This document shows positions 1 to 64,000 of a stretch of DNA of 64,000 nt, piece after piece; position 1 is the first letter of the stretch, and each line of letters starts with the position of its first letter. Both the position numbers and the translations under genes were made by a program. This DNA comes from an uncultured virus (IMG/VR IMGVR_UViG_3300024999_000050) (Duplodnaviria; Heunggongvirae; Uroviricota; Caudoviricetes): the IMG/VR virus record IMGVR_UViG_3300024999_000050. The stretch is one strand, 5' to 3'. The notes under the pieces were generated by a model. That model was not told the origin of the DNA and made no database searches. It was given only the letters and a program-made list of their open reading frames with translations.

Positions 1-126
1 TTGCTGTTGTGGTACAGCTATCACTCCGCCCGGTTGTCCCTGTGGGACCGGTGTGGCGGACACTTGCTGTTGTGGTACAGCTATCACTCCGCCCGGTTGT
101 CCCTGTGGGACCGGTGTGGCGGACAC
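1..126. repeat. Two exact tandem copies of a 63-bp GC-rich unit with an internal hairpin
   Basis: 1-63 = 64-126; each unit contains TCCGCC..GTCCC-TGT-GGGAC..GGCGGA inverted arms; may continue off the window. Confidence 0.95.
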
Positions 127-127
127 T

Positions 128-311
128 CTACCATATTCAATTGTTACCGCTGGACTATGCTATCATACTACCAGGTTACTACTTCAACGTATTACCTCTT
201 TAACGCTTTAACATGGTAAAGTGTTAACGTATTAACGTGGTAGCATGGTAACGCTTTAACGCTTTAACATGGTAAAGTGTTAACGTATTAACGTGGTAAC
301 GCGTTACCACG
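128..311. repeat. Degenerate 8-bp-period tandem array with a 56-bp higher-order repeat
   Basis: Units TTAACGCT/TTAACATG/GTAAAGTG/TTAACGTA/TTAACGTG at 200-239 recur at 256-295; more degenerate units at 128-199. Confidence 0.85.
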
Positions 312-475
312 GTGAACCGGCGAAGGACCGTCTATCCCTCCCGGCCGGTCCCAATTTTTTTTACGAACCCCCTAAAAATTTTTCGCCCCTCCCCCGAATT
401 TTTTTCTTACTCGGTTCAATTTTTTTTAAAAACTCCCCTAAAATTTTTTCTTAAACTTCCCCAGAGAAATTGTTA

Positions 476-503
476 AATAAAAATCCGGCATTGATAGCCG
501 GAA
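476..503 (-). terminator. Intrinsic terminator
   Basis: CCGGC..GCCGG stem, T-rich tail on minus strand; near-identical hairpin at ~1855-1882. Confidence 0.65.
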
Positions 504-525
504 ATTTTATAGAATTATTTATTAA

Positions 526-705
526 TTAGTTTTCTTTCAATTTATCACTCGGCCATTTGTCGTTTTCAATAACGATATCGGCCTGCTCTTCACTTGCAAA
601 GTATCCCCAAGAAACAGGTTTTGGAGATGTTAAATGCAACTGAACACTAGAAAATAATTCTTGTTTATACGGATTTCCGTCCTTATCTTTTTCAGCGTAC
701 CACAT
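526..705 (-). CDS. Hypothetical protein, 59 aa (MWYAEKDKDG...), not in ORF track
   Basis: Hand-translated; AAGGAGG RBS upstream. Confidence 0.7.
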   Translation of the reverse strand: MWYAEKDKDGNPYKQELFSSVQLHLTSPKPVSWGYFASEEQADIVIENDKWPSDKLKEN

Positions 706-890
706 AAATCATTCCTCCTTAATCTTATTAACTAAATAAATATTAAAAACTACATAAAAAAAATATTTCAAAGAATTGAAGTAATAATCTAATAGCATAT
801 TTATCTCAAACATAACTAAAGAGGATGCTATTAGAGATATAGATAATAAATAAAGTAATTCTCTATTAAAAATAGATACTCACACCTCCT

Positions 891-1115
891 TTATATTTTT
901 AAAAATCCATTAGACCATTGAAAATAGCAAAAGCTAATAAGTTTTTGTTTATACATTAACTTCAATTCTTTCTGGTACTGATCTTTTGTAAAATAACCTA
1001 ACTGGATTACCATTCTGGAATAATCAGAGGTTAGAAAAAGATCAATAAGACCTTTCTTTTTCATGTTGTTTAGTTTTGCCCAGATTTTATTCTTATCTTT
1101 TAAAGGAATCACCAC
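891..1115 (-). CDS. Hypothetical protein
   Basis: 74-aa ORF abutting upstream gene. Confidence 0.65.
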   Translation of the reverse strand: MVIPLKDKNKIWAKLNNMKKKGLIDLFLTSDYSRMVIQLGYFTKDQYQKELKLMYKQKLISFCYFQWSNGFLKI

Positions 1116-1116
1116 C

Positions 1117-1791
1117 TTATAATTTATATGTTTTAGGATCAGTTTCTTTCTGTTGATTACCTTTAGTATGTTCTCTGATCCATATTTTCTTACCAGATTT
1201 GAGTTTTCTAAAATGTCCTCTAACTTTCCAAGACTCAGTATGTCTTGTGAAAATTTTTGGAGTCTCGGCTGAATTATTTTTATCCGGTAGCCCGTTTATC
1301 CGGTAAATAGTTTTAGTTATTTTTACAACTCTATTTTTATTACCGGAGGATTTTCTATTTTTCTTAGGTTTCTTATTTTCTATTTCAGTAACGGTTTCCC
1401 GATTTATGTATTCTATATTATTCTGATAATTAACCATATAAGACATCATTGACATAAAGATAGTATTAAAATCAGCTATAACATCGTCATTCTTATCCAA
1501 TTCTATATTTAAAGATTTTGTATTATCTCTTACTTCTGTAACTTTCCATGTGATATGATTATAGCTAAATCTAAGAATTTCTAATGAATTAATAAATACT
1601 TTATGATGTATCACTGATCCTTCTACTTTAAAGTATTGTTTATAGTCAGATATCTCAATTACTCCTTCTGTTAAAACAGGTTTAAAATTTCTGACTAATT
1701 CCCTATTTTCATCTCTCCAGGAAAGAAGTTTCTTTATGTCTTCCTCTGTTAAAATTATTCTATCTAATCTACTTAAGTTCATTTGTATCAA
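1117..1791 (-). CDS. Hypothetical phage protein with C-terminal VRGHFR...WIREH motif
   Basis: Motif recurrent in uncharacterised phage proteins; true start probably the ATG of MNLS. Confidence 0.75.
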   Translation of the reverse strand: MIQMNLSRLDRIILTEEDIKKLLSWRDENRELVRNFKPVLTEGVIEISDYKQYFKVEGSVIHHKVFINSLEILRFSYNHITWKVTEVRDNTKSLNIELDKNDDVIADFNTIFMSMMSYMVNYQNNIEYINRETVTEIENKKPKKNRKSSGNKNRVVKITKTIYRINGLPDKNNSAETPKIFTRHTESWKVRGHFRKLKSGKKIWIREHTKGNQQKETDPKTYKL

Positions 1792-1819
1792 CTACTTTCA
1801 AAAACTTATTTATAACATT

Positions 1820-1842
1820 ATATCAAGTATAACATGATATTT
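1820..1842 (-). promoter_or_regulatory. Repeated promoter/operator element, copy 1
   Basis: ATATCAAGTATAACATGATATTT identical to 13250-13272; contains TGnTATACT on minus strand. Confidence 0.75.
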
Positions 1843-1883
1843 CAATAGTTTAAATAAAAAAATCCGGCTATAGAGCCGGAAAA

Positions 1884-2384
1884 TTATTCGCCAGGAATTA
1901 TATTTACATACTTAAGTTTATCGTTCCATTCCACTCCACAACCTAACGCTTCGGCAGCAAATCTTAGAGGAACCATTATTCTATCATCTTCTAGATAAGG
2001 GGTAGGTTTCATATCGTAGGTCTGACCATTAATCATTGCATATTTATCGCCTACAATAAAGGATAACCTATGTCTGTATCCTTCGCCTGTAACCATATCA
2101 TAATAATGATCCTTTCTTGCTGTTATTACTTTATTTCTGTAATAAACTTCAGCCCCTAACATTTCAAACAATGGCCGTAACGGAACCATAATATAATCAT
2201 CTTTCCGAACTGGTTCTGGTTCAATATTCTGAAGGATTCCATCATACACAATATTGATCTGATCCTTTACTTCTTCAACAACACCGTCCATTTCTCCCGG
2301 TTCTCCTATTTCTAGAGTATAAGAGTACCCTGGTGATGATAGAAACAAAAACAACAACAATGTTAAAATTAGTTTTTTAATCAT
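1884..2384 (-). CDS. Secreted protein with copper amine oxidase N-terminal (stalk) domain
   Basis: Signal peptide; two IMVPLR motifs and FAAEALG-x-VEW typical of the domain. Confidence 0.85.
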   Translation of the reverse strand: MIKKLILTLLLFLFLSSPGYSYTLEIGEPGEMDGVVEEVKDQINIVYDGILQNIEPEPVRKDDYIMVPLRPLFEMLGAEVYYRNKVITARKDHYYDMVTGEGYRHRLSFIVGDKYAMINGQTYDMKPTPYLEDDRIMVPLRFAAEALGCGVEWNDKLKYVNIIPGE

Positions 2385-2583
2385 AAATTATACCTCCTAA
2401 AATTTTATTTTATTATAAACCTTATTTTTTATTTATTCAATATCTTTATTTAGAGGGCTTATATTAGCCCCTAAGATACAAAACCATTTAAACACAAATA
2501 AAGCCCCTAAATAGGGCTGTGATGGAGATGTAGTAGTATTTTAAATCATTTATTATTGTTTCGATATAATTATAGATAGGGAG

Positions 2584-2805
2584 GTGATTATTATGTCTTC
2601 AAGAAATCCTTTTATAGAGTTACCCAAAATGGGAGAACATAAAGGTTTTATGTTAGGTCATCGTGTAGATATTGGGGAAGGTAAAAAGGGAAAGGTTGTT
2701 GGTTTTTCTAAGGATCAGACCGGGAAAGTAGTCTTGGATGTAGAAGTTAAAAAAATTGTTCATTATTCCCCTGAAACATTTCTAAATAAAAATAAACCCT
2801 CTTAA
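2584..2805 (+). CDS. Hypothetical protein (small beta-rich, KOW/SH3-like)
   Basis: GGGAGGTG RBS, TATAAT upstream, hairpin at 2793-2815; one of only two credible plus-strand genes. Confidence 0.7.
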   Translation: MIIMSSRNPFIELPKMGEHKGFMLGHRVDIGEGKKGKVVGFSKDQTGKVVLDVEVKKIVHYSPETFLNKNKPS

Positions 2806-2813
2806 TTGAGGGT

Positions 2814-3062
2814 TTAAAAATTTTTTCTTGATTTTTCCCAATCTATTTTCCCATCCTTAAATACAAATCCGAATTTCTCCATCTTTTTTCTGGTCTCTTC
2901 TTGCATAATTCGGATTTGTTCTTCTAAACTAGGCTGCCTCTTTCTCCATTCTTCCATACATTTTTCACATTTCTCATATTTATTACTTACATCAACTTTG
3001 AATGATTTTCCGCAGCTATCGCAGACTCTTGACCACCCAAAGCAATAATTGTAATAATTTAT
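2814..3062 (-). CDS. Hypothetical zinc-binding protein, probable ATA start
   Basis: 83-codon frame with CDSC...CEKC; GAGGTG 7 nt before ATA; in-frame TGA just upstream. Confidence 0.6.
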   Translation of the reverse strand: MNYYNYCFGWSRVCDSCGKSFKVDVSNKYEKCEKCMEEWRKRQPSLEEQIRIMQEETRKKMEKFGFVFKDGKIDWEKSRKNF

Positions 3063-3142
3063 AGTAAATCACCTCGTATAAAAATTAAGATCTAATCCAC
3101 CCAACATAATTCAAACTGTTAATAATGGAACCAATAATTTTT

Positions 3143-3601
3143 TCATCTACTCATCTCCCAATCTTCATCTATACAGTCTAAATCCTTAAGAGCATTACTT
3201 TTGAATCTATCCATTCCGCAAGTATCCTTAATCAATGCTTTTATGGCATGATTTGAGGAATCCATTATTCTTACGAGACTTTCAAAAACTTTTAATTCGA
3301 TACCAGTATTTAATGTTAAGAAAGATGGATTGAAAGTCCAGATGCAAGCCTCTATCCTTCTTTCTATATCCTGTCTTCTAATTAGACAAAGACTTTTACA
3401 AAAAGCATTATCAACATTTTCAGAAATCTCACAATAACCACTTTTAGTATACTTACATAAAGGTATTTCTTCTCTACTAAGACACCCATCCTGGCTAACG
3501 GTTATTTTACTATTAGAACAAATTCCGGCAATATTTTTCTTGCAAGTAACTGAACAATAAATCTTAACAAGATTATTGATTTCTTCTAATTCTTCGCCCA
3601 T
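3143..3601 (-). CDS. Cys-rich hypothetical protein
   Basis: 152-aa ORF with N-terminal Cys clusters; GAGGTG RBS. Confidence 0.75.
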   Translation of the reverse strand: MGEELEEINNLVKIYCSVTCKKNIAGICSNSKITVSQDGCLSREEIPLCKYTKSGYCEISENVDNAFCKSLCLIRRQDIERRIEACIWTFNPSFLTLNTGIELKVFESLVRIMDSSNHAIKALIKDTCGMDRFKSNALKDLDCIDEDWEMSR

Positions 3602-3603
3602 TA

Positions 3604-3960
3604 TTACACCTCTTCAAATTCAAGGACTAAGCGTTTTACTCGCTTAAATCCTTTAAAAATAAATCCTCTTCCATTCGCCACTATCTCAGCTTTGTCTAGA
3701 GTTGTTAACTCCATTTCAGCCCAAAGTGGTTTTAAACCAAGTTCACATAACTTTCCGGTTACAGACATTGGGGCTACTACTACCATTTCATCACCAAGTT
3801 GATGATTAAACCTTTTAATAATATTTTCAGCATTACTAAAAGGTTTAGGATCTTCTATTATGGAAACATTTTCTCCAAAAATCCTTCTTAATTCTCTTAT
3901 TTGAGAGGGTAAAGGTTTATGTCGGCTAAACCAAATTATTCTCTTATGTCTTTTACTCAT
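3604..3960 (-). CDS. Csx16-like small protein, possible ring nuclease
   Basis: WFSRH N-terminus and GDEMVVVAP..GKLCELG resemble the Csx16 pattern SRH...GD-VIG-LP...LC--G. Confidence 0.5.
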   Translation of the reverse strand: MSKRHKRIIWFSRHKPLPSQIRELRRIFGENVSIIEDPKPFSNAENIIKRFNHQLGDEMVVVAPMSVTGKLCELGLKPLWAEMELTTLDKAEIVANGRGFIFKGFKRVKRLVLEFEEV

Positions 3961-4181
3961 TCTTTCACTTCCTTAATACTTATTATATTTCCTTTATGAA
4001 ATTTACAACTATATTCTCCAACTTTATTTTTTCCTTTAACAACAACATATTCACCCTCTAATTCTATTCCGAAAGCTTTTATATTTCCTATTTTGGCGAC
4101 TTTCTCATCATTTATGGGGTATTGATAAAAGCTTTCGGGGTTATAATAGAATTCAACTTCGTGAGTATGTTTACTCTCTAT
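3957..4181 (-). CDS. Hypothetical protein, probable ATA start
   Basis: 75-codon frame; GGAGGTG 7 nt before ATA; ATGA overlap with next gene. Confidence 0.65.
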   Translation of the reverse strand: MESKHTHEVEFYYNPESFYQYPINDEKVAKIGNIKAFGIELEGEYVVVKGKNKVGEYSCKFHKGNIISIKEVKE

Positions 4182-4229
4182 TAATTATCACCTCCTCTAG
4201 TTTACGGTTTAATTCTTAATCCTAAAAAA

Positions 4230-4598
4230 CTACTCCCCAACACACGTACACCAACCTTTAACATGACCACAAGGAAGTAAATCATTTAATCCTTCCTGAA
4301 CCCAGATTTCTCTCCTCGGGAAACAGTTACCTGAATCGTCATGTAAGGGTTTTACTACTAAATAAATAAAAGGATCTCCTGTATATCCGTGATTTTTATT
4401 AATAACTTCAACAACCTTAAAAGATAGGAAAGTTCCAGGAGTTTCCGAAACTTTTAAATCGTATCCCACTAATAGGGATCTATCTATAAGGTTGTATACT
4501 TGACTTCCGTTCAAAAAACAACCTATAAAAATATCCCCTTTTACTTCTAAGGGTAACATTTTTACTTTATTTCTTTCTATAACTTTTAAAAAATTCAT
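4230..4598 (-). CDS. Hypothetical protein
   Basis: 122-aa ORF, GGGAGG RBS. Confidence 0.75.
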   Translation of the reverse strand: MNFLKVIERNKVKMLPLEVKGDIFIGCFLNGSQVYNLIDRSLLVGYDLKVSETPGTFLSFKVVEVINKNHGYTGDPFIYLVVKPLHDDSGNCFPRREIWVQEGLNDLLPCGHVKGWCTCVGE

Positions 4599-4691
4599 CT
4601 AAATTCCTCCCTCAATTTATTTTTCCTGGTGGGGCTTTTTCGGATAACCCCAAACCTGAGACTACTACACCAACAGAAGATGTCTGTGTAT

Positions 4692-5006
4692 CTAAAACAT
4701 TATAACCTGCCCCGTAGCCGGATCTGCTACCTGAATGACTCTTCGTTTGTATTTCCAGCACTCCCTACAGTAGGATGCTTCTCTTCCGGGGTTATGTTCA
4801 CACTCCGAAAAGTACCTTTTTAGTCTTCCTTCCAGGGCTTCCTGAACTGTAAACTCTATAAACTTCTCGGTTTGCTCCCCGTCAGGAAAAATTACACTGA
4901 CTCCCAACTGCCAGTGTTCGGATCGGGTAAAAGGAACTCCCTGAGCTGTGGCTAATTCTAAAATTTGATTCTGAATGTAACCGTAATGGTTTGATGAATA
5001 TGGAAT
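4692..5006 (-). CDS. Hypothetical protein, probable ATT start (extends track ORF 4692-4907)
   Basis: Frame open to AAGGAGGAATTTAG-ATT, same leader as GGAGGAATTTAG-ATG at 4598. Confidence 0.65.
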   Translation of the reverse strand: MPYSSNHYGYIQNQILELATAQGVPFTRSEHWQLGVSVIFPDGEQTEKFIEFTVQEALEGRLKRYFSECEHNPGREASYCRECWKYKRRVIQVADPATGQVIMF

Positions 5007-5030
5007 CTAAATTCCTCCTTCGTATTTTTC

Positions 5031-5060
5031 GTTAGGTCAGGGAGGCCTCCCTGACCTAAC
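5031..5060. repeat. Perfect 30-bp palindrome
   Basis: GTTAGGTCAGGGAGG|CCTCCCTGACCTAAC. Confidence 0.95.
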
Positions 5061-5069
5061 TGTGTTTGG

Positions 5070-5360
5070 CTACTTCGATACTTCCCATCCTCGCCTGACA
5101 GCTTCCGAAACCAGATTCTCATTGTCGCTGTCATTGTTTTTGTTTGCCCACAGAAGTTCGTGAGCTAATATTTCGTCTGACATTGTACTTGAATCCCTAC
5201 CAAAAATCGGCCCGTCGTAAACATCAAGTGAATCCCTACGTTCCTTGCGGAGTCTTTTCTGTTCTACCTTGTCTCCGACTTTCTCTGCCTCCAAAGATAG
5301 TTTTGCGTTTAAATCTAACTTGCTACCTATTTTAATTTTCATTATATCTCCTCCATCCAT
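5070..5360 (-). CDS. Hypothetical protein (true start probably MKIKIG)
   Basis: GGAGG lies inside the called start region, just before the second ATG. Confidence 0.7.
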   Translation of the reverse strand: MDGGDIMKIKIGSKLDLNAKLSLEAEKVGDKVEQKRLRKERRDSLDVYDGPIFGRDSSTMSDEILAHELLWANKNNDSDNENLVSEAVRRGWEVSK

Positions 5361-5372
5361 TAATTAATATCA

Positions 5373-5401
5373 AGTATATCAAGATATTTTAGCTATGTCA
5401 A
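5373..5401 (-). promoter_or_regulatory. sigA-type promoter overlapping repeated operator copy 2
   Basis: TTGACA-17-TATACT with TG extension; 5367-5389 matches the 1820 element at 21/23. Confidence 0.8.
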
Positions 5402-5414
5402 TATAATTTACCAA

Positions 5415-5448
5415 ATAAAAAAACCAGAACAGTATATGTTCTGGTTTA
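5415..5448 (-). terminator. Intrinsic terminator after methyltransferase
   Basis: AAACCAGAAC..GTTCTGGTTT stem plus T tract; similar hairpin at 13308-13340. Confidence 0.75.
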
Positions 5449-5453
5449 TAGTT

Positions 5454-8087
5454 TTAATACTTAACTTTCTTTTTTTTCACTTTTGCAAACTTTATTTTCT
5501 TTTTCAATCCAAATGATTTTGCTATTTGTTTTGCTAATTTGTAGGCCAACAAAGTAGGAACTCCGTTTCCTACTACTTTATATTGTGCTGATAAACTTAT
5601 CTTTTCTTTCTTATCTGTTACCCCTATTGTTTCATCGGGAAATACATAAAAATCGGGAACAGACTGAATTCTTAAACATTCTCTAACACTAAACCTTCTA
5701 GGTTTGTTCGGGTGAAGCTGGCAAGCTGCTTTTCCCAAAATAGAAGAAGTTATAGTGTTAGCTGGTTTGTCTCCTTTTATTCTTTTCAAGAATGTTGTCT
5801 TACCTCCAGGACTATTTATAGCATTTCCCATGAATTTTTCTTGATCTTTCTTGGGTAAGTCTTTCCAATTTCCACCTGGAGGTATTTTGTGAGCAAATTC
5901 TTTTTCATCATTTCTTAAACTATATCCAGTACAATTCGGAATATAGTTTGGATGGATACTTTCACATCTTTTCTTAGTATCTATGGTTGGACTCGGTTTA
6001 AACCAATCTGTAGTTCTATTTGATTTATCGTAACTCCAACCAAAATTAACATTATCGAAACAAACATGATTATCATGTTTGTTTATCAAAAATTGATGAG
6101 GGTTATTTCCAACATTATTCGTCAAAGTGAAAGACGGTTTATCCATATCAAAGATTCTTACATTTTCTTTTCCGGAAGAACTCATTTTCTTAGTTTTCAT
6201 TCTTTCTATAACGTAATCCGGAAGATCTCCTAGACTTGTATTATTTGGATAAAACAATCCATAGGGAACCCCTCTACTAAAGTTAGCTTGGATAGTTCCC
6301 CCTGGTTCAGCCATATTTTTAGGTCTATGTTTACTTTTCATTCTTCTTGGATCTCTATGAATATATTCTAATGCTTTTTCTGATAATTCTTTTACTTCGT
6401 GATTGAAAATTGGTTCAGGTAAATCCCCTATTACATCTCTGAGAACAAGTCTTTCATTTTCTGGGACCGGTTCAGGCCAGCTAAACTTTACTCTTTGATC
6501 TTTTCGTATCCCAACAATAAAAACTCTTTCTCTTACTTGGGCTACTCCATGTTCCCAGGAATTAATAACTTTCCAAAAAGTTTTATATCCTAGTTTCCTA
6601 AACATTTTTAACAACTTTTTAAAAGTATGAATATGTTTCTTACTTACTAAACCTTTTACGTTCTCAAAAAGAAACCATTTAGGTTTCAGAGTTTTTATTT
6701 GATGTAAATAATTGAAAACAAGAATCCCTCTTACTCCGTTTTCCCCTTCTCCGTTTCCTGCATGAGAAAAATCTTGACAATTATGAACTGCTATTAGAGG
6801 CAAACAATAAGAGTTATCTTTTTCAACTTCTAAATTATAAACTGTTAAACTTTTAACATATTTCTTTTTAATCTTATCTATCTTAAAAAATACATAATCA
6901 TCTGTAAATTCCACACAACGACCTTGATTTGTTCCTGTTTTTAATTCATAACAATTTTTAGTGTTAACTATTCTACCTTCTATAATTGCTGTACCTGCCT
7001 TATTTCCTAAAGTTAAAGAATATAGTCTTCTTTCTGTTTTTAATAATAATCTTTGAATACCTTCCAATAATTTTATAGAAACAGATGAAAAACTCGTATA
7101 ACCATTTGAAATACTACCATCACCCTTAAAGTAGCCCTCTATCAAAGATTTACCTAATTCTATGGGTAAATTTTGGACAAATTCGGGAATAATTTTATCT
7201 ACGGCTGTATGTCCAGTAGTAAATTGTTTTACAAAGAGCCATAACTCTCGGTTTGTTATATTTATTCTCATACACGTTCTCATATTAGATATATGATATT
7301 TAAGATTTAGTTTTTTAAGAATTCTGCAAATAAATTTCTTTTTCTTTTTATTTGCAGCAAAAGAAATCCCATAATACTTTCTCATTTTATTTTTATTTCT
7401 TTTATGTTTATCTCTAGTCCATCCTTCTGCCAACCAATAACCAATAAGTTTCCAAAAATCTATCGAATCTAAAGGTAAATTTGTTTCTCTTAACTCTGAA
7501 TAGTTTTGATTGATTATATTAGTGTAAACTATTTGATTCGGCAATTCAGATTTTTTATTAATTGGGAAACCAACATAATCTGTTCTTTCTAAATCTTTTA
7601 CCTCTACCCACCCTCTTTTCGTATAAAAAGGATGTTCCGGAGTTACTCTAATAGGTATTCTATAATACTTACAAACAATATTATATAAATATCCATTATT
7701 TTTTCTTTCCATAGTTTTAATTACTTTTTTATATCTTCCCTTATGAGTTAATACTTTTTCTCCTGTTTTTATATTCTCTATTTCTTTTAATCCTTCTTTG
7801 GTTATTATTCTTTGCCCTGCCGGGAAACATGGAGGTCCACCTACAATTCCATCTACTTTACCAATATAACCTTCTGGTATTTTTAATTTAGAAATATCAG
7901 TTTTCTCAATATGATCCCCAATATTAAATTCATAAGCCTTTACAGCGTTTACATCAAAATCATAAGCTTTGACTATTTTAAAATGACCCTCTAAACAGAA
8001 TCCTAAATCCAATAATCCACCACCAGAAAATAAACTTAGTATCTTATGTTTTCCTCTCACTTTTGTAAACTTAATTTTCTTCATCAC
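5454..8087 (-). CDS. DNA (cytosine-5) methyltransferase with intein, probably multispecific
   Basis: Motifs LFSGGG, GGPP|CQDFS (split by intein), FENV, QVRERVF, RRFSVRECLRIQ, VGNGVP; long variable region. Confidence 0.95.
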   Translation of the reverse strand: MMKKIKFTKVRGKHKILSLFSGGGLLDLGFCLEGHFKIVKAYDFDVNAVKAYEFNIGDHIEKTDISKLKIPEGYIGKVDGIVGGPPCFPAGQRIITKEGLKEIENIKTGEKVLTHKGRYKKVIKTMERKNNGYLYNIVCKYYRIPIRVTPEHPFYTKRGWVEVKDLERTDYVGFPINKKSELPNQIVYTNIINQNYSELRETNLPLDSIDFWKLIGYWLAEGWTRDKHKRNKNKMRKYYGISFAANKKKKKFICRILKKLNLKYHISNMRTCMRINITNRELWLFVKQFTTGHTAVDKIIPEFVQNLPIELGKSLIEGYFKGDGSISNGYTSFSSVSIKLLEGIQRLLLKTERRLYSLTLGNKAGTAIIEGRIVNTKNCYELKTGTNQGRCVEFTDDYVFFKIDKIKKKYVKSLTVYNLEVEKDNSYCLPLIAVHNCQDFSHAGNGEGENGVRGILVFNYLHQIKTLKPKWFLFENVKGLVSKKHIHTFKKLLKMFRKLGYKTFWKVINSWEHGVAQVRERVFIVGIRKDQRVKFSWPEPVPENERLVLRDVIGDLPEPIFNHEVKELSEKALEYIHRDPRRMKSKHRPKNMAEPGGTIQANFSRGVPYGLFYPNNTSLGDLPDYVIERMKTKKMSSSGKENVRIFDMDKPSFTLTNNVGNNPHQFLINKHDNHVCFDNVNFGWSYDKSNRTTDWFKPSPTIDTKKRCESIHPNYIPNCTGYSLRNDEKEFAHKIPPGGNWKDLPKKDQEKFMGNAINSPGGKTTFLKRIKGDKPANTITSSILGKAACQLHPNKPRRFSVRECLRIQSVPDFYVFPDETIGVTDKKEKISLSAQYKVVGNGVPTLLAYKLAKQIAKSFGLKKKIKFAKVKKKKVKY
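6780..7829 (-). mobile_element. 350-aa intein with LAGLIDADG homing endonuclease
   Basis: Starts CFPAG, block B TPEHPF, IGYWLAEG and IEGYFKGDG motifs, ends VYNLEV...VHN followed by C. Confidence 0.93.
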
Positions 8088-9370
8088 ATATCATGCCGAA
8101 TACATTCAAAAATCGGCCAGATTAAACTCTTGTTCCCGTGCTGATCTGTTGTTATTCCTCCGTGGTGTCCTTGAATGTATTTTCCAATCAAACTATTTCT
8201 CATTTTCCAATAACCTTTTCTTTGTTTCTTTTTCAAACCGGAGCCAAAGTCTACTTCATAACTTTTTCCGTCTACTTTTAGCTCACAAATAAATGATCCT
8301 AATTTTCCTTTATCTTTACCCTTACCCTCTTTGTATCCTATAACTTCTAATTCTATTGGATAGTCCGGTTTCATTTTCATCCAATCATAACTTCTTTTCA
8401 GTTTCAATGTTGCGTTCCAGTCTTTGATCATAATTCCTTCTTTTTTATCTTTCATAGCTCTATCAAAGAGTAAATCTATTATTTCTTTAGAATTACCCTT
8501 GCTCTTTTTGTAAGGTCCAAAGTATTGTAGAAGTTTTATAGTATCGTTGAATTTTGATTTATAAATAATTTCTTCTAAAAATTCTTTTCTTTCTTTTAGA
8601 GGTTTTGTATTCCCTACTTTGTTCTCAAAGTCTTCAATCGTTATATAATCAAAGAGATTAAATATAGCTATTTTCTTAGTATTTAATCTCATTAGACCTT
8701 TCATTGTATTTTGAAAAGTTTTTGATTGTATTTCCCCATCATAAATTATTCCTTTAGGTAGGCTTGAAACAGCCTCTTCTATCTCTTCATAACCAAATAC
8801 CTGTTTACCGCTTCTAGTCTTCAGTATGACACCTTCAGACGTATTGTGAGCGTATATTCTTACTCCTTCTATCTTCATTTCTATTATGTATTCTTCCGAA
8901 AGCCTATCTTCATCCTCTTTATACTTTTCAGCCAGGGTAACATTAAATTCTGGAACTAAGCCTACAAAAACTTTATTTATAGTTTTCGTATTTACACCTA
9001 ATTTAAGATCCCTGGTTAATACTTTTGTAAACCAGAAGTATTCCTCCTTAGAACATTCCTGGAGTAGTAGGGCTACTTTTTTAATAGCAGCGTTTCCAGT
9101 AAATTCTCTTTTGTTTAAAGAGTTTAATAAATCTATGAATTTGAAATATGTTTTTCTATTTGGCTTTAATGACTTTCTTATTTTTACTGTTGGTAATTTT
9201 CTAATGTTGTAAACCAAATAAGGATTGTACGTCATATATAATATTGTGCTTAGATATGAGTTATATTTTTGTTCTGATAATATTTCTTCTATCTCTAGCC
9301 TCTTTGTTACGCCTTGTAAACTCTCAAGAGTTTGTAAGGCTTTTAAGTATCCTTCTGATATAGTAATCAC
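8084..9370 (-). CDS. lig: ATP-dependent DNA ligase
   Basis: KIEGVR motif I, YDGEI, NLFD, EGIMIK, WMKMK, C-terminal OB fold. Confidence 0.92.
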   Translation of the reverse strand: MITISEGYLKALQTLESLQGVTKRLEIEEILSEQKYNSYLSTILYMTYNPYLVYNIRKLPTVKIRKSLKPNRKTYFKFIDLLNSLNKREFTGNAAIKKVALLLQECSKEEYFWFTKVLTRDLKLGVNTKTINKVFVGLVPEFNVTLAEKYKEDEDRLSEEYIIEMKIEGVRIYAHNTSEGVILKTRSGKQVFGYEEIEEAVSSLPKGIIYDGEIQSKTFQNTMKGLMRLNTKKIAIFNLFDYITIEDFENKVGNTKPLKERKEFLEEIIYKSKFNDTIKLLQYFGPYKKSKGNSKEIIDLLFDRAMKDKKEGIMIKDWNATLKLKRSYDWMKMKPDYPIELEVIGYKEGKGKDKGKLGSFICELKVDGKSYEVDFGSGLKKKQRKGYWKMRNSLIGKYIQGHHGGITTDQHGNKSLIWPIFECIRHDM

Positions 9371-9435
9371 TCCCCTTTATACAGAAGAAGAACCTCTAAA
9401 GTTTCCAGAGGTTCTTCTCTTTAATAAATTAACTG

Positions 9436-10923
9436 TTAAAATGAACAGTCGCAATCGGCAATAGTTTCGCCGGAGCCACAACTACATAATTCTGTATCAG
9501 CAAAAAACTCTTCCGCTAATTCTTGATGAGACTTATTTAATCCGCAACCACAGTTTGAAACTGGTTCACCAGAACCACATTGACAGGTTTCAAACTCGTC
9601 CACCGGAGTAATTCCTCCTGGAGGTAGATCCGGTTCATCCTTACTTTCAGAATTTCCAGAATTCATCGAACCTCTTAACTCCAATTCGTTCAGTTCTTCC
9701 AATCTTTTTATAGCTGCTGGATGTATTTTAATAGGACTATCTTCAATATTACTCTTGGAAGAAGATTTCATATCTGACACGGCAGATTTTAATTCCTGTT
9801 TTTTAGATTTATCCGGCGAACCGCAAACACCTTCAGCTACACCAGGATATTTTTTACTCTGAACAACAGAACTAATATGATACATAATTTCAGGGACCGT
9901 ATCAAGTAGTTCAATCATAACCCTCAATTCGTCACCTGACATAATTGAGGCCAGGTCTAAAAACTTCTGAAGTCTAGCGAGACCGCCTTTTGTGAAATTT
10001 TCCGGTTCGACAACTTCTGAGATATCAAGAAATTTCTTCAGTTCCGGAGATTTCTTTTTCGATTCGGCTGTTTTTGCATTAAACCTGTCGTAAGCCTCTT
10101 TTGTGGCAATTAGTTTGAACTCTCCGTTAGGGCATATTTCGCAGTTACCGTTTAATAGTTTGCAATTACCGCAACCGTCACATTTTCCTTTTATATTCCT
10201 CTTTTGACGAATACTATCCAGAAGTTCTTTCTTGAATTTAGAACATCCTTCGCTGACAGGACATATAAAACAATTAGGATGAACTTTTCCGTTATAACAC
10301 GGCTCCGGTAGTTCAGACAGTTCATTAATCAAACTTGGAGAAACAACACCTAACAGGTCTAACATACTTTGTAGTTCAGAATCTCCGGAAACAAAGGATA
10401 CTTTTATTCCTAACGATTCTGATAAACTTTCGGCCAGTTTTTCTCCTTCTGATTTTGATTTTGATTTTAATTTACTAGATTCAGAACACTCGGAACTATA
10501 TCCGCAGCTCGTACAGCCAAAAATATGTTTTGCCGGACATAATGGATCATTACGTTTATGTCCTGGAAAGAGATTGGGTTTAAATTTTTCTGTAGTTTTA
10601 GTATCCTCGGATGAAGATTTTCCGGACTTATTTTTCATCACAGCTTTAAAGCTATCAAAAGCTGTTTTCACAATTCCTTCCGGTAAATCATCTAAACCGA
10701 AAATCGGAACATTTCCTCTTTTAGCCTCTTCCTTGGCTTTTACAACCTCGTAACCACATTCCAGCAGGTTTAAAATAAGTCCTCCGGTATACTCGTTCCC
10801 TTCAGTGTTAGAAACGACACCAACCAGAGTTTTTCCTTCCCATACTTCGTACTTGTTCCCAAAGCTATGAATTTTATTCAGTAGGAACATCTCCTTCCTC
10901 TTTCTTTTTGATTCCTGATACAA
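9436..10923 (-). CDS. Large Cys-rich hypothetical protein with two C-terminal SEC-C-like motifs
   Basis: CQCGSG..CGC and CSCGSG..CDC plus three internal Cys clusters; start probably MFLLNK. Confidence 0.8.
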   Translation of the reverse strand: MYQESKRKRKEMFLLNKIHSFGNKYEVWEGKTLVGVVSNTEGNEYTGGLILNLLECGYEVVKAKEEAKRGNVPIFGLDDLPEGIVKTAFDSFKAVMKNKSGKSSSEDTKTTEKFKPNLFPGHKRNDPLCPAKHIFGCTSCGYSSECSESSKLKSKSKSEGEKLAESLSESLGIKVSFVSGDSELQSMLDLLGVVSPSLINELSELPEPCYNGKVHPNCFICPVSEGCSKFKKELLDSIRQKRNIKGKCDGCGNCKLLNGNCEICPNGEFKLIATKEAYDRFNAKTAESKKKSPELKKFLDISEVVEPENFTKGGLARLQKFLDLASIMSGDELRVMIELLDTVPEIMYHISSVVQSKKYPGVAEGVCGSPDKSKKQELKSAVSDMKSSSKSNIEDSPIKIHPAAIKRLEELNELELRGSMNSGNSESKDEPDLPPGGITPVDEFETCQCGSGEPVSNCGCGLNKSHQELAEEFFADTELCSCGSGETIADCDCSF

Positions 10924-11407
10924 GAACCATAATTATTTCATTTACATCTGTTAGCTTTATATATGCAATAGGTTCTAGACCTGAATCATCAAACTTGATA
11001 ATCTGAGAATTAAGTAATCCGTCTTCTGGATTGATTGAATCTACATATTCTCCAAGACAGAATATCTTATCGTCTACCTTTACTACTTTTGGACTTACTT
11101 TTTCAAATACGTAGTCCATACTTCTGGTAATCAGGGCTAAAGTTTCTTGGCGATTTGGTGTTTTAACAAACCATTTTCGCCTTTCGTTTTCTATAACTGC
11201 AAACCGAAATTCCTGCTCGGTAAGATTTTTTCTGCTCTGTTTACTTAAGAACTTGGTTAAGATGTTTTCTTTCTGTTTATCAGTAAAAGGAAACTCCTCG
11301 TTATTTGTAACAATAGAATATTTTTCTAGACTAAGTATATCTTCATTTCCTTTTATGATAGCTTTCCTTCTAGGATCTCTCTTAACTTTCAATCCGTCAT
11401 TTCTCAA
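10874..11407 (-). CDS. Hypothetical protein
   Basis: 177-aa ORF, GGGGGTG RBS. Confidence 0.75.
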   Translation of the reverse strand: MRNDGLKVKRDPRRKAIIKGNEDILSLEKYSIVTNNEEFPFTDKQKENILTKFLSKQSRKNLTEQEFRFAVIENERRKWFVKTPNRQETLALITRSMDYVFEKVSPKVVKVDDKIFCLGEYVDSINPEDGLLNSQIIKFDDSGLEPIAYIKLTDVNEIIMVLVSGIKKKEEGDVPTE

Positions 11408-11470
11408 TTTTAAAACACCCCCTTATCTTTATTATATCAAGACTTTTTCTATTTTTCCCTTTATGTAAAA

Positions 11471-11833
11471 TTATTTTTTAACTTTTTTCTTTTCTTTTAT
11501 GAGTCTTATCTTTTTATCTTTTATCAATTTAACAATTTGAGTTTCGTTTCTTAGTTTTCTAATCTTACTAGAAATATAATAATACTTCTTAAATACTTTA
11601 AAATGACTGATTATACAGTTCTGAATTATAATCTTACTTCTATCTCCAACGATACTCCATCTAGTTTCAAAATCTGACCAGGAGTATTTTATTCTTTTCT
11701 TTTTAGGTTTTTTAGTTCTATCTAAGAGAAATTTTCTGTTTTCTTTTTTTACATATTTAATTTTCTTAATACGTTTAGCATATTTAATTTTTTTAACCTT
11801 TTTAGCGTATTTAATTTTTTTCAGATATATCAA
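11471..11833 (-). CDS. Highly basic protein with tandem KKIKY repeats
   Basis: KKIKYA-KKV-KKIKYA-KRI-KKIKYV...KKRIKY; AAGGAG RBS, probable CTG start. Confidence 0.7.
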   Translation of the reverse strand: MIYLKKIKYAKKVKKIKYAKRIKKIKYVKKENRKFLLDRTKKPKKKRIKYSWSDFETRWSIVGDRSKIIIQNCIISHFKVFKKYYYISSKIRKLRNETQIVKLIKDKKIRLIKEKKKVKK

Positions 11834-11897
11834 CTCCTTATCTATATTATATCAAATAAAAAACAACCTCCTAATTTGGAAGCTGTTTTTATGAAAA

Positions 11898-13211
11898 CTA
11901 TTCTGTTTCTTCTACATCTAATTCTTTGTTGCTCTTTATGGCTAAATATCGGAGAACCCTCAAAACATTACTATCCTTCTTGTGAGGAAGTAATTCGGCA
12001 ACAGTAAGTGTTTCTCTGTTTGGGAAATTTCTATCTGCCCAGTTTTTGGTTCCTACTTGGCAGTTACCGGACTTCATGGAATCTTCCAGAGTTACGACCA
12101 TCTCTGGATTTAGAGATTCTACAGCCATATCTATTTTGTGCTTCTTTTGGACAACTTTTAAATCAGTTTTGAATTTAGATTTTGCTAAGTCCTCTACCTT
12201 CTGGCAATACTCCTTATGGTTTAAGCAAAAGTCTAACTGGTCTAACTCCAATTCATAATCGTAACAGTTGTCTAACTGCATTTGAACATCCACAGGGGCG
12301 ACTTCTAGCAGGTCACTTTTCCATAATGCACACCCCAACCAAACCTTATTGTCCGGCAGCAATTGGGAAACAACTCCGTGCTTGATTAGGCTAAAACCTT
12401 TACCTGAATAAAATTCTTTAAATTTATCAGCATCATACAGGGGATCATCCCCCAATATTTTCTGAATAAATCCATCCTGTACATAGACAAAGTGGTTTGA
12501 TTCGTGTTCGTAGACTCCTAATCTAGTGTGTGTTGAGGATATTGACTCTACTGTACTTCTCCAACCACCCTCCTCCTGCCGTTTGCAAACCTGTAGATCT
12601 CTAACATCTAAAAATTTTACATAGTTTATTCCTCGCCCAAGGTTGTGACCATAGACCTGTACTGTTAATTCTGCTTCTTGAAGCGTTTCCGGATGGAATG
12701 CTGACATCTTAATGGTTTTAACCTCTCCAGTTAGTCCGGCAACTCTATCAAAGTTTCCTTTTCTGACCGCATCCAAGATTTTAACTATATAATCTTGGTG
12801 GGTTCGGCAGAATATTAAACACGCTTCGCCAACACGAATAATAGTTGGTTTATCCAGTTGGATGATTCCGTTATTCAAAACAGGAATCAAAATCTGCACT
12901 GGAACTTCGGTTCCTTCTGGAACTCCTTCTGATTCAATAGAATACAGTAATATGGGTTTTTCCAACCAACAAGCGTAACCTTGCGAATATCCAGGACGGT
13001 AGCAACCAAGTTTTAATAATCCTACGGATTCTTCCAAGTAACCCGAACCGGACAAACCGGAGCAAGAGTAGTAATACTGTTTACCCCCCCATAATTTATG
13101 ACACTCTTTAGCAGAGTTCATGTAGGACAATATACCATGTTTCGGATTCATAAGGTCAATAAAACAGTCGGTTAATTGGGAACTAAAATCTGTATCTATT
13201 CTTTTAGGCAT
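11898..13211 (-). CDS. Hypothetical protein, 437 aa
   Basis: Long ORF with strong RBS, own promoter and terminator. Confidence 0.85.
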   Translation of the reverse strand: MPKRIDTDFSSQLTDCFIDLMNPKHGILSYMNSAKECHKLWGGKQYYYSCSGLSGSGYLEESVGLLKLGCYRPGYSQGYACWLEKPILLYSIESEGVPEGTEVPVQILIPVLNNGIIQLDKPTIIRVGEACLIFCRTHQDYIVKILDAVRKGNFDRVAGLTGEVKTIKMSAFHPETLQEAELTVQVYGHNLGRGINYVKFLDVRDLQVCKRQEEGGWRSTVESISSTHTRLGVYEHESNHFVYVQDGFIQKILGDDPLYDADKFKEFYSGKGFSLIKHGVVSQLLPDNKVWLGCALWKSDLLEVAPVDVQMQLDNCYDYELELDQLDFCLNHKEYCQKVEDLAKSKFKTDLKVVQKKHKIDMAVESLNPEMVVTLEDSMKSGNCQVGTKNWADRNFPNRETLTVAELLPHKKDSNVLRVLRYLAIKSNKELDVEETE

Positions 13212-13249
13212 TTAGAATTCCTCCTTAAATATTATGTATATCTAACTTA

Positions 13250-13283
13250 ATATCAAGTATAACATGATATTTTAAAAAGTCAA
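13250..13283 (-). promoter_or_regulatory. sigA-type promoter with repeated operator copy 3
   Basis: TTGACT-16-TATACT with TG extension; 23-bp identity to 1820-1842. Confidence 0.78.
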
Positions 13284-13349
13284 CTAAAAGTTTATTTTCT
13301 TTTTATAAATAAAAAACCAGAGTAGAATATACTCTGGTTTCTGGTTTGT

Positions 13350-13487
13350 TTACTCTTCACAATCAACATACACAATAAATACGGTATCACAAACAAGACA
13401 AACCCAATGATTTTCTTCATTCGGTCCGTCAGTCGGAACACAATTACATATTCCACATTCGGGACAATACTTTTCGTTCTTCAACAA
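13350..13487 (-). CDS. Small zinc-ribbon protein, 45 aa
   Basis: Hand-translated: CPECG...WVCLVC; GGGAGG RBS, TTG start. Confidence 0.65.
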   Translation of the reverse strand: MLKNEKYCPECGICNCVPTDGPNEENHWVCLVCDTVFIVYVDCEE

Positions 13488-13519
13488 TTTAAAAACCTCC
13501 CTTCTTTTTATGTTTTTGA

Positions 13520-14203
13520 CTAATCAGTTATTAATAAAATCGTTGCCGGTCCGGAAGAGGTTTCATAAGTATCTTCTTCTGGAATAGCTGTCATTCCATC
13601 TATAAATATTTCATACTCACCTTCTAGGTTAACATTAAATGTTTTAACCCCTTCTCTTGCTTTTAATTCCTTAAGCAATTCTTGAGTTGTAACATCTTTT
13701 AATTCTAGCATTTTCATTTTCGGAAAAAATGGAATCTTTCTTTCTAGCATAAATGGAACCTGGATATATTCAATTCCAGATTCTTTTAATCTTTCAGCTA
13801 CTTTTTCATATCCTTCGTAGGTTTCCGTATATACTACTTTCTTTATACCATTCTTAATAACTAATTCTGCACAGTTATGACAAAGAGCATAAGTTGTTTG
13901 AATAAACAATCCTTCTGTTTTTAAACCTAAATCTTTCGCTTCGTCAAATATCCTCTTTTCTGAGTGTTCAACCCCACAACATTTATTTGGTGTCCAATCA
14001 CCAGAAGGTATATTATTTTTATCTCTTATACATTCATGATCTCCGTCTGGGTGTCTATTTGACATAGTTATTAGTATCCGACCAGTTTTAGGAGATATTA
14101 AACATGCTGCTACTTTTCTTCTTTTGCAGTTACTAAATTGATTAGCGAAATCCTTTAATTCCTTATAATTTTTTTCGTAATCTATTGTTATTATATTATT
14201 CAT
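13520..14203 (-). CDS. dCMP deaminase family protein with extra C-terminal domain
   Basis: SNCKRRKVAA, HSE, LCHNC, GIKKVVY motifs. Confidence 0.85.
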   Translation of the reverse strand: MNNIITIDYEKNYKELKDFANQFSNCKRRKVAACLISPKTGRILITMSNRHPDGDHECIRDKNNIPSGDWTPNKCCGVEHSEKRIFDEAKDLGLKTEGLFIQTTYALCHNCAELVIKNGIKKVVYTETYEGYEKVAERLKESGIEYIQVPFMLERKIPFFPKMKMLELKDVTTQELLKELKAREGVKTFNVNLEGEYEIFIDGMTAIPEEDTYETSSGPATILLITD

Positions 14204-14204
14204 A

Positions 14205-15038
14205 TTACACAGCTACCGGTATATTTTTTATTTGCTCATTATGTCTGTAATTGGCTAAAACAAAATCATCAACTTTAAAGTCATAAAAATCTTTTATCAT
14301 TCTTTTTGAGAAATATAATTCAGGAGCATTATAAATTTTTCTTTCTATTAATTCTTTAACTAACGGAATATGACGATCATAAATATGAGCATCGGCTATT
14401 ACATGAGTCAATTCTCCTACTCTAAAATTGTTAACCATTGCAAACATATGGAGAAGTATTGAGTATTGAACAACATTCCAATTGTTTGCTACCAATACGT
14501 CCTGTGAACGCTGATTAAGAACAGCGTTTAATTTATTTCCTGTCACATTAAAAGTCATACTATAACAACAAGGATATAAAGGCATTTCATGTAAATCGTA
14601 ATGATTATACATATTAGTAATAATCCGTCTACTATATGGATTATGTTTAAGATCAAATAAAACCCGATCTACCTGGTCAAATTTACCTTCAGGGTACTTA
14701 TGTTTAATTCCTAATTGAAAACCATACGCTTTTTTAATGGAACCATTTTCGTCAGCCCAGGAATCCCAGATATGACTATTAAGATCTTTAATATTATTAC
14801 TTTTCTTTTGCCATATCCACAATATTTCATCAATTGCAGCTTTCAAGTTTGTAGGCCTTAATGTTAGGATTGGAAATTCTTTTGATAAATCATATCTGTT
14901 AACTACAGCAAATTTCTTAATTGTATGAGCCGGGGTTCCATCCTCCCATTTTGCTCTTACCACTTGACCTTCTGAAGACTCACCGTTTTCAAGAATATCT
15001 TTACACATTTCAATAAAAATATCATCAGCTTTGCTCAC
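14205..15038 (-). CDS. thyA: Thymidylate synthase
   Basis: IWDSWAD, SRRII, LYPC, QRSQD, NWNVVQY, DAHIYDRH. Confidence 0.97.
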   Translation of the reverse strand: MSKADDIFIEMCKDILENGESSEGQVVRAKWEDGTPAHTIKKFAVVNRYDLSKEFPILTLRPTNLKAAIDEILWIWQKKSNNIKDLNSHIWDSWADENGSIKKAYGFQLGIKHKYPEGKFDQVDRVLFDLKHNPYSRRIITNMYNHYDLHEMPLYPCCYSMTFNVTGNKLNAVLNQRSQDVLVANNWNVVQYSILLHMFAMVNNFRVGELTHVIADAHIYDRHIPLVKELIERKIYNAPELYFSKRMIKDFYDFKVDDFVLANYRHNEQIKNIPVAV

Positions 15039-15546
15039 TATAACCTACCTCCTCTTTTTTCAAATACCTTTCCTGTAAATATGGACATATTCCTTCTGGG
15101 GTATAATGATTAAATACTTCAATTTCATATCTAATAAATATCTTTCTCATATTGCAATTCTGAACTGATTGTCCTCTATTTGTACATTCCTGACATATAA
15201 CCAGAGCATGATCACAAATATCATAAAAATCTTCAGTTAATATTTCTTTCTTTTTTTCTTCCTCTATTAACCTTGCCCTTAAACCAGAGGTTCCAGGATC
15301 AAAACAATTTATTTCATATCTCGGAGACTCTTTATCAATTTGATTTTTAGCCTCAATATCTAAATTTTGAATCATTAAATTTGCTACTTTCTCTAATAGT
15401 GTAGCTGCCGTTCTCATAAATCTAATTAACTCTTTGTTTCTTTTAAGTTCTTGAAGTCGGTCAGCTTTCTTTCTTAACCATTTTGTGAATGAAAACATTA
15501 TGATTACATCTTCTCGTTCTCCCTTATTCAGATATCTTTTAATCAC
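15025..15546 (-). CDS. Hypothetical phage protein with C-terminal Cys cluster
   Basis: 173-aa ORF overlapping both neighbours. Confidence 0.75.
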   Translation of the reverse strand: MIKRYLNKGEREDVIIMFSFTKWLRKKADRLQELKRNKELIRFMRTAATLLEKVANLMIQNLDIEAKNQIDKESPRYEINCFDPGTSGLRARLIEEEKKKEILTEDFYDICDHALVICQECTNRGQSVQNCNMRKIFIRYEIEVFNHYTPEGICPYLQERYLKKEEVGYSEQS

Positions 15547-16135
15547 TCTTAAACCCCCTATATCTCCTAATCTCTTTTAAGAAATCGTGATATTTTCTAA
15601 CCTCTTCTGACTCTGCCGTTTTTAATGTTTCCATGATTCTTTTTACTGTCTTCTGAGTTTTCTCATAATAACTTTTTGTTTCGTTTTTTATCTGGATTAG
15701 TTTTTTCAGACTGTGCATTAGTCCAAGAATAACTAATTCCTCTTTTGTTAAAATCTTTTTAATTTCTACATCTAACAATTTGTGATCCAGTTTCTCATAG
15801 TCATAGTAAAGCTTAATCATATTCATAACTTTTACTATGTTGTTTTCTGAGGTCCACCAGTTATTGAACCCCATAATTTTCATTACTTCTGCCGTACTTT
15901 TACCAAACTCAATAATTAGTTGAAATATTACTCTATCTGTTTCAACTAAATATTCGTCAACTATTTTTCTAATTATTTTTACTTTTTTTATATCTTCTTC
16001 TGTTAAAACAACAGTATCGTCATCAACTACTACACTATCTAATATTATATCAGGACTGTCCCGGCCAAGAATAACTGACAACATTTGATACTTTGCATAA
16101 TTATCATTTGAGGTTTTTCTAACGTGTTTCATCAT
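15539..16135 (-). CDS. Hypothetical protein, possible tandem HTH
   Basis: GKSTAEVMKIMGF resembles an HTH. Confidence 0.65.
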   Translation of the reverse strand: MMKHVRKTSNDNYAKYQMLSVILGRDSPDIILDSVVVDDDTVVLTEEDIKKVKIIRKIVDEYLVETDRVIFQLIIEFGKSTAEVMKIMGFNNWWTSENNIVKVMNMIKLYYDYEKLDHKLLDVEIKKILTKEELVILGLMHSLKKLIQIKNETKSYYEKTQKTVKRIMETLKTAESEEVRKYHDFLKEIRRYRGFKSD

Positions 16136-16142
16136 AATTTAT

Positions 16143-17066
16143 TTACCATTTAGAAATAATCTTCCAGGGTTCACCTTTTAATAAGGAGAAAAATTCGTAC
16201 TTTTCAAAAATACTTTCTATCCTATCGAGATTCTTTCTTCCTTCAATTTTGTTCATTTTGCTTATATGTTTATTTATAGTTACTAATTTCCTAGCTAAAA
16301 ATATTGTATCTATATTAGCTAAGATTAAATTTTTCATATTCTCTGTTCCAACAAATTTATCGGAGTCCCAATTGTTATTTAATATGTCTTTAACGATGTT
16401 GGGATTCGTTTTAAGGATACCTAAAGCCTTTTTCTCACCTATCCCACCAATACCGGGAATACAGTCTCCAGAATCGCCAGACAGACACATTGAATGTAGA
16501 TACTTTTTAGAATTGACTCCAAATACTTTCATTAATCTTTTTGAATCAAATATATTTACTCCACTTCCACCGCTTTTATAAAAGCTTACTTTTTCAGTTA
16601 TTAACTGGTAGAAGTCATGGTCTCCAGAAAAGATTAAAACATTTTCTCCTCTATTTTCATGCCTCTTGGCTAATGAACCCACTAAATCGTCAGCTTCTTC
16701 ACCCTCACGATACATTTGATCTATTCCAAGAATCTGTAATACTTTTTTTAATTCTTTCATTTGCCTTTCAAATTCTTCTTTTTCTTTCTTTTCTTTCTTA
16801 GTTAAATTTTTAGCTTTATCGGTTCTGTTTATTTTGTATCCAGGATAAATCTTAGTTCTTCTTTCATGTCCGGAATCCCAACAAACTATTATTTTAGCTT
16901 TATCGGACATAACTTGTTCGTGTACCATAATAAGAGTTTTCACAAAACCGAAAATACAACCGGTCCCTACACTCTTATTCCTTATTTTAGCTTTCAAGGT
17001 TTTATTTCCGTAATAAGCCCGATAACATAAATTCTTACCGTCAACCAGTAAGACATCATATCTCAT
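16143..17066 (-). CDS. 5'-3' exonuclease / flap endonuclease
   Basis: LVDG, YRAYY, YKINR, EADD, SGDHD, GDSGDCIPGIGGIGEK. Confidence 0.95.
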   Translation of the reverse strand: MRYDVLLVDGKNLCYRAYYGNKTLKAKIRNKSVGTGCIFGFVKTLIMVHEQVMSDKAKIIVCWDSGHERRTKIYPGYKINRTDKAKNLTKKEKKEKEEFERQMKELKKVLQILGIDQMYREGEEADDLVGSLAKRHENRGENVLIFSGDHDFYQLITEKVSFYKSGGSGVNIFDSKRLMKVFGVNSKKYLHSMCLSGDSGDCIPGIGGIGEKKALGILKTNPNIVKDILNNNWDSDKFVGTENMKNLILANIDTIFLARKLVTINKHISKMNKIEGRKNLDRIESIFEKYEFFSLLKGEPWKIISKW

Positions 17067-17142
17067 AATTCAAACACCTCTCAATTAGTCAAAATAAAAA
17101 GAAGCAGCTATTTTTAAACTGCTTCTTCCGGAGATTCATAAT

Positions 17143-17604
17143 CTACTTTTTAGAGCTTTTGTTTTTAGCGGTTTTTTCGCCATCGACTTTTGAGGTTTTA
17201 CCGTCTTTGACGTTGCTCCCTTTAGCTGTTTTTGTTGAAGCTTTTTTCTCGGCATCTCCAGAATCACCATTTTCTTTGGCTTCTTTTCTTGCCTTTTTAG
17301 CAGCTTCTTTGTCTTTGTGTTTTTGTTTAACTAACTTAAGAAGTGCTTTGTCGTCGTACAGTTCTTGCCGGAGTTCTTTGTTGACCTCCAGTTTAAGGAC
17401 TGGTCTTTCCTCCATTGGAGCCTCTTCTCCGGTTTGAGGGTTCCTTCCCATTCTGGGCTTTCTGTAGATTACATCAAATGTCCCAAGACCGTGAAGCGTT
17501 ACCTTCTTACCCGATCTTACAAGTTCCAGAATACCTTTTATAGTTCCTTCTACCGCTTCGGCCTTAACTCCACCTATTTTAGCTACCTCTGCTTTACCTG
17601 CCAT
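17143..17604 (-). CDS. hup: HU/IHF-family DNA-binding protein with Lys-rich tail
   Basis: VTLHGLGTF, GRNPQTGE. Confidence 0.9.
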   Translation of the reverse strand: MAGKAEVAKIGGVKAEAVEGTIKGILELVRSGKKVTLHGLGTFDVIYRKPRMGRNPQTGEEAPMEERPVLKLEVNKELRQELYDDKALLKLVKQKHKDKEAAKKARKEAKENGDSGDAEKKASTKTAKGSNVKDGKTSKVDGEKTAKNKSSKK

Positions 17605-17674
17605 TGTTTTATTTCCCCTCTCGTTTTTATATTATCTGTATTATAAATGATAACTTAAAAAATAATCAATACTA

Positions 17675-18418
17675 TTATATACTTTTTATGAAATTTTTTA
17701 TTACGTCAAATCTTTCTTCAATACTTCCACCGACTTCAAGTAGGTGGAACCTTGCTCCGGATGATTTTATGAACTTCAAATAGCTCAAAATAATCTCCCC
17801 GGTCCTGCCTCTTCCTTCTCCTCTCTCTTTCCAAGTATTAACCTTAGAATCTAAAGGAGTGAAGTCTGGTTTCATGTAGATTATTACATCATAACTAACT
17901 TTAGTCCACTCGGTTACTATTTCGATGTACCTATCTCTTTCCTTAAGGATATCATTCTCTTTATAATTTAGAAGGTATCCTAAATAATCTACAACACTTC
18001 TTTCAAAGATTAATGCTTGTCTTGTAGATAGTGTTGCTGCTCGCTCCTGATACATTTGACCTATCATTATAGACCACTGATAGGTTATTCTTAATTCATC
18101 CGAAGGGTTATCCAGGAAAGAATCTTTTAACCCTATCATTTTGCCTGTTTCTGAGATATGACTAGGGATAAATATTCCATCCAGTTCCTTAGTTAACATT
18201 TCTCCTAAAGTTCCCTTACCTACTCCTCCGGCTCCGGCGAAAGCTATTCTTAGCCTATCTGTTTTTCTAATCTTTCTTATGTTGTACCAACGTCCAAGTA
18301 TCTTTTCATCTCCATTTTCAGAACCTATCCTGGCTAATGTTCTAGATCTAAAATAATTATTTATTGCATTGAATATAAACCCACCCAATAGACCTAGAGA
18401 TATTCCACTTACATCCAC
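17675..18418 (-). CDS. AAA_28/NadR-like P-loop nucleotide kinase
   Basis: GAGGVGKGT, FERSVVDYLGY, YDVIIY; hydrophobic N-terminus. Confidence 0.75.
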   Translation of the reverse strand: MDVSGISLGLLGGFIFNAINNYFRSRTLARIGSENGDEKILGRWYNIRKIRKTDRLRIAFAGAGGVGKGTLGEMLTKELDGIFIPSHISETGKMIGLKDSFLDNPSDELRITYQWSIMIGQMYQERAATLSTRQALIFERSVVDYLGYLLNYKENDILKERDRYIEIVTEWTKVSYDVIIYMKPDFTPLDSKVNTWKERGEGRGRTGEIILSYLKFIKSSGARFHLLEVGGSIEERFDVIKNFIKSI

Positions 18419-18955
18419 CTAGTTTAACACCTCCAGTTCATCGACATTCACTAATTTGTCATCTAACTTATATTTCTTTCCAAGATAGATTCGAACTCTG
18501 GCCTGTAACCTATCACCTTTAACCAGTTTAACACATTCTCCAGGAAGTCCTCTAAATGATCCTTTTGTGGCAATCACCGTCTTCCCCACCAAATGATTAA
18601 ACTTAGTTTTCTTAACTTCTTTCGATTTCTTTCTTAAATTATGTATTTCTTTTTTCGATATAGGATCTTCTGTTACAAATCCTACGATGGGTAAAAATCT
18701 TTTTAACAAAGGTGAATCTTTTTTGTAATCATTGAGTTTAAAGAAACAATAATTGGGTAGTAACGGTTCCCATACTGCTTTTCTTTTACCCTTTTTATAC
18801 TTGATAACTTTGTACTTAGGGTAATAAAACTGAATGTTTCTTTCTGTGAATATTCCTCTTTTTAAAAGCTTTTTTATTTCTTTATCGCTATTTGTAGCGT
18901 AAGGAATGTAGGCTATATACCACCTTCTCCCTCTTAGTTTGGAGTTTTTTTTCAA
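18419..18955 (-). CDS. NusG-family transcription antitermination factor
   Basis: WYIAY, PLLPNYCF (NGN domain), VGKTV..KGSFRGLPG (KOW). Confidence 0.85.
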   Translation of the reverse strand: MKKNSKLRGRRWYIAYIPYATNSDKEIKKLLKRGIFTERNIQFYYPKYKVIKYKKGKRKAVWEPLLPNYCFFKLNDYKKDSPLLKRFLPIVGFVTEDPISKKEIHNLRKKSKEVKKTKFNHLVGKTVIATKGSFRGLPGECVKLVKGDRLQARVRIYLGKKYKLDDKLVNVDELEVLN

Positions 18956-18973
18956 TGATGATCCACCATTCTT

Positions 18974-19618
18974 TCACTCCCTTTTAACGATTAAAGACTG
19001 TTCTAGCAATGGGATTGGAAAAGATTTTGTTTTATGATATAGGATCTTTTTTTCTGCTGCATTCAGTCTAGGTTTTTTGTTTTGATTAATCATTCTTTTT
19101 ACTTTCAATTCCCAGGTTAATAGCTGGCCTATTGAATAGGCATCTGCTAAATCCTCGGCTGACTTTCCAAACTGAGAAAAGTCTATCTTTTCCCATCGTT
19201 TTAATACTGCTACCATCATCATTCCTTTTGTTGCGTTTCCGTTTCCTGTTGCGAATAATTTTATTCTGTCAGGAGGATAGATTCTAAAAGGAATTCTTGA
19301 CGAATAAAGATATTTTTTAATGTGTCCTGTAAATTCTGCTGTTTGGAGTATTCTTGATGTTTTACCTACGACTCCAAACGAATATCCTTCTATGGCAGCA
19401 AACTTTATTTTATTGCCCCTATTTCTTATTATATCAAGTGTAGTATCAGTAATGACCTCTAAGCGTTCATATTCTGAAATTTCTTTACTTAAAAATATGG
19501 CTTGCTTATGTTTTGCTTGTTTTTTTATTTGTGTGAAGAACCAGAAATCCTGCATTATTCCTTTATCTAAAAGGATTAAGGCAGAACCAGTTAACGATAG
19601 GTCTAGTGCTAATATCAA
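18974..19618 (-). CDS. ruvC: RuvC-like Holliday junction resolvase
   Basis: ILALDLSLTGS, AIEGY, ATGNGNATK, DLADA. Confidence 0.88.
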   Translation of the reverse strand: MILALDLSLTGSALILLDKGIMQDFWFFTQIKKQAKHKQAIFLSKEISEYERLEVITDTTLDIIRNRGNKIKFAAIEGYSFGVVGKTSRILQTAEFTGHIKKYLYSSRIPFRIYPPDRIKLFATGNGNATKGMMMVAVLKRWEKIDFSQFGKSAEDLADAYSIGQLLTWELKVKRMINQNKKPRLNAAEKKILYHKTKSFPIPLLEQSLIVKRE

Positions 19619-20281
19619 TATTTCACCCTCTTTTTAAGTTTCATTATCTGACTAATAAAAATAAGATTTTTTCCTCTAAAACCTTTACCATATCTTCCAA
19701 CTAATGTTCTATAATTTATTCCTGTTAATTCTGAAACCTCTATTAATGTTCTTCTTTTTCCTTTATAAATAATAAAAACATTAGTTCTTTTATTTCTATT
19801 ATTTTGTTTTTTAGTTATCCACCTACAATTATCTGGAGAATAACCCTTATCGTTATTTCTACGATCTAATTCTAGACTTTTATCAAAACCATTATTTAAA
19901 CACCATTCTCTAAATTTCATAAAATCTTTATTCCACTCTTTGCAAATTTTTATACCTCTACTACCATAATTCTTATAAGAAGTATTGTTTTTATTATTAC
20001 ATCTATCTTTTATATCAATCCATATTTTATATAAATAAGTACCACTCATCATATGAGTTCTTACCATTTCTAAATTATAACAACCACATGATTTTGTCTT
20101 TCCATTTTTCAAAGAATATCCTAAAACAGAAACTTTTGTTCCACATTTACATTTACACAACCAAACAATATGAAGACTTTGTCTTTTCTTTTTCTTTTTC
20201 AAAACTAAAAGTCTCCCAAATTTTTGACCAGTTAAATCTATAAATTTACCCAATAATTATTCCTCCTATCAATATTTCACC
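19613..20281. mobile_element. HNH cassette bounded by a 15-bp direct repeat
   Basis: TATCAATATTTCACC at 19613-19627 and 20267-20281. Confidence 0.7.
19615..20253 (-). CDS. Free-standing HNH-type homing endonuclease
   Basis: DLTGQKFGRL, WLCKCKCG, KSCGC, LDRRNNDKGYSPDNCRW. Confidence 0.88.
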   Translation of the reverse strand: MGKFIDLTGQKFGRLLVLKKKKKRQSLHIVWLCKCKCGTKVSVLGYSLKNGKTKSCGCYNLEMVRTHMMSGTYLYKIWIDIKDRCNNKNNTSYKNYGSRGIKICKEWNKDFMKFREWCLNNGFDKSLELDRRNNDKGYSPDNCRWITKKQNNRNKRTNVFIIYKGKRRTLIEVSELTGINYRTLVGRYGKGFRGKNLIFISQIMKLKKRVKY

Positions 20282-21225
20282 TTCCTCGGCATAGTTTTAA
20301 TACCTACATATTTACATACATCTTTTAATCCTAATTTGTTCATACAGAATTTCCATAGACTTGGATGTGTTGAATACATTCTTTGAAAACGATTTAATCC
20401 TCTTTTTTGCTCTAAATGTGTTCCAAAAAGACAGAAAACACAACCAGTTCTATCATATCCCATATCATATATTCTTGAATATGGTACATTAAAAATTCTA
20501 ATATACTCCCAAACATCCTCTTCTGTCCAGAAAGAAATCGGAATACTGAAAGGTCTGTCTAAATTAAAAGCATTACAGCCATTTCTTATATAATTATTCA
20601 TCCTAAATCTACTTTCAGAAACCATTGAACCTATAAACGGTTTTCTACCTTGTTCTTTCTCATAAATTTTAAATGGTCTTTTCTTCATAACTTCACAACA
20701 AGCATCACTTATTTTAAATGGAGCGTCTTTTAAATATTGCCACTTCAAAGGGACCATCCCGACATTAAATTTTCCATTTCTACTTGGTTCTAATCCCATT
20801 CTCAAGGATATTGTTCTTTTATTATTCTCTGTTGGATTTTGTAGATCATGTATTTTTCTAGCGTTTTCTTTACTAATCACTGGATAGCCGTATCTATCTA
20901 AAATCTCTTTAAAGTGTAATTTGGGTTAAACCCAAATTACATTATCTGTCTCTCTAACAAATGATACTATCTCAGGAAATTCCAAACCAGTGTTAGAAAA
21001 CACGGCAGGAACATTTGGATAAATACTTCTTACTAGATGATTTAGAACGGTACTGTCCTTACCCCCACTAAAAGAAATATAAACATTTCCGTTGTAATAC
21101 TCATACCATTGAATTATTCTCTGGATAGACATATTTATCTTAATTTCTAAAGGAAGTTTCAATCTTTCTTTTAATTCCCATACTGAAACACCTGTATTTT
21201 TAGCATATTTTATTTTCTTAGACAA
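20269..21225 (-). pseudogene. PAPS-reductase-family (PP-loop) gene interrupted by one in-frame TAA at 20926-20928
   Basis: SFSGGKDS, NTGLEFPE in the first part; CCEVMKK, RTGCVFC in the second; both in one frame: VIWV*PKLHFKEILDRYGYPVISK. Confidence 0.85.
20915..20941. repeat. 27-bp palindrome (13-bp arms, 1-nt centre) centred on the stop codon
   Basis: TGTAATTTGGGTT-A-AACCCAAATTACA. Confidence 0.95.
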
Positions 21226-21229
21226 CTAA

Positions 21230-23398
21230 TCAACTCCAACCAAAAGTAGAATATGAATCATACTTTTTAATTTTGATAATATTTTCAAACGATGTACTAA
21301 TTTCAGATCTATGACTTATAATAAATATTTGCTTGATACCTAAATTTTTCAGCATCACTTTTTTTATTAATTTCAAAACTAATTCCTGATTTATACTGTC
21401 TAAATTACTAAAGATTTCGTCTAAAATCACAAAGTCTACCTTACTCCCACTTTTATTTCTTTTCAAATTAGATATAGCTAACCGAATAGCTAAACTAAGT
21501 ATTACTTTAAGTCCTCCAGAAGCTTGTGTGAACTCCATTTCAGACTCTCCATTATAAAACCTCATAGATAGTTCGTCTTTCTTCCGTTTACCCCTCTCAC
21601 AACTACACTCTGGACATTGTTTCTGCCTACTCTCAAATAGACATCCACAAACCGGACAATTCTTTTCCCAGTCGTTCAATTCTTTTACCGAAGAGAATTC
21701 CAGAGACATATCTGTTTCTAATTTGTCCAATATTTTGTTTACCTGAATTTCTATTTCTTCGAATGCTGACTCAAACTGGAAAGACTTTATTCCGTCTTTC
21801 CCGAATGCAAATTGTAGAAACTGATATTGTTGTAATTCTTCTTTTAATTCCTGTAGACTTTCTTCTAGGTCTGGAATCTTTTTAGACTCTTCTTTTATGT
21901 TTGATATTTGATTTTTAAGACTACCGATTTCCTCTGTTAATGAATTTATTTTTTGCCTAAGTTTCTTAATATCTTTTTGGTTTTCCTTAAACTTGTTTTC
22001 TATTTCCTCTTGCTTGTCATCCTCCAGGAGAGATAACTTTTCTTCTATTTCTTCTAACTTGGATTTGTGATCTTTTATTAGAGAGATGTTTTTCTTAATT
22101 TTTATTGAACAATTTTTGATTTGCTTTTCTTTGTCGGACAGAGTAGTAATTGAAATATTTTCAATAGTTTTTAACTGACCTTTTATGTATCTCAGATTAT
22201 TAAGATGTTTTTCTGTTTCTGATAATTCTCTCTTTACATCATCTAACTTTTCGATCATTTTGTCTTCTATTCCGTAATACTCTTTTATTTCTTTGTTCAA
22301 TTCATTCAACATATCATCAATAGAGATGTATTTACATTTTTCATTTTTGTAAGGACAGACTCCGTTTGAGTCTGCTATTTTTCTAATCTCTTTGTTTATT
22401 CTGGTAATAGAGTTTTTGGCTGTTAAATATTTCTCTTGGTATTTTTCAAGCCGTGTTTTTAATTCTTCATACCAGGATGATATTTTGTCATATTCCTTTA
22501 GTTCAGATTTCATCTTTTTAATCTTTTTCTGAGTATTTAATCCTGTCTGATACCTTTCTTCTATTTCCTCTTTCTTTTCAGATAATTCCTTGTTGTCTTG
22601 TTTTAGATCCTCTATAATGTTCAGAATATGGTTATATTCAGTTTGAAGGTAGTCGTCGTCACCCATATCCTTTATCTTCTTTAATTCAGCCTTTAACTGG
22701 CTTTCTACACCTGTTAGACCTTCTAAGTCAAACGATAATAATTCCTTTTCTTCTCTTAAATCTTTCAAAGATGATTTCAATTCATCTAAATTGTCTTTCT
22801 TTTTTTGAATTATGTTTATTTCATAATTAACTTCATTTATTACTTTTTCCAATCCTTTAATAAACTCTTTTGTTGTTTCTAAGTAGTCGTCCCAATGAGA
22901 ATTATTTATCCATCTAGAAAACTTTTCTTTTAATTTACTGCTTGTGGATGTAGCTATTCCGTGAATATCTCCTTGAAGGAAAAAGGATGTGTTTATAAAG
23001 TCTTCATACTCTAAACCTGTTAATTCGTTTAGGTATTCTTGGACATCTTTTTTATGTTCACCTTCGTATCCTTCAACTTCTAAAATTAAATCACCAGATA
23101 ATGATTTTCCTCTTGTTATTGATATCTGGGAACCGTCTTCTAATAAGAAAGTTCCTTTCACTATCATATCTTCTGAGGCGTTGTTATGAATTAGATCTTT
23201 GTCTGATTTGTTTCTGTGTTTTCCGTAAAGTAGGTAAGTTATCATTTCTATAAAACTAGATTTCCCTGACCAGTTACTTCTTGATTTCTGACCTTTCCAT
23301 TCTCCGATAATAGAAATAACCCCTTGTTGGGGTATCTCTATTTCATTCCAGTCCTTGAATGGACCGAAGTTTTGGCAGCCTATTGTTTGTAGGATCAT
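21230..23398 (-). CDS. sbcC: SbcC/Rad50-like SMC ATPase
   Basis: NWSGKSS, FFLQG, long coiled coil, ASGG, VILDE, IISH. Confidence 0.92.
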   Translation of the reverse strand: MILQTIGCQNFGPFKDWNEIEIPQQGVISIIGEWKGQKSRSNWSGKSSFIEMITYLLYGKHRNKSDKDLIHNNASEDMIVKGTFLLEDGSQISITRGKSLSGDLILEVEGYEGEHKKDVQEYLNELTGLEYEDFINTSFFLQGDIHGIATSTSSKLKEKFSRWINNSHWDDYLETTKEFIKGLEKVINEVNYEINIIQKKKDNLDELKSSLKDLREEKELLSFDLEGLTGVESQLKAELKKIKDMGDDDYLQTEYNHILNIIEDLKQDNKELSEKKEEIEERYQTGLNTQKKIKKMKSELKEYDKISSWYEELKTRLEKYQEKYLTAKNSITRINKEIRKIADSNGVCPYKNEKCKYISIDDMLNELNKEIKEYYGIEDKMIEKLDDVKRELSETEKHLNNLRYIKGQLKTIENISITTLSDKEKQIKNCSIKIKKNISLIKDHKSKLEEIEEKLSLLEDDKQEEIENKFKENQKDIKKLRQKINSLTEEIGSLKNQISNIKEESKKIPDLEESLQELKEELQQYQFLQFAFGKDGIKSFQFESAFEEIEIQVNKILDKLETDMSLEFSSVKELNDWEKNCPVCGCLFESRQKQCPECSCERGKRKKDELSMRFYNGESEMEFTQASGGLKVILSLAIRLAISNLKRNKSGSKVDFVILDEIFSNLDSINQELVLKLIKKVMLKNLGIKQIFIISHRSEISTSFENIIKIKKYDSYSTFGWS

Positions 23399-23401
23399 AT
23401 T

Positions 23402-24004
23402 CTAGTACTTCACCTTCTTTTTGCGGTTAAATCCTCTTATATTACATTTGCATTCTCTGCCCCAATGATGCCAGCCAGGAACATCACTTAATCTAGAAAA
23501 TAACTCTATTTTCTTTACTTCATCACCCATAAGCTTATCAATTCTTCTTCTTACTTCTTTCGGCTTACTACTATGCTTATCTCCTATTTTTTCTATGACT
23601 ACAGAGTGGACAGCCCCAGAAACTCTTTTAGGTTTACCTTTAACTCCAATAAGACAAACTTCTGAATTAGAGCGAGTTTTAGTTCCCATTCCCCAGAATA
23701 ATGATTTAGATTTCTTATTAAGTTTAACCCATACGAATCCTACAGTCTTATACTCAAAACCCCATGACCTGATTACGTCCATAGCCTCTTCTAAGTGGGG
23801 AAAGGTAATCCATAAAAAAAGGATACAGTTTTCGTCTGCTATTTCTCTGACTGGTAGTTTCTTAACTTCTTCAATATTCATTACGTTATATTCTTTACGG
23901 CAGCCTCGTTTAGCTTTCTTTCCGTCTTTCGTTTTCTTATAGTTGTAATTATTGTATTGCCACGGAGGATCGGCGTATATTACGCCGTATTTATGGTTTT
24001 TCAT
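23402..24004 (-). CDS. MT-A70 family adenine methyltransferase
   Basis: IYADPPW, LFLW, WGFEYKT, HSSKP, IELFSR. Confidence 0.93.
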   Translation of the reverse strand: MKNHKYGVIYADPPWQYNNYNYKKTKDGKKAKRGCRKEYNVMNIEEVKKLPVREIADENCILFLWITFPHLEEAMDVIRSWGFEYKTVGFVWVKLNKKSKSLFWGMGTKTRSNSEVCLIGVKGKPKRVSGAVHSVVIEKIGDKHSSKPKEVRRRIDKLMGDEVKKIELFSRLSDVPGWHHWGRECKCNIRGFNRKKKVKY

Positions 24005-24272
24005 TCTTGTTTAGACTTTCTAATAATAAAAATGGATTTACTTTTTCAAATCTATGAAATTTATGATCGTAGTTTGTTATGTAAGTCATAAACATTTCTA
24101 GAGGTCTCTTGTATGGTTCTTTATTTATTGGAGAATTTATTTCTGTGTAACTTACAAGTCTTTCTTTGTTTTCTGTATGATTTCCAACGTCTAAAACAAC
24201 GTAAATATTTTTAGTTTTGAAATGCCTATATAATTCTCCAGGTCTAGGTTCTTCTTTAAGTCTAGTTATCAA
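23991..24272 (-). CDS. DUF1653-family protein
   Basis: YRHFK, HTE, RPLEMF, RFE. Confidence 0.85.
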   Translation of the reverse strand: MITRLKEEPRPGELYRHFKTKNIYVVLDVGNHTENKERLVSYTEINSPINKEPYKRPLEMFMTYITNYDHKFHRFEKVNPFLLLESLNKNEKP

Positions 24273-24286
24273 ATAAATTCATCTCC

Positions 24287-25099
24287 TTATATATTTTTAA
24301 TAATTTTCATTCCACGTTTCATATTTTCAATAGCTAAGTCTGCCGGATGATAATTAACGAACTTATCTTCCTTATAATATATCTTTTCCCACTTTTCTAA
24401 TTCCATATTTATTACTTTTCCCAAAGTTGATTGTATTTCATAGGTTGATGAGTCTACACTGATTCTTAATTTATTAGCGTTTCGATATCCCATCATTTCA
24501 AAGATATTTAAGTAATATCTTATCTCCTTTAATATATCGAAAGTGGCTACACCGAATATATGTATCTGTTTTATTCCTTTGTTTAGAATTAGAGGTATTC
24601 CAAACTTAAAGATGTCTAAAAGTTTCTTTCTAACACCTTTATCTTTCCCAGCTAGAGCATTACCCCCAATTCCTAGACAATCTTTTCGATCCATCATTTT
24701 CAATGTTTCTATAATGCAATAAATATACTCTTTAATCGTATTTCCTTGACAGGTTAATACTAGCTGCCTAGGACTTAATTCCTCTCTTCTTCTTATCAAG
24801 AATTTATTAGCTTTCAATGTTTCTTCTACATTTCCTATGTAATCGTAAGAAACAATTCTTTGAGATATAAAATTCATTTTCTTTTCATGCTTTAATTGTC
24901 TTGCTAAAGCATCTTTGAAAGATAACCGATCCTCTTTTCCTCTGTCTTGAAATGCTCCTGAGTCCAATAATATACTTGCTTTGGGATTGTCCATCCAAAC
25001 TTTATAGTGAGGACTAATACAAATATGTTTGCAAAAGAATTCTTGTCTTAAAAGTTTTCCAGACATCTTATTTCCTGTCTTAGAAATATAAAGTATCAA
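24287..25099 (-). CDS. TGT/DpdA-like base-exchange transglycosylase
   Basis: LLDSGAFQ, YD, CQG, GIGG, HIFGV, VDSS in TGT motif order. Confidence 0.78.
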   Translation of the reverse strand: MILYISKTGNKMSGKLLRQEFFCKHICISPHYKVWMDNPKASILLDSGAFQDRGKEDRLSFKDALARQLKHEKKMNFISQRIVSYDYIGNVEETLKANKFLIRRREELSPRQLVLTCQGNTIKEYIYCIIETLKMMDRKDCLGIGGNALAGKDKGVRKKLLDIFKFGIPLILNKGIKQIHIFGVATFDILKEIRYYLNIFEMMGYRNANKLRISVDSSTYEIQSTLGKVINMELEKWEKIYYKEDKFVNYHPADLAIENMKRGMKIIKNI

Positions 25100-25102
25100 C
25101 TT

Positions 25103-25540
25103 TTAAAAACCCTCTGTTTTATAAAAGTTTAGCTGCTGGCCTATTCCTAAACCTTGCAATGGTACATTACACTTGATTCCGTGTTTTTCTAGTAGTTTGA
25201 TTAAATGTACTCTGTATAGCTTTCCAGCATAAATATCCACATATTTTAGATTAGGATGTTTTTCTATTATTTCTTTACATACTAAGTTAGCCCAATCTTT
25301 TCTTTCTTTGTTTGTTAAATTGAATAACGATTTATCATATGGTTTAATTATCTTGTCTGGATCAAGTAGTCCATGTTTAGCTGAAAGAATGTAGTATATA
25401 CTAAAACTTGATTCGACATGATTTCTTGCTTTTGTAAATAGTATCGAAGGAGAATATAGTATTCTTGCTTTACACTCCATATTCAATTTAGATTTTGAGC
25501 AACTTATTAACGCTATTTTCATTACAGAATCACCTATCAT
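25103..25540 (-). CDS. DUF6884-like protein
   Basis: LISCSKSK, ARILY, ILSAKHGLL, PYD, AGKLY, PLQGLGIGQQL; start probably MKIAL. Confidence 0.78.
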   Translation of the reverse strand: MIGDSVMKIALISCSKSKLNMECKARILYSPSILFTKARNHVESSFSIYYILSAKHGLLDPDKIIKPYDKSLFNLTNKERKDWANLVCKEIIEKHPNLKYVDIYAGKLYRVHLIKLLEKHGIKCNVPLQGLGIGQQLNFYKTEGF

Positions 25541-25542
25541 TC

Positions 25543-25929
25543 TTATTCCCCCTTAATAATAGCTTTACCCTTTTTTATTATTTCCTTTGAAAAAGAAGGG
25601 TTTTTAGCTTCTACAAATTTTCTTAACGCTTTAATTGGATCTTCATTTGCTGTTAGATTTTTAATCCTTACCATTTTCGTTTTTACTATGGTAGGATGTA
25701 TTTTAGTATGATATTTTGCATGTTTCTTTATTTTTTCTATGACTAAACTTAAATCTAATCTATGAACATCATTCTCCAGGATATAAATTTTGAATGATAC
25801 ATTAGCATCTTTTATATCTTTTATTTTGATGTGTTCATGTAGGCTTTCTATTTTGTCCGGTTCATTAGTTAAATCAAATGTTAACTGAACATGCCGGAGG
25901 TAATTTACCTTTCTGAATTTTACGGACAT
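25543..25929 (-). CDS. Probable detached C-terminal part of SbcD/Mre11
   Basis: Sequence fits capping domain plus Rad50-binding helices missing from 26155-26910. Confidence 0.55.
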   Translation of the reverse strand: MSVKFRKVNYLRHVQLTFDLTNEPDKIESLHEHIKIKDIKDANVSFKIYILENDVHRLDLSLVIEKIKKHAKYHTKIHPTIVKTKMVRIKNLTANEDPIKALRKFVEAKNPSFSKEIIKKGKAIIKGE

Positions 25930-26162
25930 AAACTAAAAAACATAATTCTTGAAGCTTCTTTTAACATTCTTTCAGATATTTTTTCAGCCATTTTATCTAA
26001 CTGTTTCTGAATCATTTCTTGAGGAGTAAGATTCATAGCCTCACATAAAACAACTTTAAAAGTCAACTTGTCGCTTAAACTTATATTTTCTTCACCTTTA
26101 AAAAACCCACATTTATCTTTTATACACCCTATTATACCATAAGGGCATTTTGTGTTAATCAT
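25920..26162 (-). CDS. Hypothetical protein between the two sbcD parts
   Basis: GGAGGTG RBS inside sbcD 3' end; CPY..C...C motif. Confidence 0.65.
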   Translation of the reverse strand: MINTKCPYGIIGCIKDKCGFFKGEENISLSDKLTFKVVLCEAMNLTPQEMIQKQLDKMAEKISERMLKEASRIMFFSLCP

Positions 26163-26910
26163 TTAACTTCACCTCCACATAACATTTAATATCGTTTCTC
26201 TCTCCAAAGTCCATACATTCTATAGAACCTGGGATTATTATGTTTCCAAACATTTGAGGTTTATGAATATGTCCATTTATTATATATTTTATTCTTTCGT
26301 TGTTAAGTAAAAATTCTGGAAATACTTTTTCATCATCTATATATTCTTCCTCTGAGAAATTTAACTTTACTCCGCTAATCATATGGTGAGAAAGAACAAT
26401 TGTTGGGCTATGCAAATAAATAATATAGTCTCTGATTAATCTTAGACATTCTTTCTTGATGTACTTTTTAACACTATCGAAACCTAATTCTTTAACCCTT
26501 GCTTTTGTCATATGGGGAATACATATGACATTTAGTTTTAGTTTCTCTATTAATTCTACTTTATCTACTATCGAAACATTCTCATATCCAACAGCTTGTA
26601 GTGGTTCTAGAGCATGTTTCTTGCCCTTCTGAGAGATAGTTTCATGGTTTCCTACTATTACTACTGTAGGAACCATGTTACGTTCTAATTTGTTAAGTAG
26701 TTTAATAGCTTCGGAGATTAGTTTAGGAGTAGGATTGTTTCCGTCAAACATATCTCCGGCCATTAGGTAAACTACTTTATTTCCTTTTCTTTTTAATAAT
26801 GTCGCTCTATCTATCGACTGTCTTACTGATTTTATTATGTTTGGAGTTCTGTCTATCTCTCCTGGCTTTCCTAAATGCCAGTCTGAAGATATTATTAAGT
26901 AGTCTCCCAT
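26155..26910 (-). CDS. sbcD: SbcD/Mre11 metallophosphoesterase nuclease domain
   Basis: SDWHLG, AGDMFD, VGNHE, SHH, GHIHKPQ, PGS..DFGE. Confidence 0.9.
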   Translation of the reverse strand: MGDYLIISSDWHLGKPGEIDRTPNIIKSVRQSIDRATLLKRKGNKVVYLMAGDMFDGNNPTPKLISEAIKLLNKLERNMVPTVVIVGNHETISQKGKKHALEPLQAVGYENVSIVDKVELIEKLKLNVICIPHMTKARVKELGFDSVKKYIKKECLRLIRDYIIYLHSPTIVLSHHMISGVKLNFSEEEYIDDEKVFPEFLLNNERIKYIINGHIHKPQMFGNIIIPGSIECMDFGERNDIKCYVEVKLND

Positions 26911-27188
26911 TATATCTTATTCAACACTTCTAATTCAAAGTTGAATTCTGAACCTTGATAATAAAGCTGATAATATCCATCAATTATTCTACAAGTAACT
27001 CTATCATCAAACTTTATAAATTTCTCATCATCTTTGATTCTCTTTAATAAGTTTCTGAATTTCTTAATGGGTATCTCAATATTTATTCTAAATAATTCAG
27101 AAGTTTTTTTACTATAAACAAAAAGTATAATATCTGTTTTTCTTATTTCTTGATAAACACCAACTACGCCGTATTTTATAATATTCAT
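26910..27188 (-). CDS. Hypothetical protein
   Basis: 92-aa ORF coupled to neighbours. Confidence 0.7.
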   Translation of the reverse strand: MNIIKYGVVGVYQEIRKTDIILFVYSKKTSELFRINIEIPIKKFRNLLKRIKDDEKFIKFDDRVTCRIIDGYYQLYYQGSEFNFELEVLNKI

Positions 27189-27192
27189 TTTA

Positions 27193-28326
27193 TCACCCTT
27201 TCAATCTATTCCTGATATAGTCTTCGCTTGAATTAATTAAATTAACGAACTCTTTTTCATTCTTACCGAAATAAACTTTGAATGTTTCTAATTTCATGGG
27301 TAACATACCTCTTGTAGCAATTGTTATAACTCTTATCATATTCAAATTATGCTTTGTCCATTTATCACAAACATAAGTCCTATCTAAATGATTTACTGGA
27401 ATGTATTTCATAGGGAAACCAGAAATTCTTAAATCTAATTCCTTACTTAATTCTACTATTTCTCTACATCTATAGTAAAATTCTTCGGGAGTATCTTTCC
27501 AATTATAAAGAATATAAGAACTAAAAGTCTTTATTCCAAACTTCGCAGCTAGTTTTATAGCATTTTGGAAATATACATCTTCTTTCATAGAATCGAATGA
27601 AAATCTTAATGGGTAAATGTTCACTTTTGAAACCAATTTGGCTATTTCTTTGTTGAATAATCTACAATCTGTTCCTTGATTAAAGTCTACATATCTTTGC
27701 CGATTATTCATTTTAGCCCCTTTATGAAATCCTAATGAAATTAATTCCTCAATTATCCTATCAAATTTACTACTTGCAAAATCATTATTACCCCAAAGCT
27801 GAAGATGTTGTCTTGTTTCGTCTATCTGAGGTTTTATTGGGATGTAGTCAATGTAATTTGGTTCTAAATATTTTACACCGCAGAAACCACATTTTCTTAT
27901 ACATCCTTTTGTGGCTGTTGCTATTGAATAGTTTAAATTAAATATACTGTAATCAATCTTAGATCTGTCTACTTCTTCATAATACAATCCTTGATGATAG
28001 GTTATTTTGTTAGGAGAATATTTGACAAGAGATTCAATTAGTTCTGGAGCAAAAGTTGTTAAATGTCCACCAACTATTAATTCATCTGTTCTGAATTTAT
28101 AGGTATTAATTGCATCTATTACTTTTCTGTATTCCCAGGTAAAAAGTGATGTTATATAAATTTTATCATAATATTTTAACTTACTTCTTATTCCTTCTGT
28201 ATATTCAACAATATCTCCTAAACCCTTATGATAAGTACTTAATTTCATTAAAGCTAAAGGTATGAATTTGAATACTGGTTTAACAAGAAGGATCTTTTCT
28301 TTTCTGGGTATCTTTATTTTCTTCAA
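27193..28326 (-). CDS. Radical SAM protein with N-terminal B12-binding-like Rossmann domain
   Basis: KGCIRKCGFC (Cx3Cx2C); PLALMKLSTYHK, ITSLFTW, VGG, DFNQG. Confidence 0.88.
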   Translation of the reverse strand: MKKIKIPRKEKILLVKPVFKFIPLALMKLSTYHKGLGDIVEYTEGIRSKLKYYDKIYITSLFTWEYRKVIDAINTYKFRTDELIVGGHLTTFAPELIESLVKYSPNKITYHQGLYYEEVDRSKIDYSIFNLNYSIATATKGCIRKCGFCGVKYLEPNYIDYIPIKPQIDETRQHLQLWGNNDFASSKFDRIIEELISLGFHKGAKMNNRQRYVDFNQGTDCRLFNKEIAKLVSKVNIYPLRFSFDSMKEDVYFQNAIKLAAKFGIKTFSSYILYNWKDTPEEFYYRCREIVELSKELDLRISGFPMKYIPVNHLDRTYVCDKWTKHNLNMIRVITIATRGMLPMKLETFKVYFGKNEKEFVNLINSSEDYIRNRLKG

Positions 28327-29496
28327 CTACTTAACCTTCTTTTTCTTTTTTGATTCTTCTATCTTATCTATTTCATATGTACCTGCAAAATTATTATCCA
28401 GAGCATTTTTTAACTTTTTAAATAATTCTTCCTTCTCAAATAACTCTCTTATTAACTCCGGTTCTCCATGATATTTTTCTCCAAACAATCTTACATCTGA
28501 ACCGTTTTTCTTAATAATTTCTCTTTCAATTGCTTCTGTTACCGCTTCTCTTACCAAATCTAAACCTAAAGGAATCATTCCTTTTCCGTTGCTTGTATAG
28601 AAATAACCTTCTTCATCTGATATTCCTATTCGATTCTTTCTAATCGTAAATTTATGTCTCTTCCCTACTCTTTTTTCTTTATCCTTGGAACCTTCTTTTA
28701 TTGCCCCAGAAGGTGTTACTCTAACAGATATTGTTGAATAAAATGGGATAGCCTCTCCACCGGTCCCTTTAAATTTCTCTTCAAACTTTCCAGCATCCAT
28801 CTTTGATCTTTCTTGCATAATAAATATTAGTAGTATATTTGTACTTTCTGTTATATCATCAGAACCTATTATAGAATTAGCTAATTGAATCCACTGACTA
28901 TTTAATGCTGCCTGTTTACCAAAGTTAGCTTTACCTACAGCTTCTTTGGTTTTAATTAATTTGAATATTTCTTCTGGAACTAAAGCTGTTACTGAATCTA
29001 CAACTATACATAGACATTTATTTTTAGGAATCTTTCCTTCTTTTCTTTTTTCCGCAAAATTTAACATCCAATAGTCTACATTGTTTGAACAGTCTTCATG
29101 TGTTTTAGGCCTGAAATACATAACTTTTCCGTAATTTTCTTCACCTAAAAGAATTCTATACCAGGATTTCTTTTCTTCTGTTTCGTGAACTCCCTTTTCT
29201 GCATCAACAAAAATACCAGTATGTCCTTCTTCAACGAATCCTTTTAAAATTGCTTGAGCTAATGCTGTTTTGCCTCCGTATGTTGGCCCCTGGAGTACCA
29301 TAGTACAAGATGTTGGTATGGCTCCACCGAAAGCCCTGTTAGCTGAACTAAAAATACATTTAACCATTTGAATACATTTTTTCTGATCCATTTTTCCGGC
29401 ACGATTCTTTGCATAATCCCCGGCTATTAGGGAAAGGATATCAACAGGCTCATTTGAATCTTTTTTAGACTTTTTATTAACTTTTTCTTTTGCCAA
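28327..29496 (-). CDS. recA: RecA-like recombinase
   Basis: GPTYGGKT, FVDAE, IVVDSVTAL, QER, GGEAIPFY, KNR. Confidence 0.9.
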   Translation of the reverse strand: MAKEKVNKKSKKDSNEPVDILSLIAGDYAKNRAGKMDQKKCIQMVKCIFSSANRAFGGAIPTSCTMVLQGPTYGGKTALAQAILKGFVEEGHTGIFVDAEKGVHETEEKKSWYRILLGEENYGKVMYFRPKTHEDCSNNVDYWMLNFAEKRKEGKIPKNKCLCIVVDSVTALVPEEIFKLIKTKEAVGKANFGKQAALNSQWIQLANSIIGSDDITESTNILLIFIMQERSKMDAGKFEEKFKGTGGEAIPFYSTISVRVTPSGAIKEGSKDKEKRVGKRHKFTIRKNRIGISDEEGYFYTSNGKGMIPLGLDLVREAVTEAIEREIIKKNGSDVRLFGEKYHGEPELIRELFEKEELFKKLKNALDNNFAGTYEIDKIEESKKKKKVK

Positions 29497-29514
29497 AATA
29501 CGACCTCCTTTATG

Positions 29515-29550
29515 AAAAAAAGCCTCCCAAATATTTCTCAGGAGGCTTTT
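29515..29550 (-). terminator. Intrinsic terminator
   Basis: AAAAGCCTCC..GGAGGCTTTT. Confidence 0.7.
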
Positions 29551-29577
29551 CTTTTATTCAATATTTAACTGGATAAA

Positions 29578-30531
29578 TTATTTCCTACGCTTCTTGGAAG
29601 ATTTCTTAGAGGAAGACTTCTTCCTTCTTGGTGGTCTTTCATCCTCATCCTCGTCTTCTTCATCTTCATCCTCTTCGTCATCCTCGTCGTCGTCTATTCT
29701 TTTCTTTTTAGAGGACTTTGATTTTTTACCGTCAGAGGACTTCATTTTTTCCAGACTGTCTAAATCTAAATCAATATCATCAGGATCAATAGCAAGGGCA
29801 TCTCTCACCATTTCAACTATTTCTTTAGGTGAAGTAGGTTTAAGATATGCTTCTAAATCCAATCCGTCAGAATCAAGAAGTTTTTTAAACTTCTTATCCA
29901 TCTTGACTCTGAAATAATGGGCATCGTACATATCAGCCGGAAGAGCTTTTTCATCATACACCAGTTTGAATCCGTATGGGTTTTGGAAGGGATCTCCCTC
30001 ATCCATACCCTCGTCTTCTTGCTGATTACTGATTACCTTTTCAATAGCCTCACCTAGACTTTTTGGGGCAACTAAAACTTGTGGAGGTGTTGGATTATCT
30101 ACCGGAATAGCTCCGAAAATGAATTCGCTTCTTGGGCTTATTCTACGCTGCCAATCGAAACCTTCCAAGTGAAGAATGTCACCTTTTAGGTATTCTTCTT
30201 CTGCTTTACCTTCACCTATGGTTAAGATTACTTCATCATCGTCCAGGTCTGAATCTTTAACCCCGGATTTAAGCTGACATATTGCACAACGGTCTGAGCC
30301 AGGGCAGATTACAAAGTTTTTTACAACCTGGAATTTCTTCTTACCTTTTTTACCCTTACTGTCTTTGACTTCTATTTCTTTCCAGACAGGAAAGTAGTGA
30401 ATTTCTCTTTGGTGAATTCCTGTCGGACCATGAAGTAGAACTACAGCTTTTGGTTTCCACTTCATGGTATCGGAAGTTGAATTTTTTTGTTTAGCTTTCT
30501 TTTTGAAATCAGCTAACGACATTCCACCCAT
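29578..30531 (-). CDS. Probable gp32-like single-stranded DNA-binding protein
   Basis: H..C..CAIC zinc site, GDPF, acidic tail, position between RecA and UvsY-like genes. Confidence 0.65.
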   Translation of the reverse strand: MGGMSLADFKKKAKQKNSTSDTMKWKPKAVVLLHGPTGIHQREIHYFPVWKEIEVKDSKGKKGKKKFQVVKNFVICPGSDRCAICQLKSGVKDSDLDDDEVILTIGEGKAEEEYLKGDILHLEGFDWQRRISPRSEFIFGAIPVDNPTPPQVLVAPKSLGEAIEKVISNQQEDEGMDEGDPFQNPYGFKLVYDEKALPADMYDAHYFRVKMDKKFKKLLDSDGLDLEAYLKPTSPKEIVEMVRDALAIDPDDIDLDLDSLEKMKSSDGKKSKSSKKKRIDDDEDDEEDEDEEDEDEDERPPRRKKSSSKKSSKKRRK

Positions 30532-30956
30532 TATTTCTTACCTTTCTTCTTCTTTTTGTCTTTCTTTTTTTCTTTCGGGGCAGCCTCGTCGGATTCTTCG
30601 GAATCATCGACCGGAGTTTCTTCCTCTTCTTCCGGATCTTCTTCCGTTTCAACAGTTACTTCGGATGGGGGTTCTTTGGTCTCCGGAGATTTTTCTTCTT
30701 TACCGGATTTGGACTTCAAAGCGGTTTCTGTTGTTTGGACCGGTTCTTCTTCAGGAGAAATAAAACCAAACTTAATGTCAAGACTCCTGGACAATCTAAA
30801 AGCTTTTCTTACGGCCTCGGCAGGTTCATCGTCATAAACTTTTATTTCATAGGATTTCTTCCCTTTACCGTCTTCCTTTATTAGGCATGAAGACTGGCTT
30901 CTTTCCATCACGGCAGGAATTTGTTTTTTTTCTTCTTGTTCCGGCATAAATATCAC
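30531..30956 (-). CDS. Hypothetical protein with acidic then basic disordered tail
   Basis: 141-aa ORF; AAGGAG RBS. Confidence 0.75.
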   Translation of the reverse strand: MIFMPEQEEKKQIPAVMERSQSSCLIKEDGKGKKSYEIKVYDDEPAEAVRKAFRLSRSLDIKFGFISPEEEPVQTTETALKSKSGKEEKSPETKEPPSEVTVETEEDPEEEEETPVDDSEESDEAAPKEKKKDKKKKKGKK

Positions 30957-30959
30957 TCC

Positions 30960-31118
30960 TTATATTAATTTTCTTAGATCTTTGATAAAATTATTTAAAG
31001 TGTCCAAATGGCGACAAGTCAAACAGATCCATTCGCTATCCAGACTACTACTAAATTCTTCACAGTCTATATCTGTAGAACCACACTCAGGACAAGTTAA
31101 TGTCTCTTCTTTTTCCAT
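30960..31118 (-). CDS. Small zinc-ribbon protein, 52 aa
   Basis: Hand-translated: CPECGS...WICLTC; TAATG overlap with upstream gene. Confidence 0.7.
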   Translation of the reverse strand: MEKEETLTCPECGSTDIDCEEFSSSLDSEWICLTCRHLDTLNNFIKDLRKLI

Positions 31119-31630
31119 TATAATTTACCTCTTGAATTAAGGAATTCTCTACGTTCCTTGATTACGTTACCCTGAGTTTGAAGGAGGGATTTTCTACCCT
31201 CCCATTGTTTATAAAGGATTTCTAACATATCTCTGGTTGTCCGTAACTTTCTTAATTTGTCCATCATTCTTTTATATGTTTTGGGTTTTTTTCTTCTAAC
31301 CCAATTCTTCATCTTTTCTTCAGTTATTTGACCAGAGATTTCTTTCTTAGCTTTGAGTTTTTCTAAATCTTTTTCGGCTAATAATAATACTTCAGCCCAC
31401 CAGATAGGTAATTCTACTTCTTCAAACTTTTTGTAGGATTCTTTTGCAGCTACATAAAGATTACCTGCAAGTCTTGTCATCTCTGCTGCTTTACCTATCT
31501 TATCAATCAGTTCGTCGTAATTCATGTTTTTTTCGGTTCTTAGTTCTTTCTTTAACTTAGAATATTGTCTTTCAAAATCATCGGGATTTAAGTCTCTGGA
31601 TATTATTTTATAGATTGTATTGTCGGGCAT
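31118..31630 (-). CDS. Helical protein, possible UvsY-like recombination mediator
   Basis: Size, helical pattern, ITE..M..W and WEGRKSLLQT, proximity to RecA/SSB. Confidence 0.55.
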   Translation of the reverse strand: MPDNTIYKIISRDLNPDDFERQYSKLKKELRTEKNMNYDELIDKIGKAAEMTRLAGNLYVAAKESYKKFEEVELPIWWAEVLLLAEKDLEKLKAKKEISGQITEEKMKNWVRRKKPKTYKRMMDKLRKLRTTRDMLEILYKQWEGRKSLLQTQGNVIKERREFLNSRGKL

Positions 31631-31703
31631 AATTTCCCCCTTATCTTTATTATATAAAGATGAATTTTTAATTTACTTTGTTTATAATTTTATTTTCTTC
31701 ATT

Positions 31704-34700
31704 CTAACTAAACTCACTAAGTAACATAATCTGTTTTCTACCGTCTTGTCCTGCTATTTCGAATGAGTCAGGTCTATTTGATTTTTTCAATTTAATCACT
31801 ATCAAATTTCCCTCTTTCAATATTTTTTTGTATTGACCGTAATACTCCGGCCAGAGTGCTATGTTTACTTTATCTATCCCATCTTCAATATCCATAAAAG
31901 CCATATTTTCGCCATACTTGGTTGTTATAACTCTTATAGACGAAACCATGCCAACAACTTTATCATTAGATTTAGGCTTCTTTCTAAACTCCCTACAATA
32001 TCTCATTCCATTTTTCTCAATTACTTTTTTATATTTATCAATTGGGTGTCCACTAAAATAGAATCCCAAATATTCTTTCTCCATCATCAACTTTTCTAAT
32101 GCTGTAAAATCATTTAGTTTTACTTTGTTATCGTAATGATAAATTATTGATTCTATGAGAGTCTTTTTATCGTATCTTTCTATGAATTCTTTTGACTTAG
32201 TTTTAGTTTTCTTAACCTCTTGCCAGGTTTCATAAATTGCTAATAGCTTTCTTCTGTTCTTATAAATGCTATCAAAAGCACCTACTTTTATTAGAGCCGT
32301 CATTTTACTCTTATTTAAAACGCTCCAATTTATTTTAGACTTGAAAAATTTATTAATGCTTTTGAATGGATAATTTGTTTCTAATTCTTCCGGAGATTTA
32401 TCTCCAATATCTTTTATGAAAGTGTATCCAGCACGAATATTACCTTTTTCTATGTTAAAGTTTGCTGAAGTTTTATTTATGTCAATCGGTAATACTTTAA
32501 TATCTCTGTCTCTTGTACTAGAAATGTATTCCTCAAACTTATTTCTTTCTTTTTTACCTTTTCCGGTAACTCCTCTTTTAGTATTCATTAATAATGCACA
32601 ATGGAATTCTACCGGATAAAGAGCTTTTAAATATAATTCCCAATAAGCAATTAAAGCATAGGCCACAGAATGACTCAGGTTAAATGAATATTTGCTGAAG
32701 AACTCAATGTCTTGCCAATACTTTTTAGCCTCTGTTTTGGATATCCCAGACATCACAGCACCTTTTATAAATCTTTTCTTGTATGCTAAGAAATCTTTAT
32801 AAAGTGGTTCATCTGGTAATGGTTTCTTAGAAACGAATTTTCTAAATTTATTACTTTCAGCTTGAGAGAATCCGATCCTCTGAACCATATTCATAACTTG
32901 TTCCTGGTAAATAATCAAACCAAAAGATGATCTTAAATCATTCTCCCAACATTCAGGTATCTTGAATTTTTCTTCTCCTGATTTTCTATCAGCATAAAAT
33001 TCATGTACTTTTGCGTTCAACGGTCCTGGTCTTGCAATAGCTACAATAGCTGAAATATCGTTAAAAGTATTTATTCCGATTGTATCTATAATTTGTCTCA
33101 TCAAATGTGTTTCTAATTGGAATACACCTAATGTATCTTTCTTGTTTCCCAATCTTAATGCTTTCTTATCGTTCAATGGTATTTTTAATAAGTCTATTTT
33201 CTTCCCATGATTTTCTTCAATTAATCTTACACAATCATAAATAACATCTAAATTATTCAGTCCCAATAAATCAAACTTTGGGAATCCTAATTCTTCAAGT
33301 TCTTTATATTTTCTGTTTAGGCCAATCTGTAAAGCTGTAACTTCTACTCCGTCTATCGTATGGATGGGCATTGAGTTATAAACATTCTGGCTACAAATTA
33401 CTACTCCAGCAGCATGTTTTGAAAGGTTTTTAATTTGTCCTCTCAACCTTTCACATAAATTAAATGCTTCTGGATATTTGTCAAAGAAATTATCAAGGTC
33501 TGGGTAGAATTTTCTTAAGTCTTCCCATGAAGTATGATCTTCGTCTACCCCTCCGGCCATTTTTGTAGTTACTCTAAATACTTCACCTAGCGGAATACAT
33601 AACACTCTTGAAACATCACCTATTACGGCCTTAGTTCCAAAGGTTCCGTAGGATCCTATAAACATCGTATATTCGTGACCATATTTTTCTCTTAAGTAAT
33701 TTCTTACTTCTCCTCTTCTTTCTGGACTGAAATCTACGTCTATATCTGGAACGTCTTTTCTATCTATGTTAATAAATCTTTCAAAAAGTAGATTATGTTT
33801 AAGGGGATCAATATCAGTAATACCAAGAAGATATGAAACTAATGATCCTGCTGCTGATCCTCGGCTGGGACCTACAGGTATTTTTTCCATTCTTGCCCAA
33901 CTTAACATATCTTCCATAATTAAAAAGAAATCAGCATACTCCATTTGCTCAATAACACCAAGTTCAAAATCTCTTCTTTCTATGTAATCAGGAATATTAT
34001 CCTCATTCTCTATTTCTCTTCTTTTCCAACCCTTTTTACATAATCTTTTTAATTCTCTAAACCCTTCCTCTGGAGTTTCATAAATCATAGGAAGTTTTAC
34101 CGAAGTATCTAAATCAAACTCTTCAATTCTTTCTACAATGTCCATTACGTTATCTATAGCTGAATGAAAGTCTTCCTTAGACATAACTTTTCTATAATGT
34201 TTTTTCCAGGTTCGATACATTCCTTTGTAATCCTTATACCAGAGATCTTTACTTTCAAATTGCCATACTTCTTCTGGATTCTTTTGAAGATCATTTACCG
34301 TCTTACCAGAATTAATCATAAGAAGTATATCGTGAGTTTCTGAGTCCTCTGGTTCTATGTAATGACTGTCTGTTGTTACAATCCATTTCAACTTACATTC
34401 TTTTGCTAGTCTAATTAATTCTTTTGTAATTTTTACTTGCTGCTTAAAATCTATCATAGTTATTTCAACAAATAGATTACTTTTACCGAATACTTTTTTC
34501 CATTCTAAAAGTAATTCTTTTGCTTCTTCATAACCTTCTTTAATTAAGGTTTGAGGAATCTCTCCAGCAATGCAAGCTGTAGAAATTATTAAACCTTCTT
34601 TGTTTTCCATTACAAAATCCATAGTGACCCTTGGCCTACTATAGAATCCGTTCTTCCAACCATCATTCGTTATCTTTATTAGATTGTCTAAACCAGTTTT

Positions 34701-35099
34701 ATTTTTTGCTAATAAAATTAAGTGATTGTTTGGTTTTATCTTTTCTAGTCTTGAATCCAGTTTAACTATTTTCTTTAGATTTTTTATTGATACCGGATCT
34801 TTATCGTTCTTAATTTTCTTATTTTCTTCTTTAAGTATCTTAATTTTTTCTATGATTTCTTTTACTTCATCCCTAAAATTATTAACGTATACTTCGCAGC
34901 CGAAAATGGGTTTAATACCCTCATCCCGGCAAGAGAAGTATTGTCTTGCATACTGACCAATAGTTCCATGATTAGTAACACAAAGAGCAGGGTTTCCCCT
35001 GCTCTTCGCTATCTCAGCCAGTTTTTCTACTGTTCCCATTCCGTCTCTAAGACTATATTCTTCATGGACATGAAGGGAGAGAAAAGTTTTACTGCTCAA
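31704..35099 (-). CDS. dnaE: DNA polymerase III alpha subunit
   Basis: PHP domain HVHEEYSLRDG, RGSAAGSLVSYLLGIT, PDIDVDF, KFDLLGL, FNLSHS, C-terminal OB fold. Confidence 0.97.
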   Translation of the reverse strand: MSSKTFLSLHVHEEYSLRDGMGTVEKLAEIAKSRGNPALCVTNHGTIGQYARQYFSCRDEGIKPIFGCEVYVNNFRDEVKEIIEKIKILKEENKKIKNDKDPVSIKNLKKIVKLDSRLEKIKPNNHLILLAKNKTGLDNLIKITNDGWKNGFYSRPRVTMDFVMENKEGLIISTACIAGEIPQTLIKEGYEEAKELLLEWKKVFGKSNLFVEITMIDFKQQVKITKELIRLAKECKLKWIVTTDSHYIEPEDSETHDILLMINSGKTVNDLQKNPEEVWQFESKDLWYKDYKGMYRTWKKHYRKVMSKEDFHSAIDNVMDIVERIEEFDLDTSVKLPMIYETPEEGFRELKRLCKKGWKRREIENEDNIPDYIERRDFELGVIEQMEYADFFLIMEDMLSWARMEKIPVGPSRGSAAGSLVSYLLGITDIDPLKHNLLFERFINIDRKDVPDIDVDFSPERRGEVRNYLREKYGHEYTMFIGSYGTFGTKAVIGDVSRVLCIPLGEVFRVTTKMAGGVDEDHTSWEDLRKFYPDLDNFFDKYPEAFNLCERLRGQIKNLSKHAAGVVICSQNVYNSMPIHTIDGVEVTALQIGLNRKYKELEELGFPKFDLLGLNNLDVIYDCVRLIEENHGKKIDLLKIPLNDKKALRLGNKKDTLGVFQLETHLMRQIIDTIGINTFNDISAIVAIARPGPLNAKVHEFYADRKSGEEKFKIPECWENDLRSSFGLIIYQEQVMNMVQRIGFSQAESNKFRKFVSKKPLPDEPLYKDFLAYKKRFIKGAVMSGISKTEAKKYWQDIEFFSKYSFNLSHSVAYALIAYWELYLKALYPVEFHCALLMNTKRGVTGKGKKERNKFEEYISSTRDRDIKVLPIDINKTSANFNIEKGNIRAGYTFIKDIGDKSPEELETNYPFKSINKFFKSKINWSVLNKSKMTALIKVGAFDSIYKNRRKLLAIYETWQEVKKTKTKSKEFIERYDKKTLIESIIYHYDNKVKLNDFTALEKLMMEKEYLGFYFSGHPIDKYKKVIEKNGMRYCREFRKKPKSNDKVVGMVSSIRVITTKYGENMAFMDIEDGIDKVNIALWPEYYGQYKKILKEGNLIVIKLKKSNRPDSFEIAGQDGRKQIMLLSEFS

Positions 35100-35103
35100 T
35101 ATT

Positions 35104-35475
35104 TTATTCCTCTGATAAGGCAGAAATGGTTTCTGCTGTTACCTGCTGACCACCTTTAACTTTCTTTTCAGCTTTCGCCGGAACCGGAGGAGTGGTTTCC
35201 ACCTCTTCTTTCTCAGCCAGTTTCACCACTGGTTTTTCAACAGCCCTGTCAGGTTCGATTCTTACCATAGAATCCTTTAACCGGATTGTCCAAGTTCTGT
35301 CTTCGAAATCCATAGTATACGGCAGATACATAGCCTCCAAAGCACCCAATGTCGGAGGTAGGTTGTTTTTGGCATTAATAACAGCCTTTCCTTTGGTTAA
35401 GATTAAGGCAATAGCCTCTTTGGGTGTTCTGGCCGAATAGTTTGCTGAAAACTTATCTCTTGTTGCTGTATTCAT
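35104..35475 (-). CDS. Hypothetical protein
   Basis: 123-aa ORF, GAGGGGG RBS. Confidence 0.75.
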   Translation of the reverse strand: MNTATRDKFSANYSARTPKEAIALILTKGKAVINAKNNLPPTLGALEAMYLPYTMDFEDRTWTIRLKDSMVRIEPDRAVEKPVVKLAEKEEVETTPPVPAKAEKKVKGGQQVTAETISALSEE

Positions 35476-35508
35476 TATAAAATCCCCCTCTAATTTTATT
35501 TTATATAA

Positions 35509-35943
35509 CTAACCAGTGGAACCGAAACCATTTGTTCCCCGGTCTGTTTCCTTAAATCTTACTTTCTCAAGAAACTCAATATTGAATCTTTTAGCGAAAA
35601 CAATTTGAGCTATCCTTTGATAAGGTTTAACTACTTTAGGCCAGAATGAGAAGTTCAATAATGTAACTCCTATCTCTCCCCTGTAGTTTGTATCTATGGT
35701 TCCTACCACAGCTATCAAACCTTCATCTTTTGATAATCCGCTTCTAGGTCTAACCTCTGAACAAATAAATTCTGGAGGTTCTATTTTTATCCCAATTGGA
35801 ATTGTTTTTCTACAGAAAGGCCAGATTATAATATTTCTTTTAATATTAGCTTTAACATCCCAGCCTGAATCTGTTTCGTATTTCCGAAATGGCATACATT
35901 CTTTATTTACTAGAATTAATCCTGTCGGTATAGACATTTTCAA
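35509..35943 (-). CDS. dut: Trimeric dUTPase
   Basis: SGWDV, PRSGL, GTIDTNYRGEI, RIAQ, RGTNGFGSTG; GGAGG RBS before TTG 35943 / ATG 35937. Confidence 0.93.
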   Translation of the reverse strand: MKMSIPTGLILVNKECMPFRKYETDSGWDVKANIKRNIIIWPFCRKTIPIGIKIEPPEFICSEVRPRSGLSKDEGLIAVVGTIDTNYRGEIGVTLLNFSFWPKVVKPYQRIAQIVFAKRFNIEFLEKVRFKETDRGTNGFGSTG

Positions 35944-36085
35944 TTTTTCCTCCTTATCTATATTATATATAAATAAATTCGTTTTTTCCCTTGTTTGAAA
36001 AATAAAATAAAAAAATCGCCTTGATATTAAAGGCGATTTCTCTATACCGGAACAGATGGAAGTGCCGGGACAGGTTATTAAAAGT

Positions 36086-36922
36086 TTACTTCTTACCCTT
36101 TTTGGACGACTTCTTATCGTCCTTCTTGGAAGACTTCTTCGGAGGAGGAGTTTCTTCTTCCTCGTCTTCCTCTTCTTCGGGTTCTTCGCCAAATACGGCC
36201 TTACAACCCTTGCACTTTTTAGCGGTTTCTTTTACTTCTTCACCGCAGCCTGAGCAGATAAATTTCTTCTTCTTACCCTTACCGGAAGTAGTTATATAGA
36301 CGACTTCTTCTTCATCCTCTTCGTCGTCCTCATCTTCCTCTTCTTCCGGATCGGGATCTTTCTTACCCTTGCCCGATTTTTTATCGGAAGCCTTGCCAGC
36401 TTTTTTATCATCCTTCTTAGAGGACTTTTTGGACGTTTCTTCTTCCTCGTCCTCATCCTCTTCTTCGGTCTCAAAAACAGCTTTACACTTCTTATTAGGG
36501 CAAGACTTGGAATCCTCTTTTACAGCCTTACCGCACTTAGAGCAGCTAAAGGTTTTATTCTTGCCTTTGCCCACAGTCTTAATAGTGGCAGGTTCTTCTT
36601 CCTCTTCTTCGTCGTTATCTTCATCCGATTCTTCGTCTTCATCGGAGTCGTCTGTTTCGAAGACTTTACCGCAGTAGGGGCAAGTGTCTACGTCAGGAAT
36701 GTCTTTACCGCACTCACCACACTCACAGGTATCATCCTCGTCTAAATCTGAAACAGCATCATCAATGGCTGCTTCTAAAGCCTTTGCATCATCCTCGATA
36801 TCATCTGTATCAAGCTCAAGAGCTTCAGCCCCGGCTAGTAAATCCTTCAGTTTAAATTTGGATTTAGTCTTGGAAGTTTTCTTATCGTCCTTTTTTTCAG
36901 TTGTTTTCTTAGCCAAAAACAA
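36086..36922 (-). CDS. Acidic/basic low-complexity protein with three zinc-ribbon modules
   Basis: CGEC..CPYC, CSKC..CPNKKC, CSGC..CKGC separated by D/E tracts. Confidence 0.85.
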   Translation of the reverse strand: MFLAKKTTEKKDDKKTSKTKSKFKLKDLLAGAEALELDTDDIEDDAKALEAAIDDAVSDLDEDDTCECGECGKDIPDVDTCPYCGKVFETDDSDEDEESDEDNDEEEEEEPATIKTVGKGKNKTFSCSKCGKAVKEDSKSCPNKKCKAVFETEEEDEDEEEETSKKSSKKDDKKAGKASDKKSGKGKKDPDPEEEEDEDDEEDEEEVVYITTSGKGKKKKFICSGCGEEVKETAKKCKGCKAVFGEEPEEEEDEEEETPPPKKSSKKDDKKSSKKGKK

Positions 36923-37077
36923 TTCCTCCCTTTACCTTTTGTATTTTGTGTTTAATTACCCTCTATCTTTAATATATCAATTGCTTTTTTATTTTTACGA
37001 TTAGTAGAAAAATTTTTATAATTTTATCAAAAATTAAGAAGAAACCTCTTATTGTAAAAGGTTTCTTCTTAAATTAT

Positions 37078-37971
37078 TTATGATATTTTTAAACCGTCTT
37101 CAAATACATTTCCGTTCTCCAGTAGAACTTTTATCATATTTTTGACGGTTGTAGTAGCTGATTTAATAGACGAATGCTCTCCATAAGCGTTATATATTTT
37201 AGTGGCAATTTTTCTTACTTTTATACCACGAAATAGCTGAATTATAATTGCCTTATCTATATTAGAAGATCCAAGTCTCTTGATTATTCCCTCAATCAAA
37301 AACTTTTCAGAAACTTCGTCCTCTATGTTTATACCAGAGTCAAGTTCCTTAAAATCAGAATCTTCGTCTCTCTCAGAAGCATAGTCTAAATATAATGATT
37401 GGGACATTTCATCGTCCCGACTATAAAAATGATTCCCTTGCCGTTTTTGAGCGTATTCATCTCTAACGGCATTTTGGAGTCGTACCCCTAATCTGAAGTT
37501 AACAAATTCTCCAATAGATACTTTAGGGGAGATTTGTTTACCATGCTTAACCAGCAAATGTTTTTCGTATCTAATCATGCTAGTAAACGCTTTACCACAT
37601 ACCGGACAAATATATTTATAACATTTATCCTTTATTTCTGGATTTTCTATCTGACAATTCAAGCTCTCCCAAATAGAAATCTCTGCAATAGAGATAAAAT
37701 CATCTTTATTCATAAGATTCGAGGGATAATTAGAATACTTCTGGTTTACAGCCTTAATTAAGTAAGGTCTCATCTTTCTTATAACTTTCTCTATAGAACT
37801 ACTGAGACCTTCTCTTATTAGATACATTTCGTTCTCTAAAACACCTGTCTCATTCTCTAAAACAAAACCTACTCTTAATCCGTGGTATTCTTCTAGATGT
37901 TTCAGAAGTAAATCCTTGTCCTCACAGGAATAACTACATATTTGGCATTGTTGGCATTGACCCTTCTTCAC
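37078..37971 (-). CDS. Sigma-70-like factor carrying two C2H2 zinc fingers
   Basis: Region-2-like KDDFISIAEISIWESL / FVNFRLGVRLQNAVR, region-4-like HTH; CQIC..HLEEYH and CPVC..HLLVKH. Confidence 0.7.
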   Translation of the reverse strand: MKKGQCQQCQICSYSCEDKDLLLKHLEEYHGLRVGFVLENETGVLENEMYLIREGLSSSIEKVIRKMRPYLIKAVNQKYSNYPSNLMNKDDFISIAEISIWESLNCQIENPEIKDKCYKYICPVCGKAFTSMIRYEKHLLVKHGKQISPKVSIGEFVNFRLGVRLQNAVRDEYAQKRQGNHFYSRDDEMSQSLYLDYASERDEDSDFKELDSGINIEDEVSEKFLIEGIIKRLGSSNIDKAIIIQLFRGIKVRKIATKIYNAYGEHSSIKSATTTVKNMIKVLLENGNVFEDGLKIS

Positions 37972-38080
37972 AAAATATCTCTCCTCTCTAAATATAAAGG
38001 TTTTGTTAACTAACCGTTATTATTTATGTAGGGTTTATATTATGATATGCCGATCAATTAACTTTATGTTATTTCCATGA

Positions 38081-38109
38081 ATTATATTTCATAATAACCT
38101 TAATGTCAA
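38081..38109 (-). promoter_or_regulatory. Consensus sigA promoter for the sigma-like gene
   Basis: TTGACA-17-TATAAT. Confidence 0.85.
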
Positions 38110-38125
38110 CAACATTCAGTTAATT

Positions 38126-38132
38126 TGTCGAA
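38126..38132 (+). promoter_or_regulatory. Spo0A-box-like heptamer
   Basis: TGTCGAA in TTTGTCGAAAA context. Confidence 0.4.
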
Positions 38133-38207
38133 AAAAGACAAGAGAATTTTTGTTGTTTGAATAAACTTTTTGTTATATAATTAAAAAGTTAAAAAAATAT
38201 ATAAAAA

Positions 38208-38223
38208 TGTGACGACGGTCACA
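38208..38223. promoter_or_regulatory. Crp/Fnr-type box upstream of repressor gene
   Basis: TGTGA-CGACGG-TCACA; centre at -41.5 relative to TACAAT at 38245-38250. Confidence 0.65.
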
Positions 38224-38312
38224 GAAATTGTTTTGATATTAGGGTACAATAACAACAATAAATCAAATTTAAGTTTTATAGCCTATAATTCATTTAATTT
38301 GGAGGTGATAAT

Positions 38313-38732
38313 ATGAAGAGATTTGATGTTCTGACATTTGGGGAAAAGTTAAAATTAATTATGGAGAATAGGAGTTTGAAACAAAAGGAGTTAGCAGAAA
38401 AGGTAAATGTGACCGCAGCTTATATTAGTGTTCTTTCTAAAGATAAAAGAGGTAAAAATATTTCTAAAGAATTAATATCAACTCTTAGTGAAATACTTAA
38501 TGTGTCTCCGTTTTATTTTTTGTTCGACTTTACTTTAAATGATGTTTACGAATCAGGAATTCTCAATAATAAATTAAGTCCAGACATACTTTCTCATACG
38601 GATTTCCTTCCGTATATTCTCTTAATCGAAAAAGCATATGATAAAAAAATCCCTGTCTCCACTCTCGAAAAAATCATCAACAGCATAATAGAATTACAGG
38701 AAAAATTAAACCCTAACATTAATCATTGTTAG
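38313..38732 (+). CDS. XRE-family HTH repressor
   Basis: FGEKLK..LKQKELAEKVNVTAAYIS; divergent from sigma-like gene, convergent with integrase. Confidence 0.9.
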   Translation: MKRFDVLTFGEKLKLIMENRSLKQKELAEKVNVTAAYISVLSKDKRGKNISKELISTLSEILNVSPFYFLFDFTLNDVYESGILNNKLSPDILSHTDFLPYILLIEKAYDKKIPVSTLEKIINSIIELQEKLNPNINHC

Positions 38733-38741
38733 GGTTTTTGT

Positions 38742-38789
38742 TGTCCTAAATTGTAAAGGTACTTTTGCCCGCCCTTACAATTTAGGACA
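38742..38789. other. Putative attP of the serine integrase
   Basis: 15-bp perfect arms TGTCCTAAATTGTAA / TTACAATTTAGGACA around an 18-bp spacer, 8 bp from the integrase stop. Confidence 0.65.
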
Positions 38790-38796
38790 GTATATT

Positions 38797-40386
38797 TCAC
38801 TCTTGAAAAGTATATTTATACTTCAAAATTAATTTGTCTTTCTTATAGTCTACATATATCTTATCTACAAATAAACCTAGGGCTAATTCAGCAACATCAG
38901 GATTTTTTTCTAAATCCAACAGTTGTTTTATTTCTCTGAAAAGTATTTCTGTCTTATTATCCATCCGATCAGTTTTCCTTAACTTCTTCTCCAGGACAGA
39001 TAATTCTTCCTCTAAAATTAGTTTGTTTTGTTTTAATTCTTTAATTCTTTTACCATAAGTATCTACATCAATTATATCCTTTTCGTAGGCCACAAATTGT
39101 TTATTCATAGCTTTTTCGATATCGGATAATTCCTTCTGAATAATTTCTCTTCTTTGGACAAGATCTGAATTATTTACGTCCATAATATTTTTCTGATTAT
39201 TTATTTCATCTCTCAGAATTTCCGGATCGTAAATTATTTTTGTTAAATGTTCTTTTACCATATCCTCAATTATTTCTTTTCTGGTATACGGTAAATGACA
39301 GTTTCCGAACTCATTATAACATAAATAATAAACAGGACGCGATCCATCTTTCCTAGTTCTAGAATGAATCTTTCCATAAATTTTAGATCCGCATCTTGAA
39401 CAAATTAAATTACCGGTTAGTAAATATTTTTTATCAACAGTATATTTCTTATCTATTTTACGCTTATCCAATGACTCTTGTATAGATTCCCAGGTTAAGT
39501 TTTCTATTAAGGATTCGTGATTATTTTCTCTGACTATCCATTCGTTCTGAGGTCTAATAACCCTCTGTTTTTTACCCTCTGCATCACGGAAACAATATGA
39601 AGTGTTATACATATACGTTCCGATGTAGACCGGGTTTCTAAGGATTGTATCTATCGTTAGAGAGGAGAATTTAGATCCAAGGTATGTTTTTAACCCTCTT
39701 CCATTCAACTCTCTACAAATAGCATTCTTACCCTTCCCAGACAGAAACATATCTACTATCTCTTTATAGATTGGAGTATGTATTGGGCAGGGTTCATATC
39801 TGGTTTTATCTTCTGATATTCGGTATCCGAAAGCTGGCCTATTATTCGGTCTACCATTCCTGGCCTTTATTAGTTGCGTAGTCTTCAACCTACTCCCAAT
39901 AGTGGTTCTTTCTTTCTGGGCTATTGCTGCATAAATAGTTAACAAAAATTCATCGTTATCCGATCTACTGTCGTAACCCTCCTTTATTGAAATTAAGAAG
40001 GCTCCATAATCAGAGAGTTTTCTTTTTAACTGAATTATGTCTTGAATATCTCTGGAGGTTCTTGAAACCTCCTTGGTTATTAATCCGTGAATTTCTTCAT
40101 TCTTAGCCATCTCTAAAAGATCTTGAATACCGGTCCTTGAATTCATATATGCCCCAGATTTTATATCAAAAACCGTTCCAGCATATTGATATCCATGAAC
40201 TTCACACCATTCTTTTAATAGCTTTTCCTGAAATTCTAGAGATGTTTTTTGAGCTTCTTTTTTTGTAGAAATCCTGACATATCCCTGAAGCTTAATTAAA
40301 CTCTTGTCTGATTCTTTGTCAGAATTTCTTTTTTGCTCTTTATAATTTGCCATTCTCAAATGAGGAGGTATATGATTTTCTTTCAA
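38797..40386 (-). CDS. Large serine recombinase (integrase)
   Basis: YVRIST, SRTSR, AFGY, ILRNPVYIG, LLTGNLICSRCG zinc ribbon, coiled coil; TTG start after GGGGG RBS (track start 40416). Confidence 0.95.
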   Translation of the reverse strand: MKENHIPPHLRMANYKEQKRNSDKESDKSLIKLQGYVRISTKKEAQKTSLEFQEKLLKEWCEVHGYQYAGTVFDIKSGAYMNSRTGIQDLLEMAKNEEIHGLITKEVSRTSRDIQDIIQLKRKLSDYGAFLISIKEGYDSRSDNDEFLLTIYAAIAQKERTTIGSRLKTTQLIKARNGRPNNRPAFGYRISEDKTRYEPCPIHTPIYKEIVDMFLSGKGKNAICRELNGRGLKTYLGSKFSSLTIDTILRNPVYIGTYMYNTSYCFRDAEGKKQRVIRPQNEWIVRENNHESLIENLTWESIQESLDKRKIDKKYTVDKKYLLTGNLICSRCGSKIYGKIHSRTRKDGSRPVYYLCYNEFGNCHLPYTRKEIIEDMVKEHLTKIIYDPEILRDEINNQKNIMDVNNSDLVQRREIIQKELSDIEKAMNKQFVAYEKDIIDVDTYGKRIKELKQNKLILEEELSVLEKKLRKTDRMDNKTEILFREIKQLLDLEKNPDVAELALGLFVDKIYVDYKKDKLILKYKYTFQE

Positions 40387-40459
40387 ATAAATTCCCCCTA
40401 ATGTAAATAATATCAAGATATTTTGATATTATCACAATAAAAAAAGAGAGTCAAGTTAT

Positions 40460-40561
40460 TTAAAACTTAACTCTCTTTTTCTTAATCTTCTTGGCTGAAG
40501 AATTTTTTGTTCGTTTAATTAACTCTCTATAAAATATTCTAAGAATATCTTCTCTATTCAT
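40460..40561 (-). CDS. 33-aa basic peptide ending KKIKKKRVKF
   Basis: Hand-translated MNREDILRIFYRELIKRTKNSSAKKIKKKRVKF; GGTGA RBS; 3' end overlaps a hairpin. Confidence 0.5.
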   Translation of the reverse strand: MNREDILRIFYRELIKRTKNSSAKKIKKKRVKF

Positions 40562-40573
40562 ATTTCACCAATC

Positions 40574-41590
40574 CTAATATTTTATTTTAACTCTAACCTT
40601 CTGGCTAAATAAATTTTTCTTGTTATTAAAACATTTTTCAAAAACATCTTCTGAGATTGATCCCGGATCTTGATTTTCCGGAAGTTCTATAACAAATACA
40701 TTATGATCGTAAACTAATCCTTTGGAGTAATCTTTTAGTATTTCTCCACCTTCATCCCCATCCGGGACCAGATAGATATTTTTGAATGGTCTTATTAATT
40801 CCTCTTGTTCTTCTGAGATTTTGTTGCCGAAAACAGTTATGACATTTTCATAATCCCAGGATAATATTTTAATAGCATCAAATAGACCTTCAACGATAAT
40901 CACATAATCTAAATCAAAATCTAGATCGTCATAAGGCCAAACTATAAAGCTCATTTTGGGACCTGGAACATACAATACTCTTTTGTCTTTTTTACATCTT
41001 CTTCTGTGATCATTATTCCTTGCTAAAAATGAATAAAGATTACCTTGGAAATATATTGGCATTATTAAACGGTTCCAATAATATCCCGTATGACAAAATC
41101 CTACTTTAAATTTTTTAATTGATTCTTCTGTCAATCCTCTCTGTGTTGCATATGTAAAATATTTTTCACTCTTAGAAGTTAGTTTTTTAAATTCATCCGG
41201 CAAAGCTATTTTTATTCTCTTATAAAGTATTTTTTTCTTATCGTCTGATTTATCATTTAATGATTGTTCCAGTAGATAATCTTCATCTACTGTTCCGCTT
41301 ATTCCGCAGATAGCTTTTATGAATTTTACAGCTTTTACATCGTTGCAGTTTCTATATTTTTTAACTAACGAAATAACGCTGCCCCGGTATCCGCAGCCGA
41401 AACAATAATGTATTCCGAACCTCTTACTGTTTGGTTCTGCATTTATAGACCATGATGGGGCAGTTTCTATATGTTCCTCATTAGGACAAAACGCCAGGAG
41501 TTCTTTTCCCCGGCGTTTGTATTCCATATTAAGACTATCAAGTATCTTTTCGATACTGATATTATGTTTGAAAGATTTAAGTCTGTTCAT
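40574..41590 (-). CDS. dnaG: DNA primase
   Basis: CP..H...CFGC zinc domain; TOPRIM VEGLFDA and DGDEGG. Confidence 0.92.
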   Translation of the reverse strand: MNRLKSFKHNISIEKILDSLNMEYKRRGKELLAFCPNEEHIETAPSWSINAEPNSKRFGIHYCFGCGYRGSVISLVKKYRNCNDVKAVKFIKAICGISGTVDEDYLLEQSLNDKSDDKKKILYKRIKIALPDEFKKLTSKSEKYFTYATQRGLTEESIKKFKVGFCHTGYYWNRLIMPIYFQGNLYSFLARNNDHRRRCKKDKRVLYVPGPKMSFIVWPYDDLDFDLDYVIIVEGLFDAIKILSWDYENVITVFGNKISEEQEELIRPFKNIYLVPDGDEGGEILKDYSKGLVYDHNVFVIELPENQDPGSISEDVFEKCFNNKKNLFSQKVRVKIKY

Positions 41591-41791
41591 TTAATAAGTC
41601 AGTTTTCCAGCAGAATTTATAGGATAGGTTATGTTTTCTAAATCTAAACTTTTGGCTAGACCGGATTTTATAAAGTCTTTCATATATCCGATATTACTAT
41701 CTCTCTCCATAAAATTGCAACGACTAAGCCTTTTCTTTCTTTGATCTTTCTTACTTAATTTTTTCCATCTTTCCTTTTTCAAAATTAACAC
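41591..41791 (-). CDS. Small basic hypothetical protein
   Basis: Abuts primase start; GAAGGGG RBS. Confidence 0.6.
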   Translation of the reverse strand: MLILKKERWKKLSKKDQRKKRLSRCNFMERDSNIGYMKDFIKSGLAKSLDLENITYPINSAGKLTY

Positions 41792-41864
41792 CCCTTCTTT
41801 AATAATTTTATCTCTTATCTTTAATATATCTAATCAGTTAAGGTAATTTCCCTTGTTTTGAAAA

Positions 41865-41917
41865 TAAAAGTACGCCGTGTAGAAAAGGTTAAACCTTTTC
41901 TACACGGCGTACTTTTA
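41865..41917. repeat. 53-bp palindrome (26-bp perfect arms, 1-nt centre)
   Basis: TAAAAGTACGCCGTGTAGAAAAGGTT-A-AACCTTTTCTACACGGCGTACTTTTA. Confidence 0.95.
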
Positions 41918-41984
41918 ATTGTTTTTACTTTTTCAAATACTTTTCACACCCAACACTTTTTTAAATGAACAGTCGGGATTATTT

Positions 41985-42230
41985 TTACTTTTCTTTATAA
42001 AGAGGAGATACTTCTTTTAAACGATTAGGAATAGTAAGAGGATCTCCGTTCAATTCTCTCGGAACGCCTAAAAGATCTAACATTCTATTAATTTCTTCCC
42101 TTTGATTTATTAGATAATCCCTTTCTTTAACAGCCAGTTTCAGACACTCCGTAAGATCCTGAAGACTTCTTAATACTTTATTGTGTTTTTCCTGAAGTAG
42201 AAACAACTTTTCCTCGCAGGATTTTTCCAT
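41985..42230 (-). CDS. Hypothetical coiled-coil protein
   Basis: 81-aa ORF with own consensus promoter. Confidence 0.7.
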   Translation of the reverse strand: MEKSCEEKLFLLQEKHNKVLRSLQDLTECLKLAVKERDYLINQREEINRMLDLLGVPRELNGDPLTIPNRLKEVSPLYKEK

Positions 42231-42260
42231 AAATTTTCACCGCCTATATGATTTTTATAC

Positions 42261-42289
42261 ATTATAAATCATACAAAATACCTTGTCAA
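42261..42289 (-). promoter_or_regulatory. Consensus sigA promoter
   Basis: TTGACA-17-TATAAT; overlapped by TATGATTT..AAATCATA inverted repeat. Confidence 0.8.
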
Positions 42290-42299
42290 TAAAGATATT

Positions 42300-43643
42300 T
42301 TAGAAAACTTCATTCTCAGTATTTTCGTTTTCCGGTTCTCTTTCCTCACCTAGCTTTGATATGTTCCCATGAAATTCTATGTACCCAATATGGTTCTGTT
42401 TCCCTCTTCTTTGTTTGGCAGCGTTAATCTCAACTATATCCTCTTCTACCCAGGGGTTATAATATTTATGACGGTAGATTAGAAATATAAGATCCGCTAT
42501 CTCTTCATATGCTCCAGCGTTCTTTAGCTGTTCCAGAGTCGGTCTTTTATCTTTTTTTGTAAAACTATCCCCAAGTCTTTTTATCTGGCTTAATAAGCCA
42601 ATATGTACGTCTATAGCCTTACTCATATTTTGAACTTGTTTCAACTTTCTATCTAGCGTTTCTCTGTCTGAGTTTATATCTCTCAGATTTTCAAAACGAT
42701 CTATGAAACAAGCATCAAAATTTCCTTCTTCCAAAATTACTCCTATCTCATCCAGAGTTGTATCTGGATCATCTAACAGAACTAAGTTTTTGTTATTTGT
42801 AATTTCAATCATGGTTCTCTTAACTCTACATACTCTTTTCTTTTTCATAACGTGAGGGAATTTTATTAACTCATCTAAAGTAATCTCGGTTCTCATTGCT
42901 AAAAGTGCATCCAGAAATGAAACATCCCCTCCCTCAATTGGGGCAGCTAAAACTTTCTTTCCGTTATTGATTAATCTATTTATTACGTTTGCAACGACTG
43001 TAGTTTTACCCATACTAGGACGGCCAGCCCAGATTGAAACTCTTTTTCTTGCTAACCCTTCAGTTAGTCCAGAATCAAAATCATCTCCTAAATGTGTTGG
43101 GACGAAAATACTCTTCTTTCTTCTTTCCGTAAAATCTCTCATATAGATTTCGTTTAATTGTTTTCCTGATTTAGTTTTGTTTAGAGTTCTTCCGCTTCTT
43201 AATTCTTGATTTATTTTTGATGTTATTTTTAGAAGGTCCTCAATTTCGGTTCTGGGATCTTCCAACATTTCATAAAATTTCGTTCCTCGTTTTTCTAATA
43301 AATTAATTCTAACGGAATCCTCTAATAGTTTTTTGATGTGAAATTCTATGTTATCGTTTTTTCCAAATAAATCTTTCAGTTTTCGGATGTATTTATATCC
43401 ACCATATTCTTCATCTCCAATAATCTGATCTAGAGTATCTTCGTCAAATTTCATATTTCTTTCTCCGATTATTTTTAGAGCCGTGAATATTGTCTTGTGT
43501 TTTTTACCTATGAAATTTCTTTCTTGAAGAAGTTTTGTAAACTTTCTTCTATGTTTTGGTGATTGAATCATACTAGAAAGAACTATTTGTTCATTCCTAA
43601 CATTATGGTTTATTACTTTACTTCCCACGTTGACTATCTCCAA
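42300..43643 (-). CDS. dnaB: Replicative DnaB-like helicase
   Basis: AGRPSMGKT, LLSQIKR, RPTLEQLKNAGAYEEIAD, AKQRRG. Confidence 0.93.
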   Translation of the reverse strand: MEIVNVGSKVINHNVRNEQIVLSSMIQSPKHRRKFTKLLQERNFIGKKHKTIFTALKIIGERNMKFDEDTLDQIIGDEEYGGYKYIRKLKDLFGKNDNIEFHIKKLLEDSVRINLLEKRGTKFYEMLEDPRTEIEDLLKITSKINQELRSGRTLNKTKSGKQLNEIYMRDFTERRKKSIFVPTHLGDDFDSGLTEGLARKRVSIWAGRPSMGKTTVVANVINRLINNGKKVLAAPIEGGDVSFLDALLAMRTEITLDELIKFPHVMKKKRVCRVKRTMIEITNNKNLVLLDDPDTTLDEIGVILEEGNFDACFIDRFENLRDINSDRETLDRKLKQVQNMSKAIDVHIGLLSQIKRLGDSFTKKDKRPTLEQLKNAGAYEEIADLIFLIYRHKYYNPWVEEDIVEINAAKQRRGKQNHIGYIEFHGNISKLGEEREPENENTENEVF

Positions 43644-44274
43644 CGAAATTTAGAACTACAAAGTTTTCTAATAACTCAATTATATTTTCTGGCAACCATT
43701 TATCCAATTCAGATGAACCTACCTGAATAGTCATGCAAGTGATTAAATTATTATGATGTCTTGTTCTTAAAATTTCATCCAGGAAATCTAACTCGACCTC
43801 ACTTTTTGTTTTCTTGAATTTCAGTAAGTCATCAATAAATAAAGCGGAGATATCTTTTATCTTACTTCTCATTTTCAATTCTTTGTCAGTAAGATTTGAT
43901 CTGAAAACCAAATCTATTAATGTGTTTGCTAAAATAAAGTATGATTTATTTTCAAAAATATCTTTCTCATTTCTAATTTTTGCGTTTACCCTAGATAAAC
44001 TTTTCAAAATATTCATAGCTATTATTGAAAGAAGCATTGTTTTGCCAACTCCAAAGGGTCCGCATAAAATAATTCCTTTTCCGTTGATAATATTTTCTTC
44101 TAAGTTTTCTATATATAATTTTACCGATTTTAAACTTTCTTGATTTAATTTTTTTTCTTTATTTTTTCCTAAAATACGAAAATCATCTAACTTAGAATTT
44201 ATGAATTTTTTTGGAATGTTTGAAAAATGACAATTTCTAAACCAAGAGTTGTTTCGTAGCTCTTCTGTTAACAA
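43618..44274 (-). CDS. DnaC/IstB-like helicase loader ATPase
   Basis: GPFGVGKT, LFIDDL. Confidence 0.85.
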   Translation of the reverse strand: MLTEELRNNSWFRNCHFSNIPKKFINSKLDDFRILGKNKEKKLNQESLKSVKLYIENLEENIINGKGIILCGPFGVGKTMLLSIIAMNILKSLSRVNAKIRNEKDIFENKSYFILANTLIDLVFRSNLTDKELKMRSKIKDISALFIDDLLKFKKTKSEVELDFLDEILRTRHHNNLITCMTIQVGSSELDKWLPENIIELLENFVVLNFVGDSQRGK

Positions 44275-44409
44275 AATAACATCTCCTTTTTAAAAGCCTT
44301 AGAAGGCTTATTTTAGATTTAAAGGTAAATTCGTACCTAAATGATGTTTGCTCATAAATTAAAGAATGTAGGACACGTTGTAGTTGTATTCTAATATCAA
44401 ATTATAAGT

Positions 44410-45594
44410 CTAGGTTTTCTTCCTGACTCCCATTTGAGGTTTTAACTCATCTAAATCTTTATATTTAGATCTCCATGTTTCAACATTTCCCCAAGAAGTA
44501 TCTTTCTTATTTTTCTTACTAGATTTATTTTTGGAAGTTTTGAAAGTTTTCCAAAATAAATTATTATAATTAGAATATATTTTATAAAATCCTGCATTTT
44601 GAATCCAGTCACTATCTCCAGAGTTGAAAATATAATCAAAACACCAGAGAGTATATTTCTTAAATTCTTCTTTGTTTCCATCAAAAAATTTTTCTACAAA
44701 TAATCCAAGTAAATGACTTTCTTTTGAGAATCTGCTGTTTCTTTTGAATTCTGGATCTTCTGATTCGCTAAATTCTAACCAAGTAGATAGGTAGAACCCT
44801 AACATCTCTAACTTGTTCCATTTGGAAGGTTCTTTAATCTTCCAAGAAATAAATCTTTTACTTGGATACTTTTTAAATTTTTCTATTGTTTCTTTTCTTG
44901 TGTTGCTTTTCGATTCAGTTTGTCTCAGTTTTTGAAACTGATCTAAAGCTGAAGTTTTGTTTTTAGAATTACCAGAGATAGAATTTTCTTTTTTTGCATA
45001 TTTAATTTTTTTCATTTTTGCTGGCTCTGTACTTCGTATCTTATTATTATCTATTTCTTTATTATTAATAGAAATATTATTAGTATTGTTAAAAGAGATA
45101 TTGGGTGATCTGAGATCACCACCAACCTTCTTGGTACTCATAGGTTTTTTACTCTTTGGTGGTGAAATGGCTTTTTTCTTACTTTTTTTATTTTCATAGT
45201 GAAATGATTTCACTATATTAGAATCTCCGACTTCTGTTCTGTTAACCCCCATTCTGCTAGAGACTCTGACTATATATTCGTCTGTAAAAATATCTTGAAT
45301 AATATAACTATTAGAATTATTTATACCATTATAATCTACACTCGTTGTTTTTTCTATTATTCCTATACTTTCTAATTTTTGAATTGCAGAGATAGCTGTT
45401 CTTCTGCTAATCAAACATCTATCAGCTATAGTTTGATAACTAGGAAAGACTTTTTTAAATTCACTTTGTAAACTAAATAAATATATATAAACCATTCTTT
45501 CAGATAAAGACCAATCTGTTTCAAAAATAGCAAAACAACCAGTAAAGTATGGTCCTTTTTCATATAGTAAACATTTATTATTCATATATTTCAC
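44410..45594 (-). CDS. Replication initiator with N-terminal winged HTH
   Basis: FPSYQTIADRCLISRRTAISAIQKLESIGII, SNSY; upstream of loader and helicase. Confidence 0.8.
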   Translation of the reverse strand: MKYMNNKCLLYEKGPYFTGCFAIFETDWSLSERMVYIYLFSLQSEFKKVFPSYQTIADRCLISRRTAISAIQKLESIGIIEKTTSVDYNGINNSNSYIIQDIFTDEYIVRVSSRMGVNRTEVGDSNIVKSFHYENKKSKKKAISPPKSKKPMSTKKVGGDLRSPNISFNNTNNISINNKEIDNNKIRSTEPAKMKKIKYAKKENSISGNSKNKTSALDQFQKLRQTESKSNTRKETIEKFKKYPSKRFISWKIKEPSKWNKLEMLGFYLSTWLEFSESEDPEFKRNSRFSKESHLLGLFVEKFFDGNKEEFKKYTLWCFDYIFNSGDSDWIQNAGFYKIYSNYNNLFWKTFKTSKNKSSKKNKKDTSWGNVETWRSKYKDLDELKPQMGVRKKT

Positions 45595-45870
45595 CTATTT
45601 TTTCTTTTTAGGATAACATTTTGATGTTAAATAATAATTCCAACCAGAATATCTTCCGTCTTCTGTTTTGGCTCTTTCTTTATAAATATACTCATTATCA
45701 ATTAATTCTTTTATAGATGTTCTAACAGATGTCTTTTTATCTGTTCCCATGTTTCCAATATTAGAAACACTTATTATTTCTCCTTTTTTTCTTAATAAAA
45801 TAATACAGTCCAATACTCCTTTAGATTTCATAGATAAAAAAGGGTCTTCAATATAATTCAATAAAATCAC
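45595..45870 (-). CDS. Small winged-HTH protein (Rep N-terminal-like)
   Basis: LSMKSKG, SVRTSIKELIDNEYI, GRYSGWNY. Confidence 0.7.
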   Translation of the reverse strand: MILLNYIEDPFLSMKSKGVLDCIILLRKKGEIISVSNIGNMGTDKKTSVRTSIKELIDNEYIYKERAKTEDGRYSGWNYYLTSKCYPKKKK

Positions 45871-46044
45871 TCCTTAATTGTTCTTCTATAAGTTTAACGG
45901 AAGTATGGAAAACTTAAATCTGTTATTCGTCTTTAAACCAGAAAAAAATAACTTCTGAGGTTTATCAAGTCTCAGAAGTTTTCCATAAGAGATATATTAA
46001 AAGAAAGGAGGACGGGAATGATCATGCCAATAATCTTCCTTCTT

Positions 46045-47490
46045 TTAATATATCAAAATCTTTTTATAATTTCTCACCGAATACCACTTGCCTAAAGAAA
46101 AAACTTTAACAGTCTTGAAATAACTTTTTAATTTATCCAGAACTGAATCATCAAAAACATTCTTGTCCCAGACGTAATAACATATAGCATCAACTTTACC
46201 TGGATGTCTCCGCTTCATACGTCCGGCCTGTTGAACTATCCTTCTCTTATTGTTAACTGTAGGGGTACAAATAAAGCCCCTATTAAGCTGACTTATGTCT
46301 AACCCCTCGTCTGCTACTGCCGTGCCAATTAGAACCCTTAGTTTACCCTTCTCAATCAATCTCTGTGCTAATTTATATTCTTCTTCAAGACCTCCGATTG
46401 CTAGTTTAGCTTTAATTCCTTGTTTCTTCAATTCTTCTTTCCAATTATGGCAGAATTCTAATCTATCAGCCAGAAGAATAGAGTAATTTCCTTTATCATA
46501 TTCTTTCTTTAGAAATCTAAAAATTAATTGGTTTCTTTCTTCATCGTTAACAATCTGATTCAGAAATTCATTATAATCTATTCTTTCGTATTCTTCACCT
46601 ATTTCTTTGGGATCGTAATAAAAATCTGTTGGGATTACTCTTATTTCTACCTCCATTGCATCTCCGGCTTCCTCCAGGTCTGAATCTTCTACTGAGGCTA
46701 CAACCGGTCCAAATGTTTGAAACATTAAGAATTGCTTTCCATCTTTTCTGTAGGGAGTAGCTGTACCACCTATCCTATATTTTGCTTTCATATGATTTAC
46801 TATGTTTAGAAACATTGGAGCTGCTGCTCGATGTATCTCATCACCAATAACAGTTCCAAAAATATCGGATAGTTTTTTAACGTCTTTAGAGACACTATTT
46901 ATGATTCCAACAGTAACTATTCCTATCTCCTTCTTGCCTCCTCCGTAAGAGGCTATCAGGGGCGTTGTCGTTGATTCAGAAGTTGATATTAAACCCTTCA
47001 AATTCTTAACCCATTGATCCTGTAATTTTTTAGTCGGAACAATAATCAAAGTTCTCTGACCAAGTTGAACCATAGTTTGAATTAACATTATTGTTTTTCC
47101 GCTTGAACAAACACCCTTAATGATTCCTTGTTCAGCTTTTACAGCCTCGTTAACTGGTTCTAGTTGATACTCTTTTAGTTTAATAGTTGACTTAAACTTA
47201 AAAGGTTTGACTATTCGCTGATCAATTATTTTAAACTTCAACTTTTCTCTTTCAAAAATATTAAGTATTTCCTGGAAGGAGCCTCTGGGTAAAGATATGA
47301 ATTTTTTATCAATCTCAAAAGTTCTTATGTACTGATTTTCAGTAGGTCTAAATCCGGCAGCTCTCATTTTGTAATATGTAGGGTTCTTCATAGTAAACAT
47401 ATCTTTCAATTCTTTGATTAAGGTCTTTGAAAGACTTTTTAAGGGTATTTTGATTTTATCCTTAATGATTAACTCTATCAAATAAATCAC
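46045..47490 (-). CDS. Superfamily 2 DExH helicase
   Basis: LKEYQ, SSGKT, DEIH, TATPYR, EGLDI, QQAGR. Confidence 0.93.
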   Translation of the reverse strand: MIYLIELIIKDKIKIPLKSLSKTLIKELKDMFTMKNPTYYKMRAAGFRPTENQYIRTFEIDKKFISLPRGSFQEILNIFEREKLKFKIIDQRIVKPFKFKSTIKLKEYQLEPVNEAVKAEQGIIKGVCSSGKTIMLIQTMVQLGQRTLIIVPTKKLQDQWVKNLKGLISTSESTTTPLIASYGGGKKEIGIVTVGIINSVSKDVKKLSDIFGTVIGDEIHRAAAPMFLNIVNHMKAKYRIGGTATPYRKDGKQFLMFQTFGPVVASVEDSDLEEAGDAMEVEIRVIPTDFYYDPKEIGEEYERIDYNEFLNQIVNDEERNQLIFRFLKKEYDKGNYSILLADRLEFCHNWKEELKKQGIKAKLAIGGLEEEYKLAQRLIEKGKLRVLIGTAVADEGLDISQLNRGFICTPTVNNKRRIVQQAGRMKRRHPGKVDAICYYVWDKNVFDDSVLDKLKSYFKTVKVFSLGKWYSVRNYKKILIY

Positions 47491-47705
47491 TTCCTCAAAT
47501 TATCTTCTATAACAAAGTAATTGTTCCACGTAGAACATTTTAAATATTCCTAACTATTATTATATCTAAATACTTTTACAAATAAAAAAAGAGAACAGTT
47601 GTGCAAAACTGTTCTCCCCAGAATTTCTAATCTCCATAATAAGAAATTCTGTATTGGTTTGAATCTTAAATATAAATATATAGTAACTCTAAAAGAAAAT
47701 CAACT

Positions 47706-48032
47706 TTAATTTTGATCATCAATAACTTTTGTAGTTCTAATTTCTTCTTTAGGTTTTTCTGCTACAATTTCTTTTGTGGTACTTTCAAAAACAATACCAC
47801 TTCTAAGACCATGAATACCAACAGAGGCCAATCCCATCACCATCCCTTCCACAGCCCCGTCTATCGTTCTAAAAGATAACAAACCAACAATTACACCTAT
47901 CCCAGCCATAACCCAAGGTATATATTTGTTATTTAATTTGTTGGTATGAAATCTGAATAAATATCCTAAAGCATTTAAAAATACTATTACTGTTGATACT
48001 GATATTTTTGAGTTTAAAAGTAAGTTCTCCAT
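47706..48032 (-). CDS. Phage holin
   Basis: Three hydrophobic segments, NKYIP motif, charged C-terminus. Confidence 0.75.
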   Translation of the reverse strand: MENLLLNSKISVSTVIVFLNALGYLFRFHTNKLNNKYIPWVMAGIGVIVGLLSFRTIDGAVEGMVMGLASVGIHGLRSGIVFESTTKEIVAEKPKEEIRTTKVIDDQN

Positions 48033-48044
48033 TAAACAAACCCC

Positions 48045-48419
48045 CTAATGCCCTTTTGTAGTTAAAATATAAATAATCAATGCTGTTAGTAGTGTTGATA
48101 AAATATTAGTTGTTATTGTAATCCAAGGAGGCCAACCTACTTTTATTTCTGAAACCTTTTTTGATATTTCTTCTTGCATTGTTTTTACATTCGTCTTAAT
48201 TTCATCTAACTCACTATTGAAATCATTTTTCAATTCTGTAATACCTTTTTCGAAAGAACAAGTTCCCCTATACTTTTCACATTGACTAAGAGGGACAAAC
48301 TGTTTGTTAACCATGTCGTCCAACCTTTCGTGAACTCGTTTAAAGTTATCTCCAAACATATCAAGAGATTGCTGATATTGCTGGAGAAAGGTTTTTAAAA
48401 TCACTTCTTCACTAGACAT
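48045..48419 (-). CDS. Coiled-coil protein with C-terminal membrane anchor (lysis module)
   Basis: Coiled coil plus TM PPWITITTNILSTLLTALII. Confidence 0.65.
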   Translation of the reverse strand: MSSEEVILKTFLQQYQQSLDMFGDNFKRVHERLDDMVNKQFVPLSQCEKYRGTCSFEKGITELKNDFNSELDEIKTNVKTMQEEISKKVSEIKVGWPPWITITTNILSTLLTALIIYILTTKGH

Positions 48420-48439
48420 TATAATCCCTCTTCTCTAAT

Positions 48440-50734
48440 CTATTTATATTTATATTGTCTAGGCAGTTTTCTGTCTTCAAAACTAAAAATGTCGTAACCT
48501 TGCCTATTCGGTATCCAGTGTCTTTTCGCCATAATTATAACAGATCCCTTGATTTCTCTAGACTCTTGAGATCTTATAATAACATTTGAAACAGTATCCA
48601 ATAAATCCTCTTGTCTTATTTTCATACCAGAAATTATATCGCTATTAAAAGTATCTACTCTTATAAATGCTTGTGCTGGAATATCATTAGAATTAAATTG
48701 GTTTATGATTGTTATTTTTACTTTACCTGCTCTATCAGAAAACTTTTGTACTGAAATTGTAGCTATACATTCTTCTTCAGAAGAATCTTTTCTTCTAATA
48801 ATTGAATTTCCAAAATAATCTTCGTCAGCCGGATAAACTAATTTGGCTGTAGAATTTCCATCCAGGAATATTTTTAAAGTGGTTTCTGAAATTAAATCTT
48901 TTCTTTCTTCGATTCTTATTTCAGCAGAACTAAATTCATTATGATAATTAAAACCTCTTATTTCTGCTGTTGAATTTGTTTCTAAAATTTGCTTCAATAT
49001 AGACTCAGAAATTATATCTTTTTGTTCTTCTCTCCGAATAATTGCTGAACTTTTTTCGTTTTTTGTTTCTGAAATTCTAATAAAACCATTTGATTCTTTA
49101 TTACTTATTACTTTAAGAGAAGAGGATGAAGTTATGTCTTTAAAATCCTTACGTCTAATGATTGCATTAGAATTTATTGAATTAAGGACTTCAGCATAAA
49201 TAAAACCTTTCCCATTAAAATCATAGTTTTTTATAGCCCTTATAACGGCTTCGCTATTCATATTTTCAATATAAATTATTTTTGCCATACTTAGAGTGTC
49301 TTGCTTAGAAGATCTCCTAACAACCAAATTTGATGTTTCGTCAGAATTAGTTTTTACTCTGATTCTTGCATCTGAAATCATTCCAGAGAAATATCTAAAT
49401 TTAGCTGTAGAAATTTTTTGATTTAATTGTCCTACTATTTTTATTCCTGAAATTATTTCATCCTTTTCTCTTTCTCTTATAAAGGCTGCCCCATGAATAC
49501 TATTAGAGCTTTTCAATTTAGCTGTAGAAATTTTATTAGAACCTCTAATTCCGGCAAAGGAATTCATATTGTAATTTGTTTTAGACGTTATAATAGCCCC
49601 AGAAGGTATTCTTGAAGAGACTACTATATTTACTGTGCAAATCTTATTTGATAGCCTGATTCCGGCCATAGAAACAACCGTAGAACCATCGTAATTTGAT
49701 AGACTTATCTGAGAAGAAAGATCTGAATCTCCTCTCAATTCTTTTAGTAATGCTGTTCCAGAAATATCTTCTGAATCTCTCTGATATTCTGAAATTATTC
49801 TTGATGTGCAATATTCTAAATCAAGTTTATCCTTCCTCCTTATCACCGATGTTCCCACTTTATTTTTTGAACCATAAAAAATAGGTTCCAAGAAATCTCT
49901 AAACTCAAATTCTATTTTTGGAGAAATAATAAGATCTTCTGTTTCTTTAGCTGATATTGAAAAAGTTTTATTTACTTTTGTTTTTAATAAAATATTTACT
50001 ACTGTCTTTCCTCTACTTTTCAGATCTTTTAGATAGTCTAAAATATTAACCCTATTAACCTGAGATACTATGTTGAAGTTGAAGACATAGGTTAAGTTGA
50101 AAGCTAAACTTTCAGCCCAAGTAACACTATTTTCTTGCCAGTCTCTATCTATTTCATAAACTTCAACTTCTGGTTTTTCTAAATAGCTATCAAACATTGG
50201 AAAGTATAAAAAGAGATGTGCTTTCCTTATCTCTAAAGATTCTCTCTCTAAATCTAAATCTAAAATCTGAGATACGTCAGCTTGTAGTAAGACAACATAT
50301 TCTCCATCAAGAGATTGTCCCAAAGACATATTTTCATAGTATCCGTAATTACTTCTAGGCCTTGATTGTCTTACGAAAGCATCTTTTGTTATATAACTAT
50401 TAATTTTATAAACAGGAAATTGGATCAAGTTATAATTTAGATCCATTTCCGTCATTCCTACGATTCTTGCCCAACTAGGAAATTTATTTTTGTAGGAAAT
50501 AAAAGAAGATGAATGAGTTTTATGATTGGTCATATCAAGTAAAGCTTTGGAGATTGTTTCTAGTCTTTCTTTTATGAATCCAGTAGACCCTTTTGTATTT
50601 GAATCTAATCCAAAAGGAACAGAAAAAGAAACGTCCATAGTAGTGACGTTTCTAATTTCTGCCTGAGAATTTTCTGATAAATGACTTTCTTTAATCCTTA
50701 TTCCTGCTGTTGATAAAGATTCATATATAGCCAT
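48440..50734 (-). CDS. Virion protein with DNRLRE/CBM96-like domain and repetitive C-terminal region
   Basis: KDAFVRQSRPRSNYG, WQENSVTW; recurring A-I-I-R-R / D-I-I-S units. Confidence 0.75.
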   Translation of the reverse strand: MAIYESLSTAGIRIKESHLSENSQAEIRNVTTMDVSFSVPFGLDSNTKGSTGFIKERLETISKALLDMTNHKTHSSSFISYKNKFPSWARIVGMTEMDLNYNLIQFPVYKINSYITKDAFVRQSRPRSNYGYYENMSLGQSLDGEYVVLLQADVSQILDLDLERESLEIRKAHLFLYFPMFDSYLEKPEVEVYEIDRDWQENSVTWAESLAFNLTYVFNFNIVSQVNRVNILDYLKDLKSRGKTVVNILLKTKVNKTFSISAKETEDLIISPKIEFEFRDFLEPIFYGSKNKVGTSVIRRKDKLDLEYCTSRIISEYQRDSEDISGTALLKELRGDSDLSSQISLSNYDGSTVVSMAGIRLSNKICTVNIVVSSRIPSGAIITSKTNYNMNSFAGIRGSNKISTAKLKSSNSIHGAAFIREREKDEIISGIKIVGQLNQKISTAKFRYFSGMISDARIRVKTNSDETSNLVVRRSSKQDTLSMAKIIYIENMNSEAVIRAIKNYDFNGKGFIYAEVLNSINSNAIIRRKDFKDITSSSSLKVISNKESNGFIRISETKNEKSSAIIRREEQKDIISESILKQILETNSTAEIRGFNYHNEFSSAEIRIEERKDLISETTLKIFLDGNSTAKLVYPADEDYFGNSIIRRKDSSEEECIATISVQKFSDRAGKVKITIINQFNSNDIPAQAFIRVDTFNSDIISGMKIRQEDLLDTVSNVIIRSQESREIKGSVIIMAKRHWIPNRQGYDIFSFEDRKLPRQYKYK

Positions 50735-53700
50735 TTATATAGGTTCCAAAAATGCTTGTATTTGAAATTGAGAATTACCAGAAACTAATTCTGTCGGGTA
50801 TATTCTCACATAGAAATTCTTTTTCTCTCCAGAAAATAAAACTACATTTAGAGGATACTGAGGTCTGAAATTCTCACCACTTAGACTTAACTCTATTTTG
50901 GTTTTTTGATCCTCTATTTCTGAATCATTTAACAAACAATAGTCTCCTACTTTTTTAGCTGCAATTCCATTTTGTGATACTATCAATCTGATATTAAAGT
51001 TACTGTTTGTATATGAGTTAATCAATTCAACAGGATAAATATTTGAATATAATTTACCAATAAGATTTCCGGCATCTAGAGGTCTTATTTTAACTTTGTC
51101 TGGACCGGTATAAAAATCATAATCAGTCTGAACATCATCAAAGCTTAGACCTTTCATAATCCACAATTCATAAGAATTATCTAGCTGAAGAATATATCTG
51201 AAATTATTTTTTGGTATTGGCAAATATATTTCAGGAGATCCTTTTTCTAAAACTATTTCTCTGTTCTTTCTATAACTTATATTTATTCTATCCAAGAAAC
51301 CGTTCTCCGGTATAAATATCTTAATATTCAACTTATTAAAAATCCAAGACTTATTCCAGTCCTCATAGAACATATTGTTTAATTCGTCTGAAGTATTCCC
51401 ATTTATAATTTCATCTGTTTCTACAAAAATACCATAAGTATATTTGAACCAAAGATTTGATTCTGTATTTATCAAAAATCTACAATCTTTTGAACATTCT
51501 ATTAGTAAATGATTAAACTCTTCCCAATCAAAATTCTCATAATTAAAAACAACAATAGAAGAACTACCTTCTTTGGGTTTAATTTTACCAGAAATAATTT
51601 CTGTCGTTTCTGGGCTTATTGTAAAGTTCGTTTCAGCAGAACAATCATCTGATTCTGAAACAAATTCTTTTACTACTGCTGATACAGCGTTTTCTCTGAA
51701 ATAATAATTCAATTCTGGCTGTTCTATATATACATAGTAATAATAATGAGTATCTTTTTCGGGAGGATTATCGTCTGTATATTCTGTTTCGTTTATATTA
51801 TTTGTTTCAAAAATAACCTTACTAGCATCAAAATCTAATAATTCTGTCTTGCTTCTTAATACGTAGGTTTTTGTAAATGTTCCAAAAGGGACTCTTACAT
51901 CTTTCCATTTTAGATAAACTAGATTGGGATATATTTGACTAGGAAAATCTATCTCAGTAGGAATAACCTCTGTATTCATAACTATTTCTGATTTATCAAT
52001 TTCTAAATAAATGTCGCTAGAGTAAATAGCGAAGCCAAAATCATTATCGCTATTGTCAATATTTTTAATTATCTGAGTTATATCAATAACTACTTCTCCA
52101 GGCTGTTCATTCTCAAAAAATATGTTTAAAACATTAGAGGTATCATAAGATATTCCACTGTTATAAGTTACGGTTTCTTCATTCCAGTCTGTTAAGTTGT
52201 TGATTCTATAGATACTGATTCTTCCTGGTATATCTAAATTATTTACTATTGTTTTTACATTTAATTTTAGTAGTGCTTTTGATATGTACCCCAAACTTTT
52301 GTTCAGAGGTATTTTGAATAAGCTATGATTTCCTGACCCTATTTTTAATATATCGTCTGAATTGAAGTTCAGTAATCTTTCACTAGAAGAAATATATGTA
52401 GATCTTTCACAGTAATATCTTGGACCTTTCACTAACTCAATACTTACACCAGAAGTAATTCCTTTAAATATTCTGGGTGAAAATATTCCTAGTTGTGAAG
52501 TTATTTCTTTTTCTTTTGCTACTCTTATTATTCCTGTTGAAGTTTGAATAGTTATTCCAAGAGGTTTTACTGTTACTGTTATTGTTATTTTTAAATTACT
52601 AGGATTAGCTATTCCTTCCGGTAAGATTAATATTCCTGTGAAAACATAATTTCCGGCTGTTTCTGGATTATAAGTAGGATTACTATTCCAAACTATTTGT
52701 AATGTAGATGTTAAACCATTACTTAATAAAACATCTGTTGATTGTAGTAATCCCAAGGAGTTTATGTCTGTTCCGTATTTGACAAATATGTTTGATTCAA
52801 AGATACTTTGAATGGATGTAATATTAGCAGCTAAAACTATTATATTTATACTTGCAGTTATATTGCTAGGATTTAATACCTCTTCTATTAATGCTAATTC
52901 ACCAACAAAAGTACATGATCCGGCTATATTTTTATTATAGCTGCTAGTATTCCATATTACAGCTAATTCTTGTGCTGTATCATTACTAAGTATGACTGTA
53001 ACAACTGTTGGTAGTATTATAGAAGTTAAGTCTGTTCCGTTTGCTACTGTTATATCTGATAAAGTAGAAACTGAAACTATATCAAAACCCAGTGGTGAAT
53101 TATCAATAAATAGAGGTCTAAATCCAAATATTGCATTAACTTCGTCAGTTCTACAAGCATCTCTATATCCTGCACTACCATACCCTCTAATAGATATATA
53201 ATTCGGTAAAGATTCAGATATATTTCTTCTTGAAGATGTTATACAATAAAACGAACCTAAATTCCAGAATACAATATCTCCTGGAACTATTAATCCTCCA
53301 AGTGTACTTTCTGTTATGTACTTATCCCATTCATTTTCCTTACTACTATTGTCCCATCCCCCGGATGGTAGTCGAACTATTACGTCTGTTAACGAATCTA
53401 TTTTAACAGGGACTCCACTAGCTGAAGAAACTCCAGAAGTATTTAAAGTATCCCAACTAATAGAAGATTGAATATTTCTGTCAGCTACAAATTTCTTTCT
53501 ACCTAAACTGTCCCATCCTACTAATGTTAGAAAAAAGCTTCCATCAGGATTAGATACGGCACTTGCTGGAAGTAAACTTGCTGTAGAAACTCCTAACTGG
53601 CTGAAAACTCCAAAAGAATTTGAAGTAGCAGTGTATTTACAAATTATTTTATCTCCAAGAGACATACAATTTGCTAAAGTTGTTTTTGGAGGGGTATAGA

Positions 53701-54094
53701 TATCTATAGCATCCAGATCTAAATATGCATTATTATTTAATTTCAGTACAACATCATGTCTTGTATCAGATAGATCTATTTTTTCAAACCATAGCGTTTG
53801 TAATTGATACGAACTACCGTATTCACTTGAAGGATAAGATATTCCATCAATAATTACTGTGATATTATTGCTTCTATTAGGATGTATTGCTCCTACAAAT
53901 CTCAAACCTGTTCCGTTGAAAGAAAAGGACATTGTTGCATTAACCAAATTCGTATAGTGATAATTTCCTCTATACGAGCCAGAAACAGATGCGTCCAATA
54001 ACCATCCACTACTATATACAAGTCTACTATCAGTGTCGTTTACTCTCGTCCATCCTGTTTCTGGAGATAATAACTGTTGCCCTACTGTCGCCAA
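50735..54094 (-). CDS. Large tail/receptor-binding protein with lectin-like, two Ig-like and DNRLRE-like domains
   Basis: GFRP-ending domain, two repeats ending NPSN, WNEETVTYN. Confidence 0.75.
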   Translation of the reverse strand: MATVGQQLLSPETGWTRVNDTDSRLVYSSGWLLDASVSGSYRGNYHYTNLVNATMSFSFNGTGLRFVGAIHPNRSNNITVIIDGISYPSSEYGSSYQLQTLWFEKIDLSDTRHDVVLKLNNNAYLDLDAIDIYTPPKTTLANCMSLGDKIICKYTATSNSFGVFSQLGVSTASLLPASAVSNPDGSFFLTLVGWDSLGRKKFVADRNIQSSISWDTLNTSGVSSASGVPVKIDSLTDVIVRLPSGGWDNSSKENEWDKYITESTLGGLIVPGDIVFWNLGSFYCITSSRRNISESLPNYISIRGYGSAGYRDACRTDEVNAIFGFRPLFIDNSPLGFDIVSVSTLSDITVANGTDLTSIILPTVVTVILSNDTAQELAVIWNTSSYNKNIAGSCTFVGELALIEEVLNPSNITASINIIVLAANITSIQSIFESNIFVKYGTDINSLGLLQSTDVLLSNGLTSTLQIVWNSNPTYNPETAGNYVFTGILILPEGIANPSNLKITITVTVKPLGITIQTSTGIIRVAKEKEITSQLGIFSPRIFKGITSGVSIELVKGPRYYCERSTYISSSERLLNFNSDDILKIGSGNHSLFKIPLNKSLGYISKALLKLNVKTIVNNLDIPGRISIYRINNLTDWNEETVTYNSGISYDTSNVLNIFFENEQPGEVVIDITQIIKNIDNSDNDFGFAIYSSDIYLEIDKSEIVMNTEVIPTEIDFPSQIYPNLVYLKWKDVRVPFGTFTKTYVLRSKTELLDFDASKVIFETNNINETEYTDDNPPEKDTHYYYYVYIEQPELNYYFRENAVSAVVKEFVSESDDCSAETNFTISPETTEIISGKIKPKEGSSSIVVFNYENFDWEEFNHLLIECSKDCRFLINTESNLWFKYTYGIFVETDEIINGNTSDELNNMFYEDWNKSWIFNKLNIKIFIPENGFLDRINISYRKNREIVLEKGSPEIYLPIPKNNFRYILQLDNSYELWIMKGLSFDDVQTDYDFYTGPDKVKIRPLDAGNLIGKLYSNIYPVELINSYTNSNFNIRLIVSQNGIAAKKVGDYCLLNDSEIEDQKTKIELSLSGENFRPQYPLNVVLFSGEKKNFYVRIYPTELVSGNSQFQIQAFLEPI

Positions 54095-54113
54095 ATCATA
54101 TCACCACCTTTTA

Positions 54114-54779
54114 TTACCATACACCGCTACCATCTTCTTTAAACTCTAATACTGGACGATAGCCCATATTTGCTGCCAAATATCCACAATCAATATTAAC
54201 AAAAGAATTTGATACACGAACTACTCTATTAGAGGATGCTGCTATACCTAATATTGGAGTATCTTTTGTAAAACTATATCTAGTGTTTGCGTTCCAAACA
54301 TTGTCTGCTGCCGGAATTATTTTTCCACCTAAATCAGATTTAATTATATACGTATCCCATTCGTTTATAGTAGGCCAACCACCTTTACCTTGATTAGAAG
54401 AACTTTTTTCTCCATTAACATCTGAATAGGAACAACCACCTGAAAGAGATCGTAATAGGATTTGTTTTGATGAGAATGTATATATTTTACCTTCTATATA
54501 CCCAGCTGCATTCAAATTATTCCATGAAATATTCGTTTGAACAGTTCTATCACCTATTAACAAACCTTTATCTGCTTTAAGTAAAAAGGCTTTTCCATCA
54601 ATGGTAGGTATATCATATCCTGCGGTTGTAATTTCTGTAACCGTACAAGTACCTAATTCACTAGGGAAACCTACTATTCCAGATGTTAATGCTGTCCATC
54701 TGAAAGGAATATAATCGCCAACTTGCATATCATAAATGCTTGATCTTAAAATTCCGCTTGTTGCCGGGATCGGACACAT
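54114..54779 (-). CDS. Lectin-like tail protein paralogous to a domain of the adjacent gene
   Basis: DR-x-Q-xx-ISW, SGG, NEWD-x-YI, GYRPVLE shared with 50735-54094. Confidence 0.75.
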   Translation of the reverse strand: MCPIPATSGILRSSIYDMQVGDYIPFRWTALTSGIVGFPSELGTCTVTEITTAGYDIPTIDGKAFLLKADKGLLIGDRTVQTNISWNNLNAAGYIEGKIYTFSSKQILLRSLSGGCSYSDVNGEKSSSNQGKGGWPTINEWDTYIIKSDLGGKIIPAADNVWNANTRYSFTKDTPILGIAASSNRVVRVSNSFVNIDCGYLAANMGYRPVLEFKEDGSGVW

Positions 54780-54792
54780 AATTAAATCACCT

Positions 54793-55545
54793 CTATATCA
54801 TACATATTGTTCTTGATATTCTTACCGGATCTCCTCTAAACATAAAATTAATAGTATGTACTTTTGAACCATAAACAATATCTAAGTCTACTTTAAAATC
54901 TTTTCTATTACATTTCATAATCAAATCCATAAATATACCTCTCTGAGATACATTATATGACACGATATTTTTAACGTAAAACTTCAAATCATCCAAAATA
55001 TATTCTTTTTCATAACCTAAATTGTAAGACATATTCCCCATAGATTTTTTCAGAGGAATAACATTTCCCGTATTCCCAATAAAATTCGTATATCCTTCTT
55101 TGAAATAAATAAAACCTAAAGAACCGTCTGACACCAACAATTCTTCATCTGATTTATCTTCCTTCAAACTAATGAAATAAGGTTCCCTATTTATTTCAAA
55201 AAATCCTTTAGAATTAAGGCTTATATAATCTTGATATTCTTGCTTTAAAATTAAATCCAAAAGAGTATTCCTGGAGTCTGTATCTAATAAAAACTTTCCT
55301 TTTTCTTTATTATAAACAAACTTAAATTCTTTTCCTTCTTCTAATTCTTGAAGTTTTGAAAAATCAAGATTATTAAAGTCAAAAATTCCTTCATCTGCTG
55401 AAAAAGAAATATTGCTTAAAGCATTTGATTCTTTCACTACTATTTTTTCAATATTTTCTTTTGGTATATCCAAGAAGTCATTTCTTTTACCATTCTGTAT
55501 TTCGCTTATGAATAAACCATCTTTCAACTGAGCATTCCATAACAT
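54793..55545 (-). CDS. Hypothetical protein in structural module
   Basis: 250-aa ORF, AGGGAG RBS. Confidence 0.75.
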   Translation of the reverse strand: MLWNAQLKDGLFISEIQNGKRNDFLDIPKENIEKIVVKESNALSNISFSADEGIFDFNNLDFSKLQELEEGKEFKFVYNKEKGKFLLDTDSRNTLLDLILKQEYQDYISLNSKGFFEINREPYFISLKEDKSDEELLVSDGSLGFIYFKEGYTNFIGNTGNVIPLKKSMGNMSYNLGYEKEYILDDLKFYVKNIVSYNVSQRGIFMDLIMKCNRKDFKVDLDIVYGSKVHTINFMFRGDPVRISRTICMI

Positions 55546-55620
55546 AAATAAATCATCTCCCTTAACATAAAAATAAAGCGGAGATCCGGCTATTAAGCCA
55601 AACCACCGCTTTATTAATTC

Positions 55621-56136
55621 TTAGACGTATTTGTAACTAAATCTTGTTAACCACCAAATTTGACCTGCTGCCGCATCTGCTTTTGCTACAAGTTTTAATT
55701 TGACTTTGGAATAATTAGCTTTGTTGGTTAAAACGTCGCCATTATTTAAGGTTCCCTTTATAATCCCGGCAACACCTGACCTACTGTAGACTACAGCCGT
55801 ATCAGATCCTCCAACCTCTTCATAAACACCATTTCCCAATGATGAAATCCAACCTGCATCTGTCTCGAATAATGCAAAAACAGAAGCTTGAGATTTTGTT
55901 GCTACCGGTCCTTCATCCTTGCCGGAGGCTGCCTCATCTCCAGGAACATAACTTTTCGTGGTTATTGTAACGTCCTGCATATCTGAAAGTGTCTCTGCCC
56001 CACCTTTGTTATTCCAAATATGAAATACTGCCGGAACAGATTCTCCTCCGGCATCTACTGTTCCGGCATCCCAACCACCTACTACTTCAGCAATACTATC
56101 TTTATCATACCAACGTACATCTGGCGGTCCTGCCAT
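55621..56136 (-). CDS. Putative virion structural protein
   Basis: Gly/Ala-rich, WDAGTVDAG, IWNNKGG; followed by terminator-like hairpin. Confidence 0.7.
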   Translation of the reverse strand: MAGPPDVRWYDKDSIAEVVGGWDAGTVDAGGESVPAVFHIWNNKGGAETLSDMQDVTITTKSYVPGDEAASGKDEGPVATKSQASVFALFETDAGWISSLGNGVYEEVGGSDTAVVYSRSGVAGIIKGTLNNGDVLTNKANYSKVKLKLVAKADAAAGQIWWLTRFSYKYV

Positions 56137-56141
56137 AATTG

Positions 56142-56510
56142 TTACAACCTCCTCTGTGTATAGATTTCCATATGAAAATCACCTATAATTGATTCTGGTG
56201 AATTCTCGCTTTTCAAAACAACGTAAACTCTTTCCATTCCTGTTTCGTCAATAACCGGAATGTCCATAATGTCCCACAAAATCGTATTAACAGATCCAGA
56301 ATAATAAATTGGATTCTTTTCTGTTTCGTCTGTAAAGACAGAAACATTAAAACCCATAACTCCGGCTGTCCCGATAACTTTTATTCCTTTAATAATTCCG
56401 TAAGGATAATAGGGAAACCAGAATCTTTCAACATCTCCTGGAGAAACATCAAACAATTTATATTCTTCTTTTATGAGTTCTCCTGAAATGATGTTTAATT
56501 TCAATCTCAT
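56142..56510 (-). CDS. Hypothetical structural protein
   Basis: 122-aa ORF coupled to upstream gene. Confidence 0.7.
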   Translation of the reverse strand: MRLKLNIISGELIKEEYKLFDVSPGDVERFWFPYYPYGIIKGIKVIGTAGVMGFNVSVFTDETEKNPIYYSGSVNTILWDIMDIPVIDETGMERVYVVLKSENSPESIIGDFHMEIYTQRRL

Positions 56511-57529
56511 CTGTGATCCACCCCCAAATTAAAAAACAATGGAAGAGGACCAGAATAATCGTCTGATTGTTCAACTTTTATCGTAAAATCAAAAAGACCA
56601 AGAGGATTTAGAAAACCAAGACTTAAGGATTCTAAACCATTTATAGTTACCCATTGGTATCCGAACTTTGTTTCATATTGTTCTGTAAAAATATTTATGT
56701 TTGTAGCTGTAGTCTCTGTTTTAGGATTGAAAAGCTGCAAAGGAATTTCTAAAACTCCATTTCGCATAATCCCCAAGTTTGTTAGGTCTGTCGTTGACAA
56801 TTCTTGTCCATCTTTCAATACTTGAAGATATGATCCAGATTCGTAAACATCTCCACCAGAAAAAATTGTTTCTAAATTATCTAACTCGTTACTTAATTCA
56901 TCTTTTAATATTACTCTTCCATTGAGAGGCATTGTCGATAATGTAAAATCTAAACCATTACTATCATCTGGAACAACTTTTGATTCTATCAATACTGATT
57001 CACTATCATATAATTCAACAACTTGTCCTGGTAATATGTTTCTTATTTTTAATGAGTCTCCAAGGCTTACTAAGACCCTTTTAACATCAAAAGGTATGTT
57101 TCCTTGTTTTAAGATAAAGCCACAGGATATAGCCCCTAGAAACTCTGTCTTGTCTATAAATTTAATACCGTTCTCCTGTATTCCATAGAAAGACCAAAGA
57201 CCATTTTCTTTTACTGTTCTAAAACCTATAAAATCTTCTTCCGCTAAATCTAAATCTTTCAATAATTCTAATCTCTCATAGGAATTCCTCCAAACCAATA
57301 GTCCAGCTTGTGAAATATTATCTTGAGGAGCGAAGTCGGAATAGATGTCTATGACAATATTATTTTCTGCCGGAAGATCAAATAAAGCGAAACATTCTAC
57401 ATCCGATTGTATTAATCTCAAATAATCAATTCCTAGAGAATAGTTTTCTGAAGAAAATTTCCACCTATCATTTAGACTTCTAAAAGTATCTTCGAAATAA
57501 AGGCCACTTCTTGATTTATATAAACCCAA
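56507..57529 (-). CDS. Putative structural protein, ConA/lectin-like N-terminal beta sandwich
   Basis: QAGLLVW, beta-rich composition. Confidence 0.65.
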   Translation of the reverse strand: MGLYKSRSGLYFEDTFRSLNDRWKFSSENYSLGIDYLRLIQSDVECFALFDLPAENNIVIDIYSDFAPQDNISQAGLLVWRNSYERLELLKDLDLAEEDFIGFRTVKENGLWSFYGIQENGIKFIDKTEFLGAISCGFILKQGNIPFDVKRVLVSLGDSLKIRNILPGQVVELYDSESVLIESKVVPDDSNGLDFTLSTMPLNGRVILKDELSNELDNLETIFSGGDVYESGSYLQVLKDGQELSTTDLTNLGIMRNGVLEIPLQLFNPKTETTATNINIFTEQYETKFGYQWVTINGLESLSLGFLNPLGLFDFTIKVEQSDDYSGPLPLFFNLGVDHR

Positions 57530-57539
57530 TCTTAAACAC

Positions 57540-59918
57540 CTACCTTGTTTTCTTTCCAGGCCAGTTAGACCAGAAATAAGGTCTTCCCATTATGAGCCAT
57601 ATTAATTCACTACTTTCTTCTTCTTTCTCGGTTAAATTAACATCTTTAATTATACTTATAGGTATAACTTGTTTTATCCTTAAAGCATTTTCTATTGAAT
57701 CATTTATCAAAAGTATCTCTTTGTTTATTCTGTTAAAAAAAGAATCTTTTGATTTTCTGATAATTATTTCTGGCCTATTAATAACAAATTCTTTTTGCTC
57801 TTTCAATTCTGTTATAATTTCATTATTTAACCTAAGAAGTTTTTTCTGTTTAGGTATAACTATAGGTAAAATATTATCCCTAACCATATCTTTAAAATCT
57901 GTTACCCTAGTTATAATTTCTTTGTTTTTTAGACTTGATAGCTTTCTTTTTCTAATCTTTATCGGAAGAACTTTTTTATTTTTTGTAAAATTCATTAATG
58001 GAGAGAGAACAGATTCTAAAATAGCCCTACCTTTCATCTCCTCCAAAGAATCTACTATAAATTTTTCAGTAATATTTCTTGTTGCCATTAAGTCTTCTAA
58101 GACATAAAGAATATTTTCCCGAAGTATTGGAGTAGCTCCGGAAGGTAGTTCTATTAATTCTGACATCATACTTGGTTGATTAAATTCTGAGAAATCTATA
58201 AGGGAGAATTCTTCTAACGATTCTCTCCTTGAAAAACTTTCGCTATTCAATATTTCAAAATCATATATTTCATTCTTTGTGCTTAATTTGCTTTTTTCAA
58301 CATCTACTATTCTTATATTATAAGGAGTAAGATTTAATAGTTCCTGAAAATAAACTTCACCAACCAGACCTTTATCTCCAGAGATTATTTTACTTTCTAA
58401 TAACTCCTCAATAGGAATAATTCTATTAAATTGTGTAAGATAATCTTCGATAGACTCTATTTCAGAAACAAGACTATTCCCCAAGAAATTATCTGGAATA
58501 AATACGTTGTAATTTTGGTGGGGAGATCCCTCAATAATACTTTCGCCCCTTATTTCGTGAATATTTGAATTAGCAAAATCCATAAATCTATCAGAAGGGA
58601 TAACTTCTTCTATTTGATCTTTATAGAACATTCTTCCGTTTTCAATTATTGACTCAGAAATATTTATTTTATTTGAAACGATATCATTTGAAACCGTTAA
58701 GACAAGATTATTTTCCAAAGACATTTCTTTATTTTCTGATATTTCTGACTCAAAAATATTGTTCTTATCAAACTCTGGAGAAGATGTTAAATCTATTTCA
58801 ACTGTTTGATTATTGACAAACTCTTTGCTTGAATCAATATTAAAGACAACTATATCTTTTTTGGATAATTCTTTTTCTTGAATTATAGAGAATGGAATTT
58901 CTGGAGATATTCTTTCAGAAGAGCTTATAGAAATTAATTCTGATAAGGGGTAATGTGGTTCCAATAAATAAGTTTCCGAAAGTAAAAATTCTTCTTCTGG
59001 AATAATTCTTTCTAAATTCATACTCTTAACAAAATCTTCTCCATAATTGACCTGGAGAATATTTAAGATTTTTTCGGTTAAAGGATTCTCCGCTGTTAAA
59101 CTTTTTCTCATTAAATCTTTAATCCAATGGATATCTATAACTACCTTATTCTCTAAATCAAAGGATTTAATTTCTTCTGGTAGTTCCAAGATATTATCCT
59201 TAAAAGATAGTTCTGGATTAAATAAATTGTTTGGCTGAAAATACATTTCATTATTTATTTTCTGAGAAGAGCTAAGAGAATCTTTTTCAAACTCATCTAT
59301 TAAAATAGCCTTCTCAGAATCAATTCCAGAATCTATTTCTACTTCTGAGACTACTTCCTCCTTAGAATCTTTTAAATAAATTACAGTATCAATAACTTCT
59401 CTTGCTATACCAACCTGAAGACTATTACTAACCTCTGTTTCTAAATTGTTAAACATTCTTGAATCTTTACTCTCAATTTCTACTATTTCTAAATTATTTA
59501 ATACTTCTGATTTTTTATCATCAATAATTACTGTTTCTAAATTATTTATCAGATATCCTTTTATCTCTTGAAGGATATCTTTTACTTCTAATTCTTTTTT
59601 ATAAAAATCAAAATAATTATTTTCAGATTCCAACCAAACATATCCTACTTTGTTTCCATATTTTTTTTCGTTATTAGTTACAATTTCTTGAATATCTTTT
59701 TTTATAGATTCTACAAAGTCAGAAAGAATGCTTTCAACTTCAACTACCCTTCTAGTAAAACCTCTATTTATCCTTAATTCCTTTCCATCACATTTACTAT
59801 AATGGGGCAAGGTAAGAGGAGTCTTTAAGTATTGTCCTGAGAAAAGAATTGGACATTCTAACCCATACTTTTTGAAAAAAGTATGGGAGACGATACTCAA
59901 AGAATAAATTTTCTTCAT
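57540..59918 (-). CDS. Large E/I/S-rich repetitive structural protein
   Basis: 792-aa ORF, acidic body, basic C-terminal part, W-rich end. Confidence 0.75.
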   Translation of the reverse strand: MKKIYSLSIVSHTFFKKYGLECPILFSGQYLKTPLTLPHYSKCDGKELRINRGFTRRVVEVESILSDFVESIKKDIQEIVTNNEKKYGNKVGYVWLESENNYFDFYKKELEVKDILQEIKGYLINNLETVIIDDKKSEVLNNLEIVEIESKDSRMFNNLETEVSNSLQVGIAREVIDTVIYLKDSKEEVVSEVEIDSGIDSEKAILIDEFEKDSLSSSQKINNEMYFQPNNLFNPELSFKDNILELPEEIKSFDLENKVVIDIHWIKDLMRKSLTAENPLTEKILNILQVNYGEDFVKSMNLERIIPEEEFLLSETYLLEPHYPLSELISISSSERISPEIPFSIIQEKELSKKDIVVFNIDSSKEFVNNQTVEIDLTSSPEFDKNNIFESEISENKEMSLENNLVLTVSNDIVSNKINISESIIENGRMFYKDQIEEVIPSDRFMDFANSNIHEIRGESIIEGSPHQNYNVFIPDNFLGNSLVSEIESIEDYLTQFNRIIPIEELLESKIISGDKGLVGEVYFQELLNLTPYNIRIVDVEKSKLSTKNEIYDFEILNSESFSRRESLEEFSLIDFSEFNQPSMMSELIELPSGATPILRENILYVLEDLMATRNITEKFIVDSLEEMKGRAILESVLSPLMNFTKNKKVLPIKIRKRKLSSLKNKEIITRVTDFKDMVRDNILPIVIPKQKKLLRLNNEIITELKEQKEFVINRPEIIIRKSKDSFFNRINKEILLINDSIENALRIKQVIPISIIKDVNLTEKEEESSELIWLIMGRPYFWSNWPGKKTR

Positions 59919-59936
59919 AATCGTCTCCCCTTTATT

Positions 59937-61934
59937 TTATTCTACAGGATCTTTTTCTTTGAATACAGCCAGTCCAATAGGATTGTATGGGGTTATCCCA
60001 TCTATTCTGTAAGGGGTTCTGGGAGTCGTAGGTAAGACAAATTTATAAACATGGTTGTAAGAATAAGATACCAAAATAATAGCTTTATTTACTGCTGCTG
60101 TATTTAAGGTTATTGTTTTTGTTTCTTCGTCATAAACAAAACCTGTTGTTTCAATACATTCATCTTCACTATTGATTGTTACTACAAGACCCTCTTTCCC
60201 ACCTGTAGGGGCATGAGGGACATGGAATATCTTATTGATTCCGTCACCAGTTCCAACCTGATAAAGACTGACATCTTCCTGAATTTCAAACTCATTATTT
60301 TGATAAACATTTTTCGGGTGCATAGCAAAAACATCGTCCAGTTTTCCTACATACCCGTCGTTAGGATGAACCAAATATATTTCAGATAAATGATATTTAC
60401 CGGAATAAACCGAAGGATTGTATCTTCCTTCTCCTGAATCTATTGCTTTGTCGTGAGTTATAAAAGCAAAATAATGAGTTTGATAATATGCTCCACCTAT
60501 TGATTGTTGTAGTAAAGGACTAGAATTTCCATTACTTGTCCCCGGTCCGTAATCAACTATGGAATTTCCAAGTTTTTTATTTGCTGACCATAAAATTTCA
60601 TCAGTATCTTTACACCCACCAATAAGAACCATATTCTTTCTTGGAGATTTCCCTATTGTTTGTAGTCTTCCAGCGTACAAAGTGGAGAAGTAGGCTAATT
60701 CTGCTCCTACAGCCGGATCTGGTCTTATAAATAAAATCATTCTATCCTTATTAATGTTTCCCCAGAAATAGATAGAACTATCTCTCTGCCATCCTCTACC
60801 AAAGTTTGTTTCCGAAGTAAAAGAAACAACTGTCGGAAGTGAAGGGAATGAATAATTCAATGAATTATAAACAGCCCCCATTAGAGACTGAGTATTTAAG
60901 CCATCAAAAGTTGCTGAAGATATATCTGGAATAGTTACTGAAAAATCTCCTATAGAAGTGCTATTATAAATAGTCGTTGTATATATAACATCTATTTTTT
61001 GACCTGTTCCTGGAGCGTTTTCAAAGTCTATTATTCCTTCTACATAGTTAACTGTATAATCAGTATCTATTTCTTTTAATAATCCACCAACCGTAACTTC
61101 TAACAGAGAATCCTCTTTTATTGGTTTTATAGGTACGGAGAATTCTGTTTCTTCTCCATCCCCAGTTCCTATAGTTACATCTAATTCACTGTTGAAAAGT
61201 ATTAAGTATTTTGCTGTTATTTCTACTTGAGATAATGGAGCAGTATTAAATGTCACTTCTCCCAGGGTGTAATCTATCGTGTAATTAGAGGTAGTTACTC
61301 CATTGAGATAAACAGTAAGAGAATCTGGTTTAATAGGAGTATTAGGTATAAGAAATTTTGTGGTAGTACCATTACCAGTTCCTATTGAGACCGGACTTCC
61401 TCCATCTTGTATTAAACTCTGATTTTCTAAAAATATATTGTTAAAAGTAAAGAATATTAGTTTAGTAGGAGGCTCTGGAGCAGAACTTCCTAATTTATAT
61501 GTTACTGTTATAAGACTATTTAGTTCTGGTGCTACAGAAAATCTTATCCTTCCTCTTTCTTTTTCTAATGTATAATCTGTTGATTTTATTTCTACTCCAT
61601 TTTTGTAAAGAGTAAAAATAGAAGTATCAACTGGATATAGTTTTAATTGAAAATCAGTTTTAACCCCATCCCCAAGTCCTACTAAACCTAAAGGGGAATC
61701 GTTAAAAATAATTCTGTTATCGTTAAACAATGAATTGGATGTATTGTATCCGTAGACAATTCCTAGAAATCTAGTTTGGAGATCTGATCCTAGAGACTTA
61801 AAAAGCCTAACCTCTCCAAAATTAAAACCATTTTTTATTCTATACTTTAAAAAATTATTCCAACCGTTTTTCGACAACTCTGTACTTAAATCATCGACAA
61901 TAGATTGGACATATGAAGAATAATCAACCCACAT
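59937..61934 (-). CDS. Structural protein with four G-x-G-D/N-G-xxx-F Ig-like repeats
   Basis: GLGDGVKTDF, GTGNGTTTKF, GTGDGEETEF, GTGDGINKIF; YNPSVYSGK..VHPNDGYVG core. Confidence 0.8.
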   Translation of the reverse strand: MWVDYSSYVQSIVDDLSTELSKNGWNNFLKYRIKNGFNFGEVRLFKSLGSDLQTRFLGIVYGYNTSNSLFNDNRIIFNDSPLGLVGLGDGVKTDFQLKLYPVDTSIFTLYKNGVEIKSTDYTLEKERGRIRFSVAPELNSLITVTYKLGSSAPEPPTKLIFFTFNNIFLENQSLIQDGGSPVSIGTGNGTTTKFLIPNTPIKPDSLTVYLNGVTTSNYTIDYTLGEVTFNTAPLSQVEITAKYLILFNSELDVTIGTGDGEETEFSVPIKPIKEDSLLEVTVGGLLKEIDTDYTVNYVEGIIDFENAPGTGQKIDVIYTTTIYNSTSIGDFSVTIPDISSATFDGLNTQSLMGAVYNSLNYSFPSLPTVVSFTSETNFGRGWQRDSSIYFWGNINKDRMILFIRPDPAVGAELAYFSTLYAGRLQTIGKSPRKNMVLIGGCKDTDEILWSANKKLGNSIVDYGPGTSNGNSSPLLQQSIGGAYYQTHYFAFITHDKAIDSGEGRYNPSVYSGKYHLSEIYLVHPNDGYVGKLDDVFAMHPKNVYQNNEFEIQEDVSLYQVGTGDGINKIFHVPHAPTGGKEGLVVTINSEDECIETTGFVYDEETKTITLNTAAVNKAIILVSYSYNHVYKFVLPTTPRTPYRIDGITPYNPIGLAVFKEKDPVE

Positions 61935-63401
61935 TTATTCCATCTCCTTTTCGTAAAACCCGATACCTGCCGGCCTATAAACTGTTCCCGGTCTTTTTGT
62001 AAAAGGGGATATTGATCCAATAGAAAAATACCTATAAAGATCGAATTTATTAGGACAGTTTGCTTTCCTTATTTTTAGTTTATCTGAATTAATCATCGAC
62101 ATTCCAGGGAAAAGTATTATGTTTGGGAGAAATCCCCGAACCCCCTCTTCCGGATGAACGACGTAAGCCCTAGAACTATGAATTTTATTACTATAAGCCG
62201 AAGGATTAAATTTATAATTCATCAAAGAATCCAGATACGCTCTAGGATAATCCAAAACGGAAGATCCTGAAGGTCCCGATATTATTTTAGATCTTTCTGG
62301 AGGCATACTATTAGGTGGGGCATTCCAACTAAGATATCCTGCTTGATACCTAGAACCATATTTAGATCTATGAATCATTATATTATCAATTCCATTTCCA
62401 CAAAGAGAACCATAATTCTTAAGTATTGGCATTATAGAAGAATCTTCTGGGGAAATAAATGGATCGGAACTATCATAGTCTATAAAAGATTCTTTTGATT
62501 CTAAGGCACTTCCGGTTATTATTACATCTGAATATTTATCTGTTTCAGAAAGAGACTCTATTTTACCCCAATATAGAGGTATTGAGGGAACTAGATTATT
62601 TTCAAAATTGCCGGAATTGTCGGCTTGTAAAATAAAAAATAAAGAATTTTCATCTAAATGTCCAGATAATCTTAAAAGACTATCTGACCATAAGTTATTC
62701 GTGCTTACTAAAAAACCTTCGTTATAGTTTGTATTCTTTACTTCTAAATCTGGTGTTCGTAGATTTATAGGAACTATGGGAGATTGCATACATTCTGGTT
62801 TTGCAACAAAAATTTTAAAAACAGGACTGGCACTAAATTTCAAAAAACCAGTCTTTTTAATTTCTATATCCAAAGAAGCTTTCTTAAAATCACCCAATAT
62901 ACCCTCATCCCATGCCATAACTACGTCTTCTCCGTCTGTGATATCTGGAATCTTTTCTGTCATATAAGTATAGATAGTAGAATTTCTTCTGTAGTTAGGG
63001 AATTTGGAAGTAACCCACTCACCAAGCAATTTGTAACCTGTTTTATCTTTGATTTCTATACCATTTTCAGGTGTTGGAATTTCTTCGGTATCTAATATTG
63101 GTACTATATCTACGGGAATAGATCCATAAAACATTTCAAAATATCCATAAGAAGCTAAACCGAAGTAAATATCAGGACTTTCTACACCTTCTGGTTTTTG
63201 TGGTGAAAAAATAAAATGCTCTGCAATATGAAATTCTATAGGAAAATTACTCTGTAAAGGAGAAATTGGGTTTATAAAATTCGCTCCAAAAACAACTTTC
63301 TTGAAATGCGATTCTAAAGTCCATCCTTCAGATTCCAATAATTCTTGAAACCCAATTTGAATTTTAGATTCTTCGATCATTTTCTCATCTATCCAAGGCA
63401 T
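61935..63401 (-). CDS. Structural protein, paralog family with FNPS-Y-S..HPEEGVRG core
   Basis: C-terminus aligns by eye with both neighbours. Confidence 0.8.
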   Translation of the reverse strand: MPWIDEKMIEESKIQIGFQELLESEGWTLESHFKKVVFGANFINPISPLQSNFPIEFHIAEHFIFSPQKPEGVESPDIYFGLASYGYFEMFYGSIPVDIVPILDTEEIPTPENGIEIKDKTGYKLLGEWVTSKFPNYRRNSTIYTYMTEKIPDITDGEDVVMAWDEGILGDFKKASLDIEIKKTGFLKFSASPVFKIFVAKPECMQSPIVPINLRTPDLEVKNTNYNEGFLVSTNNLWSDSLLRLSGHLDENSLFFILQADNSGNFENNLVPSIPLYWGKIESLSETDKYSDVIITGSALESKESFIDYDSSDPFISPEDSSIMPILKNYGSLCGNGIDNIMIHRSKYGSRYQAGYLSWNAPPNSMPPERSKIISGPSGSSVLDYPRAYLDSLMNYKFNPSAYSNKIHSSRAYVVHPEEGVRGFLPNIILFPGMSMINSDKLKIRKANCPNKFDLYRYFSIGSISPFTKRPGTVYRPAGIGFYEKEME

Positions 63402-63416
63402 TTCCTAAAACCTCCT

Positions 63417-64000
63417 TTATTCTGTTTTTTCAAAAATACCAATACCCATAGGTCTATAAACTGTGCTAGGCCTACTTGTAAATGGTGATATTCCACTTAT
63501 TTCTTTGAAGATATAATAATCGTATTTATTAGGACAAAATTCACTCGTAGCCTTCAATTTATCCTCATCTATTAAAGAAAGAGGATTTATTGCAACACAT
63601 AATCTTAAATTACCCCTAACTCCCTCTTCAGGGCTTATAACAGAAATCTCAGAAGACATTCCTTCTTCTGAATATCCCGAAGGATTAAATTGATAAAGAA
63701 ATTCATCTTCTGAATTCTGACCCCAAGACCTCGGATATTTATTATTCCCTATTCGGTCTGGAGATACTAGATTAGAAATAGTATTCCAAGACAGATAATG
63801 AGATTTATAATATGACCCGTTTTTATTTTTCATAACCATAACATTATTAATAGCATTTGCCGGATTCGATTCGTAAGTTTTAGATAACGGTAATATTGTT
63901 TCTATAGGTTCATTAGATGAATCATCAAAGTTATAATTTGTTTCGTTTGGAGTTGTTCCTGTTATTAATACTATTGTTCTTTCTTCTGTTTCTTCTAAAT
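63417..64000 (-). CDS. Partial structural protein (5' end outside window), paralog of 61935-63401
   Basis: Frame stays open upstream of 63839 and keeps aligning (LPLSKTY..NAINNVMV vs MPILKNY..NGIDNIMI). Confidence 0.8.
   Translation of the reverse strand, partial: LEETEERTIVLITGTTPNETNYNFDDSSNEPIETILPLSKTYESNPANAINNVMVMKNKNGSYYKSHYLSWNTISNLVSPDRIGNNKYPRSWGQNSEDEFLYQFNPSGYSEEGMSSEISVISPEEGVRGNLRLCVAINPLSLIDEDKLKATSEFCPNKYDYYIFKEISGISPFTSRPSTVYRPMGIGIFEKTE

Follow-up and report, generated by a model that had tools for sequence, protein, structure and literature searches.

The window, by which we mean the whole 64,000-nucleotide stretch of phage DNA analysed, comes from groundwater and has nearly all of its genes on one strand. 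On this minus strand are a B12-binding-like radical SAM protein (27193..28326; phrog_9298, E 9e-45), a stretch of recombination context (25543..26910) with an SbcD nuclease domain (26155-26910; NCBIfam TIGR00619, E 3.4e-16) and ORFs of 80 and 128 aa, a stand-alone DUF6884 protein of 145 aa (25103..25540; PF21818, E 1.6e-41), a divergent TGT/DpdA-like transglycosylase of 270 aa (24287..25099), a small DUF1653 protein (23991..24272; Pfam E 2.5e-13), an MT-A70 family DNA methyltransferase (23402..24004; Pfam E 1.4e-30, with a PADLOC MTase_II match) and a PAPS-reductase-like PP-loop gene (20269-21225). RecA (28327-29496) and SbcC (21230-23398), the partner of SbcD, are their neighbours in a RecA-SbcD-SbcC-RuvC recombination block.

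The sequence-only reading had joined the TGT, DUF6884, radical SAM, MT-A70 and PP-loop genes in a single operon. The genes are there, on the minus strand and at the stated coordinates, and the TGT and DUF6884 ORFs are indeed coupled, 3 bases apart. However, four ORFs (92 aa, the SbcD nuclease, 80 aa and 128 aa) fill the 1.65 kb between DUF6884 and the radical SAM gene, DUF1653 intervenes between the TGT and MT-A70, and the PP-loop gene lies beyond SbcC, outside the interval 23402..28326 assigned to the cluster. Since the set is inside a recombination block and on the strand that bears nearly all genes of the window, a shared operon is a weak argument. DUF1653, probably not part of the module described below, was 63% identical in a near-identical strain in which the TGT was 100% identical. 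A promoter scan (51 sites against 54.5 expected by chance) was uninformative.

As the sequence-only reading had stated, folE, queD, queE and queC are missing from the 66 ORFs of the window (Pfam scan). Its proposal to look for que genes further along the genome gave none in the 96.6 kb examined, i.e., the window plus 32.6 kb from the overlapping record G001 (100% identical), with about 23 kb of genome beyond. No tRNA genes were found in the window, no domains of dpdB or dpdD-K among its ORFs, and no QueA, QueG, QueH or CD-NTase was seen.

The TGT-fold protein and its DUF6884 partner

The predicted structure of the 270-aa protein (AF2, pLDDT 95.8) confirmed the TGT fold. All 49 of the listed Foldseek matches in the PDB were TGTs, and the VIA Z scores were 20.1 for arcTGT, 19.9 for DpdA and 19.1 for bTGT (rmsd 2.8 over 232-237 aligned residues; a (beta/alpha)8 TGT barrel). 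The best-scoring barrel of any other kind reached 13.9. The scores for tRNA enzymes and DpdA, being within one Z unit, do not discriminate between them. All 50 sequences of the family keep D46-S-G-A, D86, Q118-G119, G145-G146, H180, G183 and D216, and D46, D86, D216, Q118 and G146 are the counterparts of Zymomonas mobilis D102, D156, D280, Q203 and G230, the register being taken from the alignment to the DpdA of phage 9g (220 columns) and not from a residue-level superposition. The zinc motif C-x-C-x2-C is absent in 50 of 50; a structural zinc site (C-x-C-x2-C...H) is required in bTGT, arcTGT and bacterial DpdA. At position 148 in the pocket, 49 of the 50 have Ala or Cys, a type resembling the preQ1-accepting bTGT; preQ0-specific arcTGT and DpdA have Val.

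By sequence, the protein had no PHROG, Pfam, NCBIfam or PADLOC match (the Pfam version used may lack PF23859, DpdA), and tblastn found nothing in 50,697 phage records. Searches of the PDB by sequence with the TGT, its profile or the radical SAM protein gave no useful match. The family profile matched in one of five characterised DpdA phages (E 0.007), and the nearest named sequences were the phage enzymes DpdA1 and DpdA3, both remote (E 1e-5 and 4e-5, respectively, when five sequences were tested). With hhalign, the profile gave non-significant results against the TGTs of phiFN37, HRTV-29 and MED16, which therefore belong to other lineages. Long homologues (900-1270 aa) had ParB or no domains, and a sister clade is accompanied by a UvrD helicase and a PD-(D/E)XK nuclease, company that indicates DNA. 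The protein appears to represent a DpdA subfamily of phages that is new, with DNA as its presumed substrate. As the versions of Pfam, PHROGs, NCBIfam and PADLOC used here miss it, counts of DpdA are underestimates.

The DUF6884 protein scored 142 bits with PF21818 (cut-off 30) and carries S-C-S-K-S-K at residues 13-18, the SC-x-K-x-K motif pointed out by the sequence-only reading. C14, K18 and L52-S-A are invariant in the family (motifs C-x3-K and L-S-A-x2-G), and C-x3-K is present in all 36 TGT-linked loci. Its structure was nearly equidistant from YaaA (VIA Z 9.6) and AF0587 (9.2; rmsd 3.6 over 118 residues), the latter an ArcS homologue. The protein has the YaaA fold and is probably related to DpdC and to the ArcS core. 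With the ArcS motif PC-x3-KPY it has C-x3-K in common; the rest (P-Y-x2-S-x2-H) is not conserved as such, and DUF5591 (PF17884) did not match at E 0.1. PADLOC DpdC gave weak matches for five of five close relatives (E 7e-9 to 0.06) over just some 60 of 312 DpdC positions, and none for the window protein itself. A search for the DpdC sequence found none in one Escherichia coli chromosome, and none in 301 genomes of one phylum at E 1e-15, a threshold at which the control was also unmatched. DpdC converts dPreQ0 to dADG without need for DpdA or DpdB, and for bacterial islands GATOR-GC treats DUF6884 and dpdC as the same. Pfam, on the other hand, suggests DNA repair for DUF6884, and the Bacillus subtilis member YfjM binds abasic and RNA-base lesions. 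In the literature outside subscription papers and bioRxiv supplements we found no description of a phage DUF6884 or DpdC protein and no experimental work on a phage that bears DUF6884; we likewise found no description of a TGT link of YfjM or PDC-M57A.

Gene company across viruses and genomes

In 14 of 18 clusters of close TGT relatives DUF6884 adjoins the TGT. A Vut_1 queuosine-precursor (preQ0) transporter appears in 12 of the 18 and queDEC in two, so that 17 have at least one of the three within about 2 kb; the remaining cluster has less than 200 bases of flank. DUF6884 is missing from at least two clusters with long flanks, and some relatives retain the transporter only. Seen from the other gene, a TGT lies within 2 kb of DUF6884, or is fused to it, in 32 of the 63 viral clusters of that domain; in 25 of these the TGT is of another lineage. 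Ten lie within complete folE-queD-queE-queC-TGT operons, where no amidotransferase was seen and DUF6884 occupies the slot after preQ0; in several operons it is tightly embedded between queC and queD. The QueF match of one contig was rejected, the gene being FolE. Among cultured phages, phiFN37 has a TGT-DUF6884-transporter arrangement, HRTV-29 has a YaaA-like gene adjoining DpdA and Mx4 a DUF6884 fused to a DndB (DpdB-like) domain. All four cellular genomes bearing the TGT family that were examined encode QueC. DUF6884 must have other roles too, since no TGT is near it in 31 of the 63 viral clusters and in 4 of 6 cultured-phage neighbourhoods. It is found in none of five characterised DpdA phages, nor in MED16; as 7-11, nt-1, HVTV-1 and MED16, all free of DUF6884, contain low dADG, low levels of this base can arise without it.

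These data bear out the co-occurrence of the TGT with DUF6884 that was anticipated for the cluster, but reduce the module to these two genes. The radical SAM gene is near none of the 18 close TGT clusters, and neither TGT nor DUF6884 is near any of 61 viral clusters of its family. Four cultured phages carrying this family have no DUF6884, and just one of five TGT-bearing viral contigs has a member, about 42 kb distant. The comparison with RaSEA fares no better, given the N-terminal B12-binding-like region and the lack of a RaSEA match at E 0.1 in NCBIfam, which includes such a model. The five closest relatives (58-62% identity) have contexts outside these counts, and a recent private pairing with TGT and DUF6884 may exist among them. 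None of the 18 close TGT clusters has MT-A70 nearby, and only 1 of 63 DUF6884 clusters does. The PP-loop gene is broken by an in-frame TAA (20926-20928), a stop that recurs in contigs from three sequencing runs belonging to a single study. We judge the radical SAM, MT-A70 and PP-loop genes to be unrelated neighbours.

A proposed two-gene DNA modification module and its alternatives

We put at about an even chance that the two genes are a minimal phage DNA modification, in which preQ0 from the host is swapped in and then converted by DUF6884. The likeliest product is dADG, and this product, like the substrate and the role, is a prediction. The 270-aa enzyme, to judge from its fold and catalytic residues, would flip guanine out of replicated phage DNA, D216 attacking the sugar to give a covalent intermediate and D46 helping to install preQ0 (7-cyano-7-deazaguanine). 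DUF6884, genetically linked to it, would bind the modified DNA, and C14 and K18 would attack the nitrile. Its hydration to the amide, the reaction of bacterial DpdC, would yield dADG, after which the exchange could no longer be reversed. The precursor would be supplied by the host, as suggested by the phage sequence without que genes and by the preQ0 transporter or queDEC of relatives. By analogy with known DpdA phages, virion DNA would be shielded from host restriction enzymes. In this form the insert-then-elaborate pathway of the sequence-only reading survives, without the parts it gave to the other three genes. A wider version, which we hold unlikely, would make DUF6884 an unrecognised phage-wide tailoring enzyme turning DNA-bound preQ0 into a base new to DNA, such as an amidine adduct with an amine or amino acid. 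It would also make the 270-aa protein the founder of a fifth DpdA subfamily, replacing a large share of guanine like its remote relative DpdA3, with host precursor only and no DpdB.

Keeping the same first step, DUF6884 could act like ArcS2, a Cys-thioimidate reacting with ammonia or an amine to give dG+ or an adduct of lysine or a polyamine, or else being fully hydrolysed to dCDG, so that the base would not be dADG and may be new. The shared C-x3-K, the AF0587 score level with YaaA, the slot after preQ0, the YaaA match of STSV-2 ArcS2 itself in HHpred, the dG+ made through nt-1 ArcS2 and the dCDG of STSV-2 all speak for this. We consider it possible but somewhat unlikely, as the rest of the ArcS motif is not conserved as such, the window protein had no DUF5591 match and the sequence matches lead to DpdC and YaaA. 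A final base of dPreQ0 or dPreQ1, written by the TGT unaided, is decidedly unlikely; DUF6884 would then be a helper, non-catalytic or engaged in repair, that binds abasic sites or flipped bases arising from the exchange. The lesion binding of YfjM, the TGT-free half of the viral DUF6884 clusters, the bTGT-like pocket residue and the relatives with transporter alone would fit such a helper; invariant C14 and K18, the C-x3-K of every TGT-linked locus and the embedding between queC and queD would not.

That the TGT targets tRNA or other RNA, or binds a deazaguanylated protein like Cap10, seems to us very unlikely, although tRNA enzymes and DpdA score too closely in Z to be told apart, Cap10 (Z 16.3) is likewise zinc-less and a precursor transporter would equally serve tRNA. 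Against it are the absence of both zinc subdomain and PUA domain, a window without tRNA genes, no sight of QueA, QueG, QueH or CD-NTase, a partner with a DNA-binding fold and the phage DpdA1 and DpdA3 as nearest named sequences. Still less likely is a series of TGT, DUF6884 and radical SAM like ArcTGT, ArcS and RaSEA, perhaps with the MT-A70 or PP-loop protein; the short distance on one strand and the apparently ArcS-like fold and the motif of DUF6884 are outweighed by the counts for the radical SAM and MT-A70 genes, the missing RaSEA match and the broken PP-loop gene.

Significance and comparison with known systems

In the parts of the phage 7-deazaguanine surveys available to us, the tailoring enzymes listed are Gat-QueC, QueF, ArcS2, DpdL, DpdM and DpdN, no DpdC-like enzyme appears and the phage route to dADG is called unresolved. 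If DUF6884 makes dADG, a reaction would be assigned to a domain presently regarded as repair, many phages at present classed as having dPreQ0 only or DpdA only would receive a different predicted base, and a two-gene, ATPase-free tool to write a modified base into DNA would be available. The cultured phages phiFN37 and HRTV-29 put the claim within direct experimental reach.

The pathway had been presented as a candidate undescribed one. It would rather be a variant of described chemistry, because DpdA with DpdC, or with phage ArcS2, is a closer model; phage ArcS2 and DpdA made dG+ in E. coli without RaSEA. Like the archaeosine enzymes (ArcTGT, ArcS and RaSEA) and phage ArcS2 (DUF5591), the module would have a TGT step and then one by a C-x3-K enzyme whose fold is probably related, but its proteins lack PUA/tRNA-binding domains, DUF6884 takes the place of DUF5591, and the radical SAM protein, of another family than RaSEA, is not found with the pair elsewhere. 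The DUF6884 domain is shared over its full length by PADLOC PDC-M57A (E 3e-31), assigned to a candidate defence system, and by B. subtilis YfjM, for which the assigned role is the binding of lesions. The bacterial DpdA, DpdB and DpdC of Salmonella Montevideo (PDB 7UI4) present the same DpdA fold, with D95, F99, D130 and D256 corresponding by motif order to D46, F50, D86 and D216, and a DUF328/DUF6884-type partner. The window module differs in being phage-borne, without the zinc insertion, the DpdB ATPase and DpdD-K, and in its shorter partner (DpdC has about 310 aa, the DUF6884 protein 145). The phage enzymes DpdA1 (Enterobacteria phage 9g) and DpdA3 (Cellulophaga phage phiST, CGPG_00065) share the TGT barrel with the catalytic aspartates in register, a size of about 260-320 aa, a reduced zinc site and a place among DNA-metabolism genes of phages. 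The window TGT departs from them by its remote sequence, the Ala/Cys in place of Val in the pocket loop, a phage without que genes and a DUF6884 partner instead of Gat-QueC, QueF, ArcS2 or DpdL.

The 270-aa protein and its phage

The 270-aa protein has no match in Pfam, PHROGs or PADLOC and none meaningful in NCBIfam; it has 53 homologues of comparable length and 164 representatives at 50% clustering. Its predicted structure (pLDDT 95.8) retrieved only TGTs among the Foldseek PDB matches listed, and the ESM Atlas agreed, with matches to TGT and DpdA clusters. VIA Z scores were 20.1 for arcTGT, 19.9 for Salmonella DpdA and 19.1 for bTGT, followed by QTRT2 (17.4) and Cap10 (16.3), with unrelated barrels from 13.9. 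All of these bear out, for 24287-25099, the TGT fold named in the sequence-only reading. When the protein was aligned with 49 of the 53 homologues (four partial ones were left out), D46-S-G-A, Y85-D86, Q118-G119, G145-G146, H180, G183 and D216 were found in all 50 sequences and the zinc motif in none. By order and spacing, these invariant residues fit those reported for DpdA (catalytic D95, F99, D130 and D256; Gedara 2023, PMC10164549) and bTGT (D102, D156, Q203, G230 and D280; PMC5699537). Position 148, Val in preQ0-specific enzymes, is Ala in 32 and Cys in 17 of the 50, which weighs against strict preQ0 specificity.

The family profile aligned with 9g DpdA over 220 columns (22%, E 1e-4) and more weakly with phiST DpdA3, and tblastn with the protein gave no match in 50,697 phage records. 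Fold, residues, these remote alignments and the tblastn result make it, as far as tested, a DpdA-like enzyme outside DpdA1-4. The structural matches include Cap10 and other TGTs besides DpdA; a protein target like that of Cap10 (10.1101/2025.04.06.647259), or a tRNA target, is unlikely, and we regard it as very probable that the 270-aa protein is a DNA 7-deazaguanine insertase.

All on the - strand, the genes are transcribed in the order RecA, radical SAM (27193-28326), a 92-aa ORF, the SbcD nuclease domain, an 80-aa ORF, a 128-aa ORF, DUF6884 (25103-25540), the TGT (24287-25099), DUF1653, MT-A70 (23402-24004), SbcC, a PAPS-reductase-like gene (20269-21225), a 212-aa ORF and a RuvC-like gene. 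The coupled cluster described earlier reduces to DUF6884 and the TGT, which are directly coupled (3-base gap); no others are. The PAPS-reductase-like gene is divided by a single in-frame TAA (20926-20928). Contigs from three runs within one study have the same letters, though the window DNA may itself come from two of these runs. At 25543-26910, SbcD stops after its nuclease domain and is followed by the cysteine-rich 80-aa ORF and the 128-aa ORF, with overlapping ends. The latter matched no domain or family model searched and, judged by eye, may be the C-terminal part of SbcD, which would therefore be a split gene.

The window belongs to the genome of a temperate phage of siphovirus-like type, with a G+C content of about 32%, and encodes a serine recombinase, repressor, DnaE polymerase, primase, helicase and holin. 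A C5 cytosine DNA methyltransferase (5454-8087) is interrupted by an intein carrying a LAGLIDADG domain. The overlapping record G001, identical over the overlap, adds 32.6 kb and encodes portal and tail genes; together they give 96.6 kb of a genome of ~120 kb, the length of the longest contig with an identical radical SAM protein. Matching DNA came from groundwater metagenomes of one study. The host is probably a member of the Bacillota, since the named TGT homologues come from Paenibacillus and Aneurinibacillus. Pfam found no folE, queC, queD, queE or Vut_1 in 66 ORFs of the window or in 20 ORFs selected from G001, nor did blastp find QueC/D/E or transporter markers in any window or G001 ORF of at least 60 aa. 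The absence of folE and que genes noted before in the window thus holds, and it extends to the DNA added by G001 for queC, queD and queE and to the selected G001 ORFs for folE.

Genes that accompany the TGT, DUF6884 and the radical SAM

Three scans gave 94 TGT-family loci, 93 of them scorable, in 55 clusters at 90% identity. Setting aside a near-identical strain (L017), we divided the others at about 40% identity, a cut chosen after seeing the clusters, into a close set of 18 and a distant set of 36, with one 41% fragment counted as distant; five of the close clusters have <4 kb of DNA. DUF6884 lies within 250 bases of the TGT in 14 of the 18 close clusters. A link to preQ0 supply is also observed, with the Vut_1 transporter by the TGT in 12/18 and queD-queE-queC in 2/18, and QueC is encoded in all four cellular genomes tested (of five named genomes) that bear the TGT family. 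Radical SAM and MT-A70 genes were each found in 0/18, and a PAPS-reductase-like gene 2-4 kb off in 2/18 (3/18 with weak blastp matches). Pfam and NCBIfam confirmed the marker identities. Among whole TGT-bearing contigs, the radical SAM family appears in one of five, about 42 kb from the TGT.

Two clusters contain two TGT genes, a tandem DpdA1-like pair (L133:2566-4338) and a short DpdA1-like remnant upstream of a 270-aa-family gene (L020:2232-4018), which suggests that TGTs are exchanged within the cassette. In a queDEC-bearing relative a Mom-family adenine-modification gene lies directly 3' of the TGT (L001:8930-9682). In a sister clade (30-38% identity; L014, L016, L044, L053, L058, L059, L062 and further loci of the distant set), neither DUF6884 nor a transporter or que gene lies near the TGT. 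UvrD helicase is by the TGT in 21/36 distant clusters and PD-(D/E)XK nuclease in 13/36, both together in 12 of the 17 with at least 4 kb and neither in any of the 18 close phage clusters. The sister-clade loci, often with a small AbrB-like gene alongside and often in archaeal genomes, look like a compact Dpd-like defence cassette.

Searching in reverse, from the best 80 of 189 DUF6884 matches in viral contigs (63 clusters), we found a TGT within 2 kb, or fused, in 32/63, a fraction biased upward because TGT-linked members supplied the query and these loci also seeded the marker profiles. The 32 comprise seven with the 270-aa family (25/56 without these), 20 with TGTs of the phrog_887 profile, which also recognises 9g DpdA (E 1e-36), three whose TGT is of a longer type, L105, in which TGT and DUF6884 are fused, and HRTV-29, counted on the strength of its annotation. 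In 10/63 DUF6884 stands within a full folE-queD-queE-queC-TGT operon, where it frequently separates queC from queD; QueC has its normal length there, and QueF was not seen. The radical SAM is one of a large B12-binding-like family, common in phages and with 1150 homologues; with the same markers, the best 80 of its 87 viral loci (61 clusters, 843 kb) had a TGT or DUF6884 in 0/61 (Fisher p 2e-12, with clusters that are not fully independent) and no conserved neighbour among these markers. In four cultured phages that carry the radical SAM, DUF6884 is absent from the whole genome and no TGT is annotated nearby. Co-occurrence across phages therefore stands for the TGT and DUF6884 and fails for the radical SAM and MT-A70, which had been placed in the same operon.

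Fourteen cultured-phage records matched DUF6884, and six neighbourhoods were read. A TGT adjoins it in phiFN37 and HRTV-29 and is absent from the neighbourhoods in BDU-MI-1, Kronos and Naby. In Myxococcus phage Mx4, a DndB/DpdB-like domain that bears a DGQQR motif is joined to DUF6884 (L099:4001-5608), and the 8 kb read contain no TGT; the deposited start of this gene leaves out the catalytic N-terminus. At L112:4325-7853, QueC, a 420-aa DUF6884 fusion and a SIR2-like gene stand in series with no TGT, a possible defence system.

Proposed chemistry and known systems

The DUF6884 model (pLDDT 93.1) matched best YaaA (Z 9.6) and AF0587 (Z 9.2). PADLOC DpdC matched weakly all five DUF6884 relatives tested; the window protein had PDC-M57A as sole PADLOC match and none to DpdC. 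The Pfam description makes DUF6884 YaaA-related, with C-x3-K and L-S-A-x2-G motifs and a proposed repair role (PMC11701544), GATOR-GC enters it as 'e.g. dpdC' (10.1101/2025.02.24.639861), and two other papers name DpdC DUF328 (PMC5699537, PMC12839542). DpdC by itself converts dPreQ0 to dADG. Phage ArcS2, which is the DUF5591 core, yields dG+ when combined with DpdA2 in E. coli, and dCDG is present in STSV-2 (Cui 2023, NAR); in Thermococcus, ArcS requires RaSEA (PMC11298593). From the structure matches, the DpdC matches and the published DpdC and ArcS2 products, YaaA, DpdC, DUF6884 and the ArcS core appear to share a fold and form a single group; its known enzymes have the nitrile of preQ0 as their target.

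We propose that the TGT would insert preQ0 into DNA and that DUF6884 would hydrate its nitrile to give dADG, a modified base that would serve anti-restriction. That DUF6884 changes the inserted base is probable; its product is not readable from sequence, and we give dADG as the final base an even chance. DUF6884 was found in none of six characterised DpdA phages, four of which are reported to have low dADG (PMC6884629, PMC8306585). In the literature searched, which leaves subscription papers and bioRxiv supplements outside its coverage, neither the 270-aa TGT subfamily nor a routine pairing of phage DpdA with a stand-alone DUF6884 is described; the 7-deazaguanine DNA chemistry to which they would contribute is already known.
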